A DNA stretch of 64,000 nt from Chara braunii (Eukaryota; Plantae; Charophyceae). A model generated the notes under the pieces. It made no database searches, was not told the origin of the DNA, and saw nothing but the letters and a program-made list of their open reading frames with translations. Location of the stretch: contig BFEA01000027.1 of assembly GCA_003427395.1 (NCBI GenBank), forward strand, positions 1,925,086 through 1,989,085, in the 5' to 3' direction. The stretch's first letter is position 1. The number at the start of each line of letters is the position of its first letter. The translations under genes and the position numbers were made by a program. Positions 1-64,000 of the stretch are shown here, one piece after another.

Positions 1-211
1 CTGGTTCAGTGGCTGTTTGTGCGCTTGTCGACTCCATCATGATGTTCTGCGTGCTCCCAGATGCCCTACCCTTCAGCCTTCTTCATCCTCCATCCCCCAC
101 ACTATCGGACTGCTGCACATGTGTGCTGACTCCCATTCGTACCGCACATTTCAATGAAATGCAAGTTGTATTGTAAGCGGTGCCGATGAGAATTACTCAG
201 TATCAACAATA

Positions 212-248
<37 letters not shown>

Positions 249-2211
249 AGCTTTATACATCTCACGGAACATAATTACATCGTCAAGCAATGCGTACACA
301 CACTAGTAACAGCGTGCTACCACATCACACAGTCCTTCCACTCCCCCTCAGACTGAGTTCGGGCTATCCCCATTGCCAAGAAATACTCCATTTTGATGCT
401 AGGCTCGGGCTACTCCCGGCGGGTTTCACTTTATTCCTTGGGACTCAGTGTCCCGCCTTGGTCCCCCGATTTTTACCTTGCTGTCGTCCGCAATCTTGTC
501 CTGTATGTCCCACGTTTTCCTGTAACTACCATTATAACTTTTTTGTATCCGGATTCAAGGGCCCTGCAGATCTTCAGTGCCTAGTCGCCCGTTGTTTCCA
601 ACCAGGCGCAGGTGCGCTATCGACAGCCTCAAGCGTCTCATCTTTCCCGCCCTGCGGGCTGCTTTCCGTCACTTTCCTTGCTGCGTTGTTTTTCACGTGC
701 GAGATATATCCAGACTTGTCGTTAGCTGCAGAGCTTTACAGTCGTCCCGTATGATTCCTTCTGAGTTGCAGGTCCCTTTGTCGAGTTCAGGCGTGTCGTT
801 CTTCAGTGTCTCAGGTACGTGATACTACCTACCCAAGTAGGATCTGTGGCCGCCTCCCAAGATACCTACCCGGTGCTGATGGCCATTCATATCCGCGACC
901 TACCTTTGTACCGCTGACATTTATCACTACCGGCAGGAAGAATCTGGGGGTGGTGGGAGTACTACGGGGATAAGTGGGAGATGATGAATCAGTGGGCCCA
1001 ATCTTGGCCTGGGATGACAAAATTAGATTCTATTATTATCAAATGAAAAACGAAAACAAAACGAAAACATGAAATAAAAATTGGATTCTAGTGGGAGGAG
1101 TTCCCCAAGGATCACCCCCCTACAGCGCGGCTGGGGCTATGCGGCGCAGGCTCTTGGGCCCAGGCTGTCTGTTCTGTGTAATTTGGGAGGTGAGAATGCT
1201 GTTGTTATGGATGCCAGATTTCTGTCAGAGTCAGAGCCTTCGTGGCATCTCTATGACTTTGGGGATCACCACACCACTCTCGAAATGTGCAAAATGAGAA
1301 TGAACTTCCCGGTAGAATATGGCCAGATGCACCCGCCACATTTTTGTCTTTTTCACATTTCGAGAGTGGTTCGGCGAGGCCTTTGCCTCTCCTTTACTCC
1401 GACGGTTGCTGTCTGGTCCCTACTGGGTTCATGGGTCTAAGGTCTGTGCAAATCTTTGAGGTATGTCAGTTGCACTAGATGACACTATGAGTAGATGTTG
1501 TATAATGCGTGTTATTTTATGGCCCCTTTTCATTTATAGTCCTGACGACGGGTAAAAGGAAATGGAAATCTCAGGTGTCTGATCGGGCTGCAGAGGCCGG
1601 ATTTGCACACATTAGCAAGGCCGAGACAGGCCTTCAACTGATGCAGCAGTCCTGACAAGCCCAATCCAGGAGCTGCCAGAAGTGAACCCTCCCTCCCTTT
1701 TAAGAGGAGTCTCCCTCGAAGTAAAACTCTGAGGACAAAAACAAAACAAAAGAAGAGAAAAACAAATAATGGGAGGGCATAGAGTAAGCAATGGTGTTTG
1801 ACATCGTGGTAAGTACAGCAACAAGCCAAGCCAGGGTGTACCGCAGAAAGTTTCTTTTAAAAAAGGAAAAAAAGTAGTCAGGGAGGTTATGGGAAAGGGG
1901 GAAGGCAGCATGATGGTCCCAACCAATGAGCCAATGGGCCAATGGGATGGACCAAGCAATCCACAAAAGAGAAAAAAAGGTAAGAGACATTTTCAGCTTT
2001 CTGTCGCCCCGAGGAGTGCTTTATGGGCTGTCAGTCTTAGGCGATTGGAGTCTATCATGGATGCGCCTCTCCCTCTCCAAAACCAACAGACTACACTGTT
2101 ATGATTCAAAAGTCCTCTTGGACTACTAGCCGTCCTATGCAGTCTAGTACGGTTTTCACCCGAACTGGATACCGAGTCATTATCACCATATCTAGGCTGA
2201 AAGTTGCCCCA

Positions 2212-2327
2212 CCAATAGGAACGGAGCCATCTATCCATCTAGGGGAGTAGAGGAGGTGTCTGCTCTTACCAGCATCCCCTCTACTCCCCATCATAAATGT
2301 TTAAAAAAAAAAAAAAAAAAAAAAAAA
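2212..2327 (+). mobile_element. Extremely 5'-truncated LINE 3' tail (stem-loop + poly-A) with 17-bp TSD
   Basis: GGCTGAAAGTTGCCCCA is duplicated at 2195-2211 and 2328-2344. The insert holds the end of the shared 3' module, a GGGGAGTAGAGG/CCTCTACTCCCC stem with a CTCTTA loop, and an A-run. Confidence 0.85.
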
Positions 2328-2730
2328 GGCTGAAAGTTGCCCCAAATACAGCTATAGTACTGACAAGGCGTTCTGTTAGGGTGAAGACCATAGCTGTAGG
2401 GTCACATCATCTCTCATACAGCTGTTAAGCCGATAGGTCTGCATGATCGGCCAGGGGGGCCATCTCCCACTTGGGGAGGTTTAGTTGTGGTTTTGAGTAT
2501 GTTTCAACAAGGTGACACTGTGGCCATGGGATTTTGAGATCGGATGGCAGGCAGGAACCCCTGCATACTCGGGAGTCGGAACCAGAAATGAGCCTCCTCA
2601 ATTGGGGCATGGGCCCGGGTATATCCCAGCTTGTCTCTTCAATGACATTGAAGTGGGATTCTTTTGTATTGGGATCTATTTTTCAGAAAAAAAAAAAAAA
2701 AAAAAAAAAAAAAGGGATTCTTGTTTCGTA

Positions 2731-2910
2731 TTAAACCACCAGCATGTTTCCCCGACTGGAAAAACAAATATGTGGCTCCTTTACGGCTGCGACTTTTGGG
2801 GGTCGGAGTAGTGGACCAAAATGGCTGGGGCACCACCCAAAAGGAGGCCCGCACCGGTTCTTTTTTTTTTGGCGCGCAGGGGGGTTTCCAGGGGTGGAGA
2901 AAAGTGGTGG
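2731..2910. mobile_element. Degenerate TTAA-ACCACCAG MITE copy
   Basis: Starts TTAAACCACCAG and its interior aligns with the 4335-4511 MITE. The right end is decayed. Confidence 0.5.
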
Positions 2911-3299
2911 GGGGACCCGGTTTCCAGCAAGCTGCAGCTCCTCCTATACATGATTGAGGGGTTGCTTCTCTTCCTATTTTTTAGACATGCTGTACTTTTC
3001 TCCCCAGACAGTGCAGCTCCTGACCAAATAGAGTGCAGTCATCATGGATATGGCGACAGACTTGAGATATCATCATTCACCTGGACGGCTGCCTCAGGTA
3101 ATTCAGAAGAATGATTTATACTGTTCATCTGATTGCATCTGGATCCGAACATGGGCCTTTTTTTTTTTTTTTTTTTTTTTAATTAAGACTCAGTGGGCTC
3201 TACCGTCTTCACCCGAATAGAACGCCCGGTCATTATCGCTGTATGTAGACTGAAAATTGCACCAGATACGCAAATTCTCAACTTTTTTCAAAATCCTAT

Positions 3300-3376
3300 G
3301 TAATTTTCTATATGGGACGCTGGGCCCGGTTCCCAGCACATGTTGCTCCCCACGAATAGATTGGAGCTTTGTTCCC

Positions 3377-3407
<31 letters not shown>
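3300..3407 (+). mobile_element. Short retroposon 3' tail (shared module + poly-A)
   Basis: GGGACGCTGGGCCCGGTTCCCAGC...GCTCCCCACGAATAGATTGGAGC at 3314-3367, then an A-run at 3380-3407. Confidence 0.7.
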
Positions 3408-3410
<3 letters not shown>

Positions 3411-3859
3411 CATAGCTCTAGATCTATATTTTATTATTTTCAGATTTTAGATATCTGATTTCCAAAATTCTCTGTTCATAAATTTTGCTATTTTCCATTA
3501 GTAATTTCTTTCTCATCTTGGTGCTTTGATGATTTACTTCTGTTGGATGGAGGGTGGTGTTGAGGGAGAGAGCTCCACTCAGCAGGGGGTTCACAAGGTG
3601 GGAAGTGAATGCCCTGGAGGGGATGAGGGCAGATTTAGGGGGTTGCTGTATTCTGGAGCCCGGGTAGATGTTAATGGCCACATCATATCCCAGAGGGGGC
3701 AGATTAGGGTAAAGGGTTGGCAGCGGCATAATTTCGGAGGGTAACTGGATGCCTTTGTGGCAACAGAGGGGGGAGGGAGGGGGGGAGGGGGAAGTAGGCC
3801 TGTCCCAAGCTGGGGCCGATGAGGAGAGTCTGCAATTAGGGCGATCTTTTTTGGTGGAT

Positions 3860-3918
<59 letters not shown>
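3860..3918 (+). repeat. Poly-G homopolymer
   Basis: About 59 consecutive G. Confidence 0.95.
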
Positions 3919-3920
<2 letters not shown>

Positions 3921-3984
3921 CAATCTGTTCATCAACATCTCCTAGTGCTGAGTACGTAACTGGGAGACCTACGGCTGTCTTTAA

Positions 3985-4127
3985 ACCACCAGTACTTGGG
4001 CTACGCCTTAGCCTTAACGCTACGCGATTTCCGCGGCCGGCGGGCCGTCGATAAATCGAATCGACAGCCCGCGTTGCTTCGAGATTTGGGCGGCCGGCGC
4101 GGCGCGCAGTGCCCAAGTACTGGTGGT
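3985..4127. mobile_element. MITE with TIR ACCACCAGTACTTGGG and TTAA flanks
   Basis: TTAA|ACCACCAGTACTTGGG...CCCAAGTACTGGTGGT|TTAA. Confidence 0.8.
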
Positions 4128-4334
4128 TTAAAGATCCAGGACGAGCGTAATACATCACTAATCATCAATCATGGACTCTTCAAGTTCAGACTCTGCAGAA
4201 ACCAGTTCTAGGATTTCAGGGGTAGTATCGCCTCAACTGGCTTTGGATAGAGCTGTGATGTTTAGTAGGCTAGGTTAGCCGATGCCAAAACGACGCTGGC
4301 TGGAGCTGGGGTATTTGCCCCGTAACCTGTTTAA

Positions 4335-4511
4335 ACCACCACTACCTTTCCCTGCTTGAAAAACAAATGCCCGCCGGTTAACACGGGAGGCGGGCAGGCT
4401 CGGGACTACTGAAGCGAAATGGCTGGTGGCGCCCGACAAAATGAGGCCCTCACCGATTCATTTCTTTTTGGTGCACAGGGCAGTTATAGGCTCGGCATCG
4501 ATACTAGTGGT
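4335..4511. mobile_element. MITE with imperfect ACCAC TIR and TTAA flanks
   Basis: TTAA|ACCACCACTAC...ATACTAGTGGT|TTAA. Confidence 0.7.
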
Positions 4512-4687
4512 TTAAGCAGGAGCGTGAGGCCTTATAGACGATGTAGAGAGATCCAGGGATTCATCGACGGTGGAAGGCAGTCCAGGGGCTGACTGGGAGC
4601 TGCTGCCAGGCGGATGATGGTCGGAGCTGGGGTGGGGCTCTCTGCCCTGTTGCCTTGTATGTTGGGGGCGTGTGACTCGGTAATTAA

Positions 4688-4886
4688 ACCACCAGTACCT
4701 GGCCCAGCTATCGGTCGCGGCGCTTCACGTATACGCGCCGCGCCATTTGGGCTTCGGCCTGCCGGACCGCATTGGCTGGAGGCCGCAGGCAAAACGAAAA
4801 AGAAAATTTCGACGGTGGTTCGGCAGGACTTGGCACGCAGCATGCTGGGAGGCTCGGATTCAATAGCTGAGCGAGGTACTGGTGGT
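4688..4886. mobile_element. MITE with TIR ACCACCAGTACCT and TTAA flanks
   Basis: TTAA|ACCACCAGTACCT...AGGTACTGGTGGT|TTAA. Confidence 0.8.
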
Positions 4887-6987
4887 TTAAAAGGCCTGGA
4901 AGTGAAAGCAGTACAGCTAAGTTGAGAGCTGGTTAGATTGATTGAGACACCTGGAGTGTGGGGATTGGTATGTTACGTGCCTGATTGAACTTACATCCAC
5001 AATGAATTCACACACTCCCACACATGCATGCAATTGCAAAGTAGACTTGGAGGAGGCAAATCCACACAAGGCCAGACTCCGTGAGTGATATGCAACGGAA
5101 GGCCAAAATATACATGTAAAATCGAATTACGAATTTCCAATCTTGATTCCCCCTTCCTCCTCCAATCAAGGCTCATGCTTCCGAGAATCTCAACCACGGC
5201 TTCAACCTACACCCCCGTTCAATCCCCCAACAGCAGTTAACGAATTTTAGTGGAGTCGTCAACTCCCTCCTTCGACCTCCAAACCCCGGGACCCGGTATG
5301 GAAGTCCACTGTCATGCCATTGGGGTCCAGACCCCGTAAGTCTGCAGGTCACAGGCGCTGATCTGGTGCCTATCAGATGACACAAACCACAGCGCTTCCA
5401 TCAAGCAGCGCCCATAGCTCCTATGGAGGAGAAGACCAGTATTCGATGAAGAAGAAGATAAATCCACCAGTGCGATGAAGAAGGTGGATATGGCTGCCTT
5501 TGAAGTTGCTGATGATGGCAGCACCCCCAACCCCCAAACAGCACCACCATGATGAGGAAACTAGCGCCCTGAAGACAAAGACCCTGTGCTGGAAATCATA
5601 GCGCTGCTCGTTTCCCTTGTCGGGCACAGTGTACTTCAGCCCGACTTCCCTATACCTACGACAGACCAAACAGTAAACACAGTCACACCTAGTCAGTGCA
5701 CAACCCGCCTGAAACCTGCAATTCATTGCAGGTAGAAGCAGGGATTGGAGATGTCCATGAATTCTACAGTTTTTTTGCAGATCTTTCTGAATTAGTTCTT
5801 AATTAGTTCTCAAATAAAGCTGGTGATAGCTTCCGTATGCTCAAAATCACCAGCAATCACTCATTGTAATTTGAATTTATGCAACCTCCTCGCTTTGGAG
5901 CAAGTTCGAGCGACATTCACGAAATTGTGACTGAGGCGCATTTTCAAACTGAAACCGTGACTCGGCCCTAGTTGAACGCTTATTTTATTTCAAAGGTTCG
6001 CACCCACTTGAAGATGATTCAATCAAACAGACAAAAAAAAGAGGCGAAAAAGAAAAGAGACCGCGGCCTGGGAACGGTCTGAATGCCTAGGGGGATACCA
6101 AGCCTAGCTTTGGTACAATTGAGCACCTCTGCCTGCATTGTGCTGCCTTGTGTTACAATTGGCTTGGAAACGTAACGGGGAATTATGGATGCCAGTGGAG
6201 GGGTAGCCCGTCCTCTCATCGGAATTCCATCAGCACTGCCTCCTGCTCATTTGGCTGCTTCTTTTTTTTTTGTTTTGTTTTTTTTGTTGGGAAATAGCCC
6301 TTGTGTAAGCCCTCGATTCCGGCGGTGGTAGGAGAACCATCCGAATTGAGGGCTTATCTGTTGGGCTGCTCCATCTATTGGTGGGGAGCGGCACCTGCTG
6401 GAAACCAGGCCCAGCGTCCCATTGATACGTTTTATAGCACAGAGAATGTCCCATTGATACATCTTATAGCTAAGAGAGTGTTGTTTGTTGTTTCGTAGGG
6501 CTGTGGCCATTTCTGTCGCATCCTGGGGCTCCGTTATCCCATGGAGCTGCCAGTATCACCCATCCCATCTCGGAGCCCGCCTTTTCTATTAGCCCTGCCC
6601 TATTCAGCAGCCCGCCTATTCGCTATAATTGCTATGTCTGTTCCTTTAAGCCCTTGAAGCCCTTTAAACCCTTTCCCCTCTCAAGGCCCATGTAAAACAC
6701 ATTCGTGATCCTAGTAGCCTGAGGATCAGCAGGAGGTGGAATGCAATCCATTGCGATGCCGCTTTTGGAGTGTAATGTAGTCCTGCGTCTTGAAGAGAGC
6801 AGCCACAACTCCATGCACCTTAAGCCCTCAAACCGTTATGCCGTAGCCTGCCCTATCGCAGTATCCCTTCCCTGGACTTCATTCTTGGCCTGAGGGCCCT
6901 GCTCCCTTAGATGCATCGGTGTTCATGGTTCCAGCTGCAGGGCATGCGGCAGTGAGACGACGGCTGTTGCTCCGGTCCTTGGTGCCA

Positions 6988-9900
6988 TTACTGTTGTTGT
7001 TGTCTGTCAGCCCAACCTTCATTTGTCTCTCGTGTTGTTGCCAGCCAGTTGAGTGGTCGGAAGGAAATGAGCGGGGGGAGATGGCGGAGGAGCAGCGAGA
7101 GAGGGGGGAGCATGGGTGAAGAGAGATGGCAGTGGCGGCAGTGCAGCGGGGGGGTGGGGGGCAGTGGTAACTGGACTGGTTGCAGTGGGTGTGGCGGGGG
7201 GTGTGGCAATTGGCTTGGGAGGAGGACAAAGTTAGGTTGGAGATAGGGGACCTGGAAGTCAGCAAATGGTTTCCTCTGCCAGGTGAGTTCCGTGGACCTC
7301 CATGGTTTCCATACGATGTTCAGATCAGTGTCCAGGACCGAAAACAATCCTTTCGGGTCCTGCCATATTTGCATGGAGGAGTCGCTGATCGCTTGTCTGG
7401 CAAGGGGGTCTTTCTCTTCGAAGTGTTGTCGCTTCATGGACTGCCAGGCTTGCTGGGTCGTGGCTCTGATGTCTTCCACGATGGCTTGTTGTGCCTGCTG
7501 CAGTCCAAATTGATGGTCCTTCCTTTCAAAGGAGCATCGGGCTCTCCAGGCAAGCATGAGGAGGTGCAGCCTTGTGTAGGAGAAAAGGTTGGTTGCAAAA
7601 TGGGACCAGTGGGCCAGCAGCTGTCGCTGTTCTCCCAATAGTAGGAGCCCAAGAGCCCAAGGTATATGGTGGCCGGTGAGGGAGTGGAAGACCGCATCCC
7701 ACCACTGCCATAATTGGGTAACCATAGGACACGCCAACAGACAGTGTTTGAGGGTTGCTCGGGCTGGCTGTCGGGATCTGCCACAATGGGCACATATGGG
7801 TGACGACTTCCCTTGCTGTTCAAGGTCGGTTCGTGACACAAGCCAGTCGGGGGTGGGGAGGCAGCGATGGAGAATCTGCCATTGCAGAGACCTATGATTC
7901 GAGCTGATAATTTTCTCATATTTGGACCAGGTAAAGGATTCTGAGAGCTTGGGTTCCAGTGGCGATTCCCGTGCCCATCTGCTTGCTATTATGTGGTTAA
8001 TCTGCTGGTCCCGGCGTGACGCCCTATACCCCCCTTTGACTGTATAATCCCATACATGCATGGGTTGGGATCCTGGCCATTCCCATTCAGATGGGTCGAA
8101 TGGGAGCTTGGTCACGGGCGTGATGCTTTCGTACACATAAAAGTCATCCTCGGGGTCCCCCACCACTCTGACCTGCATGAGTCCTCCCCACTCATATGTT
8201 GTGTCCAAATGCTCCTTCCTTGTTAGCTTTGATAGTCTGGCTGTGGGCGATTGGGGTTCGTATGCTTCTTGTTCACATGGCCCATCGTTGCTTTCCCTGG
8301 CCTTGACCTCGTTGATGGTCAAGGGGAGGGGCAAATCAGGAAATTTAACTACCCAGTCATCTTGCAGGACAGTGGGCCCTTCCTTGAGTGTGCGCTGCCA
8401 AGCCAGGGGGAGAGCCTCTCTTAACCGGTCAGCCTTATCTTCCACGTTCTTTACATATTTGAGCCTCTCTTGCAACCGTATAGACGCCCTTCTTAGCCAG
8501 ATGAGCCAGAGCGAGTTCGTTGTTAGCGCAAAGGGGACTCCCGTTTCTTGGAGGATATTCGGGTTGCCAAAGAGGGGTTGCCTCCATATATCGTGCCACC
8601 TGTTGGGTGGCATTTTTTGCCGCGGTCCCTGTTGTCCCCACAACTTGAGCATGTAGGGCCAGAGCTGGCGGAGCGGATCCAATGTTATATCTTTCTTTGT
8701 TGCCTGCGCAGGGTCAACAATTTGCGCATTCTTTGGGGGTGACAGTATGGTCCAGTGATTGTTGGTCAACCATTGGAACGGGTGTATGTTTCGGTCTGTG
8801 TCTGTCCCCGAGGCCAGATTTGCTATCTGGAGACGAGCCAAGGGTTCCTAGGGAATGTTTTTCCTAATGAGCAACCTGATGAGGACTTTGAAGATAAGGG
8901 CTTCGCTCTGTCTTTCGGGGTCCAGGATCCCCGGCCCCCCTACGACTCTGGGTTGTGTGAGCACGTCCCATTTGATCCGACTAATGCAGCCTTGGGTCTG
9001 GGTACTGTTTTGCCACAGGTACGTTGTAAGCGCTCTCTTTAGCCTGACATGTTGTTGCTTGTTTATTGACCATACTGCCAATTTGTACCAAATGGCCGCT
9101 AGGATGACGCTGTTAATTGCTAATGCCCGCCCTACCAACGAGGTGTGTAATTCTTCCCATTTCGCTAGTCTGTCCACTACCATATTGACCAGCATGCCCC
9201 CATGGTCCGGCGGGGGCCCCACTACAGTGAGTCTCACCCCCAACACCCTAATTGCGTCTTCCTTACGGGCCCAGGCCACAGCCGGCTCGGTCGGGGGGGC
9301 GTGTCCCTGCGGGTGGAGCCACCGGTCCTCTGTCTTGGATCCCCAGTTGACTCATATGTCAGCTGCCAAGGAGAAGAGATGTATCACTTCGGTGAGGGCT
9401 TGGAGGCTGGCCGAGTCTGCACGTAGAAGGACGGTGAGGTCGTCCGCAAACAGCGATGTTACTGGTATAAGTTGTTGAGGTACATCTGGGATAGGCACCT
9501 TGCTAATCTGGGGATCGGATCTAATTAGCGATGCAAGGGTCTCCATGACTATAACAAACAACAATGGCGCTATGGGGTCACCCTGACGTACTGACCTCTG
9601 AAGGTGTATCGGTGGTGAGAGGTGACCGTTGACCGTTATGTTCTTTATAGCCGATCTGTGTAGCAGCCCATCGACAAAAGGTATGGCCAAAGTTCATCTT
9701 AGCAAGGCGCACGTCCAGGAAGTCCTAGTCAACGTGATTGTACACCTTTTCAAAGTCTATAAAAAAGATTGCAACTTGGAGTTTTCGCTGTCGGGCGTAC
9801 TTGATGGCTGTTATCTTGGATGTTTTGATTGGGCATGAAGCCTATTTGGTCCGGGTGGACAAGTATGTTCATGAAGGGCAGCAGTCTGTTTGTCAGAGCT

Positions 9901-11710
9901 TTGGCTACTGGTTTATACAGGGCGGGGAGGAGAGTAATAGGTCGGTAGTTTCTAATGTTCTCTTTATCCCCTTTCTTATATAAGAGAGTTGTGACCCCTT
10001 GTCCGATCATTCCCCCAAACAAACCCTCGTTCTGCACCGCCTTGACATATTCCATGGTATCCTCACTCGGGGGATCCCAGAATTGTACCCTGAATTCCTT
10101 AGTGAACGAGTCTATCCCAGATGTTTGCTCCTCTTCCATGCCTTGGAGGACCTCCCAGACCTCTTGTGGAGCTAGTGGGCTGTCCACAATGCCCCTTTGC
10201 TCATGTGTGAGGCGCGTGTGTATGACCTGCAGCAATGTGTCCCTCGCTTGATGGACCTAGTCCAACTGCTTATTGGGGGTCTCATATGTGAAGAGGTTTG
10301 TGTAATATCTGGCAGTGTAGTCCGCAATTGTGTAAGCGTTGGTCACAGGCGGGGCTGTGTCGTCCAGTACGTGCCTGAGCCTAGGAACAGTGGCAACTCT
10401 TGCTTTGGCCTTAGCCTTATTGAAGAAGGCTTTCCCCATCGTTCCATCAGTGTGCTCCTTTTTTATTTTCGCTTGCATTCTCCATGCCTGTCTCTATTGG
10501 TCCACGTAGGCCTGGAGGTGGTCCCGGACCTCTTGGAGTCTCTCATAGGAGGGGTGGTGCAGCGGGTCGTTCATCAGTTCTTCGTCCCATTCTTCGAGAT
10601 CCCGCATGAGTTTGTCAAGGAGAGCTTTTTGGTCCCTGGCATGTTGGATGGAGAACTTCTTAGCCCTGTGCCTTAGTTGTATCACCCCATCGTTGAACTA
10701 GTTCACTCTTTCACCCAACTCCGGTTTTCGAGTTCGCCAACATTCCCAGAAAGTGGTGACGAGCTCTTTAAATTTGGGGAGGGAGAGCATCGAGGCATTG
10801 AACTTGTAAAACCAGGTCCTCGCTAGATGTGGTTATGGAATGACAGTCCCAGCGTAATCATCCTATGGTCGAAGGACTTACAAGGGCTAATTGTTGTGAT
10901 CTCCCTTGTGGTAACGAGACCCATCAAATCCTTTGACACCAGTGTGAGGTCGATTCGTGAGTTGGCCAGACCGGCTGAGACCGTGCTCACCCCGAGACGA
11001 GAGGCATGTAAATGCTTTTTGGATGGGGTGGAGCAATCTGTACGCGTCCTCAAGTTGTCTATCTGTCATAAGTTGCTTCAGCATGAGGACATCTGGGCCA
11101 CAACTCGCCACTTGGGAGGGCGTCAAACTTTGACGTTGGGATGTGGATCTGCGGTTCATCGTGGGGTCAAGCGTGGTGTTGAAGTCACTTGCTATAATTA
11201 TAATTGGGGCATCGTCAGGCAAGTGGTGGTGAAGGCCGAGCCAAAGGTCCACTCTACCTGCGGGGTCATTTGACGCATACACACTGACCATGTAAAAGTC
11301 TTCGGCTTCATATTGCAGTTTTACGCAGACCCATCTACCTTGGTGTTTGTCGTAGTCCCATGAGAGCGGTTTGAGCTTGGAAGAGGGCTTCATATTGCAG
11401 TTTTACGCAGACCCATCTACCTTGGTGTTTGTCGTAGTCCACTGAGAGCGGTTTGAGCTTGGAAGAGGGCAGGAGTCAGATGACCACTCCGCTAGATGCT
11501 CTTTCCACAGCAGATGCAGAGTAAGATGAGTCCGACCATACACTTTTCTCTTTTGCCATAAGGGTCGGTGTGTGCTGCAGATAAGTTTCTTGGATGCAGA
11601 TCACATCTGGCCATGCTCTCGTCAACGGGCATCTGAGCATGTCCCAAATGGCATCTTTTTTTCCCTGTGATGCCTGAACCAGACCGTTCATGTTCAGCGA
11701 GGGAATGTCA
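6988..11710 (-). pseudogene. LINE ORF2 (APE endonuclease - reverse transcriptase - zf-RVT), frameshifted
   Basis: Motifs: SLNMNGL, ICIQET, SDFNT, SRIDL, FDHRM; NYRPITLL, SVRQGDPIAP, LFADD; WQILHRCLPT, CAHC...HCLLAC. Spread over several frames. Confidence 0.93.
11309..11470. repeat. 82-bp tandem duplication inside the APE domain
   Basis: CATATTGCAGTTTTACGCAGACCC...GGAAGAGGGC occurs at 11309 and 11391. Confidence 0.9.
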
Positions 11711-12067
11711 ATGTCCACTCGTGCTAGCTTAGCTGCCCATTGGGGCTGCCTTCTGTTCGAGGGGAAAATCGGGGGGGATCGGGGGCATTGAGGGGGTTGG
11801 GGAGACACTAGGGGGGGCAGGTGCACGTGAGGGGGACGCAAGGAGTGTGTGGTGTGGAGTTCCGTCTCAGGAGGGTGAGCAGAATGCGGGTCCATTGTTG
11901 GGAGTTCATTCACCCTGAAGTGAACAGGTTGGGGGCCTGCATCATCGTGCCTCTTATTTAATCCATTCAGGGGGGCTATGCGTGTTTGGCTGCATGTCTG
12001 TGTCAACATTAGTTTCCATTATGGTTTGCAGGCCAGACACTTCAGTTCCCAGCCATCCACGACCGAT

Positions 12068-13808
12068 TCAGTCCTTGGTTTTTACTGGGAGAACAAATGG
12101 CGGGTCATCCCACTGGTTATGTTTGTCCAACACATTGTCCTCTAGGAAGATTTGCATGAACGACATGACCATGCTGAGGGTCCAGGCAAGATTTGTTCTG
12201 AATCGGTCTATGGAGAGGTTCATGAGGTCGTGGTGAGCAAACCATGTGAAACTTGTCGGTATTTTCAAGGATCTGGTTTTGTAATCCATCAACACAATGA
12301 CCGGGTATAACACCCTTGGGGAATGATGGTGAGGAAGGCAGAACGGCACCCCGGACACCTCCTATGTCTCTTGGCACCAATCTTTTAGATGCTTGAGGAT
12401 TACTGCGGTGGAGGGATTGCCCCTCCATCCCTCCACTGTAAGGCCCTTCGGGTCCGGTGGCTGTTTGGGATAGCAGTCTAGAGGAGGTCTGAGCCCCAAC
12501 AGCCATTGGCCACCTTCTCTTTCTCGGGTCAGCGGAAGTATGACCACTCCCGGTGGAGTTTCCACTGGGGCGTCATCATCCACTTGGAGTCTCGCCCGAT
12601 TTCTTAGTTTCTGGGGGGGGCGGTCCTTAAGTGTGTCTGGATTTTGTGATGCTGGCGTTGAGACCGGGGGATGGTGACCACAGTTATTGTGTGGTCTTTG
12701 TGTTTCTCCCTGATTTGTGGTCCCCCCTGTATTGCAAGGTGGTGGGGGGATTGTTGTTCCTCCAGATGAGTGGGTGCAGCAATAGGGGGGTCGTGCAGGG
12801 TGGTGTAAAGTTCTTGGACCAGCAGCTTGGGCCAAGCCAGCCCCTCGTGGACGAAGGCCTCCTCTTGGGTGTCCGGCCAGCCCAAGTCCTGTGTGGTTTG
12901 TTTCTGACATAGTCTGTTAGTTGCATACTCCTCTATTTTGTCCAGAAACTCGTTGACCACAAGGACAATGGCCGCTCCCACGCCCATCCAATCAATGGAC
13001 GCGATGTCCTTATATTTTTCAACGGTGGCCAGAACATGAGGGTTGAACATTAGCACTCTTTTAGCGTCGAGTCGTCGACCCAGGGCCAGTATTTGTTAGC
13101 AAGTTTGTCCTGTGCTCCATCCGCCAACATGGAAAATATCTTGGCAAGGGTCCACTTCGTGAAGAAGGCCAACTTTTGTTTAACCTCATCATTGGCTGCC
13201 AGCGGAGGGGGGGGCAGGGGCCGAGCTGTCCTGTTCAAGCGGGGCCGGAGTCTGGGTCATTTCGACGTCAGCATTCGCCTGTAGCAGGGATCGGCGTTGC
13301 GTGTTCGACGAGAGCTCGTCTGGGGCCACAGGCTGCATCGGACTATTCGGTGTCTGGAGTTTATGTTGCATTTGTCTTTCCTGCTCAAGCTGCCAGAACA
13401 TCCATAGCTGTTGTTGTTGTTGTTGCAGGATAAGCTCCTGTTCACAGTGAAGCGGTTGCTGCCACTGCAGGTGGAGGTGTTGCAAGATCTGTTGTTGGTG
13501 GAGCACCCTTTGTTGGTGCTGCTGGTGGTGGTACTGTGCCAGCTGAGCTTGTAATAGGAGGTGGGCCTGGTCCTCGCACCCCGTGTGTTGTCGGATCTGT
13601 TGTTGTTGGCAGTCATGCGGTTGCGCTTGGTGCAATGAGTGGGCATATATGCGTTGGTGCAGAAGATCTTGTTGCCATTGTTGTTGTTGCTGTTGTTGGC
13701 AATTGTGCCGCATGCTGCACAGCTTGCTGCAGCTGGATTTGGTGCTGTGCCTCCCCCGCTTGCTCCTGTTGTTGCTGCGCCAGTTGTTGCGGCTGCATTA
13801 GCATTTGC

Positions 13809-13847
<39 letters not shown>

Positions 13848-13975
13848 GCCACACGCTGCACAGCTTGCTGCAGCTGGATTTGGTGCTGTGCCTCCCGTGC
13901 TTGCTCCTGTTGTTGCTGCGCCAGTTGGTGCTGCTGCCTTAGATTTTGCTGTTGGCATTGCGCCTCGTGGTGCAC
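12068..13975 (-). pseudogene. LINE ORF1 remnant: Q-rich repeat N-terminus plus globular C-terminal region
   Basis: Collinear ORF fragments 13613-13975, 13189-13713, 13050-13238, 12604-13056, 12362-12910 and 12068-12358 lie directly upstream of ORF2. The unit QQQQEQAxEAQHQIQLQQAVQ is repeated. Confidence 0.65.
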
Positions 13976-14189
13976 TTGGGCTTACCAGAGCCGAGAATGA
14001 AGACAGTTTTAGGGCTGAGGTGTTGAATTTAAAATGCCCAGGGGGTACCCAATACCCTTAGAGCCTAGCTCAGGGGGTACACCAATGAACTGTTGAAATA
14101 CAGACTGGAGTTCGAATCCAGATGGTGGAACTTGATGAGCCTGAATTGCCTGGGGCCGATCAGCTCAATGATGATATCTCAAGGCCGTC

Positions 14190-14425
14190 ACCCTTCTTTT
14201 CTTTTTTTTTAATTAAAAAAATGGTCTGCGCTTAATATGAGTGTGAAGGGACAGGCCCAGTATAATTCCCCTATGGTCAAAGGATCTGCATGGACTGAGG
14301 GCGAGGATGTAGGCCACTATCGAGAGACCCACCAGAGTTTGTCATTGTAGCCCTGATGGTTTTGGAATCAAACTGGTGACCTTGGCTACAACAGCCGGAT
14401 GCCTTAGTACCACCGCAACTCTGAC
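14190..14425 (-). mobile_element. tRNA-derived SINE-like element (degenerate head, A-rich tail)
   Basis: The minus strand reads GCGGTGGTACTAAGGCATCCGGCTGTTGTAGCCAAGGTCACCAGTTTGATTCC, with A- and B-box-like motifs. It is homologous to 14815-14910. A-rich tail near 14193-14210. Confidence 0.55.
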
Positions 14426-14544
14426 TCGGTGCACACAATTAAAGTCGTACTGGTCATGATTCTGAATGTTTCTGAGTTTTCCTTTTCTTCAATTGTTCTT
14501 AGCCAAAGCCGGGTAATGGCACCGGTAGCTCATCCTTGTATTCT

Positions 14545-14640
14545 GATAACGGACGCTGGGCCCGGTTCCCAGCCGTGTTGCTCCCCACGAATAGATTGGA
14601 GCATCGTCTCTTTTTTTTTAAAAAAAAAAAAAAAAAAAAA
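14545..14640 (+). mobile_element. Short retroposon 3' tail (shared module + poly-A)
   Basis: Module at 14551-14602, A-run at 14620-14640. Confidence 0.7.
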
Positions 14641-14814
14641 GCCCACCCCAGCACCCTTGCAGCAAGGATTTTGACAAGACATCCATGAGATCCTGCACAG
14701 GCACCAGCATCCACGCAGAATCCAAGACCCTCCACCGGTGCCAGCATCCACACAGACACCATCATCCAGGTAACCACCTCTGGCTGGTTACTGCGCTCGT
14801 ACACTATTGGTAAG

Positions 14815-14910
14815 TTTGTCATTCTAGCCCTGATCATTCCGCAGCCCAACGGAATTGAACCAGTGACCTCCGCTATAACAACCGGATGCCTTACCACTGC
14901 GACTGTGCAA
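14815..14910 (-). mobile_element. tRNA-like SINE head (pseudo-tRNA)
   Basis: The minus strand reads AGTCGCAGTGGTAAGGCATCCGGTTGTTATAGCGGAGGTCACTGGTTCAATTCC: A box plus GGTTCAATTCC B box. The acceptor stem is not intact. Confidence 0.6.
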
Positions 14911-15397
14911 AATCCATGGAACCTGTCAGTGGCAACCAGCCCCATGGGAAAGAAGAAATCAGGTTTTCTTTGGTTTCTCGACTGGTGTGGCGAAGCCTTA
15001 GGACTAAATTCAACAAAATTTGACTCCTGGTCCTCCAGGAGCTATTTACTTATACCAACCAAATGATTTCATTCAATTCCCTTATACTGGTAATATTCCA
15101 AGACCTCATCGACTACCAAAAAGGGGAACAAAAGTTGTACTGTCCTGATGTCATGTTTTTCTTTTTTCCTTTTTTTGGTTTCTTTTTTGGGGGATTTCCT
15201 GGGTGAGGTTCCACTGGCAAACAGGCTGGGATTTTAAGCCTGAACCTGGACGTGTTTAGTGACACGTGCAGAAAATTGCAATGGATCTGCTTTTCTGCAT
15301 TTCAGCATTACAAGACGTCCAAATTCAGGAGCTTCCTCCACTCTTCTTGCTAGTCGGACCTCGCCCCTTATGTCTCCGAAAGAGACCTTTCTTGTGG

Positions 15398-15492
15398 ACG
15401 ACGACGACGACGACGATGACGTCGTCGTCGAAGAAGAAGAAGAAGAAGAAGAAAGAAGAAGAAGAAGAAGAAGAAGAAGAAGAAGAAGAAGA
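15398..15492 (+). repeat. (GAC)n/(GAA)n microsatellite
   Basis: Direct reading. Confidence 0.95.
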
Positions 15493-15690
15493 ACTACGTG
15501 GGAGTCACAAAAAAGTTTATAAATGCATTTGAAACAGCGTTTCTGCAGTCCAGTCAGGGCCGCAGTTAGAAATGCAGTCCAAACTCCAATTTGCGGAAAA
15601 GTTGTGCAGCCCAGTTTGAGACTGCAATCTAGCCCCTCACGGGGGAGGGCCCGGTAGAGACTGTAGAGGCCTCTCCGTGCGCACATTTCG

Positions 15691-15692
<2 letters not shown>

Positions 15693-15757
<65 letters not shown>

Positions 15758-15797
15758 CGCTCGCTCGCTCGCTGTCTCGCTCTGTGCGCACATTTCG

Positions 15798-15853
<56 letters not shown>
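15693..15853 (+). repeat. (CT)n microsatellite next to an assembly gap
   Basis: Direct reading. N gap at 15854-16819. Confidence 0.95.
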
Positions 15854-17728
15854 NNNNNNNNNNNNNNNNNNNNNNNNNNNNNNNNNNNNNNNNNNNNNNN
15901 NNNNNNNNNNNNNNNNNNNNNNNNNNNNNNNNNNNNNNNNNNNNNNNNNNNNNNNNNNNNNNNNNNNNNNNNNNNNNNNNNNNNNNNNNNNNNNNNNNNN
16001 NNNNNNNNNNNNNNNNNNNNNNNNNNNNNNNNNNNNNNNNNNNNNNNNNNNNNNNNNNNNNNNNNNNNNNNNNNNNNNNNNNNNNNNNNNNNNNNNNNNN
16101 NNNNNNNNNNNNNNNNNNNNNNNNNNNNNNNNNNNNNNNNNNNNNNNNNNNNNNNNNNNNNNNNNNNNNNNNNNNNNNNNNNNNNNNNNNNNNNNNNNNN
16201 NNNNNNNNNNNNNNNNNNNNNNNNNNNNNNNNNNNNNNNNNNNNNNNNNNNNNNNNNNNNNNNNNNNNNNNNNNNNNNNNNNNNNNNNNNNNNNNNNNNN
16301 NNNNNNNNNNNNNNNNNNNNNNNNNNNNNNNNNNNNNNNNNNNNNNNNNNNNNNNNNNNNNNNNNNNNNNNNNNNNNNNNNNNNNNNNNNNNNNNNNNNN
16401 NNNNNNNNNNNNNNNNNNNNNNNNNNNNNNNNNNNNNNNNNNNNNNNNNNNNNNNNNNNNNNNNNNNNNNNNNNNNNNNNNNNNNNNNNNNNNNNNNNNN
16501 NNNNNNNNNNNNNNNNNNNNNNNNNNNNNNNNNNNNNNNNNNNNNNNNNNNNNNNNNNNNNNNNNNNNNNNNNNNNNNNNNNNNNNNNNNNNNNNNNNNN
16601 NNNNNNNNNNNNNNNNNNNNNNNNNNNNNNNNNNNNNNNNNNNNNNNNNNNNNNNNNNNNNNNNNNNNNNNNNNNNNNNNNNNNNNNNNNNNNNNNNNNN
16701 NNNNNNNNNNNNNNNNNNNNNNNNNNNNNNNNNNNNNNNNNNNNNNNNNNNNNNNNNNNNNNNNNNNNNNNNNNNNNNNNNNNNNNNNNNNNNNNNNNNN
16801 NNNNNNNNNNNNNNNNNNNGGGAGGGATGGGCCACAATCTTCAGCGGGAGAGAGAGCGAGGGAGAGAGAGAGGCCAGAATTTCCTACTGTAGTTGGCGGC
16901 GAGAGAGAGACAGAGAGACACGTGGTAAAGTTTCCTATAGCAGCTTGCCGGTCTTGGGGATGTGACTCGCTGGACTCATAAGGGACGGCTGCCAGGTAAC
17001 AGGTGCACGAGCAACAGTCACACAGTTGTGAATGAAAGCCAACAGAAGACATGGTATTGTTGATGATTGTACTGGGGTTTAGTTGATTAAAGAAAGAAAG
17101 ACAAATGGCCATGGGAGGAAAATGAAAAAAATACCATCCTCGACACATATTCGACATATAGCATCTACTGTCCCAATCAGCAGGATCTTTGGTTTTCCTT
17201 CTGTTTTTTTTCTGGTGGCCGGGTCTTTTTTTATGGAGGAGCAAGAGCATCTCCACAGGGAATCTCCTGTCCCTCAACTTATCCTGCTGCCTTTCCCTTG
17301 TCTTGTCGGACAAGCTTTATATGCCCCTCTTCCCCTGAATAGAACTCGTGTTCATTATTGCTGAATCTAGACTGAAAAATTACTCCAAATACCACTGTCA
17401 ATGAGCTTCTTCTGAGAAATTGCGAAGGTTAAAGCACCAGTACATGGGCACCTGGTCCACGGGCCTGACACCTCATCTTCTGGAGGCGCGAAACAAAAAC
17501 GCGACCGCTGATCAAATTTATCAATGACGGGCCCAGCATTTGACGTTGCAGCCTCGTTTTCTTGTGGCGAGAAGTTTCGGACTGCAAGGCTGGGGCCTTG
17601 TAGCCTTGCAGAAATATGTTCATCAGCTACTCCAAAAAATTTGCTGCTTTCGCAGCTCGGTATCGGTACTGGACCACTATGGCTCAGCCTGGACCCACCC
17701 GCCAAAAAATAAAAGAAGTGCGCCACTA

Positions 17729-17833
17729 CCGTCTTCCCCCGAACATAACGCACCCTGAAATTGAACGTATGCAAGCTATATTTCCGGTCCGGTACAGCCA
17801 AGGTGAGGGTGCGTTGTGTTCGGGGGAAGACGG
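17729..17833. mobile_element. Tc1/mariner-type MITE (TA TSD)
   Basis: TA|CCGTCTTCCCCCGAACATAACGCACCCT...AGGGTGCGTTGTGTTCGGGGGAAGACGG|TA. Related sequence at about 45460-45765. Confidence 0.75.
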
Positions 17834-17993
17834 TAGCCATTCGGAAAGCCTTCAAAAACGGGGGGCGCCCAAATGTGAAGTTCTTGGAAAAAAAAAAGCT
17901 TGCCGTGCAGTGCAGTGCCTCCAGGCCTAGGTGTACTGGTGGGAAGGGAAACACTCACCATTGAGCAGCATAACCTGACAGATCGATGAGTAA

Positions 17994-19317
17994 GGGTCTC
18001 GTTAGACACTCCTAAAAGTGCCTGTTTTTAGGATTGCGTCTTGGTTGCGCACAATCCTAAATCCAATTTTGAGATCGAAAATGTGAGAACGGCGGTAGGA
18101 CGAGTCCTAAAGGATTGTAAAGGTATAAAAGATGTGTATTCACAATGGAAAAGGTAAGGATTGAGGGCAAAGAAATATCTGAGCTTGTGCAACAGGTCAT
18201 GGAAACAGAAATAAGATCTCAATGGGATAAGACTAAATCTAGGCTTAATACACTCCAGAAAAAACAGGATATCAAGAAAGGTATTCAGAATTTCACAAAG
18301 GACTGGCTGGGTGGGTGAATCTGCAAGAAGGAAATTGGGAAACATGGAGTGGCCAGGGGGGGAAGAAGATGAGATAAATCTCAAAAGAGATTATGGGATT
18401 ACCTTCCTGGCCTGGTTTGATGTACAGCCAGGAGCTATCTTGAGGTCTCCAGAAGCCTTTCCAGACCCCTTTCCTATTTCTGAGCTTGCTTTGGTGGATC
18501 TTCATTGGTATGGAGGGGGGAGGGATAAAAGGTTTTATTCTCTCATCATTTTGACAGCAAACAAGTGAGTTTGGTATAAGCAAGAGAGGATGAATGGGTA
18601 TTAGGGGTTAGACAGGAGGGTGGGCTGCTAAAATTTACATAGTCATCTGGCGGTCAGATTCTGGCTGAAGAGGCAGCTATTCTTTTGTCACACTTCCCTT
18701 TGATCAAATGTTTAAATATACTGTAAATGAGGAACGCTGGACCCGGTTTCCAGCAGGTGCAGTCCCCACCAATAGAATGGAGCCAGGGGCAGGGGGTTAG
18801 TGGTGGATGCTATTATCATCATCACTAACAACCAGAGTCCGGATAAAGAAAAAAAGAAAAAGAAAAAAAGAGTCCTAAAGGATTCAAGTTTAGGATTCCC
18901 CAGGCAAAATTGTCCTAAATTTTCCAGTAGCCCCTGACCTACTGAAAAATTTAGGATTCCCGCGTTTCACGGACTCATTGCGTCGCGCGCATGGCACCGT
19001 CGACACGGAGTTGCTGGTGCAGAAGCGGTCCGTCGGGTCAGTGGTCGGACATCGGAGGTTTTCTGCGGGTCCACGAGGGCAACGGCCACGAACGGTAGCC
19101 GTTGGCGGGGATTGGACGGACATTGGCAGGAATGGACGGACATTGGCGACGCGGCTGCGTATACGCATATGAAAACCGGCCGCGGGAGACCTTTTAGGAC
19201 GAATCCTAAAAGATGATTTTTAGGCTTGCGTGTAACGACGCCGCACAAAATCCTAAAAATCCTTTCGGAAGAGTCCTAAAATTTTTTGGATTCTTTTAGG
19301 AGTGTCTATCGAGACCC
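17994..19317. mobile_element. Non-autonomous deletion derivative of the 49768-59117 Harbinger, with a nested LINE fragment
   Basis: TIR GGGTCTCGTTAGACACTCCTAAAAG at both ends, flanks TAA/TAT. The left and right arms match 49768-50105 and 58935-59117. Confidence 0.9.
18117..18869 (+). mobile_element. 5'-truncated LINE with 15-bp TSD, inserted into the Harbinger MITE
   Basis: GAGTCCTAAAGGATT at 18102-18116 and 18870-18884. ORF2 C-terminal motif WFDVQP...FPDPFP, shared 3' module at 18731-18783, A-rich tail. Confidence 0.9.
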
Positions 19318-19422
19318 TATTGCCAAAACGCAAAGAGACCCAACAATCAAATCCACAATGACGGGGATAAAAGCAAGAACAGAGACAAGAGGATAGGAAG
19401 GGGGAAGAAGAAAGAGAAACAG

Positions 19423-20100
19423 TTTTTTTTTTTTTTTAAACAAAACACCCCTGCCGTTGCTAGTGGTGCTGATAAGAGCAGACACCGCTAGCACCTGGGG
19501 GGAGGCCCCATCTATTGGTGGGGGGCAACACCTGCTGGAAAACGGGTCCAGCGTCCCATGTACAAATTGAATGTTGGGAACCATCCGAGAAAAGTTGCGG
19601 GGGGGCTGCCAGCATTGATTGCCCTGAAATCCAGGGGATTGACTGAGCAGGGCCTTAGAGAGGAGGGGGAACCACCTCATTCTCGAGCCAGATACCTGCC
19701 AACCCCTAACTATCCCCCCCTACTCATTGACTCCGAATATTCAAGCTGCGTGGAAAGCTGCTTGGGTAATTTAGTACAAGAGAGAATAACCTCCCCGGGG
19801 GGCTCCGGAGGGCCATTCCTTATCTGAGTATGAGTTAGCAGAAGATGGGTTAACAGAATTGCTCAGTCAGGACAGGATTTCTGCCAGGGAAAGGGCATGG
19901 AGTGGGAAGGGGTCGGGGAAGTCCGAGGGGTGGCGGAGTGGGAAAGAGGGTTCAATGTTTGTCCAGTCTTTAAAACATAGGCGGCAGTCTCTCCTCTCTT
20001 CCAAATCCCACTGTCCCTTTCCCTCGTCTCCGCTCCATTGTGCTTTCGCAATCCATCCTTCTCTCTCCCCTCCCACCCAATCTGTGCAAAAAGTTGTGAT
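19423..20100 (-). mobile_element. 5'-truncated LINE fragment
   Basis: T-run at 19423, stem-loop, module at 19505-19557, ORF2 C-terminus DWTNIEPSFPLRHPSDFPDPFP. Confidence 0.8.
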
Positions 20101-20190
20101 CCATCTAACCGTACGCAGTACTACACACGTATACAAATTCTCCCGAACGTGACTCAGAACGAAAAATAAACATGAAGCTCAGGCGGCATG

Positions 20191-20244
20191 GACCCGACAT
20201 TTCGGTTGTCCGCCATACAGCACTCCTCAGGGGGGGGTTGGGTC
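20191..20244 (-). ncRNA. Degenerate minimal type I hammerhead ribozyme (Penelope pseudo-LTR-like)
   Basis: The minus strand reads CCC-CTGAGGA-(stem II)-GAAATGTC-GGG. The core matches CUGANGA/GAAA with a closing stem I. Stem II is imperfect. Confidence 0.45.
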
Positions 20245-20284
20245 GCAGAGGTACTGTTTATAAACAGCTACCTCTCTATATACC

Positions 20285-20368
20285 TTTTTTTTTTTTTTTA
20301 ATATAAACAAAACCCCTGTCAGTGTTAGTGGTGCTGATAAGAGCAGACACCACTAGCACCTGGGGCAT
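20285..20368 (-). mobile_element. LINE terminal stem-loop plus poly-A only
   Basis: Near-identical to 19423-19500. Confidence 0.75.
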
Positions 20369-20459
20369 GGTCCCACTAGCAACCGGATAGGATAGAAAAG
20401 AGTTTGTGTGGCAGTTGAGTGACCCAAATCCTGCCGTGCAGTACTGGTGATCCCACGGT

Positions 20460-22539
20460 CAGTATTTTACATGTATTACCCGAAAAAGTAAGGAGATCTT
20501 CGTTCCCCTCCTCCTCTCCTTAACACTGGGCATGCCGGTGCAAAGGAAGCTTCCCGCCAAAATCTTTTCAATCCGTTGGGGAAATGGCCAACCCCAAAAG
20601 AGAGTGGGGTTGGCTAAAGAATGGGACCTATCGAGGCATTCAGACGTATGGCCCTGCTTTTTCATCCCTTCTTTCTCGACGAGGAGACCAAAGTCTAGGC
20701 TGTGGCGGAGCATATTATCTTCCTGACACAAATTGTTCCCCCGGATCCTCCGCCCTCTGGAGACGAGAAAGGAAGTATTAATAAGATATTATTTGAAAAT
20801 CCACTGATTAGAACAGCGGAGGACACCTGACTCAAAGTAGGTGGGGGCAAAGGCTCCTTCAGAAAGAGATGGGTTGAGAGAGGAGTCGTGCAGATTAAAG
20901 ACATCTGGGATGAGCCAACAGATGACTGGCTGTCGATAACCAAACTCAAACAGAAACTCCCACGGCTTCATAATGTGGAGGATAACTACCTCTCATTGCT
21001 CTCCTGTATCCCGTCATACTGGATTGCATTATTACCAGAGTCGGTAGAACACGGCCTCACGGGGCTTGGATAGTAGACCCCAACAATCGGCAAGAGATTT
21101 TGAGAATCCTGGGACCAGGGCTACCACAGGGAATAAAAACGCAAGTGTGGACTCGGAAGCCTGGGTAGAGGTCCCCTGCGCAGTTGATGAGATCAGAGGA
21201 TAAAACCATTCCTACCTCAATTGGTTTTCAGGAGTGCAGGGTGTGGCTTAGCCCTTCTGATGGGAAGGGAAAGGAGGAGGTCTCTCTGATTTTAGAAGAT
21301 GCGACCAATCTGCATATTGAACCTCTGCTTTATGGATGGAAGGGGGTGTTAGGACCGGATGCCTCCACTCCTGTCATCAACTATAAACCTAAGATAGAAG
21401 TTCATGTCTTGAGGGCTACAGTAAAGAAGCAACCGGTAGTGACTGCTGCTGACCGACTCTCAAAGGAACCAGGTTTTGCTGTGGGAAACCTGAACCTCTT
21501 TGGGTTATGGGCAGGACTGAAGGGGATGGACCCGGATGGTATCCCAGAAACAAGCTAGTCTAGCTTGGCTTCAGATGCTTCTGGTGACATTGTCGGCTAC
21601 ATGGCTGGAAGCTAAGGGAATGGAGATTGGGGAACAATGTGTTCGGTGCAACTAGGGGTGGGAAACAACGACCCATGTCTGGTGCTACTGCCCTCATTCC
21701 CTTAAGATATGAGAATGGTGGAAGGAGAAATGGAAACTAGCAGTAGGCAGTAGTTTCCCCTGGTCACAGGAATGGATACTGTCCGGTAAGACGGATTCAA
21801 TCCAAAATTTCTCTTTAGGACTGGCTTACATAGCCTTGGCGTGCAGAGGTGCTATTATGGAGGCAATTTGGAAGGTTAGAAACAGAGCCCTGTTCAAAAA
21901 AGAGAAAACATCCTTCCAGGAACTCATCAGCACGACAGAGACTCTGATAAGACAGACGATCCGGACGGACTGACACTCGGCTCGAAGTCAGACAAGGAAA
22001 AATAGATTTTGGTTCTCCCAGACTTGGGGAAAAGCAGGCAACTTGGTGACTGTCTCACCAGAAGGTAGCCTTATCCTGGCAGATTGGCTTCTCCACGATA
22101 AGGAAGAAAACTGAGCACATGTTTCTAAAAGTGGGAAGAGACCGTTTGTTAGGCCTCTATTTCTCTTTCTTAGAAAGACGATAGTTACACAACACTTGCT
22201 CTTTAGCTGTGGAAAAGTCTCTGGTATTTCTCAGTAATTAGAGCCTTAGGGACTGTGCTGCATAGTTTTGAGTAGGAATATAAATGGTTGAAGTAGGGAA
22301 GTTGTTACCGTTCCTTTGTTCGGTGGAAAAGTTACTTATAGACAGTCTTTCTTGGTATGGTTAGTGTTTGGGAAGCTTAGAACTTATAATTTTTGTAACC
22401 TGGATTGACTTTTGGGGTATAAGAATGTTGGCAAGAGTAAGCTAAACCGGCTGATGCTGCCGGGATAACACCGGGTTGAATTGTGAGGATCCCCGGCCTC
22501 GATCATTGAATTGTAAATGGTTCAAAAAAAAAAAAAAAA
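20460..22539 (+). mobile_element. Decayed 5'-truncated LINE (post-RT/zf-RVT region, 3' UTR, poly-A)
   Basis: IFENPLI...GVVQIKDIWD...LHNVE...IPSYW, a C/H-rich zf-RVT remnant at about 21630-21720, A-run at 22524-22539. Confidence 0.8.
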
Positions 22540-23312
22540 GAGTGGGGTCGGCCATAGGCCCGCTGGATAAAAGATTTTTAGTATTTTGCTTGCTGTTGTG
22601 CAATTATCTCATTGGGTGGAGCCCTCCTTCAATCACGAAGTATATGGAGGGCGTCTGGATCACTACTGACAGAAGTTGAGTTTATTCCAAAAAATGTGGC
22701 AGTTACTTTCTGCACTGTTGTTGCAACCACCACCTCAGATCATTTGTGATCTGATGGCTGGGAAGCACTCTGCTGTGATTTCAGTTGGGAGGTCTCTGTT
22801 TTTTTTTTTTTTTTTTGCCTTTCTCCAGTTTTCTCACCCCAGAAATTCGTAATGAACCTGTCAAGCTGCTGCCACTCAGTGTCACACTGGATCGACCACA
22901 TTCCTATCCGACTGCTAATGGGACCACACCCCTGGGGAGGGGCTCCATCTATTGGTGGGTAGGTCTAGACCAAAAGCCACTGAAAGAACATTCTAGTCCT
23001 ACGTCAACATCAAACAAAACAAACGCTAGGCTAGAAGGTAAACAACTACAACGAACTCAAAAATGCCTCGAACACCGTACCTTGGTACTAAAAAATATCC
23101 TCCTGTCTTTACGTGTCGAAACTATCCAGGGCCTCCGGACTGGTACCCTCCGGTCCATTCATAACAGAAATTCACCTTTCCAAAAACCTCGGGAGAAACC
23201 ATTGAGGAAAACAAAAAAACAAAAAGCATCAGGGCTCCAACAATAGATCATAATCGAGAACTTTCCGGCCTCCTAGAAAACATCAATTGACCTCCGCAAA
23301 CTTCGTATGCAA

Positions 23313-23570
23313 CAGACCTCAAAACCAGTCTTACCAACCAATACAGAACCACAGATTATCAGTTTGGAACCTGCCAAAGGCTGCAGAGACTTAAACAGAG
23401 CCGCGGATCAAAAGGTCCCCTGCTCGAAACCAGCCACGGTCTATAAAGCACCCGACCTCAAAACCAGTCTTACCAACCAGTGCAGAACCACAAATCATCA
23501 ATTCAAAACTGCCAAAGACTGCAAAGACTTAAACAAAAATCAGAAGGTCCCCCGCTCGAAACCAGCCCCA
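23313..23570. repeat. Imperfect tandem duplication of about 135 bp
   Basis: GACCTCAAAACCAGTCTTACCAACCA...CAGAACCACA...GGTCCCC.GCTCGAAACCAGCC occurs twice. Confidence 0.8.
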
Positions 23571-23739
23571 ACTTATAGGTGTACTGGTGGCCTGCGGCGA
23601 GGGTGATATTATCGACCCCCAAGAGCAGGCTCGTGATGTTTATATGAATATATTCAGGAAACTCACTTAATGGATAAATCAGAACACCATAAAGCACATA
23701 ATTCAATTTGGCCCCATTAGGCTTTCAGAGCGCATTCAA

Positions 23740-26700
23740 AGATACCAGGTTCAACAGGGGTAGCTATCTGGATCCCGCCTAGGTCATGATTAAAGGTGGT
23801 TAATTGGGTTGTGGATGAGGAACAGGGGAGGTGGGTATCGATTCTCGGTATGTTAGAGATAAAATTAATCAGCATCCTGTGCATCTACGCCCCTAATACC
23901 GCCACAAAGAGGGCGTCCTTTTTGACCCACCTCCAGACCCTGGCCCCTCAAGGAGTCTCATTGATCATCGCCGGAGATTTAATGCAGCACCGGACCGAGA
24001 GATGGATAGATGGGGTTCTCGTGACCCCTGCCCACATTATGTAGAAGAAGATGAGTGAATAATGGCAGACCTTTGCGAGTCCCTGAGCCTGGTGGACGCT
24101 TTTAAACTTTTACACCGGACCACAAAGACCTACACTTGCCACCGCACCAACGACCAATTTAGACACTCAAAATCACGCATCGACCTGATCCTACTCTCGC
24201 AGGAAATTCAGAATGCCCTGCAGCTTTCCACTATCCTCCTACAAAGCCCCCACTCCGGCCTAGACTACTGTACATGTGTAGCCATTTTCTCCTTCCGCAA
24301 GCGACCAGATCAAGGACCAGGATACTACAAACTTAATACCTCTCTTCTTAAAGAAGAATCATTCCTCACATACGTTTGCGATGTTTGGAACTTTTGGAAA
24401 GACCAGGAAATCTCCTTTGACTCAGAAGTGCGATGGTTCACCAACAGACTCCTTTTCCTAGCCAGAAAATGCAAGGACTATTCAAAATTATTGGCAAGTA
24501 GACGACATGCACACGAAATGGAGGTCCACGGAAAACTCCACAACCTGGTTAACCAGGACAACTCAAATGATCACATCCCGGAGATTCAAGGTTTGCATGA
24601 CCAGTTATTGATATTAGCACAACACAGATGGCAAGGAATTAGAATTCGAGGTAAATTTGCAAAGTGGTATACTGAAGGGACCATGGACTCCTATTTCTTT
24701 AGTTTAGCCTCTCTAAGGTCACACCGTACCACTATCGAAGCCCTGTTGGATCTTGTTTCTGATGACTTAGCCACCACTACAACACATTGTGTAAAGATTG
24801 CCAGAACCTTTTACAAAGACCTTTTTTCCTCTCATATTCCCCCGCAGCAAGAGGATGACCGCTTAAGAGCACTGGAAGACTTTCTACGCCCAATGGAGGG
24901 TCACCTCTCCCCGGCACAAAAAACCGTCTGGACCGCCGGATCTCCAAAGAGGAAATCTGGACGGTTCTTATGCAAATGGAGGAAGAGTAAACCCCCGGCC
25001 TAAACGATTTTCCCAATGAATTTTGAGAGACCATGTGGCCCTTCCTGAGCGAAGACCTAATGTGTTTCTATAGGGCAGTGTGGGACTCGGGTGAGTTGGG
25101 GGAACTTGTATGGCAAGGGGTACTTTCGCTGCTCCATAAAAAAAGAAATAATATGAACATAAGAAACTACCGACCCGTTACTCTTTTGATGGTTGTATAC
25201 AAGATGCTATCAAAGGCTCTGGCCAACCGAATGATAGAAGTAATGGAGGACATCATCCACGCAGCACAGACCGGTTTTATGCGTAACCGGAATATTCAAG
25301 AAAACATACTCTTGATCAATGAGGTGATCAGCCTGGCACACCAATCCAAAAGTAATGCTGCTCTCATATTTATTGACTTTGAAAAAAACTATGATCGTGT
25401 GGATTAGTTTTCCTAGATAGATGCCTGGATCGTCTGAATTTTGAGATTAATTTTCGACGGTGGGTGCACATTTTGCACCAGAACGTCACCACGAGCGTTC
25501 GGATCAACGGGTCGCTAGCCCCAGTGATAAGGCTTCAACGGTCAGTAAGACAAGGGGATCCTATGGCCCCCTTCTTATTCATTATCATTATGGAAGCGCT
25601 AGCAGCCAACCTCCGTCAGAGCAAAGATCTAAAAATAATTCAGATCTTCGGCATCCCTGAGGAAGCTGTTCCGATCTGTTCGCTGTTCGCGGATGATCTC
25701 ACCATTCTGGCTAACGCCACACATCAGAATATGAAGGAGATTCATAGACTAATGAACCTTTTCTGTACCCTCTCTGATATGACCATCAATTGGGGACAGA
25801 AAACAATAGGATGGTGGCTCCATCATCAAGGGGGCCGCCCACCGGAAGGACACCACGTCTCCTGGGCAGCCCCGGACTCCCCCATCCGGATCTTGGGAGT
25901 CAAGTTGTCAGTACTAGGCAAACCCCCAGAGGACGATGGATGGATATCAAGTCCTATATTTGCTAAACTATCTCAATGGAACCACCAGCACATATCACTC
26001 TTCGGCCGTGCTTTGAGAATTAACAATGTAGTTTTAGCCACCCTTTGGTATAAATCGGTCCTTTGGCCCCTGAGCCCAGACGCCCTGAGAACCCTGAAGA
26101 GGAAGGTGGCAACCTACTTATGGAGAGGAGATAGCGAAAACCCCACGGTATAAGTAGAGTGGTGTGGGACTCAGTCATCCAACTCAAGGCAAAGGGAGGC
26201 CTTGGTAGTCTGGACCCCCTCGCCAATCCCAGGCCCTCAGTCTACAATGGGTGTTACGTCTGATTTTCGACAACCCTTCAGTGTGGAGGCCGCTTGCACT
26301 AGAACAAATTGCCCATCTTGCCACAGCGGCCCCCCCGGCCGTCCACCCCCTCCAGTGGTTAGACGACCGCTATTGGAAGATTCCACGGTGTCCCCGGAGA
26401 ATGGTAGGAAGGAGAGACGATTTCTGGCCCCGCTTGCTAAAAATATGGAGGAAGCTTTCCCCCCCGAATCGTCCACCTCCCGACAGGTGGGAAAAGATGG
26501 CAAGACAACCCCTCTTTGGGAACCGGTGGATCATCAACGAACAGAGCGAGATTTTTTGCAGCTCCGACTCCCCATGGAAAGGATGGGTGAAGAATGGCGT
26601 GACAAACGTAGGTGACCTCTGGGATAAGGAAAGGAAGGATTGGAAGAGCCCGGAGAGGATGAGGGTGGAACTAAGGTACTGCCACAATGTTGAGAGAGCA

Positions 26701-28977
26701 CTTGAGGAAATAACGGAGGCCGTCCCGGTTGGGTGGTGGTCCATCCTGCGCAAAGGAAGGGTGTTGAAGGAGGGGGACTGGGTGGCCAAGGAAGGGGAAG
26801 GAAATAAGGTCGGCCTGGTCCACATGACCCGATCGAAGGAGACGCTGATTGAATGGTTCAGTGTAGAAAGGAATGGTAGATTGACAGGAAGCCGTGATTG
26901 CACACTGTCTTCCTCACCGCCGCCCGCCCGCTCTTCTTTTCCACTCGGGCTGTATGAAGGAGCAAGCTGCAGACGCCAAGAACGCTGCTCCGATCCCAGC
27001 CCAACCTGATCCTCTCTGTGAGCTCCGATGTGGGCGGTGTACACCCGGCTCACTGTGCAGTCCGCCCCCCGTCCGAAAAAAAATACTCCCCCTCTGGCCC
27101 ATTACTTCTTCTATATCCGTGNCCTTTACTGCAGGTACCCATAAGGTACGNTGCCCTCCNGAGCNTNTAGTACCCAGCTCGAAATAGGACAGCGGCCCAT
27201 TGGTATCAGCGGTACCAAGCCCACAGATCCGCGGTACTTCCCTTCAGCAGNGATTTTTCCGTTGGTGCCGCGGTTTAGGCCCGACAGTCAAGTATTGCAC
27301 CACGAAATAACAGCCCCAGACTGCAATGACCCTCACCAGCTACCATTGTTAGCTCAGTGATCGTGGCCGGAAATAAGTGTACCAAAAATAGTGAAAACTC
27401 AGATCTTGCCAACCTTGTAGGATCAAATTATATTGTGGCCCGTCCCTCACCGTGCCTGTTCCAAATCGGGCACGTGCCTGTTCCGATCCAGCAGCCATAG
27501 AGACCCTCCCCATTGATCCCTTGGAATGGGTCTGGAACTCTGATCCACGGACCAGTCTAAGGCAACCCAAATCTAAAACCTTGTCCGGACTCACAGTCAA
27601 AGCAGCATATCGCATGCTCAGAGTTAAACGCTGTCTTAAAGACACAGTGGTCGATCGATGGTAAAAGCACCTCAACATAGAACGTCATCTTCTTACACCC
27701 ATACGATGGTTTGGTGACACTAAGGTTAAACCAGCGAAAATCACATCACTGCAGTGGCAGATCATGCACCGGTGCCTTCCCACCAATAATTGGTTAATTG
27801 ATCACTCGCAGCTATAACAACAAGGTTGAGCGCTCAACCTTGTTGTTATAGCAGAAACAATTGAGCATATATTTCTTCAATGCCCCGCCGCCGTTCTTAC
27901 CTGGAGGTGGTGGGATAGGGTGTGGCAACAGATGGTCCCCGGGCATCCATGGTCGTGGGTTGGCGTGCCATCTTATTGGGACACTACCCACCCTTCCAAG
28001 ACGACATCTTCATACTGAACATGTTCCACTTGGCCCGACGGACGATTCTGTGGGTCCTGTGGTGGCAGCGATGCGCCTTGCCTTTAGACCACGTTCGGGT
28101 AGAGGGTGAAGAAAGGCTGGAGCAACTCAAAGAACACTTCCAACTCGAACTTTCTCATAGATGGCAAATATTGAAGCAAACACTAGACAATCTCCATAGA
28201 GCCACTGACATCTGAGAACGGCTCCTACAGTTTTCTAGGGAGTGGCTGGGTGGGGACAGGGAGGGCTGGGAAGCGGACATACACTGGTCAGGGTCTTGGG
28301 ATGGAGAGGGGGGGAGGGAGGGTGACCTCCGAGAGCAAGTGTAGGGACTACCAACTGAAACTTAAAGACTGGCTGACTGTAGACCCCAGTTTCCCCATGC
28401 GTCCTGCAGAAGATTCCGTAGACCCGTTCCCTCCACACCCACGGGCCCACTGGTCGGTTAGAAAAGAGGGTCGAGGAGCGGCTTCTTTTGGGAAAGGGTG
28501 CAGGGAAGACGAGGGAGTCCCCACTGGTGCCCCCCAGTGGCTCCTCCCAATCCCCTGACTAGGTACAAGGTTGGAGAAGGCGATGGCGACCATCTTGCGT
28601 CCACTTTCACACCTGCTCAGTCAATCCTCTGGTTTCCAGAGCAATCAATGCTGGCAGGCTCCCTCCAGACATTATCCAGACATATCCATTTTTCCTCTCT
28701 TAAAAAAGGAAAGTACTCTACAGGCCAGCTCAGTCAATCCCCTGCTTTGGAGGGCAATCAATGATAGCAGGTCCCATCTTATATGCTCAGACTCCCTAGA
28801 TAATCCTAGACAGTCCTCAGACATTCTCTGACATTATTTGTTGCAATATGGGATGCTGGACCCGTTTTCCAGCAGGTGATGCTCCCCACCAATAGATGGA
28901 GCCTCTCCCTAGGTGTTAGTGGTGTCTGCTCTTATCAGCAGCACTAACACTGGCGGGGGCGTTTTTGTCAAAAAAAA

Positions 28978-29008
<31 letters not shown>

Positions 29009-29017
29009 GAAAAAAAA
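23740..29017 (+). mobile_element. Decayed LINE (APE-RT-zf-RVT, 3' module, poly-A), no ORF1 seen
   Basis: CIYAPN, IIAGD, SRIDL, YYKLN, NYRPVTLL, SVRQGDPMAP, LFADD, WQIMHRCLPT. Module at 28849-28902, stem-loop at 28913-28951, A-tail from 28970. Confidence 0.93.
23796..28460 (+). pseudogene. LINE ORF2 pseudogene (endonuclease/reverse transcriptase)
   Basis: ORF fragments 23796-24044, 24062-25003, 25033-25407, 25464-26153, 26251-27009, 27452-27664, 27922-28215. Confidence 0.92.
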
Positions 29018-29242
29018 GAGCACAACCCTTAAAGGAAAAAGGGGAAACTACGCGGGAGTAACAAAAATGGGTTATGATTGCACTACGGGCCAAGATACAG
29101 TTTTGAATTGCAGTTTGGGCAATGTATACTGAGGTCTCTGGCCAGGTAGGGTGGCCGAAGTGCAATGGCAAACTGTATCTTGTCCCATAGTGCAATTTGA
29201 TGATTGAGTCTACAATTCTGTAATGTGGGAAACAACTTGAAG

Positions 29243-29398
29243 CAAGGGTAGGACAGGGGGGGTGGAGGTGCGCCAGGGCAACAGATGAGAGGAAGGGTGG
29301 GTGGGGTCTTCAGAGGGGTTCATCTGGACAACCCAATGGCCCATTACTGTGGGTGACTCTCATCTGTCTAGTATCGCACCTCTACAACAACCTGGGCT
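29243..29398 (+). repeat. Dispersed repeat with an inverted copy at 32900-33062
   Basis: TCTTCAGAGGGGTTCATCTGGACAA...GTGGGTGACT...TCTAGTATC...CCTCTACAAC matches the reverse complement of 32900-33062, which has an A-rich tail on the minus strand. Confidence 0.8.
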
Positions 29399-29403
29399 GT
29401 GGT

Positions 29404-31300
29404 CTTTCTTTTTTTTTTTTTTTTTTTTGAGAAGTTGTCACTTTATATTTCAGAACAAAAGTGGTCGAGGCCGGGGACCTCACAATTCTACCCGGTGTTA
29501 ACGAGATGAACCTGCTGGAAACCAGGTCCAGCGTCCCACGACCGCCCAGTCTCAATAGGACAGAACTCCTCAAAATAGCCTTGAAGCACAGAAAAAGACG
29601 GCTGAACTAATCGATAACAAACCTCTCCAGTCCTTCAGCCTATAACATAATATCCTTGCAGCGCCGAAAAAGAAGTGCAACGCCGGCATGTTTCTAACGT
29701 CGAAACACTATTGGCAAGGAACTACAAATTATAATCTGCAGAATTCGAAAACGCGCAAGGCAATTCACAAGGAATTTTAACAATCTTAACCCTAGAATTA
29801 TTTCGAAAACAAACTAAATAATCCCAAATAATCCCAAATCATCCCAAATTTCAACCCAAACTCGAACCAATTTCAATCTAAACGTGGTGATATTGTCTCC
29901 CAAAAATTGAGAACAATCATACAGCAGTTCCTTGATCACACCTGCTGGGGTGACCCTGTTACCCTCCCTATTCCACTACCCTGCAAGGAGCCTGATCTGC
30001 CATGACGGGTTTCCCACCACGCACCCTTGAGCCCTTCGTGGTTTTAGCGGACAGTGGACACAATGGGTACAGCTCAAGTTTGCTCCTCACCGGTTCTCTC
30101 ATAGCATCTAACCAAAAGCGTTCCCACCGCCTCTTGATAGTCTCATAGGCTCATACTGCTCAAGATGGCGCCGCTATCAGTAATTCCCTGGGTTTCACCC
30201 TGGCTATAGTACAGATTGCTTTGTTCTCACACTCATTAGCTGCTGTAACGAGTTACACTTTCACCCACTCTGTTCCAACACCCTGCAAAGGGCCTGAGCT
30301 GCCATGACGGGTTTCCCACCACCCACCCTTGGTCCTTCGTGGTTTAGCGGACACAATGGGTACAACTCAAGTTTGCTCTTCACCGGTTCTATCGTGCCTC
30401 CTAACCAGTAACGTTCCCACCGCCCCTTGTTACACTCTCACTGCTCAAGGTGGCGCCGCTACTAGCAATTCCACGGGTATCACAGTACTATCACCACTTG
30501 CCTTGATCTCCAATCATAAGCCACCGTACCTCCATCTCACAAAGACTATTAAACAGTTAAACACCAACCCATCCAAATTCCATAACAATTCAAAAACAAC
30601 TATGTAGACTACTCTAAATTCCATAAAGCTTCGGAGCTTAGCGCAGCCACGTATAGAAGGTCCAATTCCCCTGGCAACGTTCCCGCCGCCACAAGTCAGT
30701 CTCCCACACCCACTAATGGTGCCGCCACCCCAAAGGACTTCGGAGCTTCACCTACCCAACAAAACAAACTCCTATCTTTAACAACTTAATTCCCCAAATA
30801 CTGTTGTAGGTTTTTCAATGGTAAATTACGTGAAGGAATTTCCAAACTAACCAAAAATTTATCACTCCAACTGCCCGTTGCAAGACCAACGATCCCTTCA
30901 GTTAACAACGATTACCAAATTGAAAACCTAGCACATCGACGCGTCCACTACGAAATTGCAGCCCAGCCAACCAAACGAACAGAAATTGCACATAATAAAA
31001 CAAGCAGAAGGAAAAACACCAATTATCCCTCTCTGCCAATCCTAAGATACTTAATAATACATGTTTCTAAAAACGAAACGCTGAGGGCGTACTAATACTC
31101 GAAGCAACAACCAGACAAAAGACCGCCCAGCTCATCAATCGCTCTCCACTCTGACTAAGCAACTTAAGCACCAGCAAGAAGGCCGAACAGAGCGTAGTGT
31201 GACGGATGACGATCATCGAGGCCAAGTCAACCACCCAAGAGAAACGCCACCCAACTGACTGACAGGGCTACTAAAGCAAAACCAAGGAGGAAAATGGGGC
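29404..31300 (-). mobile_element. Long non-coding retroposon (or long LINE 3' UTR) ending in the shared module and poly-A
   Basis: T-run at 29410-29428, module part at 29510-29538, internal duplication (about 29975-30190 vs 30275-30480). Homologous in reverse to 49400-49620 and 59360-59445. The 5' boundary is uncertain. Confidence 0.55.
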
Positions 31301-32244
31301 AAAGCATACTATGACGTAAGCGTAATGATAAGTAACAAACCAACAGAGAGCCCAAATACTGACAACTGCGTGTGATACAGCATGACAGACACAATTACCA
31401 AGCCAGGGGTATTCAAAACCTCCATATCGAGATGTAAGAACCAAGTGCCTAATACATGTGCCCAATACTTAGCGTGAATGGAAAAACTACACAGACCATA
31501 GGAAGCGAATGTAATGACCCTATTGAGTGAGAAAACAAACACGAAATCAGTGATCCTACAACTACCTTGCTATGTAGACAGGCAGATCGAGACGCCTTGT
31601 ACTCCTTGGACATGCCGAAGCGCTGCCACCGCAGCCGCACACTCTCCCACTGCGTCCAGATGCGCCGCTCCGAATCATCCACGGTTACCGTTATATTTTC
31701 CGTTTGGATTTCACCACGCCCAGTTCTTGTCAGCAAACAATGACTCCGAAATTGCCGAGGTAGCTAGGTCTTTTCGTCCAGAGCTTGAGGTAAGTGAGTT
31801 CGTAATTCATTGCAATCAGGCTGCCAGGGGGAGTCGTGCGGGGGCCATACCACAGAACGCACCGGCGTCCCTACCCCAATCAAGGGGCAGTTCGGGTATA
31901 GTCTCACGTCGACATAGCTCAGCTATGTCGGCTCCGTACGAGGGCCGTCTCTTCCCTCACTGCGTCGTACGGGCTCGAGGCGACCACTTGCTCCCCAAGC
32001 GCCGGCCGGCCAAGGTTCACTAATCCACCGCGGGCCCGCATTGCGGACTAGCGCTGAATTAGCGCACGCGAGGCGCTACCGGATCGCTTGGACAGTCCCC
32101 CTGTGGCCTTTCTCTATCTGTCCCTATGCTCCTTTTTCTCCTTAGGACTGCCTGTATACCCACCCTATTGTGGAGCTGCCTCCCTGCTGATTGCAGATGG
32201 CCCAGGCGGCTACCTGGATATCGTTGTCACGTATTAGTCCACTA

Positions 32245-32361
32245 CTCCGGTTTCCAGCAGGTGCTGCTCCCCACCAATAGGCAGAGCCTTCAAAAGTGGG
32301 GGCCACTTATCGGGGATGCTCTTATCACCTCGATAAGTGACCCTCCGATCTGAAGTTTGTT

Positions 32362-32392
<31 letters not shown>

Positions 32393-32394
32393 AA
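32245..32394 (+). mobile_element. Short LINE 3' tail (module, stem-loop, poly-A)
   Basis: CCGGTTTCCAGCAGGTGCTGCTCCCCACCAATAG, stem CACTTATCG/CGATAAGTG with GCTCTTATCA loop. Flanked by a duplicated GTCCACTACTCC. Confidence 0.85.
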
Positions 32395-34065
32395 GGTCCA
32401 CTACTCCCTCAGTTCATGCAGATTCCAGGCATTTACAGTCCCTCCCTATGATTCTGTTCTCCCCCTTGGAGGGAGGAGCGTGTCTGTGCCCACCCACACT
32501 GTTTCATACACTTCCATACCCGTTCCCTTTTTATGCTGTCTCAGCGTTGTCCTCACGTCCCAACCCCCCCCTCTTGCTTCCCACTGTGTATTTCAATGCC
32601 CTCTACCATTCCGTCAGGGGGAAGTTGCCCTTAAGCCTTCCTTATCCCCTCCATCCCTATCACCCCTTCACCTGTCGTAACAGCCATAATGATCCCTCCC
32701 ACAGTCCCCTTCCACTGAGGCTGCGGTCGTTGTAGCTCTGCAGAGCACCGTCCCTTTCTCGTAGTGTCCCGTTGGCCCCCTGTGGGTCTTCTGGCTGGTC
32801 ATTCTTTTTTTTTTAACTTTTTCTTTTTACTTCTTTTTTAACTTTCTTTTAAACTTTTTTTCTTACTTTTTTCTTTTTACTTTTTCTTTCTTCTTAAAAG
32901 CCCAGGTTGTGAACTCGTTGTAGAGGTGGGATACTAGACAGATGCCAGTCACCCACAGTTCTGGGCCACTTTGTTGTCCAGATGAACCCCTCTGAAGACC
33001 GCACTCACCCTTCCTCTCATCTTTTTGCCCTGGCGCACCCCCACCTCCCCTGTCCTACCCTAGTGTTAACCACCCAGGACCATCACCCATCACCATCTTG
33101 GCAGGGGGCTCTACCGGTAGGAGGAGGAGGGAAAAGAGGACCAAGGAGGAGAGTGGCAAGGTACCTGCCTGGCTATGGTGGACACCATCTTCATCATCTT
33201 GTTAGGCACTGCATCTGAAAGGCCCCAGTTGGGGTAGTGCCGCATCAAGGAAGCTCGGGACAGAGTCAGGCATGGCGGCTGAATGGCCAGCGGCATAGCT
33301 GCCTTGTGTTGACCTTGGGACAGGAGGGCAGCGACATAGCTGCTTTGGGTTGTCCTTCGGACAGGAGGGTACAGCCCGCAGTACTCCGCCATAGCCTTGG
33401 CCTACATGAAGAGGAAGAGGAATGGTGGCTATGGCGATGGTGGACCTCATGTTGTGCCTGCAGTAGAAGAGAGATTCGGACATTGATTCTGGTTCAGCCA
33501 TTCAACACTATTATTGTTATTTCTTGTTTGAATAAGAGGGGAGGAGATAAGGAGGAGGAGATTGGTTGGCGAAGAAGAAGAGCATTATCTTTGGTCTATG
33601 CTGTAGTACATCATCTTCTTCTTCTTTCTTTCTTCTTCCTCTTCTTCTTTCTTTCTTCTTCCTCTTCTTCTTCTTTCTTTCTTCTTCCGCTTCTTCTTTC
33701 CCTCTCTCTCCTCTCAAGTTCATTCATTTCTTTTTGCAATTGGACTTTACAATTGGCCAGGATCGTAACAGAAGTAATAAATGAAGACATAAATAGAAAA
33801 GCCAACATCTTTGTGACGACAGTCGCAAAAATGAAATGATAGGCGACATTCAACCGTTTTTTTTTTTTTTTTTCATTAGATACGCCACGGAATTTGAATT
33901 TTGGCTACCCTTCCGACCGTCCGACGCAGAAAACGTCGGGAGTTACTACACTTCGAAAGCACAGAAAAAAACATCTGCCATAGTCACTGTGTTCATTTAC
34001 CTTCCCTGACTTCGTCACTGCAACGGGCTGCAAACGGCCGTTGCAAAATAATTAAAGCACATTTT

Positions 34066-34067
<2 letters not shown>

Positions 34068-34157
<90 letters not shown>

Positions 34158-34158
34158 N

Positions 34159-34247
<89 letters not shown>
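34068..34247 (+). repeat. Compound (GT)n(GA)n microsatellite
   Basis: Direct reading. Confidence 0.95.
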
Positions 34248-34251
<4 letters not shown>

Positions 34252-34637
34252 AATGACGACGCAGACTGCACGAACGCCGTTTAACAGAAATAAAGTTTGT
34301 GTTTCCAAATCTTAGTTTGATCACCTGTGTATGGGTGACTACCGCTGTCCGCAGAGAATAAGTTCGAGAAATTGATTGATCCACCTTCCGAGCTGCACAT
34401 TGGCACTTGAATAGCTTGGTGGCTGGAAGGGCGGACAAAGGCCTGGATGGAATGAAAGCTACAGCGGCAGGTAGATCGATGTCTTTGAAAAAAAATAGAT
34501 CAGCACTTGCACACAAAAAAAGGGACAGGGTTATCGTATCCCCACCACTGAGCTACGCATGGTGGCAAAAACTACAAAAATATAATGAAAAACAGGGCAG
34601 TCTACCCATCGTGCGAATCCAGAACTACTCGGAATAA

Positions 34638-36497
34638 TCAGAAGGAGAACCATTCCCCCCCACGCCTTCTCTTCAGCGCACGAAGACTGCCGATTGCATC
34701 AGCAAGCATCGTGTACCCTTTCTCCACTTTATCCCCGTAAATGGCAGCGACTCTCTCGCGGGCACTGTGCAGCGATGTCGTGCTGCATGACTTCCCTCTG
34801 CACCTCCGCTTGCTGCCGGGCGATGTCATGTGTGGTGTCGCACCTCATATTTGCACAGTCTCTATCTAGACGCACCAGCGCCTGTGTACGATCCTTCATG
34901 GCACCAGTGATAGCCCACACGCTCGTCTCACGGGCATTAATGGCCATTCTCTTTCACTGTCCCAGTGTTGGCTCAAAAGTAGTGGACTTCTATGATCCGT
35001 CGCTAGCAACTTCTGTCTCAACATCCCCATCGCATGCCCCCTCGGCGCCCTCACCATCCCCATCGCATGCCCCCTCTGCATCAGCGCACTGCTCCTCCTA
35101 TCCGGACGACTCCCGCAGGTTCGACAAATTGATTGTCTCTGTGTCTTTTTCAACGGAATCAGTTATATCGTACCACGGCCGGCGAAGCACGAAATCGACA
35201 CTGTCCTCTTTATGCATCCTTCTATTCATATCCCAGTAGCTAGGCAGACCAGACCATCTCTCATGCCACTTCAATCTTTTGTAGTAATCGTATGCTTGAT
35301 GGAACTTTCCCTTGCACTGGTCTGCGGTACACGTGAAGCCTTTACCCTTCATATGCTCTTTGACCAATTTCCAAAAACCTTGCTCCGAGTCAATTTTCGC
35401 TTGCACATACGCCTCCGTCTGTTCGCCCATCAACTGCTTCACCTCATTGTGTACATGGCAAAGCTCCGCTGTCTCTTCCTCTGTCCACTGGTCCGTGTTC
35501 TTAATATCGGAAGGAGAAGGGCGTCCTTGCTGGCCTTGGGAACGGGTGTCGCCAGTTGTGGAGCTAGGACTCGCAGGCGTTGAAGGGGATGCCTGGAAGC
35601 TGGACTGTCCGGCCATAACGTTCGTGGTATCACTGCCGGCGGTCACTGGCCTGGTTAATTGCCAAACAGACTGCTTCCATCGTTCCCTGGCAAGCCACCT
35701 GTATCAGTCACACCCACCTCCACATCGCGTATTAGACGACTTATAATGTAATCAGAGTCCCCAGCGGCCTGCCGCAAACCATGCCTCGTTCATCACTGCT
35801 GTCACCTCCCGAAGGTGGAGTCATCAAATATGGGCCGCACACGACCAGCCTAACAGGCGTTGGGGTCTCAAACCCACGACATTCGCTGCAGACACACTCC
35901 CACGACGGTTGCCAGATGGCAGAGCAGGGCTGCAATGGCGGTGACATGAGGGCGGAGATGACAATGCCGTAGAGGCAGGGCACGGTGTAGAAGGTCAGGA
36001 GCTGCCCCTCAGCCATGGCAATGGCACATCTTCTCAGACACTCCCTGAGGTTGTTCTCATCTTCAGTGCCCACCCCAAACCTGAATCCAGCAACAGGATG
36101 CACTGGCGACAGCAATCCCGCAGATGCTGTCACATCACTGGACCGCTGCACGTCTGTTGCCCTGGTTGTCACATCAACCACACAGGGGACTAAAGGAATC
36201 CATGGCACTGCCACTGCTGGCACTTGAAATGCTGTGTCCTGGGGAAGTTGTTGACGGACACATGGGGATGCGGAGAGCTGTGTTCCCAGGGTGTCATCGA
36301 AGGGGTACTGAGTCTCGTTCTCAGATTCAGAGGCCGCACCGACTGATCCACGCTGCAAGTTCACCGGCCATGTACGAAGTCCAACTCCCTCACTCCCCAG
36401 CGAAGGGGTGGCATTGGCCGGGGCCACAGACTGGGACTTGGAGAATCCCCAGTCTTGGATGGCCGACAGCCCGACGGGGTCGTTGCGTGAACCCATT
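34638..36497 (-). pseudogene. Myb/SANT-like trihelix DNA-binding protein pseudogene (Harbinger ORF1-type)
   Basis: WTEEETAELC...FWKLVKEHMKGKGFTCTADQCKGKFHQAYDYYKRL (35098-35646), followed by acidic and coiled-coil segments with stops and frameshifts. Architecture matches the 50550-52236 gene. The N-terminal extent is uncertain. Confidence 0.8.
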
Positions 36498-36552
36498 GTG
36501 TACGGATTTTGCTTCACGGGGATGAATGCGGACAACTGCCAAATCTCAGGAG

Positions 36553-39500
36553 TTTTTTTTTTTTTTTTTTTTTTTTTTTCAATCGAAGGCCCTTGTGCAA
36601 GGCCTCTATCCTGGTGGTGGTAAGAGAACCACCGGGATTGAGGCTTTTCCTGGCGGGCCACTCCATCTATTGGTGGGGAGAAACACCTGCTGGAAACCGG
36701 GTCCAGCGTCCCTTAAATACATCTTTACAAAACAGTACATCTTTGAAAGTGACGCCATTGTGCTGGAAACCGGGTCCAGCGTCCCATATCCAATCTACTC
36801 TTCCATACCTAACCTGCAGCAGGGTCGGGTGTTGGGGGGGGAAACCCAGGGGGGCACCCTCCCTCCCTCCCCTAGCCTCTGCCATCCCCCTACTATCCTC
36901 ATGGCGCCTATTGTGTCTTTGCACTCTGCAATAGCATGTGTTTGAAAAAAGTTGAATCAACAGAAAAAGGCTGAAATGAGCTGCATTCAAATCAGCTGAA
37001 TCAACTGTCCTTCTAAACTTTTTTGAGAGTCTGCTCCATCTATTGGTGGGGAGCATCACCTGCTGGAAACCGGGTCCAGCGTCCCTTAAATACTATATAT
37101 ACAGTCATCTTTTGAAGTGACGTCTGAACCCACATCTGTAGCTTTGCGGATCAAAACCCTGTGTCTTGCTGCTTCCTCCAGCTAGGGAGTCCCTCCTCCG
37201 TACCACTGTTCTCCTACCATGGCTAAGGCTGGTGGTGGGAAAGGGTCAGGAAAGTCCGAAGCAGGGCGCCATGGGATGTCCTGGTGGACATTTGTCCACT
37301 CCTGAAAAAGAAGATGATAGTTCCTGCTATTTGGTCCCACAATTTCTCCCCCCCCCTCCCTTTCCCCTTCCCTTTCCCCTTCCCCCTCCCAACGAATATT
37401 TGCAATAGGGTTCCCCTGGGTCCCCCCCAGCCAGTCTTTGCTGAATTGTTGGATGTATTTCTTGATTTCTGTTTTAATATGTAAGGTTACTAGTTTTTCT
37501 TTCACTTTTTCCCATTGAAAAGTAATTTCGGCTTGCACGTGCAGTCTGATTTCCTCTTGCAAGATTGGACCGTCCAGTCTAACTTTCTCAATTTCGTAAA
37601 CGCATCGTCTTCTCCATATCGCCCAGAGCACCGCCCGCCCCCCTATTTTAAACATGTTCTCTTCAAAAATTGTAGCCTGTTCCGGGTGCCATGTTTCAAA
37701 CAGTAGTACCTTCCAATCCCACGGCCAAGGTGTCGTGGTGCCCATCTGTCTCCATACCCTGTCCCACCATCTCCATAGTCATACCGACCCCGGGCATTGT
37801 AAGAAGATGTGTTCAATTGTTTCTGGTCGGCATCTTGATGGGAAGGTCGATGAACAAAGTTTACACCATGGCAAGGCAAGCCCTCGTTGTTCCAAGGTTG
37901 TCCTATCCATCAACCAATCGTTTGTGGGTAGACAACGATGTTCAATCTTCCATTGCAGCGATGCTACTTTTGCTGGGGAGGCCTTGCTCAGTGTAAACCA
38001 TTTAACTGAACGAAGGGCCTCTTTCCCCACATTTAGGTGTCGCATCCACCTGTTCTCTAATGTATCATTTAAGTCCCTTTTGGGGCGTAGCAGTCGATAG
38101 GCTGATTTGACCGACTGTGTATGTAGTGGTTGCTGCCCTTGTTTCCCTTTGCCCATGGCTAGTGTCTAGGTCCAATTTTCCGGATCAAAGTCAAGTTGTG
38201 AGATCGGTGTGGGCGGTTTGTATGCCAGTCATCCGTCCCTTTCTTTCAAGACCCGGATTCGGAACAAAGCTGATTTTTGATACCATTGTACCTTGTCTCC
38301 TTTCATTCTTGTAAGCCTATCATCCGAGGCCTTGTGGGAAAGGTTGACCAGCACTTCTTCCCCTCCTTCTCGTGGTATGCGTGTGTTTACTATATTTCCA
38401 ACTACTCCCTCCTGGTCTTTTATGCCCACCCAGTCACTCTCCTCCAGTGTCGGTCCCTTTTTTAGGATGCGAACCCAATCTAGGGGGACTGCAAATACGA
38501 TTGTCTCCAATGTCTCCCCTACTTTGTGACAATATCTCAGCTTTTCTCTCAACTTAGGTTCGGACATCCAGTCCCCCCGCTCCTGATCCGAAATATGTCT
38601 TACTCTTAAGACTCCGTTTTGGTCCATCCTTTCCAGGGAGGGTCAGTACACCGTAGTACCCTAGTGTTAGAGTCTGTTATCCACCGGTTGCCAAAGAGGG
38701 GTTGCCTATATACTTCCTCCCAACGCCGTGGTGGTGTTTTATCCGGGGGGGGGAGTTTCCTCCATACTTTTATAAGTGATGTCCAGAAGACATCGTTTTT
38801 TAGGTCCCTCATAGCCGCTTGCCTGTCCGTGTCGGGTTCCTCCTCCCTCTCAGGTGAAGGTCTAGGAACAGACCAATATCGGTCTTCCAACCGAATCGTC
38901 GGGTCTGTGCCCAGAGGGGCCACTGGAGCTAGCCTGGTTATCTGTTGCAATGTCAGTGCTTTCCAAGGGGTCTGTGGATCGAAGAGCAGGTGTTTAACCC
39001 ACTGCAAGGCTAGGGCCATCACCTGGGTAGATGGGTCTATGATCCCCAATCTGCCCTTGATTTTTGGTTGGATCACTGTGTGCCACACCACTCTACTGAT
39101 GACATTAGGACACTCATGGTTCCCCCTCCACAGGAATGCCGCCACCTGTCGTTGGAGGATGGTCATCGCCGGTTTGTTTAGTGACCAGAGTGCTGTTTTG
39201 TACCACAATGAGGCTAGTGCTACATTATTGATTACCAGAGTCTGTCCCATCAGCGAAGTTCTGCTGTCCTTCCAACTGTTAAGCTTTTCAAGGATTGGCT
39301 GCATCAGCCATTCATCATTCGAGGGCGGTTGTCCTTCTGTCGATAGTTAGACTCCCAAGACTCTAATCGGGGCTTCCTTTGGTAACCATCGAACCCGCGG
39401 GGATTTTGGCGGCCTGGCCCCTTGGTAGTGTATCCACCAACCTTCCGTTTTATTCCCCCAGTTAACTCTCATATATGATGAGACGCAAAATCGGTCCATC

Positions 39501-40870
39501 AGACGATGGACTTCCTCCATGTTTTCGGCTGAGGCCTCCACCATGAGGGTAAGATCGTCAGCAAAGAGAGAGCAAACAGGGACAGCTTCCTCTCGGATAC
39601 AGGTTACCCTTATTCTCTTAATTTGTTTGTGGGTACGTAGGTTTGCCGCTAATGCTTCCATAATGATTACAAACAGAAATAGGGCAATTGGGCCGCCTTG
39701 GCGTACCGATCGTTTCAGACGAATGGGGGGGGCTAGTCTGCCATTTACTTGCACCCTCGTTGTAGCATTTTCATGAAGGATCTTCACCCAACGCCTGAAA
39801 CCCGGACCGAAATTGAGTTTTTGTAAACATTGATCTAAGAAAACCCAGTCTATGTGGTCATATGCCTTTTCAAAGTCCACAAAAATAATAACAACATTGT
39901 GCCTAGACTGACGGGATAGCTTAATGACCTCATTAATAAGAAGGATATTATCCTGTATCTTCCTTCCTTTAATAAAGCCGGTTTGCGCTGGGTGTATGAT
40001 GTCCGGCATTATCGGAGTCATGCGATTTGCTAATGTCTTTGCTATCATTTTGTACACCACAATCAGAAGTGTAATTGGTCGATAATTCCGAATATTCATT
40101 TTGTCACCCTTCTTGTGGAGCAGGGTCAGTATTCCCTGCTCAACGAGTTCTCCCATTTGTCCCGTTGTCCAGACCATTTGATAGTAGTCCAGTAGGTCAT
40201 GCGAGAGGGAGGGCCACATTGTCTCCCATAACTCTTTGGGTAGCCCATCTATTCCAGGAGTTTTCTCTTCCTCCATCTGCATTAATGTCGTCCATATCTC
40301 CTCCTTTGCAGACAGCATCTCCAAGGTTGCCCTTTGTTGCTCTGAAAGTTGTTTCTGAAGGGGGGACAAAAATTCATTGGTTTCTTGTATTCTTTTGTCC
40401 TAAGGGACGTGTTTGCCCTGCAATGAAAAACGTTCCTGGTAAAATTTTCTGGCTATATAGACACATTGAGGTGTGGTGGTGGCTGGTTGCCCCTGAGCTT
40501 GTGTCGGATCCATAAGGGCATCGATGGTCGTCCTCCCAGTCCTGAGTCTGGCCATTGCGAAAAAATTCACGTCCATGGTTCCTTCTGTTTTTTGTTTTTT
40601 AAGCTTACCCCGTATGCGTGTACCATTCCATCTGTGTTCCATTCGTTCGAGGAGGCACGTCTCAGTTTGTCGTATGGCGGTGGATAGGTCATTATTAATT
40701 TCTCCCTGGGTCTGCCCCTGCTGTTGATTAAGATTTTTCAACTGGTTTTGAAGTTTTATCTCTTCTCTATTCCTCTGAGCAGCTATTCTTTTAGAGTATT
40801 CACAACATTTTTTTGCCAAGAAGGCTGGGCCATTGTTAAACCATACAATGTCGTTATGAACCGTATCCTT
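36553..40870 (-). mobile_element. 5'-truncated LINE (RT-zf-RVT) with a duplicated 3' module
   Basis: T-run at 36553-36579, modules at 36659-36712, 36762-36786 and 37033-37085, RT ORF 39347-40369. Confidence 0.93.
37182..40819 (-). pseudogene. LINE ORF2 pseudogene (reverse transcriptase, zf-RVT)
   Basis: PGIDG, NYRPITLL, DFEKAYD, SVRQGGP, LFADD, WKIEHRCLPT, CKLC...EHIFLQC. Confidence 0.93.
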
Positions 40871-42255
40871 GTGAGACTAGCTGTTGTGGTGGATATGGCA
40901 TGAACGGTGAGAAACGGAGAGGCAAAGGGGTAGATGAAGAAAACGGCCTCACGATGGTTGGAGACTTATGGAACGGGCCTTCGCTGTCTACCCGCTAAGC
41001 TAGTCCCTGTGGCATGCTGCTCATGCCGATCCCTTTTCGGGAAAGGCCTTGGCTTCGTGTGGAGCTGCCTTGGCTTCGTGCGAAACACAGAGCACTCGGA
41101 GTAGGGGTAATGACTACCTCAGCCGCATGCACCACAGAAAGTTGTCCACATGCTAACGCGAAATTGCGAACATCACACAGGATAGCGGCCAACTACAAAC
41201 CCGTGCGAAAGAAAAAGGACAGACAACCCACATACGTTATCAGAGGTCTATACAATCGTCGAAATAAATAAAAAAAGAAAATAGCAAGACCTTTTCTCTG
41301 TTTTCAAGAATGCCGATGGATGCCGACGGCCAAAAGTTCATGAAATTGAGGGCATACTCACACTAGCATGTACTTCCGCAGATTTTACGTATGTGAATTT
41401 GCGTTAATGTGGCACCTGGAAGTCACACTGCTCACCCGTTTGTTGCCCAAAGCAGAAAGGACAGGGTCGCGACCTGGCCTTGAGATATGAAAATACATTG
41501 TGTGCAGTCAGACAACACAATGCACTTAATTTATTTATTTTTTTGCTTCTAGAAAGCAGTAGAGGAAAAAAAAATACGATTTTGCGAGAATCTCTGGAGG
41601 TCCCCGCAAAATATGTAAGCCCGTGGCTGTCCAGGCCGCTGACATTTACGTGCCCTTTTGTGTGAACGAGCAAAATACATGCCTCTTGTGACCCAAAAAA
41701 CTACATAAATTTTGTGATTTTGCGAAAATACGTGATAGTGTGAGGGCCTCATTCTACACGATTACAAAACCCTTACTTTGTAAGAGCTCCCTTACGACGA
41801 AAAAGTGATTAATTTTCCCTTAACCTATTTTTCATTCCACAACCACTTACAAAAACCCTACACTTAGGCGCACTTACGTTTCAGCTACGTCCGATTCCAT
41901 TGTATGCATTTCTTTTTCGGGTTTGAATGTCCGACCCATAGTTGTGGCAGACATAATTGTGTCCGTGACCTTTGGGCCCATGGGACACGAGAATCCGAAT
42001 TGCAGCGAAGCGAGGCGGGCCTCCCGAATGGGCGCGTGACGTCGTCCACCCGCGCCGAAACACGCACGCACGGTCCACCGAATTCGAATTTAAATTTCAC
42101 ACCGGCAGTGCGCTCCGTATGGACTGCTTTGTCGAGTTCTCGCCTCCGCATTAGTGGACAACACCGCACGACGCTATTTTCTACCATTGCAGCCAGCGCA
42201 GGTGACTTCGCGTGCGTAGCATGTGATGTCTCTCTCTTGCAGCAGTGTTCAACTA

Positions 42256-42584
42256 TGGATGGTGGCGGAAGTATGGAGGCGGGAGGGAGGGTGAGGAGAC
42301 TGTTAGTCCGTGAGAAAACCATGGTCGCCAGTGTTGTCCTTGCAGTCTGTCTGCATATGGAGATGGTGAACGGACTGGGGCGGGGGGGTGGGAGGGGAAA
42401 GGGGAGGGGGGGGGGCGCCATAGCCCAGGCATTGGCAAACATCATCACCTCGTCTGGTCTGTCAGACGCTCCTTTCCTGTTGTCCAATGCTATTATCGCG
42501 GGTGTTCTGCCGAGGAACACTCCTCGGTGGTGGATGAAAAGGCGGACCTGGGAGACATGGCGGGACTTGGACATTGCATTCTAG
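42256..42584 (+). pseudogene. Harbinger transposase N-terminal fragment
   Basis: GVLPRNTPRWWMKRRTWETWRDL aligns with GIFPRQTPRWWIRRRTGGTWEDL of the transposase at 58124-58492. Confidence 0.75.
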
Positions 42585-42900
42585 ACACATCCATGGTGGT
42601 GGATGGAGAAAGACGCAAATCAACTGGAAGACGGCGTCCTCCCCGCACGTCGGCCAGCAGTGCGGACATGGGACCGAGAACCCCGCCTCGTTCGTCCACT
42701 CTGGCAGGTGTGCTGTAAAACGTATGAGTCAACCCACATGCCAGATCCAGTGTATACGGGAGGGGCGCCCACGCAATGTCATCAGGCAACGGCTGATGGT
42801 GAGGGGGCAGATGCGAATACAGATTCGGATCAAACCTGTGATGCATGCTCTGCTCCACCCCACTCACCCCCCACCCGTCCCATACCCCTGTGCCCCCCTT
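42580..42900 (-). pseudogene. Harbinger Myb-protein N-terminal fragment
   Basis: RFDPNLYSHLPPHHQPLP...TLDLACGLT aligns with RYDPSMYTNLESWVTPLP...TLPLASGST at about 50630-50745. Confidence 0.65.
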
Positions 42901-44907
42901 CTGTATCCAGCGCCCATACCTGTGCTCGCCAAAGCAGCCTGTTTAAGCTTCTTCGAACCCCTTCTCCTTCGACGTCGGCTGCAATTGCCGGCCAGATGCC
43001 AGACTTGCAGAATGATCACCAATGCCAAAGCCCCAAGCAGGAAAATGAATAGAGTGGTCTTCCTCACCATGTCAGCCATGTGCTCATCCCGTAAAGTACA
43101 AGGAATGGAGCTGGCACCTTTCGAACAGGACAGAGGGCTGCAATATATGGGAACACACGTGATGACCGACGGAGGAAAGCCGCGAGGACCAATGGGCGCC
43201 GTCGACATCCCGTGCTCCAATTCGAACGTCCCGCCAACGGTCATCTCACCCGCCTCCGCACGGACCCCTGCAACGGCCGCCTTCAAACGCCAGCCAAAAC
43301 GCCCCGGTGGAGGGAATGAGGGGCAACCGCAATGGCACCACACGACCATTGGAGGTTGTCGTGGGCCTGCTGTCCCATGGTCTAGCGGACAAGACCGCCG
43401 TTGGACCAGGAACGGTAACCAAACACCTGACGTAAAAATAAAAAATAAAAACGGTTTTTTTGCAGATGTAAGGGTGCCACCCCCTACTTTCAAGTCACCT
43501 CCACAGGCGTCCTTACGGCTCGCAAGAGTCAGTCAAGTACAAAATACAGGTAGGTCCTGCGCTATCATGAAGGGTCGAAGAGAAAGCACTTGGTTGAAAC
43601 AAAGTTTGACCATGAGTGACATATAAAAGATTCTTCAATTGTCGCCTTCGGCGGAATACGAGTTGCTCCCCATTCAAATTCTCCTTTGACTATCGCGTCT
43701 CGAAGCTTCAAAAGCTTTTCAAGCGAGGTACCGTCAATAGTTGTTTGATCTGGGCCCGGAGTCACCTTTTGTGATAATTTATATGCGATTATCCAGATTC
43801 CTTATGATAAGGTCCGTTTGGCTGGGGAGTCCTTACTTTTGTAGGGCCCACCCTTACGGCCGCAAATGTGAAAACAAGTTCGACTTCTTTTTCTTCGTGA
43901 TTAGGGAGGGGTGGAACGATGAAAACCTTACATGTAAGGGTTTTGTAGTGGTGTCGAATGAGTGAGTGTGCCCTGAGACGGTGCTACAGTGTATCTCCAT
44001 TTAAAATTTTGGAAAGGCCAAAATTTTCTCAAGCATCCATTGGGCAGTCCTATTAACTTTTTCACTGCACAGTCCTATTCACTTTTTCACGTTACTTTCT
44101 GAATGGACGAGGGCCATGGATGGTGACACACATCGAAGGACAGTGCATGACACACATCGAAGGACAGTGCATGTCACCGACTGCCGACTGCCAAACGGCG
44201 CGACGACGGCCGGCCGTAGTGGGTCCTAGCCCCAGAGTCCTGCCACAAGTCGTTCAAAATGTGACGACGACTGTTTGACGACGGCCGTTTGAAACGGCCG
44301 TAGTGGGTACTAGCCCCAGAGTCATCACACACGTAGTTTTTGCAAAAATCGAATTCTACAACCCTGCACACCACAAATTTTTGTTTTTGTTTCCAGAAAG
44401 AAACAGCAGAAATAGAAATACGATTTTGCGGGGTCCTCTAGAGGTCCCCACAAATTATGTGCCCGGCGCTGTCCAAGCCGTTGACATATACCCACCCTTT
44501 TGCGTGATAACGCGAAATACGTGCGCCTTGTGACCCAAAAAATCACCTAGAATTTGGGATTTTGTGAAAATACGGGAGAGTGTGAGTATGCATTTTCATA
44601 AAATCGTAAATTGTAGGTGGATTTTTTGGGTTTCATGCAAATGGGTTGGCACGTAAATGTCAGCGGCTTGGTCACCGGCTTGGACAGCCGAGGGGTTATG
44701 TATTTTGTGGGAACCTCTGGAGGTCCCTGCAATTGCGTGTTTCTTTTAGACCTCTTTCTTGGTCAGCGGTTTGGACAGCCGAGGGGTTATGTATTTTGTG
44801 GGAAACTCTGGAGGTCCCTGCAATTGCGTGTTTCTTTTAGACCTGTTTCTTTCTGGAAACAAAAACAAAAAGAATTCAACGGTTGGTGGGCAGCTCTCGT
44901 AAGAGGG

Positions 44908-44939
<32 letters not shown>

Positions 44940-45176
44940 AGGAAAAGGGGATGGATTTTTATGCATCGTGCTGTGTGACCCCACCGCCCGTATAATCGCA
45001 TTCCTCGTGCAGGTCGAGACTGTGTCCTTTGTCCTTTCTGTTTTGTGACGTAGACGGGTGTGCTGTGTGACTGGGAGACGTCCCGTATAATCCCAAATTG
45101 CCTCCCATATAATTTGCGATTGTACGTGCTAGTGTGAGTATGCCCTTGGACGAGCACAAGGAAACCAGCAAGGACG

Positions 45177-45233
<57 letters not shown>

Positions 45234-45252
45234 CCACACCCACACCCACACC
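45177..45252 (+). repeat. (CA)n microsatellite
   Basis: Direct reading. Confidence 0.9.
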
Positions 45253-47016
45253 AGCAGAAAGCGGGAATGTGAACAAGGCAGAGTTCTCAGTCTGTGTTCT
45301 CAGTTTGTGATCTCAGTCCGTGATTTTTTTGCAGGTCATTACAAGGTTTGAAATTGAATATTGATCTCCGGAATATGCATGCATCTTAATTTTCCCGCAG
45401 GCAGATGCATCTCACCCCAACGGCCGAGCAGAGTCCCGCACAGCTTTCTCTTTCTTTGCCGTGCTTTCCACGAACACAACGCACCCTGATTACGACTGCA
45501 TCGAACCAGAAAGATGGCTTGTATACATTTGGAACCAGGGTGCATTAGATTCGTGCCCCAGGCGACTGCATCGAACNNNNNNNNNNNNNNNNNNNNNNNN
45601 NNNNNNTCGAACCAGATTCGTGTGCTACCGTCATCCCCGAACACAACACACCCTGATTACGACTGCATCGAACCAGAAAGATGGCTTGTATACATTTGGA
45701 ATCAGGGTGCGTTAGATTCGTGCCCCAGGCGATCTCCATTGTATCCAAGAAAAGAAGACGGGAGGAGTGGCCAAAAATGAAGGCTTGGAACATGAGTGAG
45801 ACTTTGCTAGAGTATGTGGTGTGTAAGGTGTCCGAGCGTCGATCGGACATCAGCGAAATTTGCACCAAAAGATTTCCATCAACAAAAAAGAAAAAGCATT
45901 TGTCCATCCTTCCCTTCGGGTTCTCGTTCCTATCACCATCTCCTCCTCCTCCTCCTCCTCCTCCTCCACCTCCGCCGCCGCCACGTGCCGTCCTCCTCCT
46001 CCGCATGTCGTCCTCCTCCTGTGGAAGAGGAGGAGGAGAAGAGGGCTAACTTATATTGATTGGTCTGTTCCTGGTGGCGGTAGATGTCGAAGACAGACAG
46101 ACAGAAATAAGGAATGATTCCGACTGATTTATGGACTTGTGCTTGGGGGGAGTGGTTGGTTACCTATCTCTGAACAGACCTATTTGCGCAAGCGCAGGGC
46201 ATTATTCGTGCCGAATCTTGCATAGATGATGATGATCGCGGATGCCTTGAAGTTCTTTAATGTGCGGTCAGAAGAGAGTCCTTTTGGGGTTGGGGGGGGA
46301 GGGGGGGGAGGGGAGGGAGGGGAGCAAAAGCGAGTAGTCCAGTTCCTTTTTTCTTTCGCGTTTTTTTTTTTTTTTTGAACCTGTGAGTGTCCGTTGCCGT
46401 GCGTGGTTATTTATAGAATGCCTTGTGATCGTTGGAGTGAAAGATGCGCAGGTTCAAAACAAAAAAAAAAGCATAGGCGTCGTTTCGGAATAACCGATAA
46501 AATTGGAATGATACAGTGAAGATTTCCCCGTGATCGATTGAGTGGAAGATAGCATGGCCGGCGTCCGCATATTAGAAAAAAAAAAAGGGAAAAAAAAAAA
46601 GGATGACATGCATAAATTGAGAAATGGTCCGGTAGGTCAGCAGTTATCCATGGTTTTCTTAAAAATTCTGGGGGTGTTCTGGATTTCTTTCGTAGTTCTC
46701 AGATTGTTCTTAGCTGAAACTCTTAGATTGTTCTTGGTCGAAACCTGTAGTTATCTTTGGTTTTCTTAAATTTCTCCTGAACTCTTGTAAAAAAAAAAAA
46801 AAAAAAAAAAGAGAAATGGTCCCCCAAAAAAAGAAAAGAAACAAAAGAGAAGATGCACATGCAAACGGCCGACGTCTTGAGTAATATCATCGTGCAAGAA
46901 GGGATTGGAGCTCGTTTCGTTGTCTGTTCGTTTGCTTGTTTTTATTCCTAAAAAGCTCCCGCGTTAGCGGCAGCCCTTCTCCCGCCGTGAAAGATGGCAA
47001 ACAAGATGGAAAAGGA

Positions 47017-47050
<34 letters not shown>

Positions 47051-47059
47051 CGTTTTTTT

Positions 47060-47096
<37 letters not shown>

Positions 47097-50000
47097 CTTC
47101 CGACAATAAGGACCTTTCTTCGTTGTCGTTGGGCTTTTTTCTTTTTTATTCACTGTCGATTCGGCTACTGTGAGGAACAAGCCCTCAAGGGGCCCTATCA
47201 GACATCACACATTGTTCTGGGCTAAGGCCCCCAGCAAGCCAAGTGCCCGCCCTAAGTGAAGGCGGGCCTGAATATTCGTCGAAGGCAAAATTTGACATTT
47301 CCATAAGTGGGTATTCAGGCTCTCGCAGCACGCCAGTTGGTTGGGAAGACGCGTGAGCCTCACATTGCGGCGTCATACAGTTGGCCCAGGGCTTGACAGT
47401 TGCGCCTGGGCACACATACACAAAGCAGGGCCAATACATTGGGAAGCAGGCTTTAGGCCTTTGCAAAAGCAGTAGTGCCAACCCACCTGCCTGGGAGCCC
47501 TGCACAGATGCAGCAAACAGCCCAAGTCCGGAGACTCAGGCCGTGCCTAACTGCAAAGGGCCCAGGCCCTCAACTGTAGTCTCGGGCCTGGGCGCAGGGT
47601 CTGGGACCCAGCCGGAAGCTACTGGAAACTTCCAGCCAGGCCACACGCAGCATCCAGGAGGCTGCCACTTCCACAAAAGGAATGAGGCAGCGCAGGCCAG
47701 GCATTCTGGCCAGTGCTGGTATTGCGGAAGTGCTGCTGCGCTCTCGCTTGATGCTGCGCTGCTGCCAAGGGCGCTGACAGGGCGTGAGAGGTGTTGTGGG
47801 GTGCTGCAGGGCAGCAGGGCGCAGGCGGCCATAGCCGGGCTGCTGGGCGCCAGGGGGTAATGCGGGATGATCTGGTGGTCTTCAGGGAAGGAGGCGCTGT
47901 GTGGGGTAATCAAGGTCTGATTGAGGGTGACGAGATACGTACCTGGTACATGAAGAGAGGTCAGCGATGGTGTTGGCAGTCATGTACATTGGTCTTCGTG
48001 AGTCGAAGTCATCCTGTTGCGGGAACCAGCTGTAGGTAGGATAGTCTGGTAGAGTAGGCTGGGCGCTGAGCGCCAGAAAGAGCAGAGCGACTTTGGATAC
48101 TGTGTTGGTGTGGCCTACGGGCTTGAACATTGGCTCATTACTTCATTGTATTGCTCTCTATATGGATGGTTTACTCGGTGCATTTGTACTCTCTGCTTGG
48201 GACACGACTACTTGGTCAGCTGTGTGATTTCCCAACTTGGTTTTATGTATATCGCTCACAGTCATATTCCTTGCACTACCATTTTCTTTTTTTGTCTTCT
48301 TGTTGTTTTTTTTTACGGCCCTTTTCTTTTCCCGGCACGAAAAGTGAAAAAATGTACCCTGAGCTGGGAAGGAGGGAACGCAGCCCGATGAAGCCCTGTG
48401 CTACCCGGCGTACTCGCTGTCCGGAGACGGCCGTGCTCTGCGTCGGCAGCGAGGGTGGGATTCAGGGTGTGGGGTGGAACGATGTTTTCCTCGATGATCT
48501 CTAGGTTCGGCCATCGCCCTCAGCTCCGACAAGGAGCTGTGTCTCCCTGTCGAATACCAGAGAGCAGGGCGATTCCAACTCCTACAACAGACATCCTACA
48601 ACAGACTCTACAAGAGTCAAGTAACAAGTGCAGTGTGAACACGACGAAGGGAGAGTGAGTCCAGTACGGGACAGCGGGCACATCCAACAGCCGCACCTCT
48701 GGAGGCAGTGGGTGGGCAGCCGGTGGTGGTGGGACTGGTGTTGGGAGTTGGGAGGAGCAGGTGAGAACTACTGTTGACTATCTCTACTGGGAGCGTGAAG
48801 ACCTGAAGCTCTACGGGCGGCGGCGCCACCAATGGGAGTGGGAGTTCCTCTGGTGGTGGTGGGAGCGACTCAGTTGGAATTAAGGGCGCTGAGTGTTAAC
48901 TAAGCCACTCTCTAGCACGAAATATTTAGAGTGCATTAACCCAGCCATATTTTTTTACTCCTTATGAGTGGCTTACTTCATGACTATCGTGCACGATAAT
49001 ATCTGGAAATACTGTCACCCTCTGTCAAGCTCCTGCTGCTATGTGCTTTGGTGTCACTGGCGGCAATCTTGATTGTATTTAGTCATTGTACTTAGTCATT
49101 AGTATTCCGTATCTGGGCATATGTTTTGTTTGGTGCACTCTTCCTTTGTTTTCTTCTATGCAAAACCTCGTGTAGTGCAGTATTTTGCTCATACTCTGCA
49201 TTGGGTCGTAAGGTTGGATTAAGGCAACCCTCCATCCCTATTCCCATATCAGAGCCCTAGTATAACATAGTAATTCCAAAATTGCGTGTAACGTTTATCT
49301 TACCGAATCTTACCTGATCTAGAGGCTATTTCAAGGAATCTTCACTGTGGGTTCTCGGCTTTAGTTTGGTTGGTAAATGTCGAAGGTTGGGGGTTGTTCG
49401 TAGAAGGCAACGGAACTATTGGAGGTGGTGGGAGACGTAATAGTTGTGGGAACGTTGCCGACCTACTAGGGCACAATTGAATAGCATTTAGCTGTCAAGA
49501 GAGCATACTTGGGTTGTGCCCATTCAGATCTAGGGTGCCTGGGAGATGGCAGTTCCTACAGAGGTCCAAGGGTGCAAGGTGGGAAACCTCGTCACGGCAA
49601 CCCAGGCTCCCCACGACTACTAGCTGCTCTGTCGGGCCAGTATTGGTGCTGTATTCCGTTGGTGGAAATTACTTGATCTGCTGTTGGGCGAATCCTTTTC
49701 TTCAACTCTCCAGATTCCTTTCTAGTTCACAATCTGTTATTTGGCTTTGTTGAGTAGGGTTTAGTTAGGGTCTCGTTACACACTCCTAAAAGTGCCTGTT
49801 TTTAGGATTGCGTCTTCGTTGCACGCAATCCTAAATCCAATTTCGAGATCGAAAATGTGAAAACGGTGTTAGGACGAGTCCTAAAGGATTTAGGATTCCC
49901 CAGGCAAAATCGTCCTAAATTTTCCAGTAGCCCCCGACCTACTGAAAAATTTAGGATTCCCGCGTTTCACAGACTCGTTGCGTCGCGCGCATGGCCCCGT

Positions 50001-50549
50001 CGACACGGGGTTGCTGGTCCAGGAGCGGTCCGTCGGGTGGGTGGTCGAACATCGGAGGTTTTCTGCGGGTCGACGCCGACAACGGCCACCAACGGTAGCC
50101 GTTGGCCGACGGGGTGGAGCGAGGGGGGCCGAGCGTGGGGGGGCGGGCGTCCGTAGTGGACCGTTGGCTCGGTTGCGGGTAGCGGAGGACGACGACGACG
50201 TGCGTGGGACGACATACGGAGGCGCTTCCGGCAGTGCGCGGGCGGCAACGGTCGATTTTTGAATCGCAGGCAGGCACCTTTGTCGTCTACTCTGGTGGTT
50301 GTCGGCATATGAAGGTCCAGCGGCCCTATCCACCGGCATGCCAAAAGAAACTTCTGCAGTAGTCGCGTGGAAGGGTGGATGTCTGCGATTGAATTGATGG
50401 CAGACATGCACAGGAGATTGCCTCTGCTGGTGCTCGCTGTGGTCGTCTTCCTCTTTGTCGTCTTCCTCCACGTGTGTTTGTCGTGTCGGCCGTGGAGGCA
50501 ACGTCGCAAGCGGAGGGCATCAACAAAACGGCAGGGAGGGGAACGTTCG

Positions 50550-52236
50550 ATGGCGGGCATGCAGGCACGCGCGGTTCTGGCTGCAGGTCAGGGAAGAAGA
50601 CGACCTGCAACGGCGAAGCCTCGATGGCGGTACGACCCGTCCATGTACACCAATCTAGAGTCATGGGTGACGCCACTGCCCCCGTCGGACGAGGAGCCGG
50701 AGATGGAAGAACTTCCAACGTTGCCTCTCGCCAGCGGGTCGACGCAGTTGTTGTCACAGACGGTGCGAGCAGGTGGGTCAGCTAGCAACGAAGGCGGCGA
50801 GTTCACCTCACTCCTGCACCAAGGCTTGGGAGACGACGACGACGGAGGACTTGATCTCAGGTTCGGGTTGTGTTCTGGCGGCGCTAGGGAGGCGAGCCGT
50901 ACGTTCATCATCGACGCCGATCCTTCGCCACGTGGCCTTCAACATGTTGGAAGTGATCATACGGAGCAGTCCACACTTCGTGGTGGTGCGTCCGTTACTG
51001 GCGGTGTCGGGCCATTGGCAGCAGCCCGGCAGCATGGATCGACTGCACCGTCCACCGATCGATTGACAAGTACCTGGCCCGCACGCACTGGAGTCGCATC
51101 CGGGTCCCTGCGCATCAGCGGTGCACGTCCTTCGATGTCCAACCCGACCAGAGGGACGAGGGCGCCCGCATACCACCGGCGCGTCCAAGACCTGCTGTGG
51201 AGAACATCACACGAGGAGTCTCAAACATGCGGGCACACAGCGATGGCGGCGACGACGATGGCGGTGGCGGTGACGATGCCGACGAAGGATTGAGGGAGGA
51301 CGTGGAAGCAAGGGACGACGATGACGACATTCCTATTCGGCCTTTGGGGAAGACGGGTGGGAGGGGGAAAGGACGTTGCAGAGGTGCTGTTCGTGGTCGA
51401 TCCGTTGGGTGTGGCGGCAGAGGTGGAGTCAGCGACGACGGCGGGAAGTCTGCGACGTACTGGTCTCCGGAAGACCAAATGCTCCTGGTCAGATGCAAGC
51501 GGGAGCAAGAGATGCACCTCGCCGGGCTGAGTCAAAATTACGGGCGGATGCGGACCAAGGAGTGGAAGTGGGACGACATTGCGAAGCGCATGGCGAACGC
51601 GGGGAGGCCTAAAGACGCCGACGACTGCATGAAGAAGTGGGACAATCTCTTCCAAAACTACAAGAAGATACAGAGGTTTCAGAATGCCAGCGACCAGGCA
51701 GATTTCTTCAGGCTATCGAATGAAGAAAGGAAGGAGCACAACTTCAAGTTTCGGATGGAGAGGGTGTTGTACAACGAGATCCACGCAGGCATCCTAGGGA
51801 ACCATACAATTTTCCCTCCCAACGTCGCCGACACCGGAAATCCGGAAGGGGTGCAGCTGCCAGTCAAGGAGCCGTTGGTGGGGAGTCTGTCGGTAGCGAG
51901 GCTGGTGGTGACGGATGCCCTGAAGAATGTTCTTCTGCGAGGGACTCCGACAACAACGCAGGCAGGGGGGTTGGAGGCGGGAAGCGGAAGAATGCGCGTC
52001 AACAGGCGTTGGAGTCGATCGCTGATGTCATGGACCGCCATGGCGAACTGATGTCGGGGACGATCGATTCGTCTAGCAAGCGGCAATGCAGCATATTCAC
52101 GAGGCAATGCGATATACTAGAGCAGGAATTTGCAGTCCAAAAAGCGAACTATGTGGCGTCCGATGAGACGCAGAGGATGATGTGCCACGCGCTTATGGAG
52201 ATCGCTGCTGCCATCCGTGGTCGGTCGCCTATGTAG
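50550..52236 (+). pseudogene. Harbinger Myb/SANT (trihelix) DNA-binding protein, two frameshifts
   Basis: WSPEDQMLLV...KWDDIAKRMANAGRPKDADDCMKKWDNLFQNYKKI, with a C-terminal coiled coil at 52009-52236. Frameshifts near 51160 and 51860. Confidence 0.9.
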
Positions 52237-52348
52237 GCCGTTCGATCGTGTGTTGGTTGAAGTCCAACATTGCGTTCGTAGATAGCTTAATTTTTTATTT
52301 TATTTTTTTTCACGGATTCTTCTATCGAGGAGCACGGTGGTAGACCGC

Positions 52349-52481
<133 letters not shown>

Positions 52482-53669
52482 NNNNNNNNNNNNNNNNNNN
52501 NNNNNNNNNNNNNNNNNNNNNNNNNNNNNNNNNNNNNNNNNNNNNNNNNNNNNNNNNNNNNNNNNNNNNNNNNNNNNNNNNNNNNNNNNNNNNNNNNNNN
52601 NNNNNNNNNNNNNNNNNNNNNNNNNNNNNNNNNNNNNNNNNNNNNNNNNNNNNNNNNNNNNNNNNNNNNNNNNNNNNNNNNNNNNNNNNNNNNNNNNNNN
52701 NNNNNNNNNNNNNNNNNNNNNNNNNNNNNNNNNNNNNNNNNNNNNNNNNNNNNNNNNNNNNNNNNNNNNNNNNNNNNNNNNNNNNNNNNNNNNNNNNNNN
52801 NNNNNNNNNNNNNNNNNNNNNNNNNNNNNNNNNNNNNNNNNNNNNNNNNNNNNNNNNNNNNNNNNNAGGGGTAGGCGCGATGGGGTGGCCAGGGGTGAAG
52901 TTGGATTCTCTTACTTTTGGTCCCTGGCGAGTGAATTGACGCGCGTCGCCAGGGACGTCGAAGGGTCTTTTCGCGCCTTGGGGAGGATCATAATGACACG
53001 GCAGGATAGGCATGGTGGTCTCACGTGGCACCGTTGACGATGCCTTTTCTCGCCACAGAGAAGCGACGTCGTGGGCGGTCCATCTGCTGCGTTAACTTCA
53101 GTCGTGTGCATCCCAACCTGCATGAATGTCGTTCGCACTAGGGTGTCTACATTACAGAAGCCCGTCGCGCCTACTGCACACCGACTGCGACAACACAAGA
53201 GCAATACAAGCTTGCTCGCCGCGAATAAATGTCGCCTGCTCCCCACGAACATCTTCAGTGTCGCGGAGGACCACCGTCGATGCCTTTGTAGCCATCTCGT
53301 CACGCGGAGGATCTTCGCTGGAGTCGCCGTCCTTCTGTCGTACATGTGGACATCCGCCGTCAATCATTCCGCCGCGGAGCACTCTCACCGTCGCTCTTTT
53401 GTTCTTCTCGTCGTCAATCGTTTTGCCGCGGAGCACTCTCGCCGAGGTCGTCATCCTTCTGTCGTGCACGTGTACGTCGTCGTCTACTTCCCGCGGAGGA
53501 GAGATCTTCAGCGTCGTGGGGGGCCAGGGGCATTCGTCCTCGCCAGGCTGCAGCAACACGGGAGACAATTTTCTCGCCAGATCGGTGGGACTTCAAACGA
53601 CGGTCGACGAAGCACTTCCCGCTCATCCGATCGGACCGCCAAGCTCGTCTGCAGAGGTCCCGACGAAGC

Positions 53670-55850
53670 ATGTCTACGCGAGGGAGCGACCGTGGTAAGA
53701 AGCGCGACGACATCCCCAACGACAGCCAACTTGAAGGGCAGGGAAGAGGTCGGTGGCATGTCCCGAAGGCGAAGAGGGCGCGTTTGGATGATGCGTCAGC
53801 AAGCGTGCCTTCGCGTCGAGCACAAGGTTGGGCGGCAGTAGCGGAAGGGGACTACGACGACGACTCCACGAGGGAGGCACACGTGGTTAACCAGGGGTGT
53901 TATTTTCGACGAATTTCGCATCGAATTGCACTGAAATTGTCATATTATGCTGATTTTGTGCTTTTTTTTTTGTTTTTCTGTTTGTGTGATATATATGTGT
54001 TTTAGGGTACATCATGTGTGCAGTTTTGACATGTTTGGATCAGTAATGAAAAAGTTGGCATTTTGTTGAATTTGCTGGACGCTTCATTTTGACTCGGACA
54101 GTGTCTTTGTGTTAGGGTTTCATAGTGTTTTTTTGTTTTTTTTTTCATTTTTTTTTGCCTGTTCCCTTTATGGATGTTTGCACTATGGTCTCACATCGTT
54201 TGCTTTTAAAAATTTTCATGAAATTCGCACCGCAATTGCCAATGAAAACAACGAATATTTGGGCCCCCGTTAACCGTCTCTCGAGGGAGGAAGAGCAGGC
54301 AGAGGCGACCGTGTCTGCAATACGGGAAAGCGCTCGGCAACGCTCTTTTGATCAGACCACTTCGAAGAGGATGCTCACCCCTCCGCCCGAGGCGCAGCAA
54401 CTACGTGCCCGCGACACGCGGACAGAGAAGGTTGTCGTCGTCAATCTGGGCGGCGATCTTGGAGAAACGTCGCCTGCGCACTCTTGCACAAGGCACCCCA
54501 ATGCCGGCGGCAACGACACGCGCTGCAGTAGACAAAAGGTGACTTACGGGTAGACAGCCCGCCACGCCATCTCAGCCACGTCAGCGCAACCCGGGTGCTG
54601 ACGGAGAGTCTGCCCAGTGCGGTGGGGGGGGGGAAGTCGTGGCAGACGCGCGAGCAGTTGGGAGCGAGCCGACAGGTGCTGCGGGTGTGGGTGCTTCAGA
54701 CGCTGTGGCCCCTGCTGCGACGGCGAGAGAGGAGGCAACAGTTGTGGCGACGGCGAGAGAGGAGGCAACAGTTGTGGCGACGGCGAGAGAGGAGGCGCGT
54801 GGCGAGAACAAAATTGATCGGGACGGCGGCGAGGCCGGTTCAAGCCGGGTACGTAGGGGAGTGATGACGAAAGACCTCGTCGATCGTGCCGTGCTTTGGG
54901 TTGATGACAAAGCTTTCTGGACGACGGGGGAGGGGCGAAGACTATACAACATCGTCCACGAAACGAGAGAGTACTTTATCGCCATCGCCAGTGGCCTTCC
55001 AGCACCTGTCGTCCCTCTGAGCGTCGTCCTGCTCAAATCCAGCACGAAGGTAGCCAGGATCACCGACCCATCACAGCTGCAGCAAGCGATCTCCTGTGCG
55101 GCTGCAGTGGAGAACATTGCTCTACGCATCTTGCACGGCTGGATATTCAAGTCCGGGAACCTCCCAAGGGGATACAATGTGGCTTTCCAGTACTCGCTCG
55201 AGTCCGTTGCGACGGACATTGCTCGTGCAATGTGGTACGGCGAGGAGTGGTGCAACGTCGTCAGTGCGGCGGTATGCACGCACACGATAGATCTGTCTGT
55301 GGACTTGCCACTATGGTTCGTCGGCGCCAACATCGAGGACAGACCTGAGGACGACGACATGGCGGCGTACCAGGAGTCCACCATCATCTGCGTCTCGCAT
55401 GCATTCCGCTCGGCGGTGCAAATGGGTGTGCACATCGACGGCGACTTCATCTCGTACAACCGTCTCTGTCAGGTGGATGACTGCTTCAGGCTTTTGTTGG
55501 CGACGTGCATGTGGATAATACGCATGGCAGGAGACGATCCGCACAGCCACTACGAAGCTTTCTGCTTCGCGGACCTGGTGGTGAAGCCCACACTCATCGC
55601 ATCCATGCATCGGTCCTTCGATCATCGACGATTCGTCGTCCCTGCCGTAAAAGTCGTCACGGAGAGGCTCGGGAAGGCAAAAGCTACGTTTGGAGAGTAC
55701 CCCGACTGCATCCCTGGATGAGCACCCTGCGGCATTGGTTTCAGGCACAACGCGGGCATAACGGGGCTGGAGGATGCGAAGAAGCTAGATTGGTTGGGTT
55801 CGGCCCACCCCGATGATGACAACAACGACGATGGAAAAGATGACGCGTAG
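53670..55850 (+). pseudogene. Third Harbinger gene of unknown function (about 590 aa reconstructed)
   Basis: ATG at 53670 (MSTRGSDRGKKR...KAKRARLD). Reads in frame across the excised 53878-54282 MITE, then one frameshift near 54460 and in-frame TGAs at 54540 and 55719. Includes the 360-aa ORF 54639-55721 and ends at TAG 55848-55850. Confidence 0.75.
53878..54282. mobile_element. AT-rich hAT-like MITE with 8-bp TSD
   Basis: GAGGGAGG at 53870-53877 and 54283-54290. Imperfect TIRs with core GGTTAAC..GGGG. Removing it restores the reading frame. Confidence 0.75.
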
Positions 55851-56589
55851 GGGGTGGGGGGAGTGGGGGGGTGCACGATGGAAAAGATGACGCGTGGGGG
55901 GTGGGGGTGACGGGGGGGGACGCGGCGCTTGTGTGAACGAGGGCGCATGTACACGTGGGTGGTCGTGATGGGCTTCACTGTGGATGGAACATTGTGCAGT
56001 GCGCACCTGTTTAATGTGTCGGTCGGAGGGATTGCCCAGAATCGTCGTCGGTTGTGCAGATGTTTAGTGTGTCGGTTGTGGCATAACGACGGGTTGATTG
56101 ATTTCAATCGTGTGTTTTGCGTGCAGGTCAGGGCTGTTTAGCGTGTCCGTCGTTGGAGCCGACGACGGGTTGATTGATTTGATTCCTGTATTGTGTTTTT
56201 ATCATCGCAGTTCGCTGCGCAAGAACTTCAGAGCGCTTTTAGCGCACCCTTTTTTTTCCTGTCATGTGTCCGTTGTTCTCGTCTCTTCGCTGGAATGATT
56301 CATAGATGATCGCCTCATATGCATGCACACAATCCATGTTTGCCTTTCTCTTTTTTGTATTTTTCTTCGTTAACTTACATTATGCATGTTTTATCAATGA
56401 TTTCAACAGCCATGTTTGACGTCCCACCACGAAACCATTTATGACAAACGAATTGGAGAGACACACAAAATCCAGGTTATACCACACGAAACCATTCATA
56501 ATAAACGAATTGGAGAGACACACACAAAAAAATTAAAAAACATTGTAGAAATTCAAAAAAAAAAAAAAAAAAAAAATCTTCTAAGTAGC

Positions 56590-56682
56590 AAATCCGGATA
56601 TCTAACAGACCAATTTTATCCGGAATTTTCAATCCGGATGAAATTTCCGGATTAATTCCGGATATGGAAAATCCGGCCCTGA
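56590..56682. repeat. Cluster of TCCGGA palindromes ending in CCGGCCCTG (probable TE subterminal region)
   Basis: Five TCCGGA copies plus one TCCGG in about 90 bp. Confidence 0.5.
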
Positions 56683-57148
56683 AAAACGATTCATGGCAAA
56701 ACAATTTCAAGACACACACATAAAAAGATGGAAAAAAAAAAAAAAAAAAAAAAACGGNNNNNNNNNNNNNNNNNNNNNNNNNNNNNNNNNNNNNNNNNNN
56801 NNNNNNNNNNNNNNNNNNNNNNNNNNNNNNNNNNNNNNNNNNNNNNNNNNNNNNNNNNNNNNNNNNNNNNNNNNNNNNNNNNNNNNNNNNNNNNNNNNNN
56901 NNNNNNNNNNNNNNNNNNNNNNNNNNNNNNNNNNNNNNNNNNNNNNNNNNNNNNNNNNNNNNNNNNNNNNNNNNNNNNNNNNNNNNNNNNNNNNNNNNNN
57001 NNNNNNNNNNNNNNNNNNNNNNNNNNNNNNNNNNNNNNNNNNNNNNNNNNNNNNNNNNNNNNNNNNNNNNNNNNNNNNNNNNNNNNNNNNNNNNNNNNNN
57101 NNNNNNNNNNNNNNNNNNNNNNNNNNNNNNNNNNNNNTCCGCACGGTC

Positions 57149-58492
57149 CTACATCAAAGCTAGGCGGTCTCGAAGTGCATCCCGCAACAAGTCCCCGTCG
57201 ACGTTCATGCTCCGTCGCCGCCCGCCCGCGCCATTCCTTACGATGCCCAAGTCCACTCTACGCCGAACACCATTCGCATCCACCTCCCACAAAAGGTTCT
57301 CGTTGAAGTCGATCCCCTCGTCCTCGTTGAGGAGGATGTTGTGGAGAGTGCACACGGCCACGAATTGTTGTGTCAAGGTCTCCAGATTCGTCTTGTGGGT
57401 GCGCAAGAACAGACGCCACATGCACTTCAGTCGCCCGAATGCCCTCTCCACACATCCCCGCGCCACCTTCTGCCGTGTGTCGAAGCGCTCCTCGTCAGGA
57501 CCTCGGTCGATTCCTCCGTACGGTTGCACGATCCATGGACAAGCAACTGGATAACCGTTGTCGCCCAGCAGGTAACCTCGCGTGACAACACTGTGCGGCA
57601 GATTCTCCAGAGGTGCGTCAAACAGCTCGCCAGTTTATGCACGCCTCCACAAGTGGGAATTGTGCAAGACACGGACATCGTGCACATTTTCCGAGTATCC
57701 GACGTGGACGTCGAGGATCCGCAGATCCAAATCCACCACCACCTGCGCCTGCACGGAGAACTTCTATTTTCGGTCGTAGTAGTTGGTCGACGGTGCACCG
57801 GCAAGCTTGTCAATGTAGATGTGTGTACAGTCGATTGCGCCGAAGCAGTTTGGGAAACCCTTCTCACGAAAAGCACACAGAATCTGCGCACGTCTACGGC
57901 CCACTGGCCACTTTATCGCATCGGGGTACGCCTCCAGCAGCGCCGAAGTGACGTCGCGGACGGCCTGCAGTCCAGTTGCCTTGCCGATGCCGAATGCTGA
58001 TGTACCGCTCTCGTACGTCTCTCCGGACGCCCACCTGTACAACGCAAAAGCGATCACCAACTCCACTGGCAATGGCATCCTGTAGTGCGTGACCTTCTTC
58101 TCCACGTACGCGGCGCACGCGGCTTAGGCGGCTATGGTCTGGGTGAACATGGGCATTGACATGCACAACTTCTGCAGGTAGTACTCGTCCGTCGCGTCCT
58201 CACACAGACGGAGGTCCTCCCATGTTCCGCCAGTCCGTCGTCTAATCCACCAACGTGGGGTCTGCCGCGGGAAAATGCCAGACGACAGCACGACACACAA
58301 CTGGACGACTGCCTCACACGTGGCCACGCAATCCGGCGCTTCGGCAACGCTCTGCAACAACGCTCTTCGTTTGCGGAGCTGCATCACCATGTAGTGTGAG
58401 GACGACGACATGTTGCTCATCGTGTTGACGATGACGACAGTCACCGCCATCGCCACCTCGTCGATACCGTGCCCGCAGCCGCGAACGTCCAT
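57149..58492 (-). pseudogene. PIF/Harbinger DDE transposase (DDE_Tnp_4/HARBI1-like), disrupted
   Basis: HTH region ALYRWASGETY...FGIGKAT; catalytic motifs GAIDCTHI, VHDVRVL, YLLGDNGYP, VERAFGRLKCMW, CTLHN. Premature TAA at 58124 and frameshifts. Confidence 0.95.
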
Positions 58493-59444
58493 CTCTGACA
58501 ATCGTTCCGTGTCTACAGCGTGATTCCTGCCACAGCCGCCTAAGACACGTGCGTTGATCAACCCTGCCGCAGGAGACCACGCACGCTGGAGCCGAAGATG
58601 CGCCCGCTGCTGTACGTTGCCACAGGAGATGACGCACGTCGGAGCCCAAGACGCGCCTGCTGCTCTACGCTCCCACAGGACAGTACGCACGCCGGAGTTG
58701 AAGATGCGCCTTGCAGGAAGATGTGCCCGCTGCTCACGACTTGCGTAGACTCGAAAGATGGACACCCACGCCGAACGGTTCGCCAGCGCTGTCTTTTCTA
58801 CGTCACACGCGTCGCTTGGCCGTCCTCCCCCCCCCCCACCATGCGTCCTCGAAGTTCTGGGTGACCGCGCTTTTCACCAACCTGTCCTCACCCGCCCAAG
58901 GGCCACCGCAGTGTGTACCACGGACACCAGCCAGGAATGGACGAAAATCGGCAGCGCGGCTGCGTATACGAATTTACGGCCACGGGAGACCTTTTAGGAC
59001 GAACCCTAAAAGATAATTTTTAGGATTGCGTGTAACGACGCCGCATGAAATCCTAAAAAACATTTAGGACTCGTCCTAAAAATTTTAGGATTCTTTTAGG
59101 AGTGTCTAACGAGACCCTTATACCATGACTATTATAATTTCAAATGGCGGTTTGCCGTTTTCTGGCCATCTGCATAGGCTAGACTTTAGGCTTGCTACAG
59201 ATTTTTCGAACATGGATTTTGAATTAGTTACAGTTTAAGGGTGTTGTAGATTTAGACATTTAAGATTACAATTCCATAGGGATAGCTGGTTTCTCAGCTC
59301 TAGTGCTTCACGCTCGAAAATGCATTTGAAATCGTTTTAGGTTGCCGGATAGGTATTAAGACCTTTTTACTGCGCTTCAAGGGAATTTTTTCTTGAGAAG
59401 CTTCTTTGAGATAACAAAGTGAGAAAATGGGACGCTGGACCCAG

Positions 59445-62400
59445 TTTTTTTTTTCTTTTTTTTTTCTTTTTTTTTAGCCCTTGCGATATCCCTCTATCCT
59501 GGCGGTGGTAAGAGAACCGTCAGAATTGAGGGCTTATCTGTCGGGCTGCTCCATCTATAGGTGGGGAGCGGCACCTGCTGGAAACCAGGTCCAGCGTCCC
59601 ATTGGTACAACATACAATACAGATATTGGTGATTGTTGTTTCCTAGGGCTATGGTGATACTTGTCTCTTCCCGGGTCTCCGTTGTCCCTTGGAGCTGCAA
59701 TTTTCCCCCTTCCCTTCATGGAGCACCTCCTTTACTATTAACATAGCCCTAGTTCTGCAGCCCCCCTGAATAAAAGGGTCCTATTCTGCAACACCTCTGT
59801 GCAATGTCTCTATTGAAACCCTTGAAGCCCCTAAACCCCTAAACCCTCACTGTGACCTTAGAGAACCCAAAAAAACACAGTATCTGCAGTACTGTTGCAA
59901 TGAGATGGAAAGCACAGCAACAGCACACGGGACAATAGAACGTTAGTATCTTGGGGCATCCCTGTCAAAATGAGGCAGCCCTATTCTGCAGCCCCTCTAT
60001 TCATTGTGACTATCTGTCGTCCCTTTAGAACCCTTTAGAACCCTTGAAGACCCTATAACTCCAACCTTTTCTTACCGCAATCAGGATGAGGACTGCCAGA
60101 TTCAGACCATCCCAGATTCCTGCAGGTGCCCACTTTGTTGTTGCCGCCATCCTGTCGCTTACACTCCGGGACTTTCCAAAACACACCCCAAGACCTTTTG
60201 AGACCGTTCGACATGCTGGGTCGTTAGTCCACTGCAACCGTCGTTTCACCGCCCTCCAGTGGATTCCTGATTTCCACCATGATCTCGTCTTGGGACCTCT
60301 TGGCCCCCACTGTCCCTGCCCCAAAAGTCCCATACCCGTCCGGAGCTCTCCCTCAAATCCCTCTTCCTTCCGCCTACGTTGCAAGTGCCAAACAGCCATA
60401 TTGCGGTCCGAGGACTTTGGTACCTTGCAGTACCGATTCTGTCAGGTAGGGAGGGGATTATGGGGGAGGGGGGTTAGTTGCGGAGGAGAACAAAGGAAGG
60501 GGGGGNGGCTGCAAAGGGGACGAAGAAGTGAGATAGTAGTTTGTAGGTCCAGGTATTTTCGTCCTTCCTCCAGTGTTTCCAGTGTATCTGGGAATCGTGG
60601 ATGTCTGCAATCGCTGCCGTTGGTCCCAGCCACTCATCCGAGAACTGGTTCCTCATTTCCTCTGTTTTCTGTTTCTTGGCATGAGAGGTGAGGCTTGAGT
60701 TATCATTAATTAACCTCATTTTGTGTCGTAGGTGGTCCCATGCCGCTTTCACCCTGGCTGTCAAGTAGTTTGTGATGTGTTCTTTGGCTTGCGGGANCCC
60801 GAACGTGTGTTGNTTTCGTTCGAAGGAGCAGCGGGCCCGCCAGGCTATCATCAGCAGCTCAAGTCTTATGATTTGAAAGAGGTTCCTTTCGTAGGAGGAC
60901 CAGTTCGGNGGGATGTCTGCCTGGTTCCCTAAGAGGAGTAATCTGGGTTGCCAAGGGAACTGGGAGCCAGTGAGGATCGTCCATGCAGCATCCCACCATC
61001 TCCATATCTGGGAGACCATGAGACAGCCTAATAGGCAGTGGTCCAAGGTCGCCCGAGCAGGCTGGGAGGTCCTGCAACAGTAGCGGCAAATTGGTGAAAG
61101 GTGGCCTCGTTGTTCTAGGTCTGTTCTTGTGACGAGCCTGTCGGGGGTGGGCAGACAGCGGTATAGGATCTGCCACTGGAGTGCCCTGTGCGCCATCAGC
61201 ATTATATGAGTATATTGTGACCAAGTAAAGTTGTTGAGGTCCTCCGGGGGGAGGATTGAGTCCCTTCCCCACCGTCTTTTTATCAAGGTATCCGTCGGGC
61301 AGGATTTGTGTACTCTGCGGTAACCCTGTTTCACTGTATATTGCCCGAATTTGAGGGATTTGGCTGGGGGTGGCTGTGTCCATTCCCACTCTAGCGGATC
61401 AAAGGGGAGGGTGGCCAAGGGAGAGTCCGGCCTGAAGGCGTAAGGCGTTCCATCCGTCTCTTCCAGTACTCTTACCTTGACGAGCCCAGACCAGGTTGAG
61501 TCGTGATCTGCTTCTTCATTTCTCAGCAATGNGGAGCACCTCGCCCCAGGATGGGATATGTTATATACTTCTAAGCGAACCTGGTGGTTGGACTTNNNCG
61601 TCACCCGGCCTACCNTTGTTGGNGAGCAGAGTTGTGTCCATTGGACCACCCAGTCCCCTTCTTGGATGGTGGGACCTTCCTTAAGCTGTTGTAACCAAGC
61701 CAGGGGGACCGCTTCCTGCAGCTGACGCAATTTTTATGAGCACTGTCAGATCGTCAACAAAGAGCGATGTAACCGGTATCAGGTGGTGAGGAATTTCGGG
61801 AACATCAATCTTGTGGATGAGTGGGTTGGCCCTTATGGCGGACGCCAAGGCCTCCATGATGATGACGAAGAGCAAGAGTGTTATGGGGTCGCCCTGTCTG
61901 ACTGACCGTTCCAGGGGGAAGGGGTTGGAGAGGTGGTCGTTAGTCATCACATTGGTGGTCGCTGTTCTATGGAGAGTGTCCACCCATCTCCTAATATTCG
62001 GTCCTAGGTTCATTGCTTGCATGCACTGGTCCAAGAAAGCCCAATCGACATGGTCATAGGCTTTTTCGAAGTCAATGAAGAGGATGGTCGCCTCCTTCCC
62101 CCTCTGGCGAGCATATTTGATGGTCTCATTCACAAGCAGTATGTTGTCCTGTATGTTTCATTCGGGGATGAAGTCAGATTGGTCTGGGTGAATGAGATGA
62201 CGCATATGCGGCAGCAGCCTGTTCATGAGGGCTTTCGCCACCATTTTGTATGGGACTGGCAACAGAGTGATGGGTCTGTAATTCCTCACCTAATTTTTCG
62301 TCCCCTTTTTGTAAAGCAGCGTGGTAACTCCTTGGTTCAGCAGGCCACCAAAAGCCCCTTCTTCCAAGACCGCGCCAATATAGTCCATCAAGTCCTGACG

Positions 62401-64000
62401 GAAAATATTCCAGAAGGGGATCCAAAACTCCTTGGGGAAGGAGTCGAGGCCCGACGTTTTTTCATCTTCCATTTGCTGCAGTGCGGTGTAGACCTCATCT
62501 TGAGAAAGCGGAGCTTCTAAGGATTGGCTGACGGCGTGTGAGAGAGCTATATTTAGGTTAGCCAACAGGTTTTGCCTCGCAGTTGCTACGCTTGCCGGTG
62601 ACCTTNGGGGCATGCGGGATGTGAAGAGGTCCTTATAGTATTTGGCAGCGTAATCCACCACCGCGTAAGGGTTGGTAGCCTCGGGTTGTGAGGCATCCAG
62701 CGGGTGCCTCAGGGAGGTGATCGTAGCTTGTCTTGCTCTGNCCTTAGCCTTTTGAAAAAAGGCTTTAACCATGGTACCCTCCGTCTGGTGTTTTTTAATT
62801 TTGGCTTGCAGTCTCCACCTTTCTGCCTGTTCATCNNGGTATTCCTGCAGTCNATCTCTTGCTTGAAGCAGTTGAGAGTAGACATCTGTGTCTAGGGGTT
62901 GAGAGGTTAATTTATCATCCCATTGTTCAAGTGTGTGCAACAATCCTTCCAAAGTAGCCTTTCTCTCCCTGCTCTTTTTAGAGAATACCTTTTGACCCTT
63001 TCTCTGAGGCGTCCGATCCCCTCATTAAACCATTCCACCACAGATCCGTATTCCGGTTTTTTGGATTTCCAGTATTCCCATAATTCCTTCACACATTGGT
63101 GGAAGGAGGGTAGGTTAAGGAGAGAGGTATTAAGTTTGAAGAAACTGGGCCCTCGTGAGAAAGGCGGGCACATGACCAATCCGAGGGCAATCATTTTGTG
63201 ATCAAAGGATCTAGACGAGCTGAATGGGAGGACGGCCGCCTCTATCAGAGGGCCTGTGAGGTCTTTGGAGATGAGGAGGAGATCAATTCTTGAATTAGAG
63301 AGGCCTTCATTGCCCCTGGATCCAATACAGGTGAAGGCTTGTTTGGTGGGGTTAAGGAGTCAGAACGAGTCCACCAGCTGAAATTCTGCCAAGAGCTGGT
63401 TGAACATCAGCATATCAAGACCCAGCTGTGGGGGCGATAAGCCCCTCTCTTGTGACTGACTCCTCCTGTCCAGTGCAGGGTCGGGTGCTAAGTTGAAGTC
63501 CCCGGCCAGGATCAGGGGAATGTCTGAGGGGAGGACTTGTATGAGTTGCATAAAAAAGTCAGCCCGCTCGACCTGCGAATTGGGAGCATAGACGCTTGCG
63601 AGGCATATTTCCTCCTCTTCCATCAACGCCTTTATGAAGATCCACCTGCCATGGGTGTCATCTTTATGTACCGACAGAGGTTTGAGTCTCGAAGAGGGGG
63701 GGATCCAAATGGCCACCCCAGCGGAGTGGTAGGATGGTGTGTGGGCATTATATGATTCGTATGGCCACACATCCGTCTGCTTTGCTGCGTATGTCGGGTT
63801 ATCGAGTAGGTGCGTCTCTTGTACACATACAGCGTTCGGCCAATAGGCCGTATCATTCATTCGGATCATGTCCCATATTGTGTATTTTTTTGGGGGGGAG
63901 GCCGCTGCAAGGTCATTTACATTTATTGATCTGACATCGAGGTCCGCCTTCCTTAGCGCCGTGGACCAAGGAGGGGGTTTTCGGAGGGGGGGGGGGGGGG
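59445..64000 (-). mobile_element. Decayed LINE (APE-RT-zf-RVT) running off the window, with an internal deletion
   Basis: T-rich tail at 59446-59475, module at 59548-59600. Motifs CVQETHL, SVYAPN, AGDFN, DFEKAYD, SVRQGDP, LFVDD, WQILYRCLPT. Related to 6261-13975. Confidence 0.93.
60474..63935 (-). pseudogene. LINE ORF2 pseudogene
   Basis: ORF fragments 63360-63869, 62907-63194, 62290-62952, 61681-62133, 60474-61730. Confidence 0.92.

Follow-up and report, generated by a model that had tools for sequence, protein, structure and literature searches.

What happens when a transposon of a well-known two-gene type appears to carry a third gene? Among cut-and-paste transposons, PIF/Harbinger is the textbook case of a system with two proteins: the canonical examples, Harbinger3_DR and Ping/Pong, encode a DDE transposase and a Myb/SANT-trihelix protein, both of which have repeatedly been domesticated (HARBI1/NAIF1; ALP1 and relatives). 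Charophytes are close algal relatives of land plants, and the genome of Chara is very large and rich in transposable elements (TEs). Within a 64,000-nt stretch of the Chara braunii genome, hereafter the window, a PIF/Harbinger element harbors a further open reading frame, ORF3, between its Myb gene and its transposase, and the question is whether this frame belongs to the element or merely ended up inside it. In our reading, the window probably contains a defunct three-gene PIF/Harbinger transposon, with ORF3 as its pseudogenised third gene. What appears to be new here is a PIF/Harbinger with a third conserved gene, predicted to encode an orphan, all-helical and nuclear-looking protein.

The element spans positions 49768-59117 of the window. 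Its 25-nt terminal inverted repeats (TIRs) match at 24 of 25 positions, with a single mismatch, and the TTA triplet read on both flanks represents a 3-bp target-site duplication (Table 1). The same Harbinger family is also represented at 17991-19318 by a 1.3-kb non-autonomous derivative with an internal deletion, which has kept its TIRs without any coding sequence, and consists of two subterminal regions only, which are 86-93% identical to 49763-50106 and 58932-59118. The ends shared with this derivative fix the termini of the element independently, and the TIR- and duplication-bounded unit put forward in the initial annotation is thereby borne out. The target duplication of the derivative itself is imperfect, with TAA at its left flank and TAT at its right. 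It is the sole other copy of the element within the 64 kb and lacks ORF3, of which no second copy was found in the window. Between the TIRs, the gene order is Myb-like gene (+), ORF3 (+) and DDE_Tnp_4 transposase (-). ORF3 was first described as co-oriented within the element, and this holds for the Myb gene only, which lies on the same strand, and not for the transposase, which lies on the opposite strand and is convergent with ORF3. Two assembly gaps are present as well: a long (TG)n microsatellite (52351-52481) enters an N gap at 52482-52866, between the Myb gene and ORF3, and a second N gap, at 56758-57137, is found close to the transposase stop, on its 3' side, after an AT-rich stretch in which a direct repeat with 58-bp spacing occurs (56424-56528).

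Table 1. Coordinates of the features of the Harbinger element, in positions of the window
Feature	Position	Strand	Evidence and remarks
Left target-site duplication TTA	49765..49767	.	Sequence read; same triplet at 59118-59120
Left TIR, 25 nt, begins GGGTCTCGTTA	49768..49792	+	Sequence read; blastn; terminus shared with the deletion derivative
Myb/SANT-like (trihelix) gene	51122..52236	+	Pfam and tblastn; one frameshift near 51862-51877
ORF3 piece 1	53670..53876	+	Frame 3; P0002 residues 1-67; start MSTRG, bipartite NLS-like basic clusters GKKR ... PKAKRAR
Nested 404-bp AT-rich non-autonomous MITE-like insertion disrupting ORF3	53878..54281	.	Repeat search; missing from homologous proteins
ORF3 piece 2	54290..54460	+	Frame 2; tblastn 54272-54466 = P0002 residues 62-126; ends at frameshift
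ORF3 piece 3	54459..55850	+	Frame 3; tblastn 54459-55811 = P0002 residues 128-568, 72% identity
30-bp tandem repeat, 2.7 copies, encoding TAREEATVVA repeats	54717..54796	+	TRF; fewer copies in aligned relatives
Predicted all-alpha globular ORF3 domain, about 280 aa, 12-13 helices	54855..55690	+	AlphaFold2; open frame unbroken in the window copy
DDE_Tnp_4 (PIF/Harbinger) transposase gene	57149..58765	-	Pfam and three-frame translation; single frame
Right TIR	59093..59117	-	Sequence read; blastn
Right target-site duplication TTA	59118..59120	.	Sequence read

ORF3 (53670-55850, + strand) is the disrupted remnant of a gene for a protein of about 580 aa, and is colinear from end to end with intact C. 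braunii proteins such as P0002 (580 aa), which tblastn places onto the window in three colinear pieces covering residues 1-568. The intactness of such relatives is judged on automated gene models, in which predicted introns could conceal lesions. The first two pieces are separated by the nested insertion, on either side of which the 9 bp CGAGGGAGG occur as a direct repeat without mismatch (53869-53877 and 54282-54290, spacing 413). This 9-bp target duplication suggests that the insertion may be a Mutator-type MITE. Its inverted termini are weak (GGTTAACCAGGG / CCCCCGTTAACC) and lie a few bases inside the ends, and no further copy of it was found within the window. Taking out the insertion along with one copy of the repeat restores the frame, just as the initial annotation had joined ORF3 in frame by excising a nested MITE. 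The remaining lesions, one frameshift and two in-frame TGAs, are also the ones it had listed, and could be located through alignment with P0002: the frameshift at about 54455-54466, where a frame +2 piece stands between frame +3 pieces (tblastn), and the TGAs at 54540-54542 and 55719-55721. The natural stop, a TAG at 55848-55850, is found at the normal stop position of the family. Furthermore, the frame had been called intronless, and the tblastn alignments of the window copy with the predicted proteins indeed show no gaps of intron size, while the three TAREEA repeats reported at the same time correspond to the 30-bp tandem array. The third piece comprises the remainder of the disordered N-half, the helical C-domain and a conserved acidic tail. 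Over the last ORF3 codons and the stop lies a 47-bp tandem duplication (55828-55919; 1.9 copies, 91% match), as a result of which a further copy of the sequence for the C-terminal ...GKDDA end lies just 3' of ORF3.

The two other genes can be recognised by their domains. Myb_DNA-bind_4 (PF13837) is detected on 51197-52048 (+) with an E-value of 1.4e-08 and 35.4 bits against a cut-off of 27, and Myb-bearing Chara proteins align by tblastn to 51122-51862 in one frame and to 51871-52218 in another. DDE_Tnp_4 (PF13359) is detected on 57152-57529 (-) with an E-value of 7.4e-06 and 26.1 bits against a cut-off of 24.8, and three-frame translation places the transposase motifs GAIDCTH, LGDNGYP and ERAFGRLK all in one frame, which is interrupted by three premature stops (58126-58124, 57766-57764 and 57637-57635). 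As such, all features that define PIF/Harbinger are present, namely a DDE_Tnp_4 transposase, a Myb/SANT-trihelix gene, and TIRs with a TTA duplication. The lesions per gene are comparable in number, with two stops, a frameshift and an insertion in ORF3, three stops in the transposase and one frameshift in the Myb gene, which agrees with the earlier estimate that ORF3 is decayed about as much as the core genes.

Is ORF3 peculiar to this one copy? The initial annotation had reckoned with the possibility that sister copies lack it, which would have spoken against a native gene. Instead, the 360-aa open frame at 54639-55718 matched 77 proteins in a word search, all of them C. braunii entries named 'hypothetical protein CBR_g...' with 36-85% identity, and an HMM search of 1.84 billion cluster representatives returned 149 hits. 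Several of the relatives are about 580 aa in length and begin with MS(T/A)RG...GKKR. Of the representatives, 20 were looked up, nine of them from among the 15 weakest (P0189-P0203), and these belong to C. braunii, bar one spurious match, a scallop ankyrin that was rejected as a relative since its matches in the HMM search are those of an 18-residue repeat. No homologue outside C. braunii was found in the 1.84 billion representatives where checked, nor in the viral and metagenome contig collections, and in the collections searched the family has thus far been seen only in C. braunii.

The relatives also carry information on the company that ORF3 keeps. Among 203 family-related proteins that were fetched, 181 match the C-domain of the window ORF3, 63 match the window Myb protein, and 53 match both, with identities of 33-91% to the window Myb gene and 24-94% to the window ORF3. 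The Myb part is N-terminal to the ORF3 part in every one of these 53 gene models (Pfam check on long models). In a maximum-likelihood tree built from 61 near-complete C-domains, three clades are resolved with 100/100 support, each of which includes Myb-fused models; the nearest relative of the window ORF3 in this tree, P0079 (87%), is itself Myb-fused. Moreover, over 27 loci the pairwise distances between Myb parts are correlated with those between ORF3 parts (Mantel r 0.63, permutation p 0.0005). Linkage across the family was scored by these public Myb-ORF3 gene models, and adjacency to the transposase by the window element alone. Judged from protein sequences, these comparisons show that ORF3 has accompanied the Myb gene since before the split of the three clades. 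At P0095, P0098, P0103, P0112, P0027 and P0075, ORF3 is close to that of the window (63-75%) and the Myb part is distant (36-45%); there may have been module exchange between Harbinger subfamilies at P0095/P0098/P0103-type loci, or different Myb segments may have been compared. For most other loci, the similarities of Myb and ORF3 to the window track each other. Many of the Chara 'hypothetical proteins' are in fact chimeric TE annotations: the gene model of P0081 fuses ORF3 to a reverse transcriptase, that of P0090 fuses it to a TRM1-type tRNA methyltransferase and Myb, and P0195 carries the UniRef name of a HAT C-terminal dimerisation domain protein.

So what kind of protein does ORF3 encode? 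In an AlphaFold2 model of P0002, made with the family alignment, residues 1-248 are disordered, residues 250-525 are all-helical with a pLDDT of 80-95, and the tail is again disordered. The window domain (54837-55718) models like that of P0002, with a mean pLDDT of 80.5 and a pTM of 0.60. The architecture proposed from the bare sequence, a disordered N-half and a globular C-domain of some 300 aa, is matched by the predicted all-helical domain of about 280 aa. The tail is acidic, with a pI of about 4.1-4.5, and the C-domain has a clade-dependent pI of about 5.8-9.4 and is not markedly basic, for which reason direct DNA binding is not favoured.

As in the first reading of the sequence, this domain was assigned to no family, and none of our searches assigned it to a fold either. 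Pfam returned zero families for the three ORF3 pieces at E-values up to 0.1, and thus no match to TE accessory-type domains (e.g. TnpA-type, plant mobile domain, VANC-type DUF); the ORF3 profile reached a best E-value of 0.92 against PDB sequences; and a search of the ESM Atlas gave no usable match. With Foldseek, run with full-length and domain models against PDB, the best E-value for the C-domain was 0.089, and 0.39 against BFVD. Foldseek matches to prenyl/terpene synthases are noise, with E-values of about 1, TM-scores of 0.1-0.18 and an rmsd of 16-20 Å. A wide search with VIA-align, in two runs, gave best Z-scores of 9.0-9.7 for designed helical repeats that cover about one third of the domain, compared to a noise level of about 13 for helical bundles with this tool; the match with a Z-score of 9.0 covers 111 of the 294 residues of the domain model.

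Conservation is unevenly distributed over the protein. Between clades, identity is 0.17-0.23 for the N-half, 0.36-0.44 for the helical C-domain and 0.39-0.45 for the tail, taken as the last 55 residues, meaning that the disordered N-half is conserved about half as well as the domain and the tail. All clades have kept the start, the basic clusters and a tail motif (YIPxWA ... DWLGxGPP, followed by the acidic end). In the youngest pairs, the ratio of N-half to C-domain divergence is mostly 0.9-1.4, with one pair at 2.1 and a bin mean of 1.40 (there are few close pairs), and it rises to about 2 at intermediate depth. This shift from about equal divergence in young pairs to a twofold difference deeper in the tree fits a scenario in which individual copies would have decayed neutrally after insertion, and the active lineages would have been under purifying selection on domain and tail. 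Constraint is here judged from protein-level proxies only, with the other copies taken as protein sequences; neutral decay would not produce a conservation pattern that is specific to domains.

Taken together, the Myb-ORF3 models in three clades, the co-variation of distances and the domain-specific conservation argue for a native third gene rather than a nested element or a recent capture, and we consider it very probable that ORF3 is native to the element and has been under selection as such. This is also what the initial annotation had proposed when it called ORF3 a native accessory gene and not a captured fragment. We must however take into account that the same-strand adjacency of the Myb gene and ORF3, and the joining of both parts into one protein in 53 gene models, could mean that ORF3 is the downstream part of a single Myb-ORF3 transcription unit that yields a long fusion or alternatively spliced products, much like TnpA and TnpD of En/Spm are made from one transcript. 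Some models have an in-frame spacer upstream of the ORF3 start, and the 52993-53692 spacer is coding in others. Yet the three clades share a methionine, at one and the same position, that is followed by S-x-R-G and a basic cluster and is where many models begin; the Myb gene, for its part, has a conserved C-terminal segment of its own, with a stop at 52236, which is followed by a weakly coding spacer of about 1.4 kb that includes the microsatellite. Given as well that automated models of TEs often join neighbours, as the reverse transcriptase and tRNA methyltransferase fusions in the same set illustrate, we regard a single unit as improbable.

A different origin, in which one Harbinger lineage captured a host gene or gene fragment (transduplication) that has since been carried along passively without a role for the element, is what one might suspect from the known ability of DNA transposons to capture host sequences and from the lack of any transposon-typical Pfam domain in ORF3; an orphan gene specific to Chara, captured very long ago, would even be compatible with the protein data. 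Against this, the searches that reached beyond C. braunii, in the cluster representatives where checked and in metagenome and viral contigs, gave no homologue, and ORF3 is complete, with its conserved start, domain and tail, instead of a fragment. It is also next to the Myb gene in each of the three clades, the two diverge together, and the conservation of ORF3 follows the domains, where a passive passenger would be expected to decay and to vanish from most lineages. Such a capture is therefore very improbable in our estimation. We give hardly any credence to the idea, raised by the initial annotation as a way in which its reading could fail, that ORF3 is part of another transposon nested within the Harbinger, with termini perhaps in the N gaps. 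These two gaps do flank the ORF3 region, and nested insertions are common in this stretch, the 404-bp insertion within ORF3 being one of them. The order of Myb and then ORF3 on one strand nonetheless recurs across the 53 models and the three clades, and an element nested by chance would neither be inherited nor diverge in step with the Myb gene; nor does ORF3 have a transposase, integrase or reverse transcriptase domain according to Pfam.

Harbingers normally encode two proteins that are both required, of which the Myb-like protein mediates nuclear import of the transposase and binding to the TIRs (PMC9392472). The Chara family resembles the canonical elements in its DDE_Tnp_4 transposase, its Myb_DNA-bind_4 protein, its short TIRs and its 3-bp TTA duplication, but differs by a further conserved gene, about 580 codons long, located between the two; an architecture of two genes only is thus not what is found, in this copy or in relatives from all three clades. 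Our literature search found no three-gene Harbinger or Harbinger accessory protein of the ORF3 kind; a match to an already described one would, according to the initial annotation, have counted against its reading. Lineage-specific accessory proteins are known from other DNA transposons (PMC13547354, PMC5735166), and as a class these evolve faster and have predicted contacts with many host proteins, including importins (PMC13547354). VANC of VANDAL21, for instance, is a sequence-specific anti-silencing factor (PMC5735166). VANB and VANC of VANDAL21 (Mutator), TnpA of En/Spm and MURB of MuDR are like ORF3 in being an extra, fast-evolving and taxonomically restricted protein beside the transposase; they differ in belonging to Mutator or CACTA elements and not to Harbinger, and ORF3 has no sequence similarity to them (Pfam, zero families at E-values up to 0.1). 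At most, we infer an analogy in function.

How, then, could ORF3 serve the element? The predicted protein has a conserved start with bipartite NLS-like clusters, about 200 aa of fast-evolving disorder, the helical domain and a disordered tail. With these parts it would be expected to enter the nucleus and to act in trans through protein-protein contacts, where the helical domain may provide a scaffold and the tail a docking motif. ORF3 could then be a cofactor of the Myb-transposase machinery, involved in its assembly, stabilisation or targeting. This is the most economical role and, among those considered, the one that seems most likely to us, and we put it forward tentatively. Alternatively, ORF3 might be an antagonist of host silencing. 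In that case the protein would use its own NLS to reach the nucleus, where it would disarm or hijack a component of the chromatin or silencing apparatus of Chara. That ORF3 is a new factor of this host-directed kind, with a helical fold not seen before, and by analogy the Harbinger counterpart of VANC-type anti-silencing proteins, we deem unlikely.

The core of the cytomegalovirus protein IE1, a nuclear antagonist of intrinsic silencing, is an elongated all-helical bundle that resembles the second half of the modelled ORF3 domain. IE1 cores recur in both VIA-align runs with Z-scores of 5.9-8.8, as in 6tgz (Z 8.5, 104 residues), 4wic (Z 8.2, 105 residues) and 6th1 (Z 5.9, 91 residues), at an rmsd of 2.9-3.6 Å. 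However, these matches cover about one third of the ORF3 domain at 5-9% identity, their Z-scores are below the noise level of about 13 and tied with those of designed helical repeats, and Foldseek gave nothing below an E-value of 0.089. The resemblance may as such serve as a lead, and is not to be taken as a relationship.

For the annotation of the C. braunii genome, these findings explain well over a hundred 'hypothetical proteins', together with the Myb-fusion models, as transposon genes. For the PIF/Harbinger superfamily, an orphan third protein that is kept across three subfamilies suggests that in this charophyte there is an extra need, either in transposition or in the evasion of host control. 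If a partner of ORF3 were found, this would provide a testable case of DNA transposons gaining accessory functions, along with a new helical domain. Should ORF3 turn out to counteract silencing, this would help to account for the success of this Harbinger family in the Chara genome.
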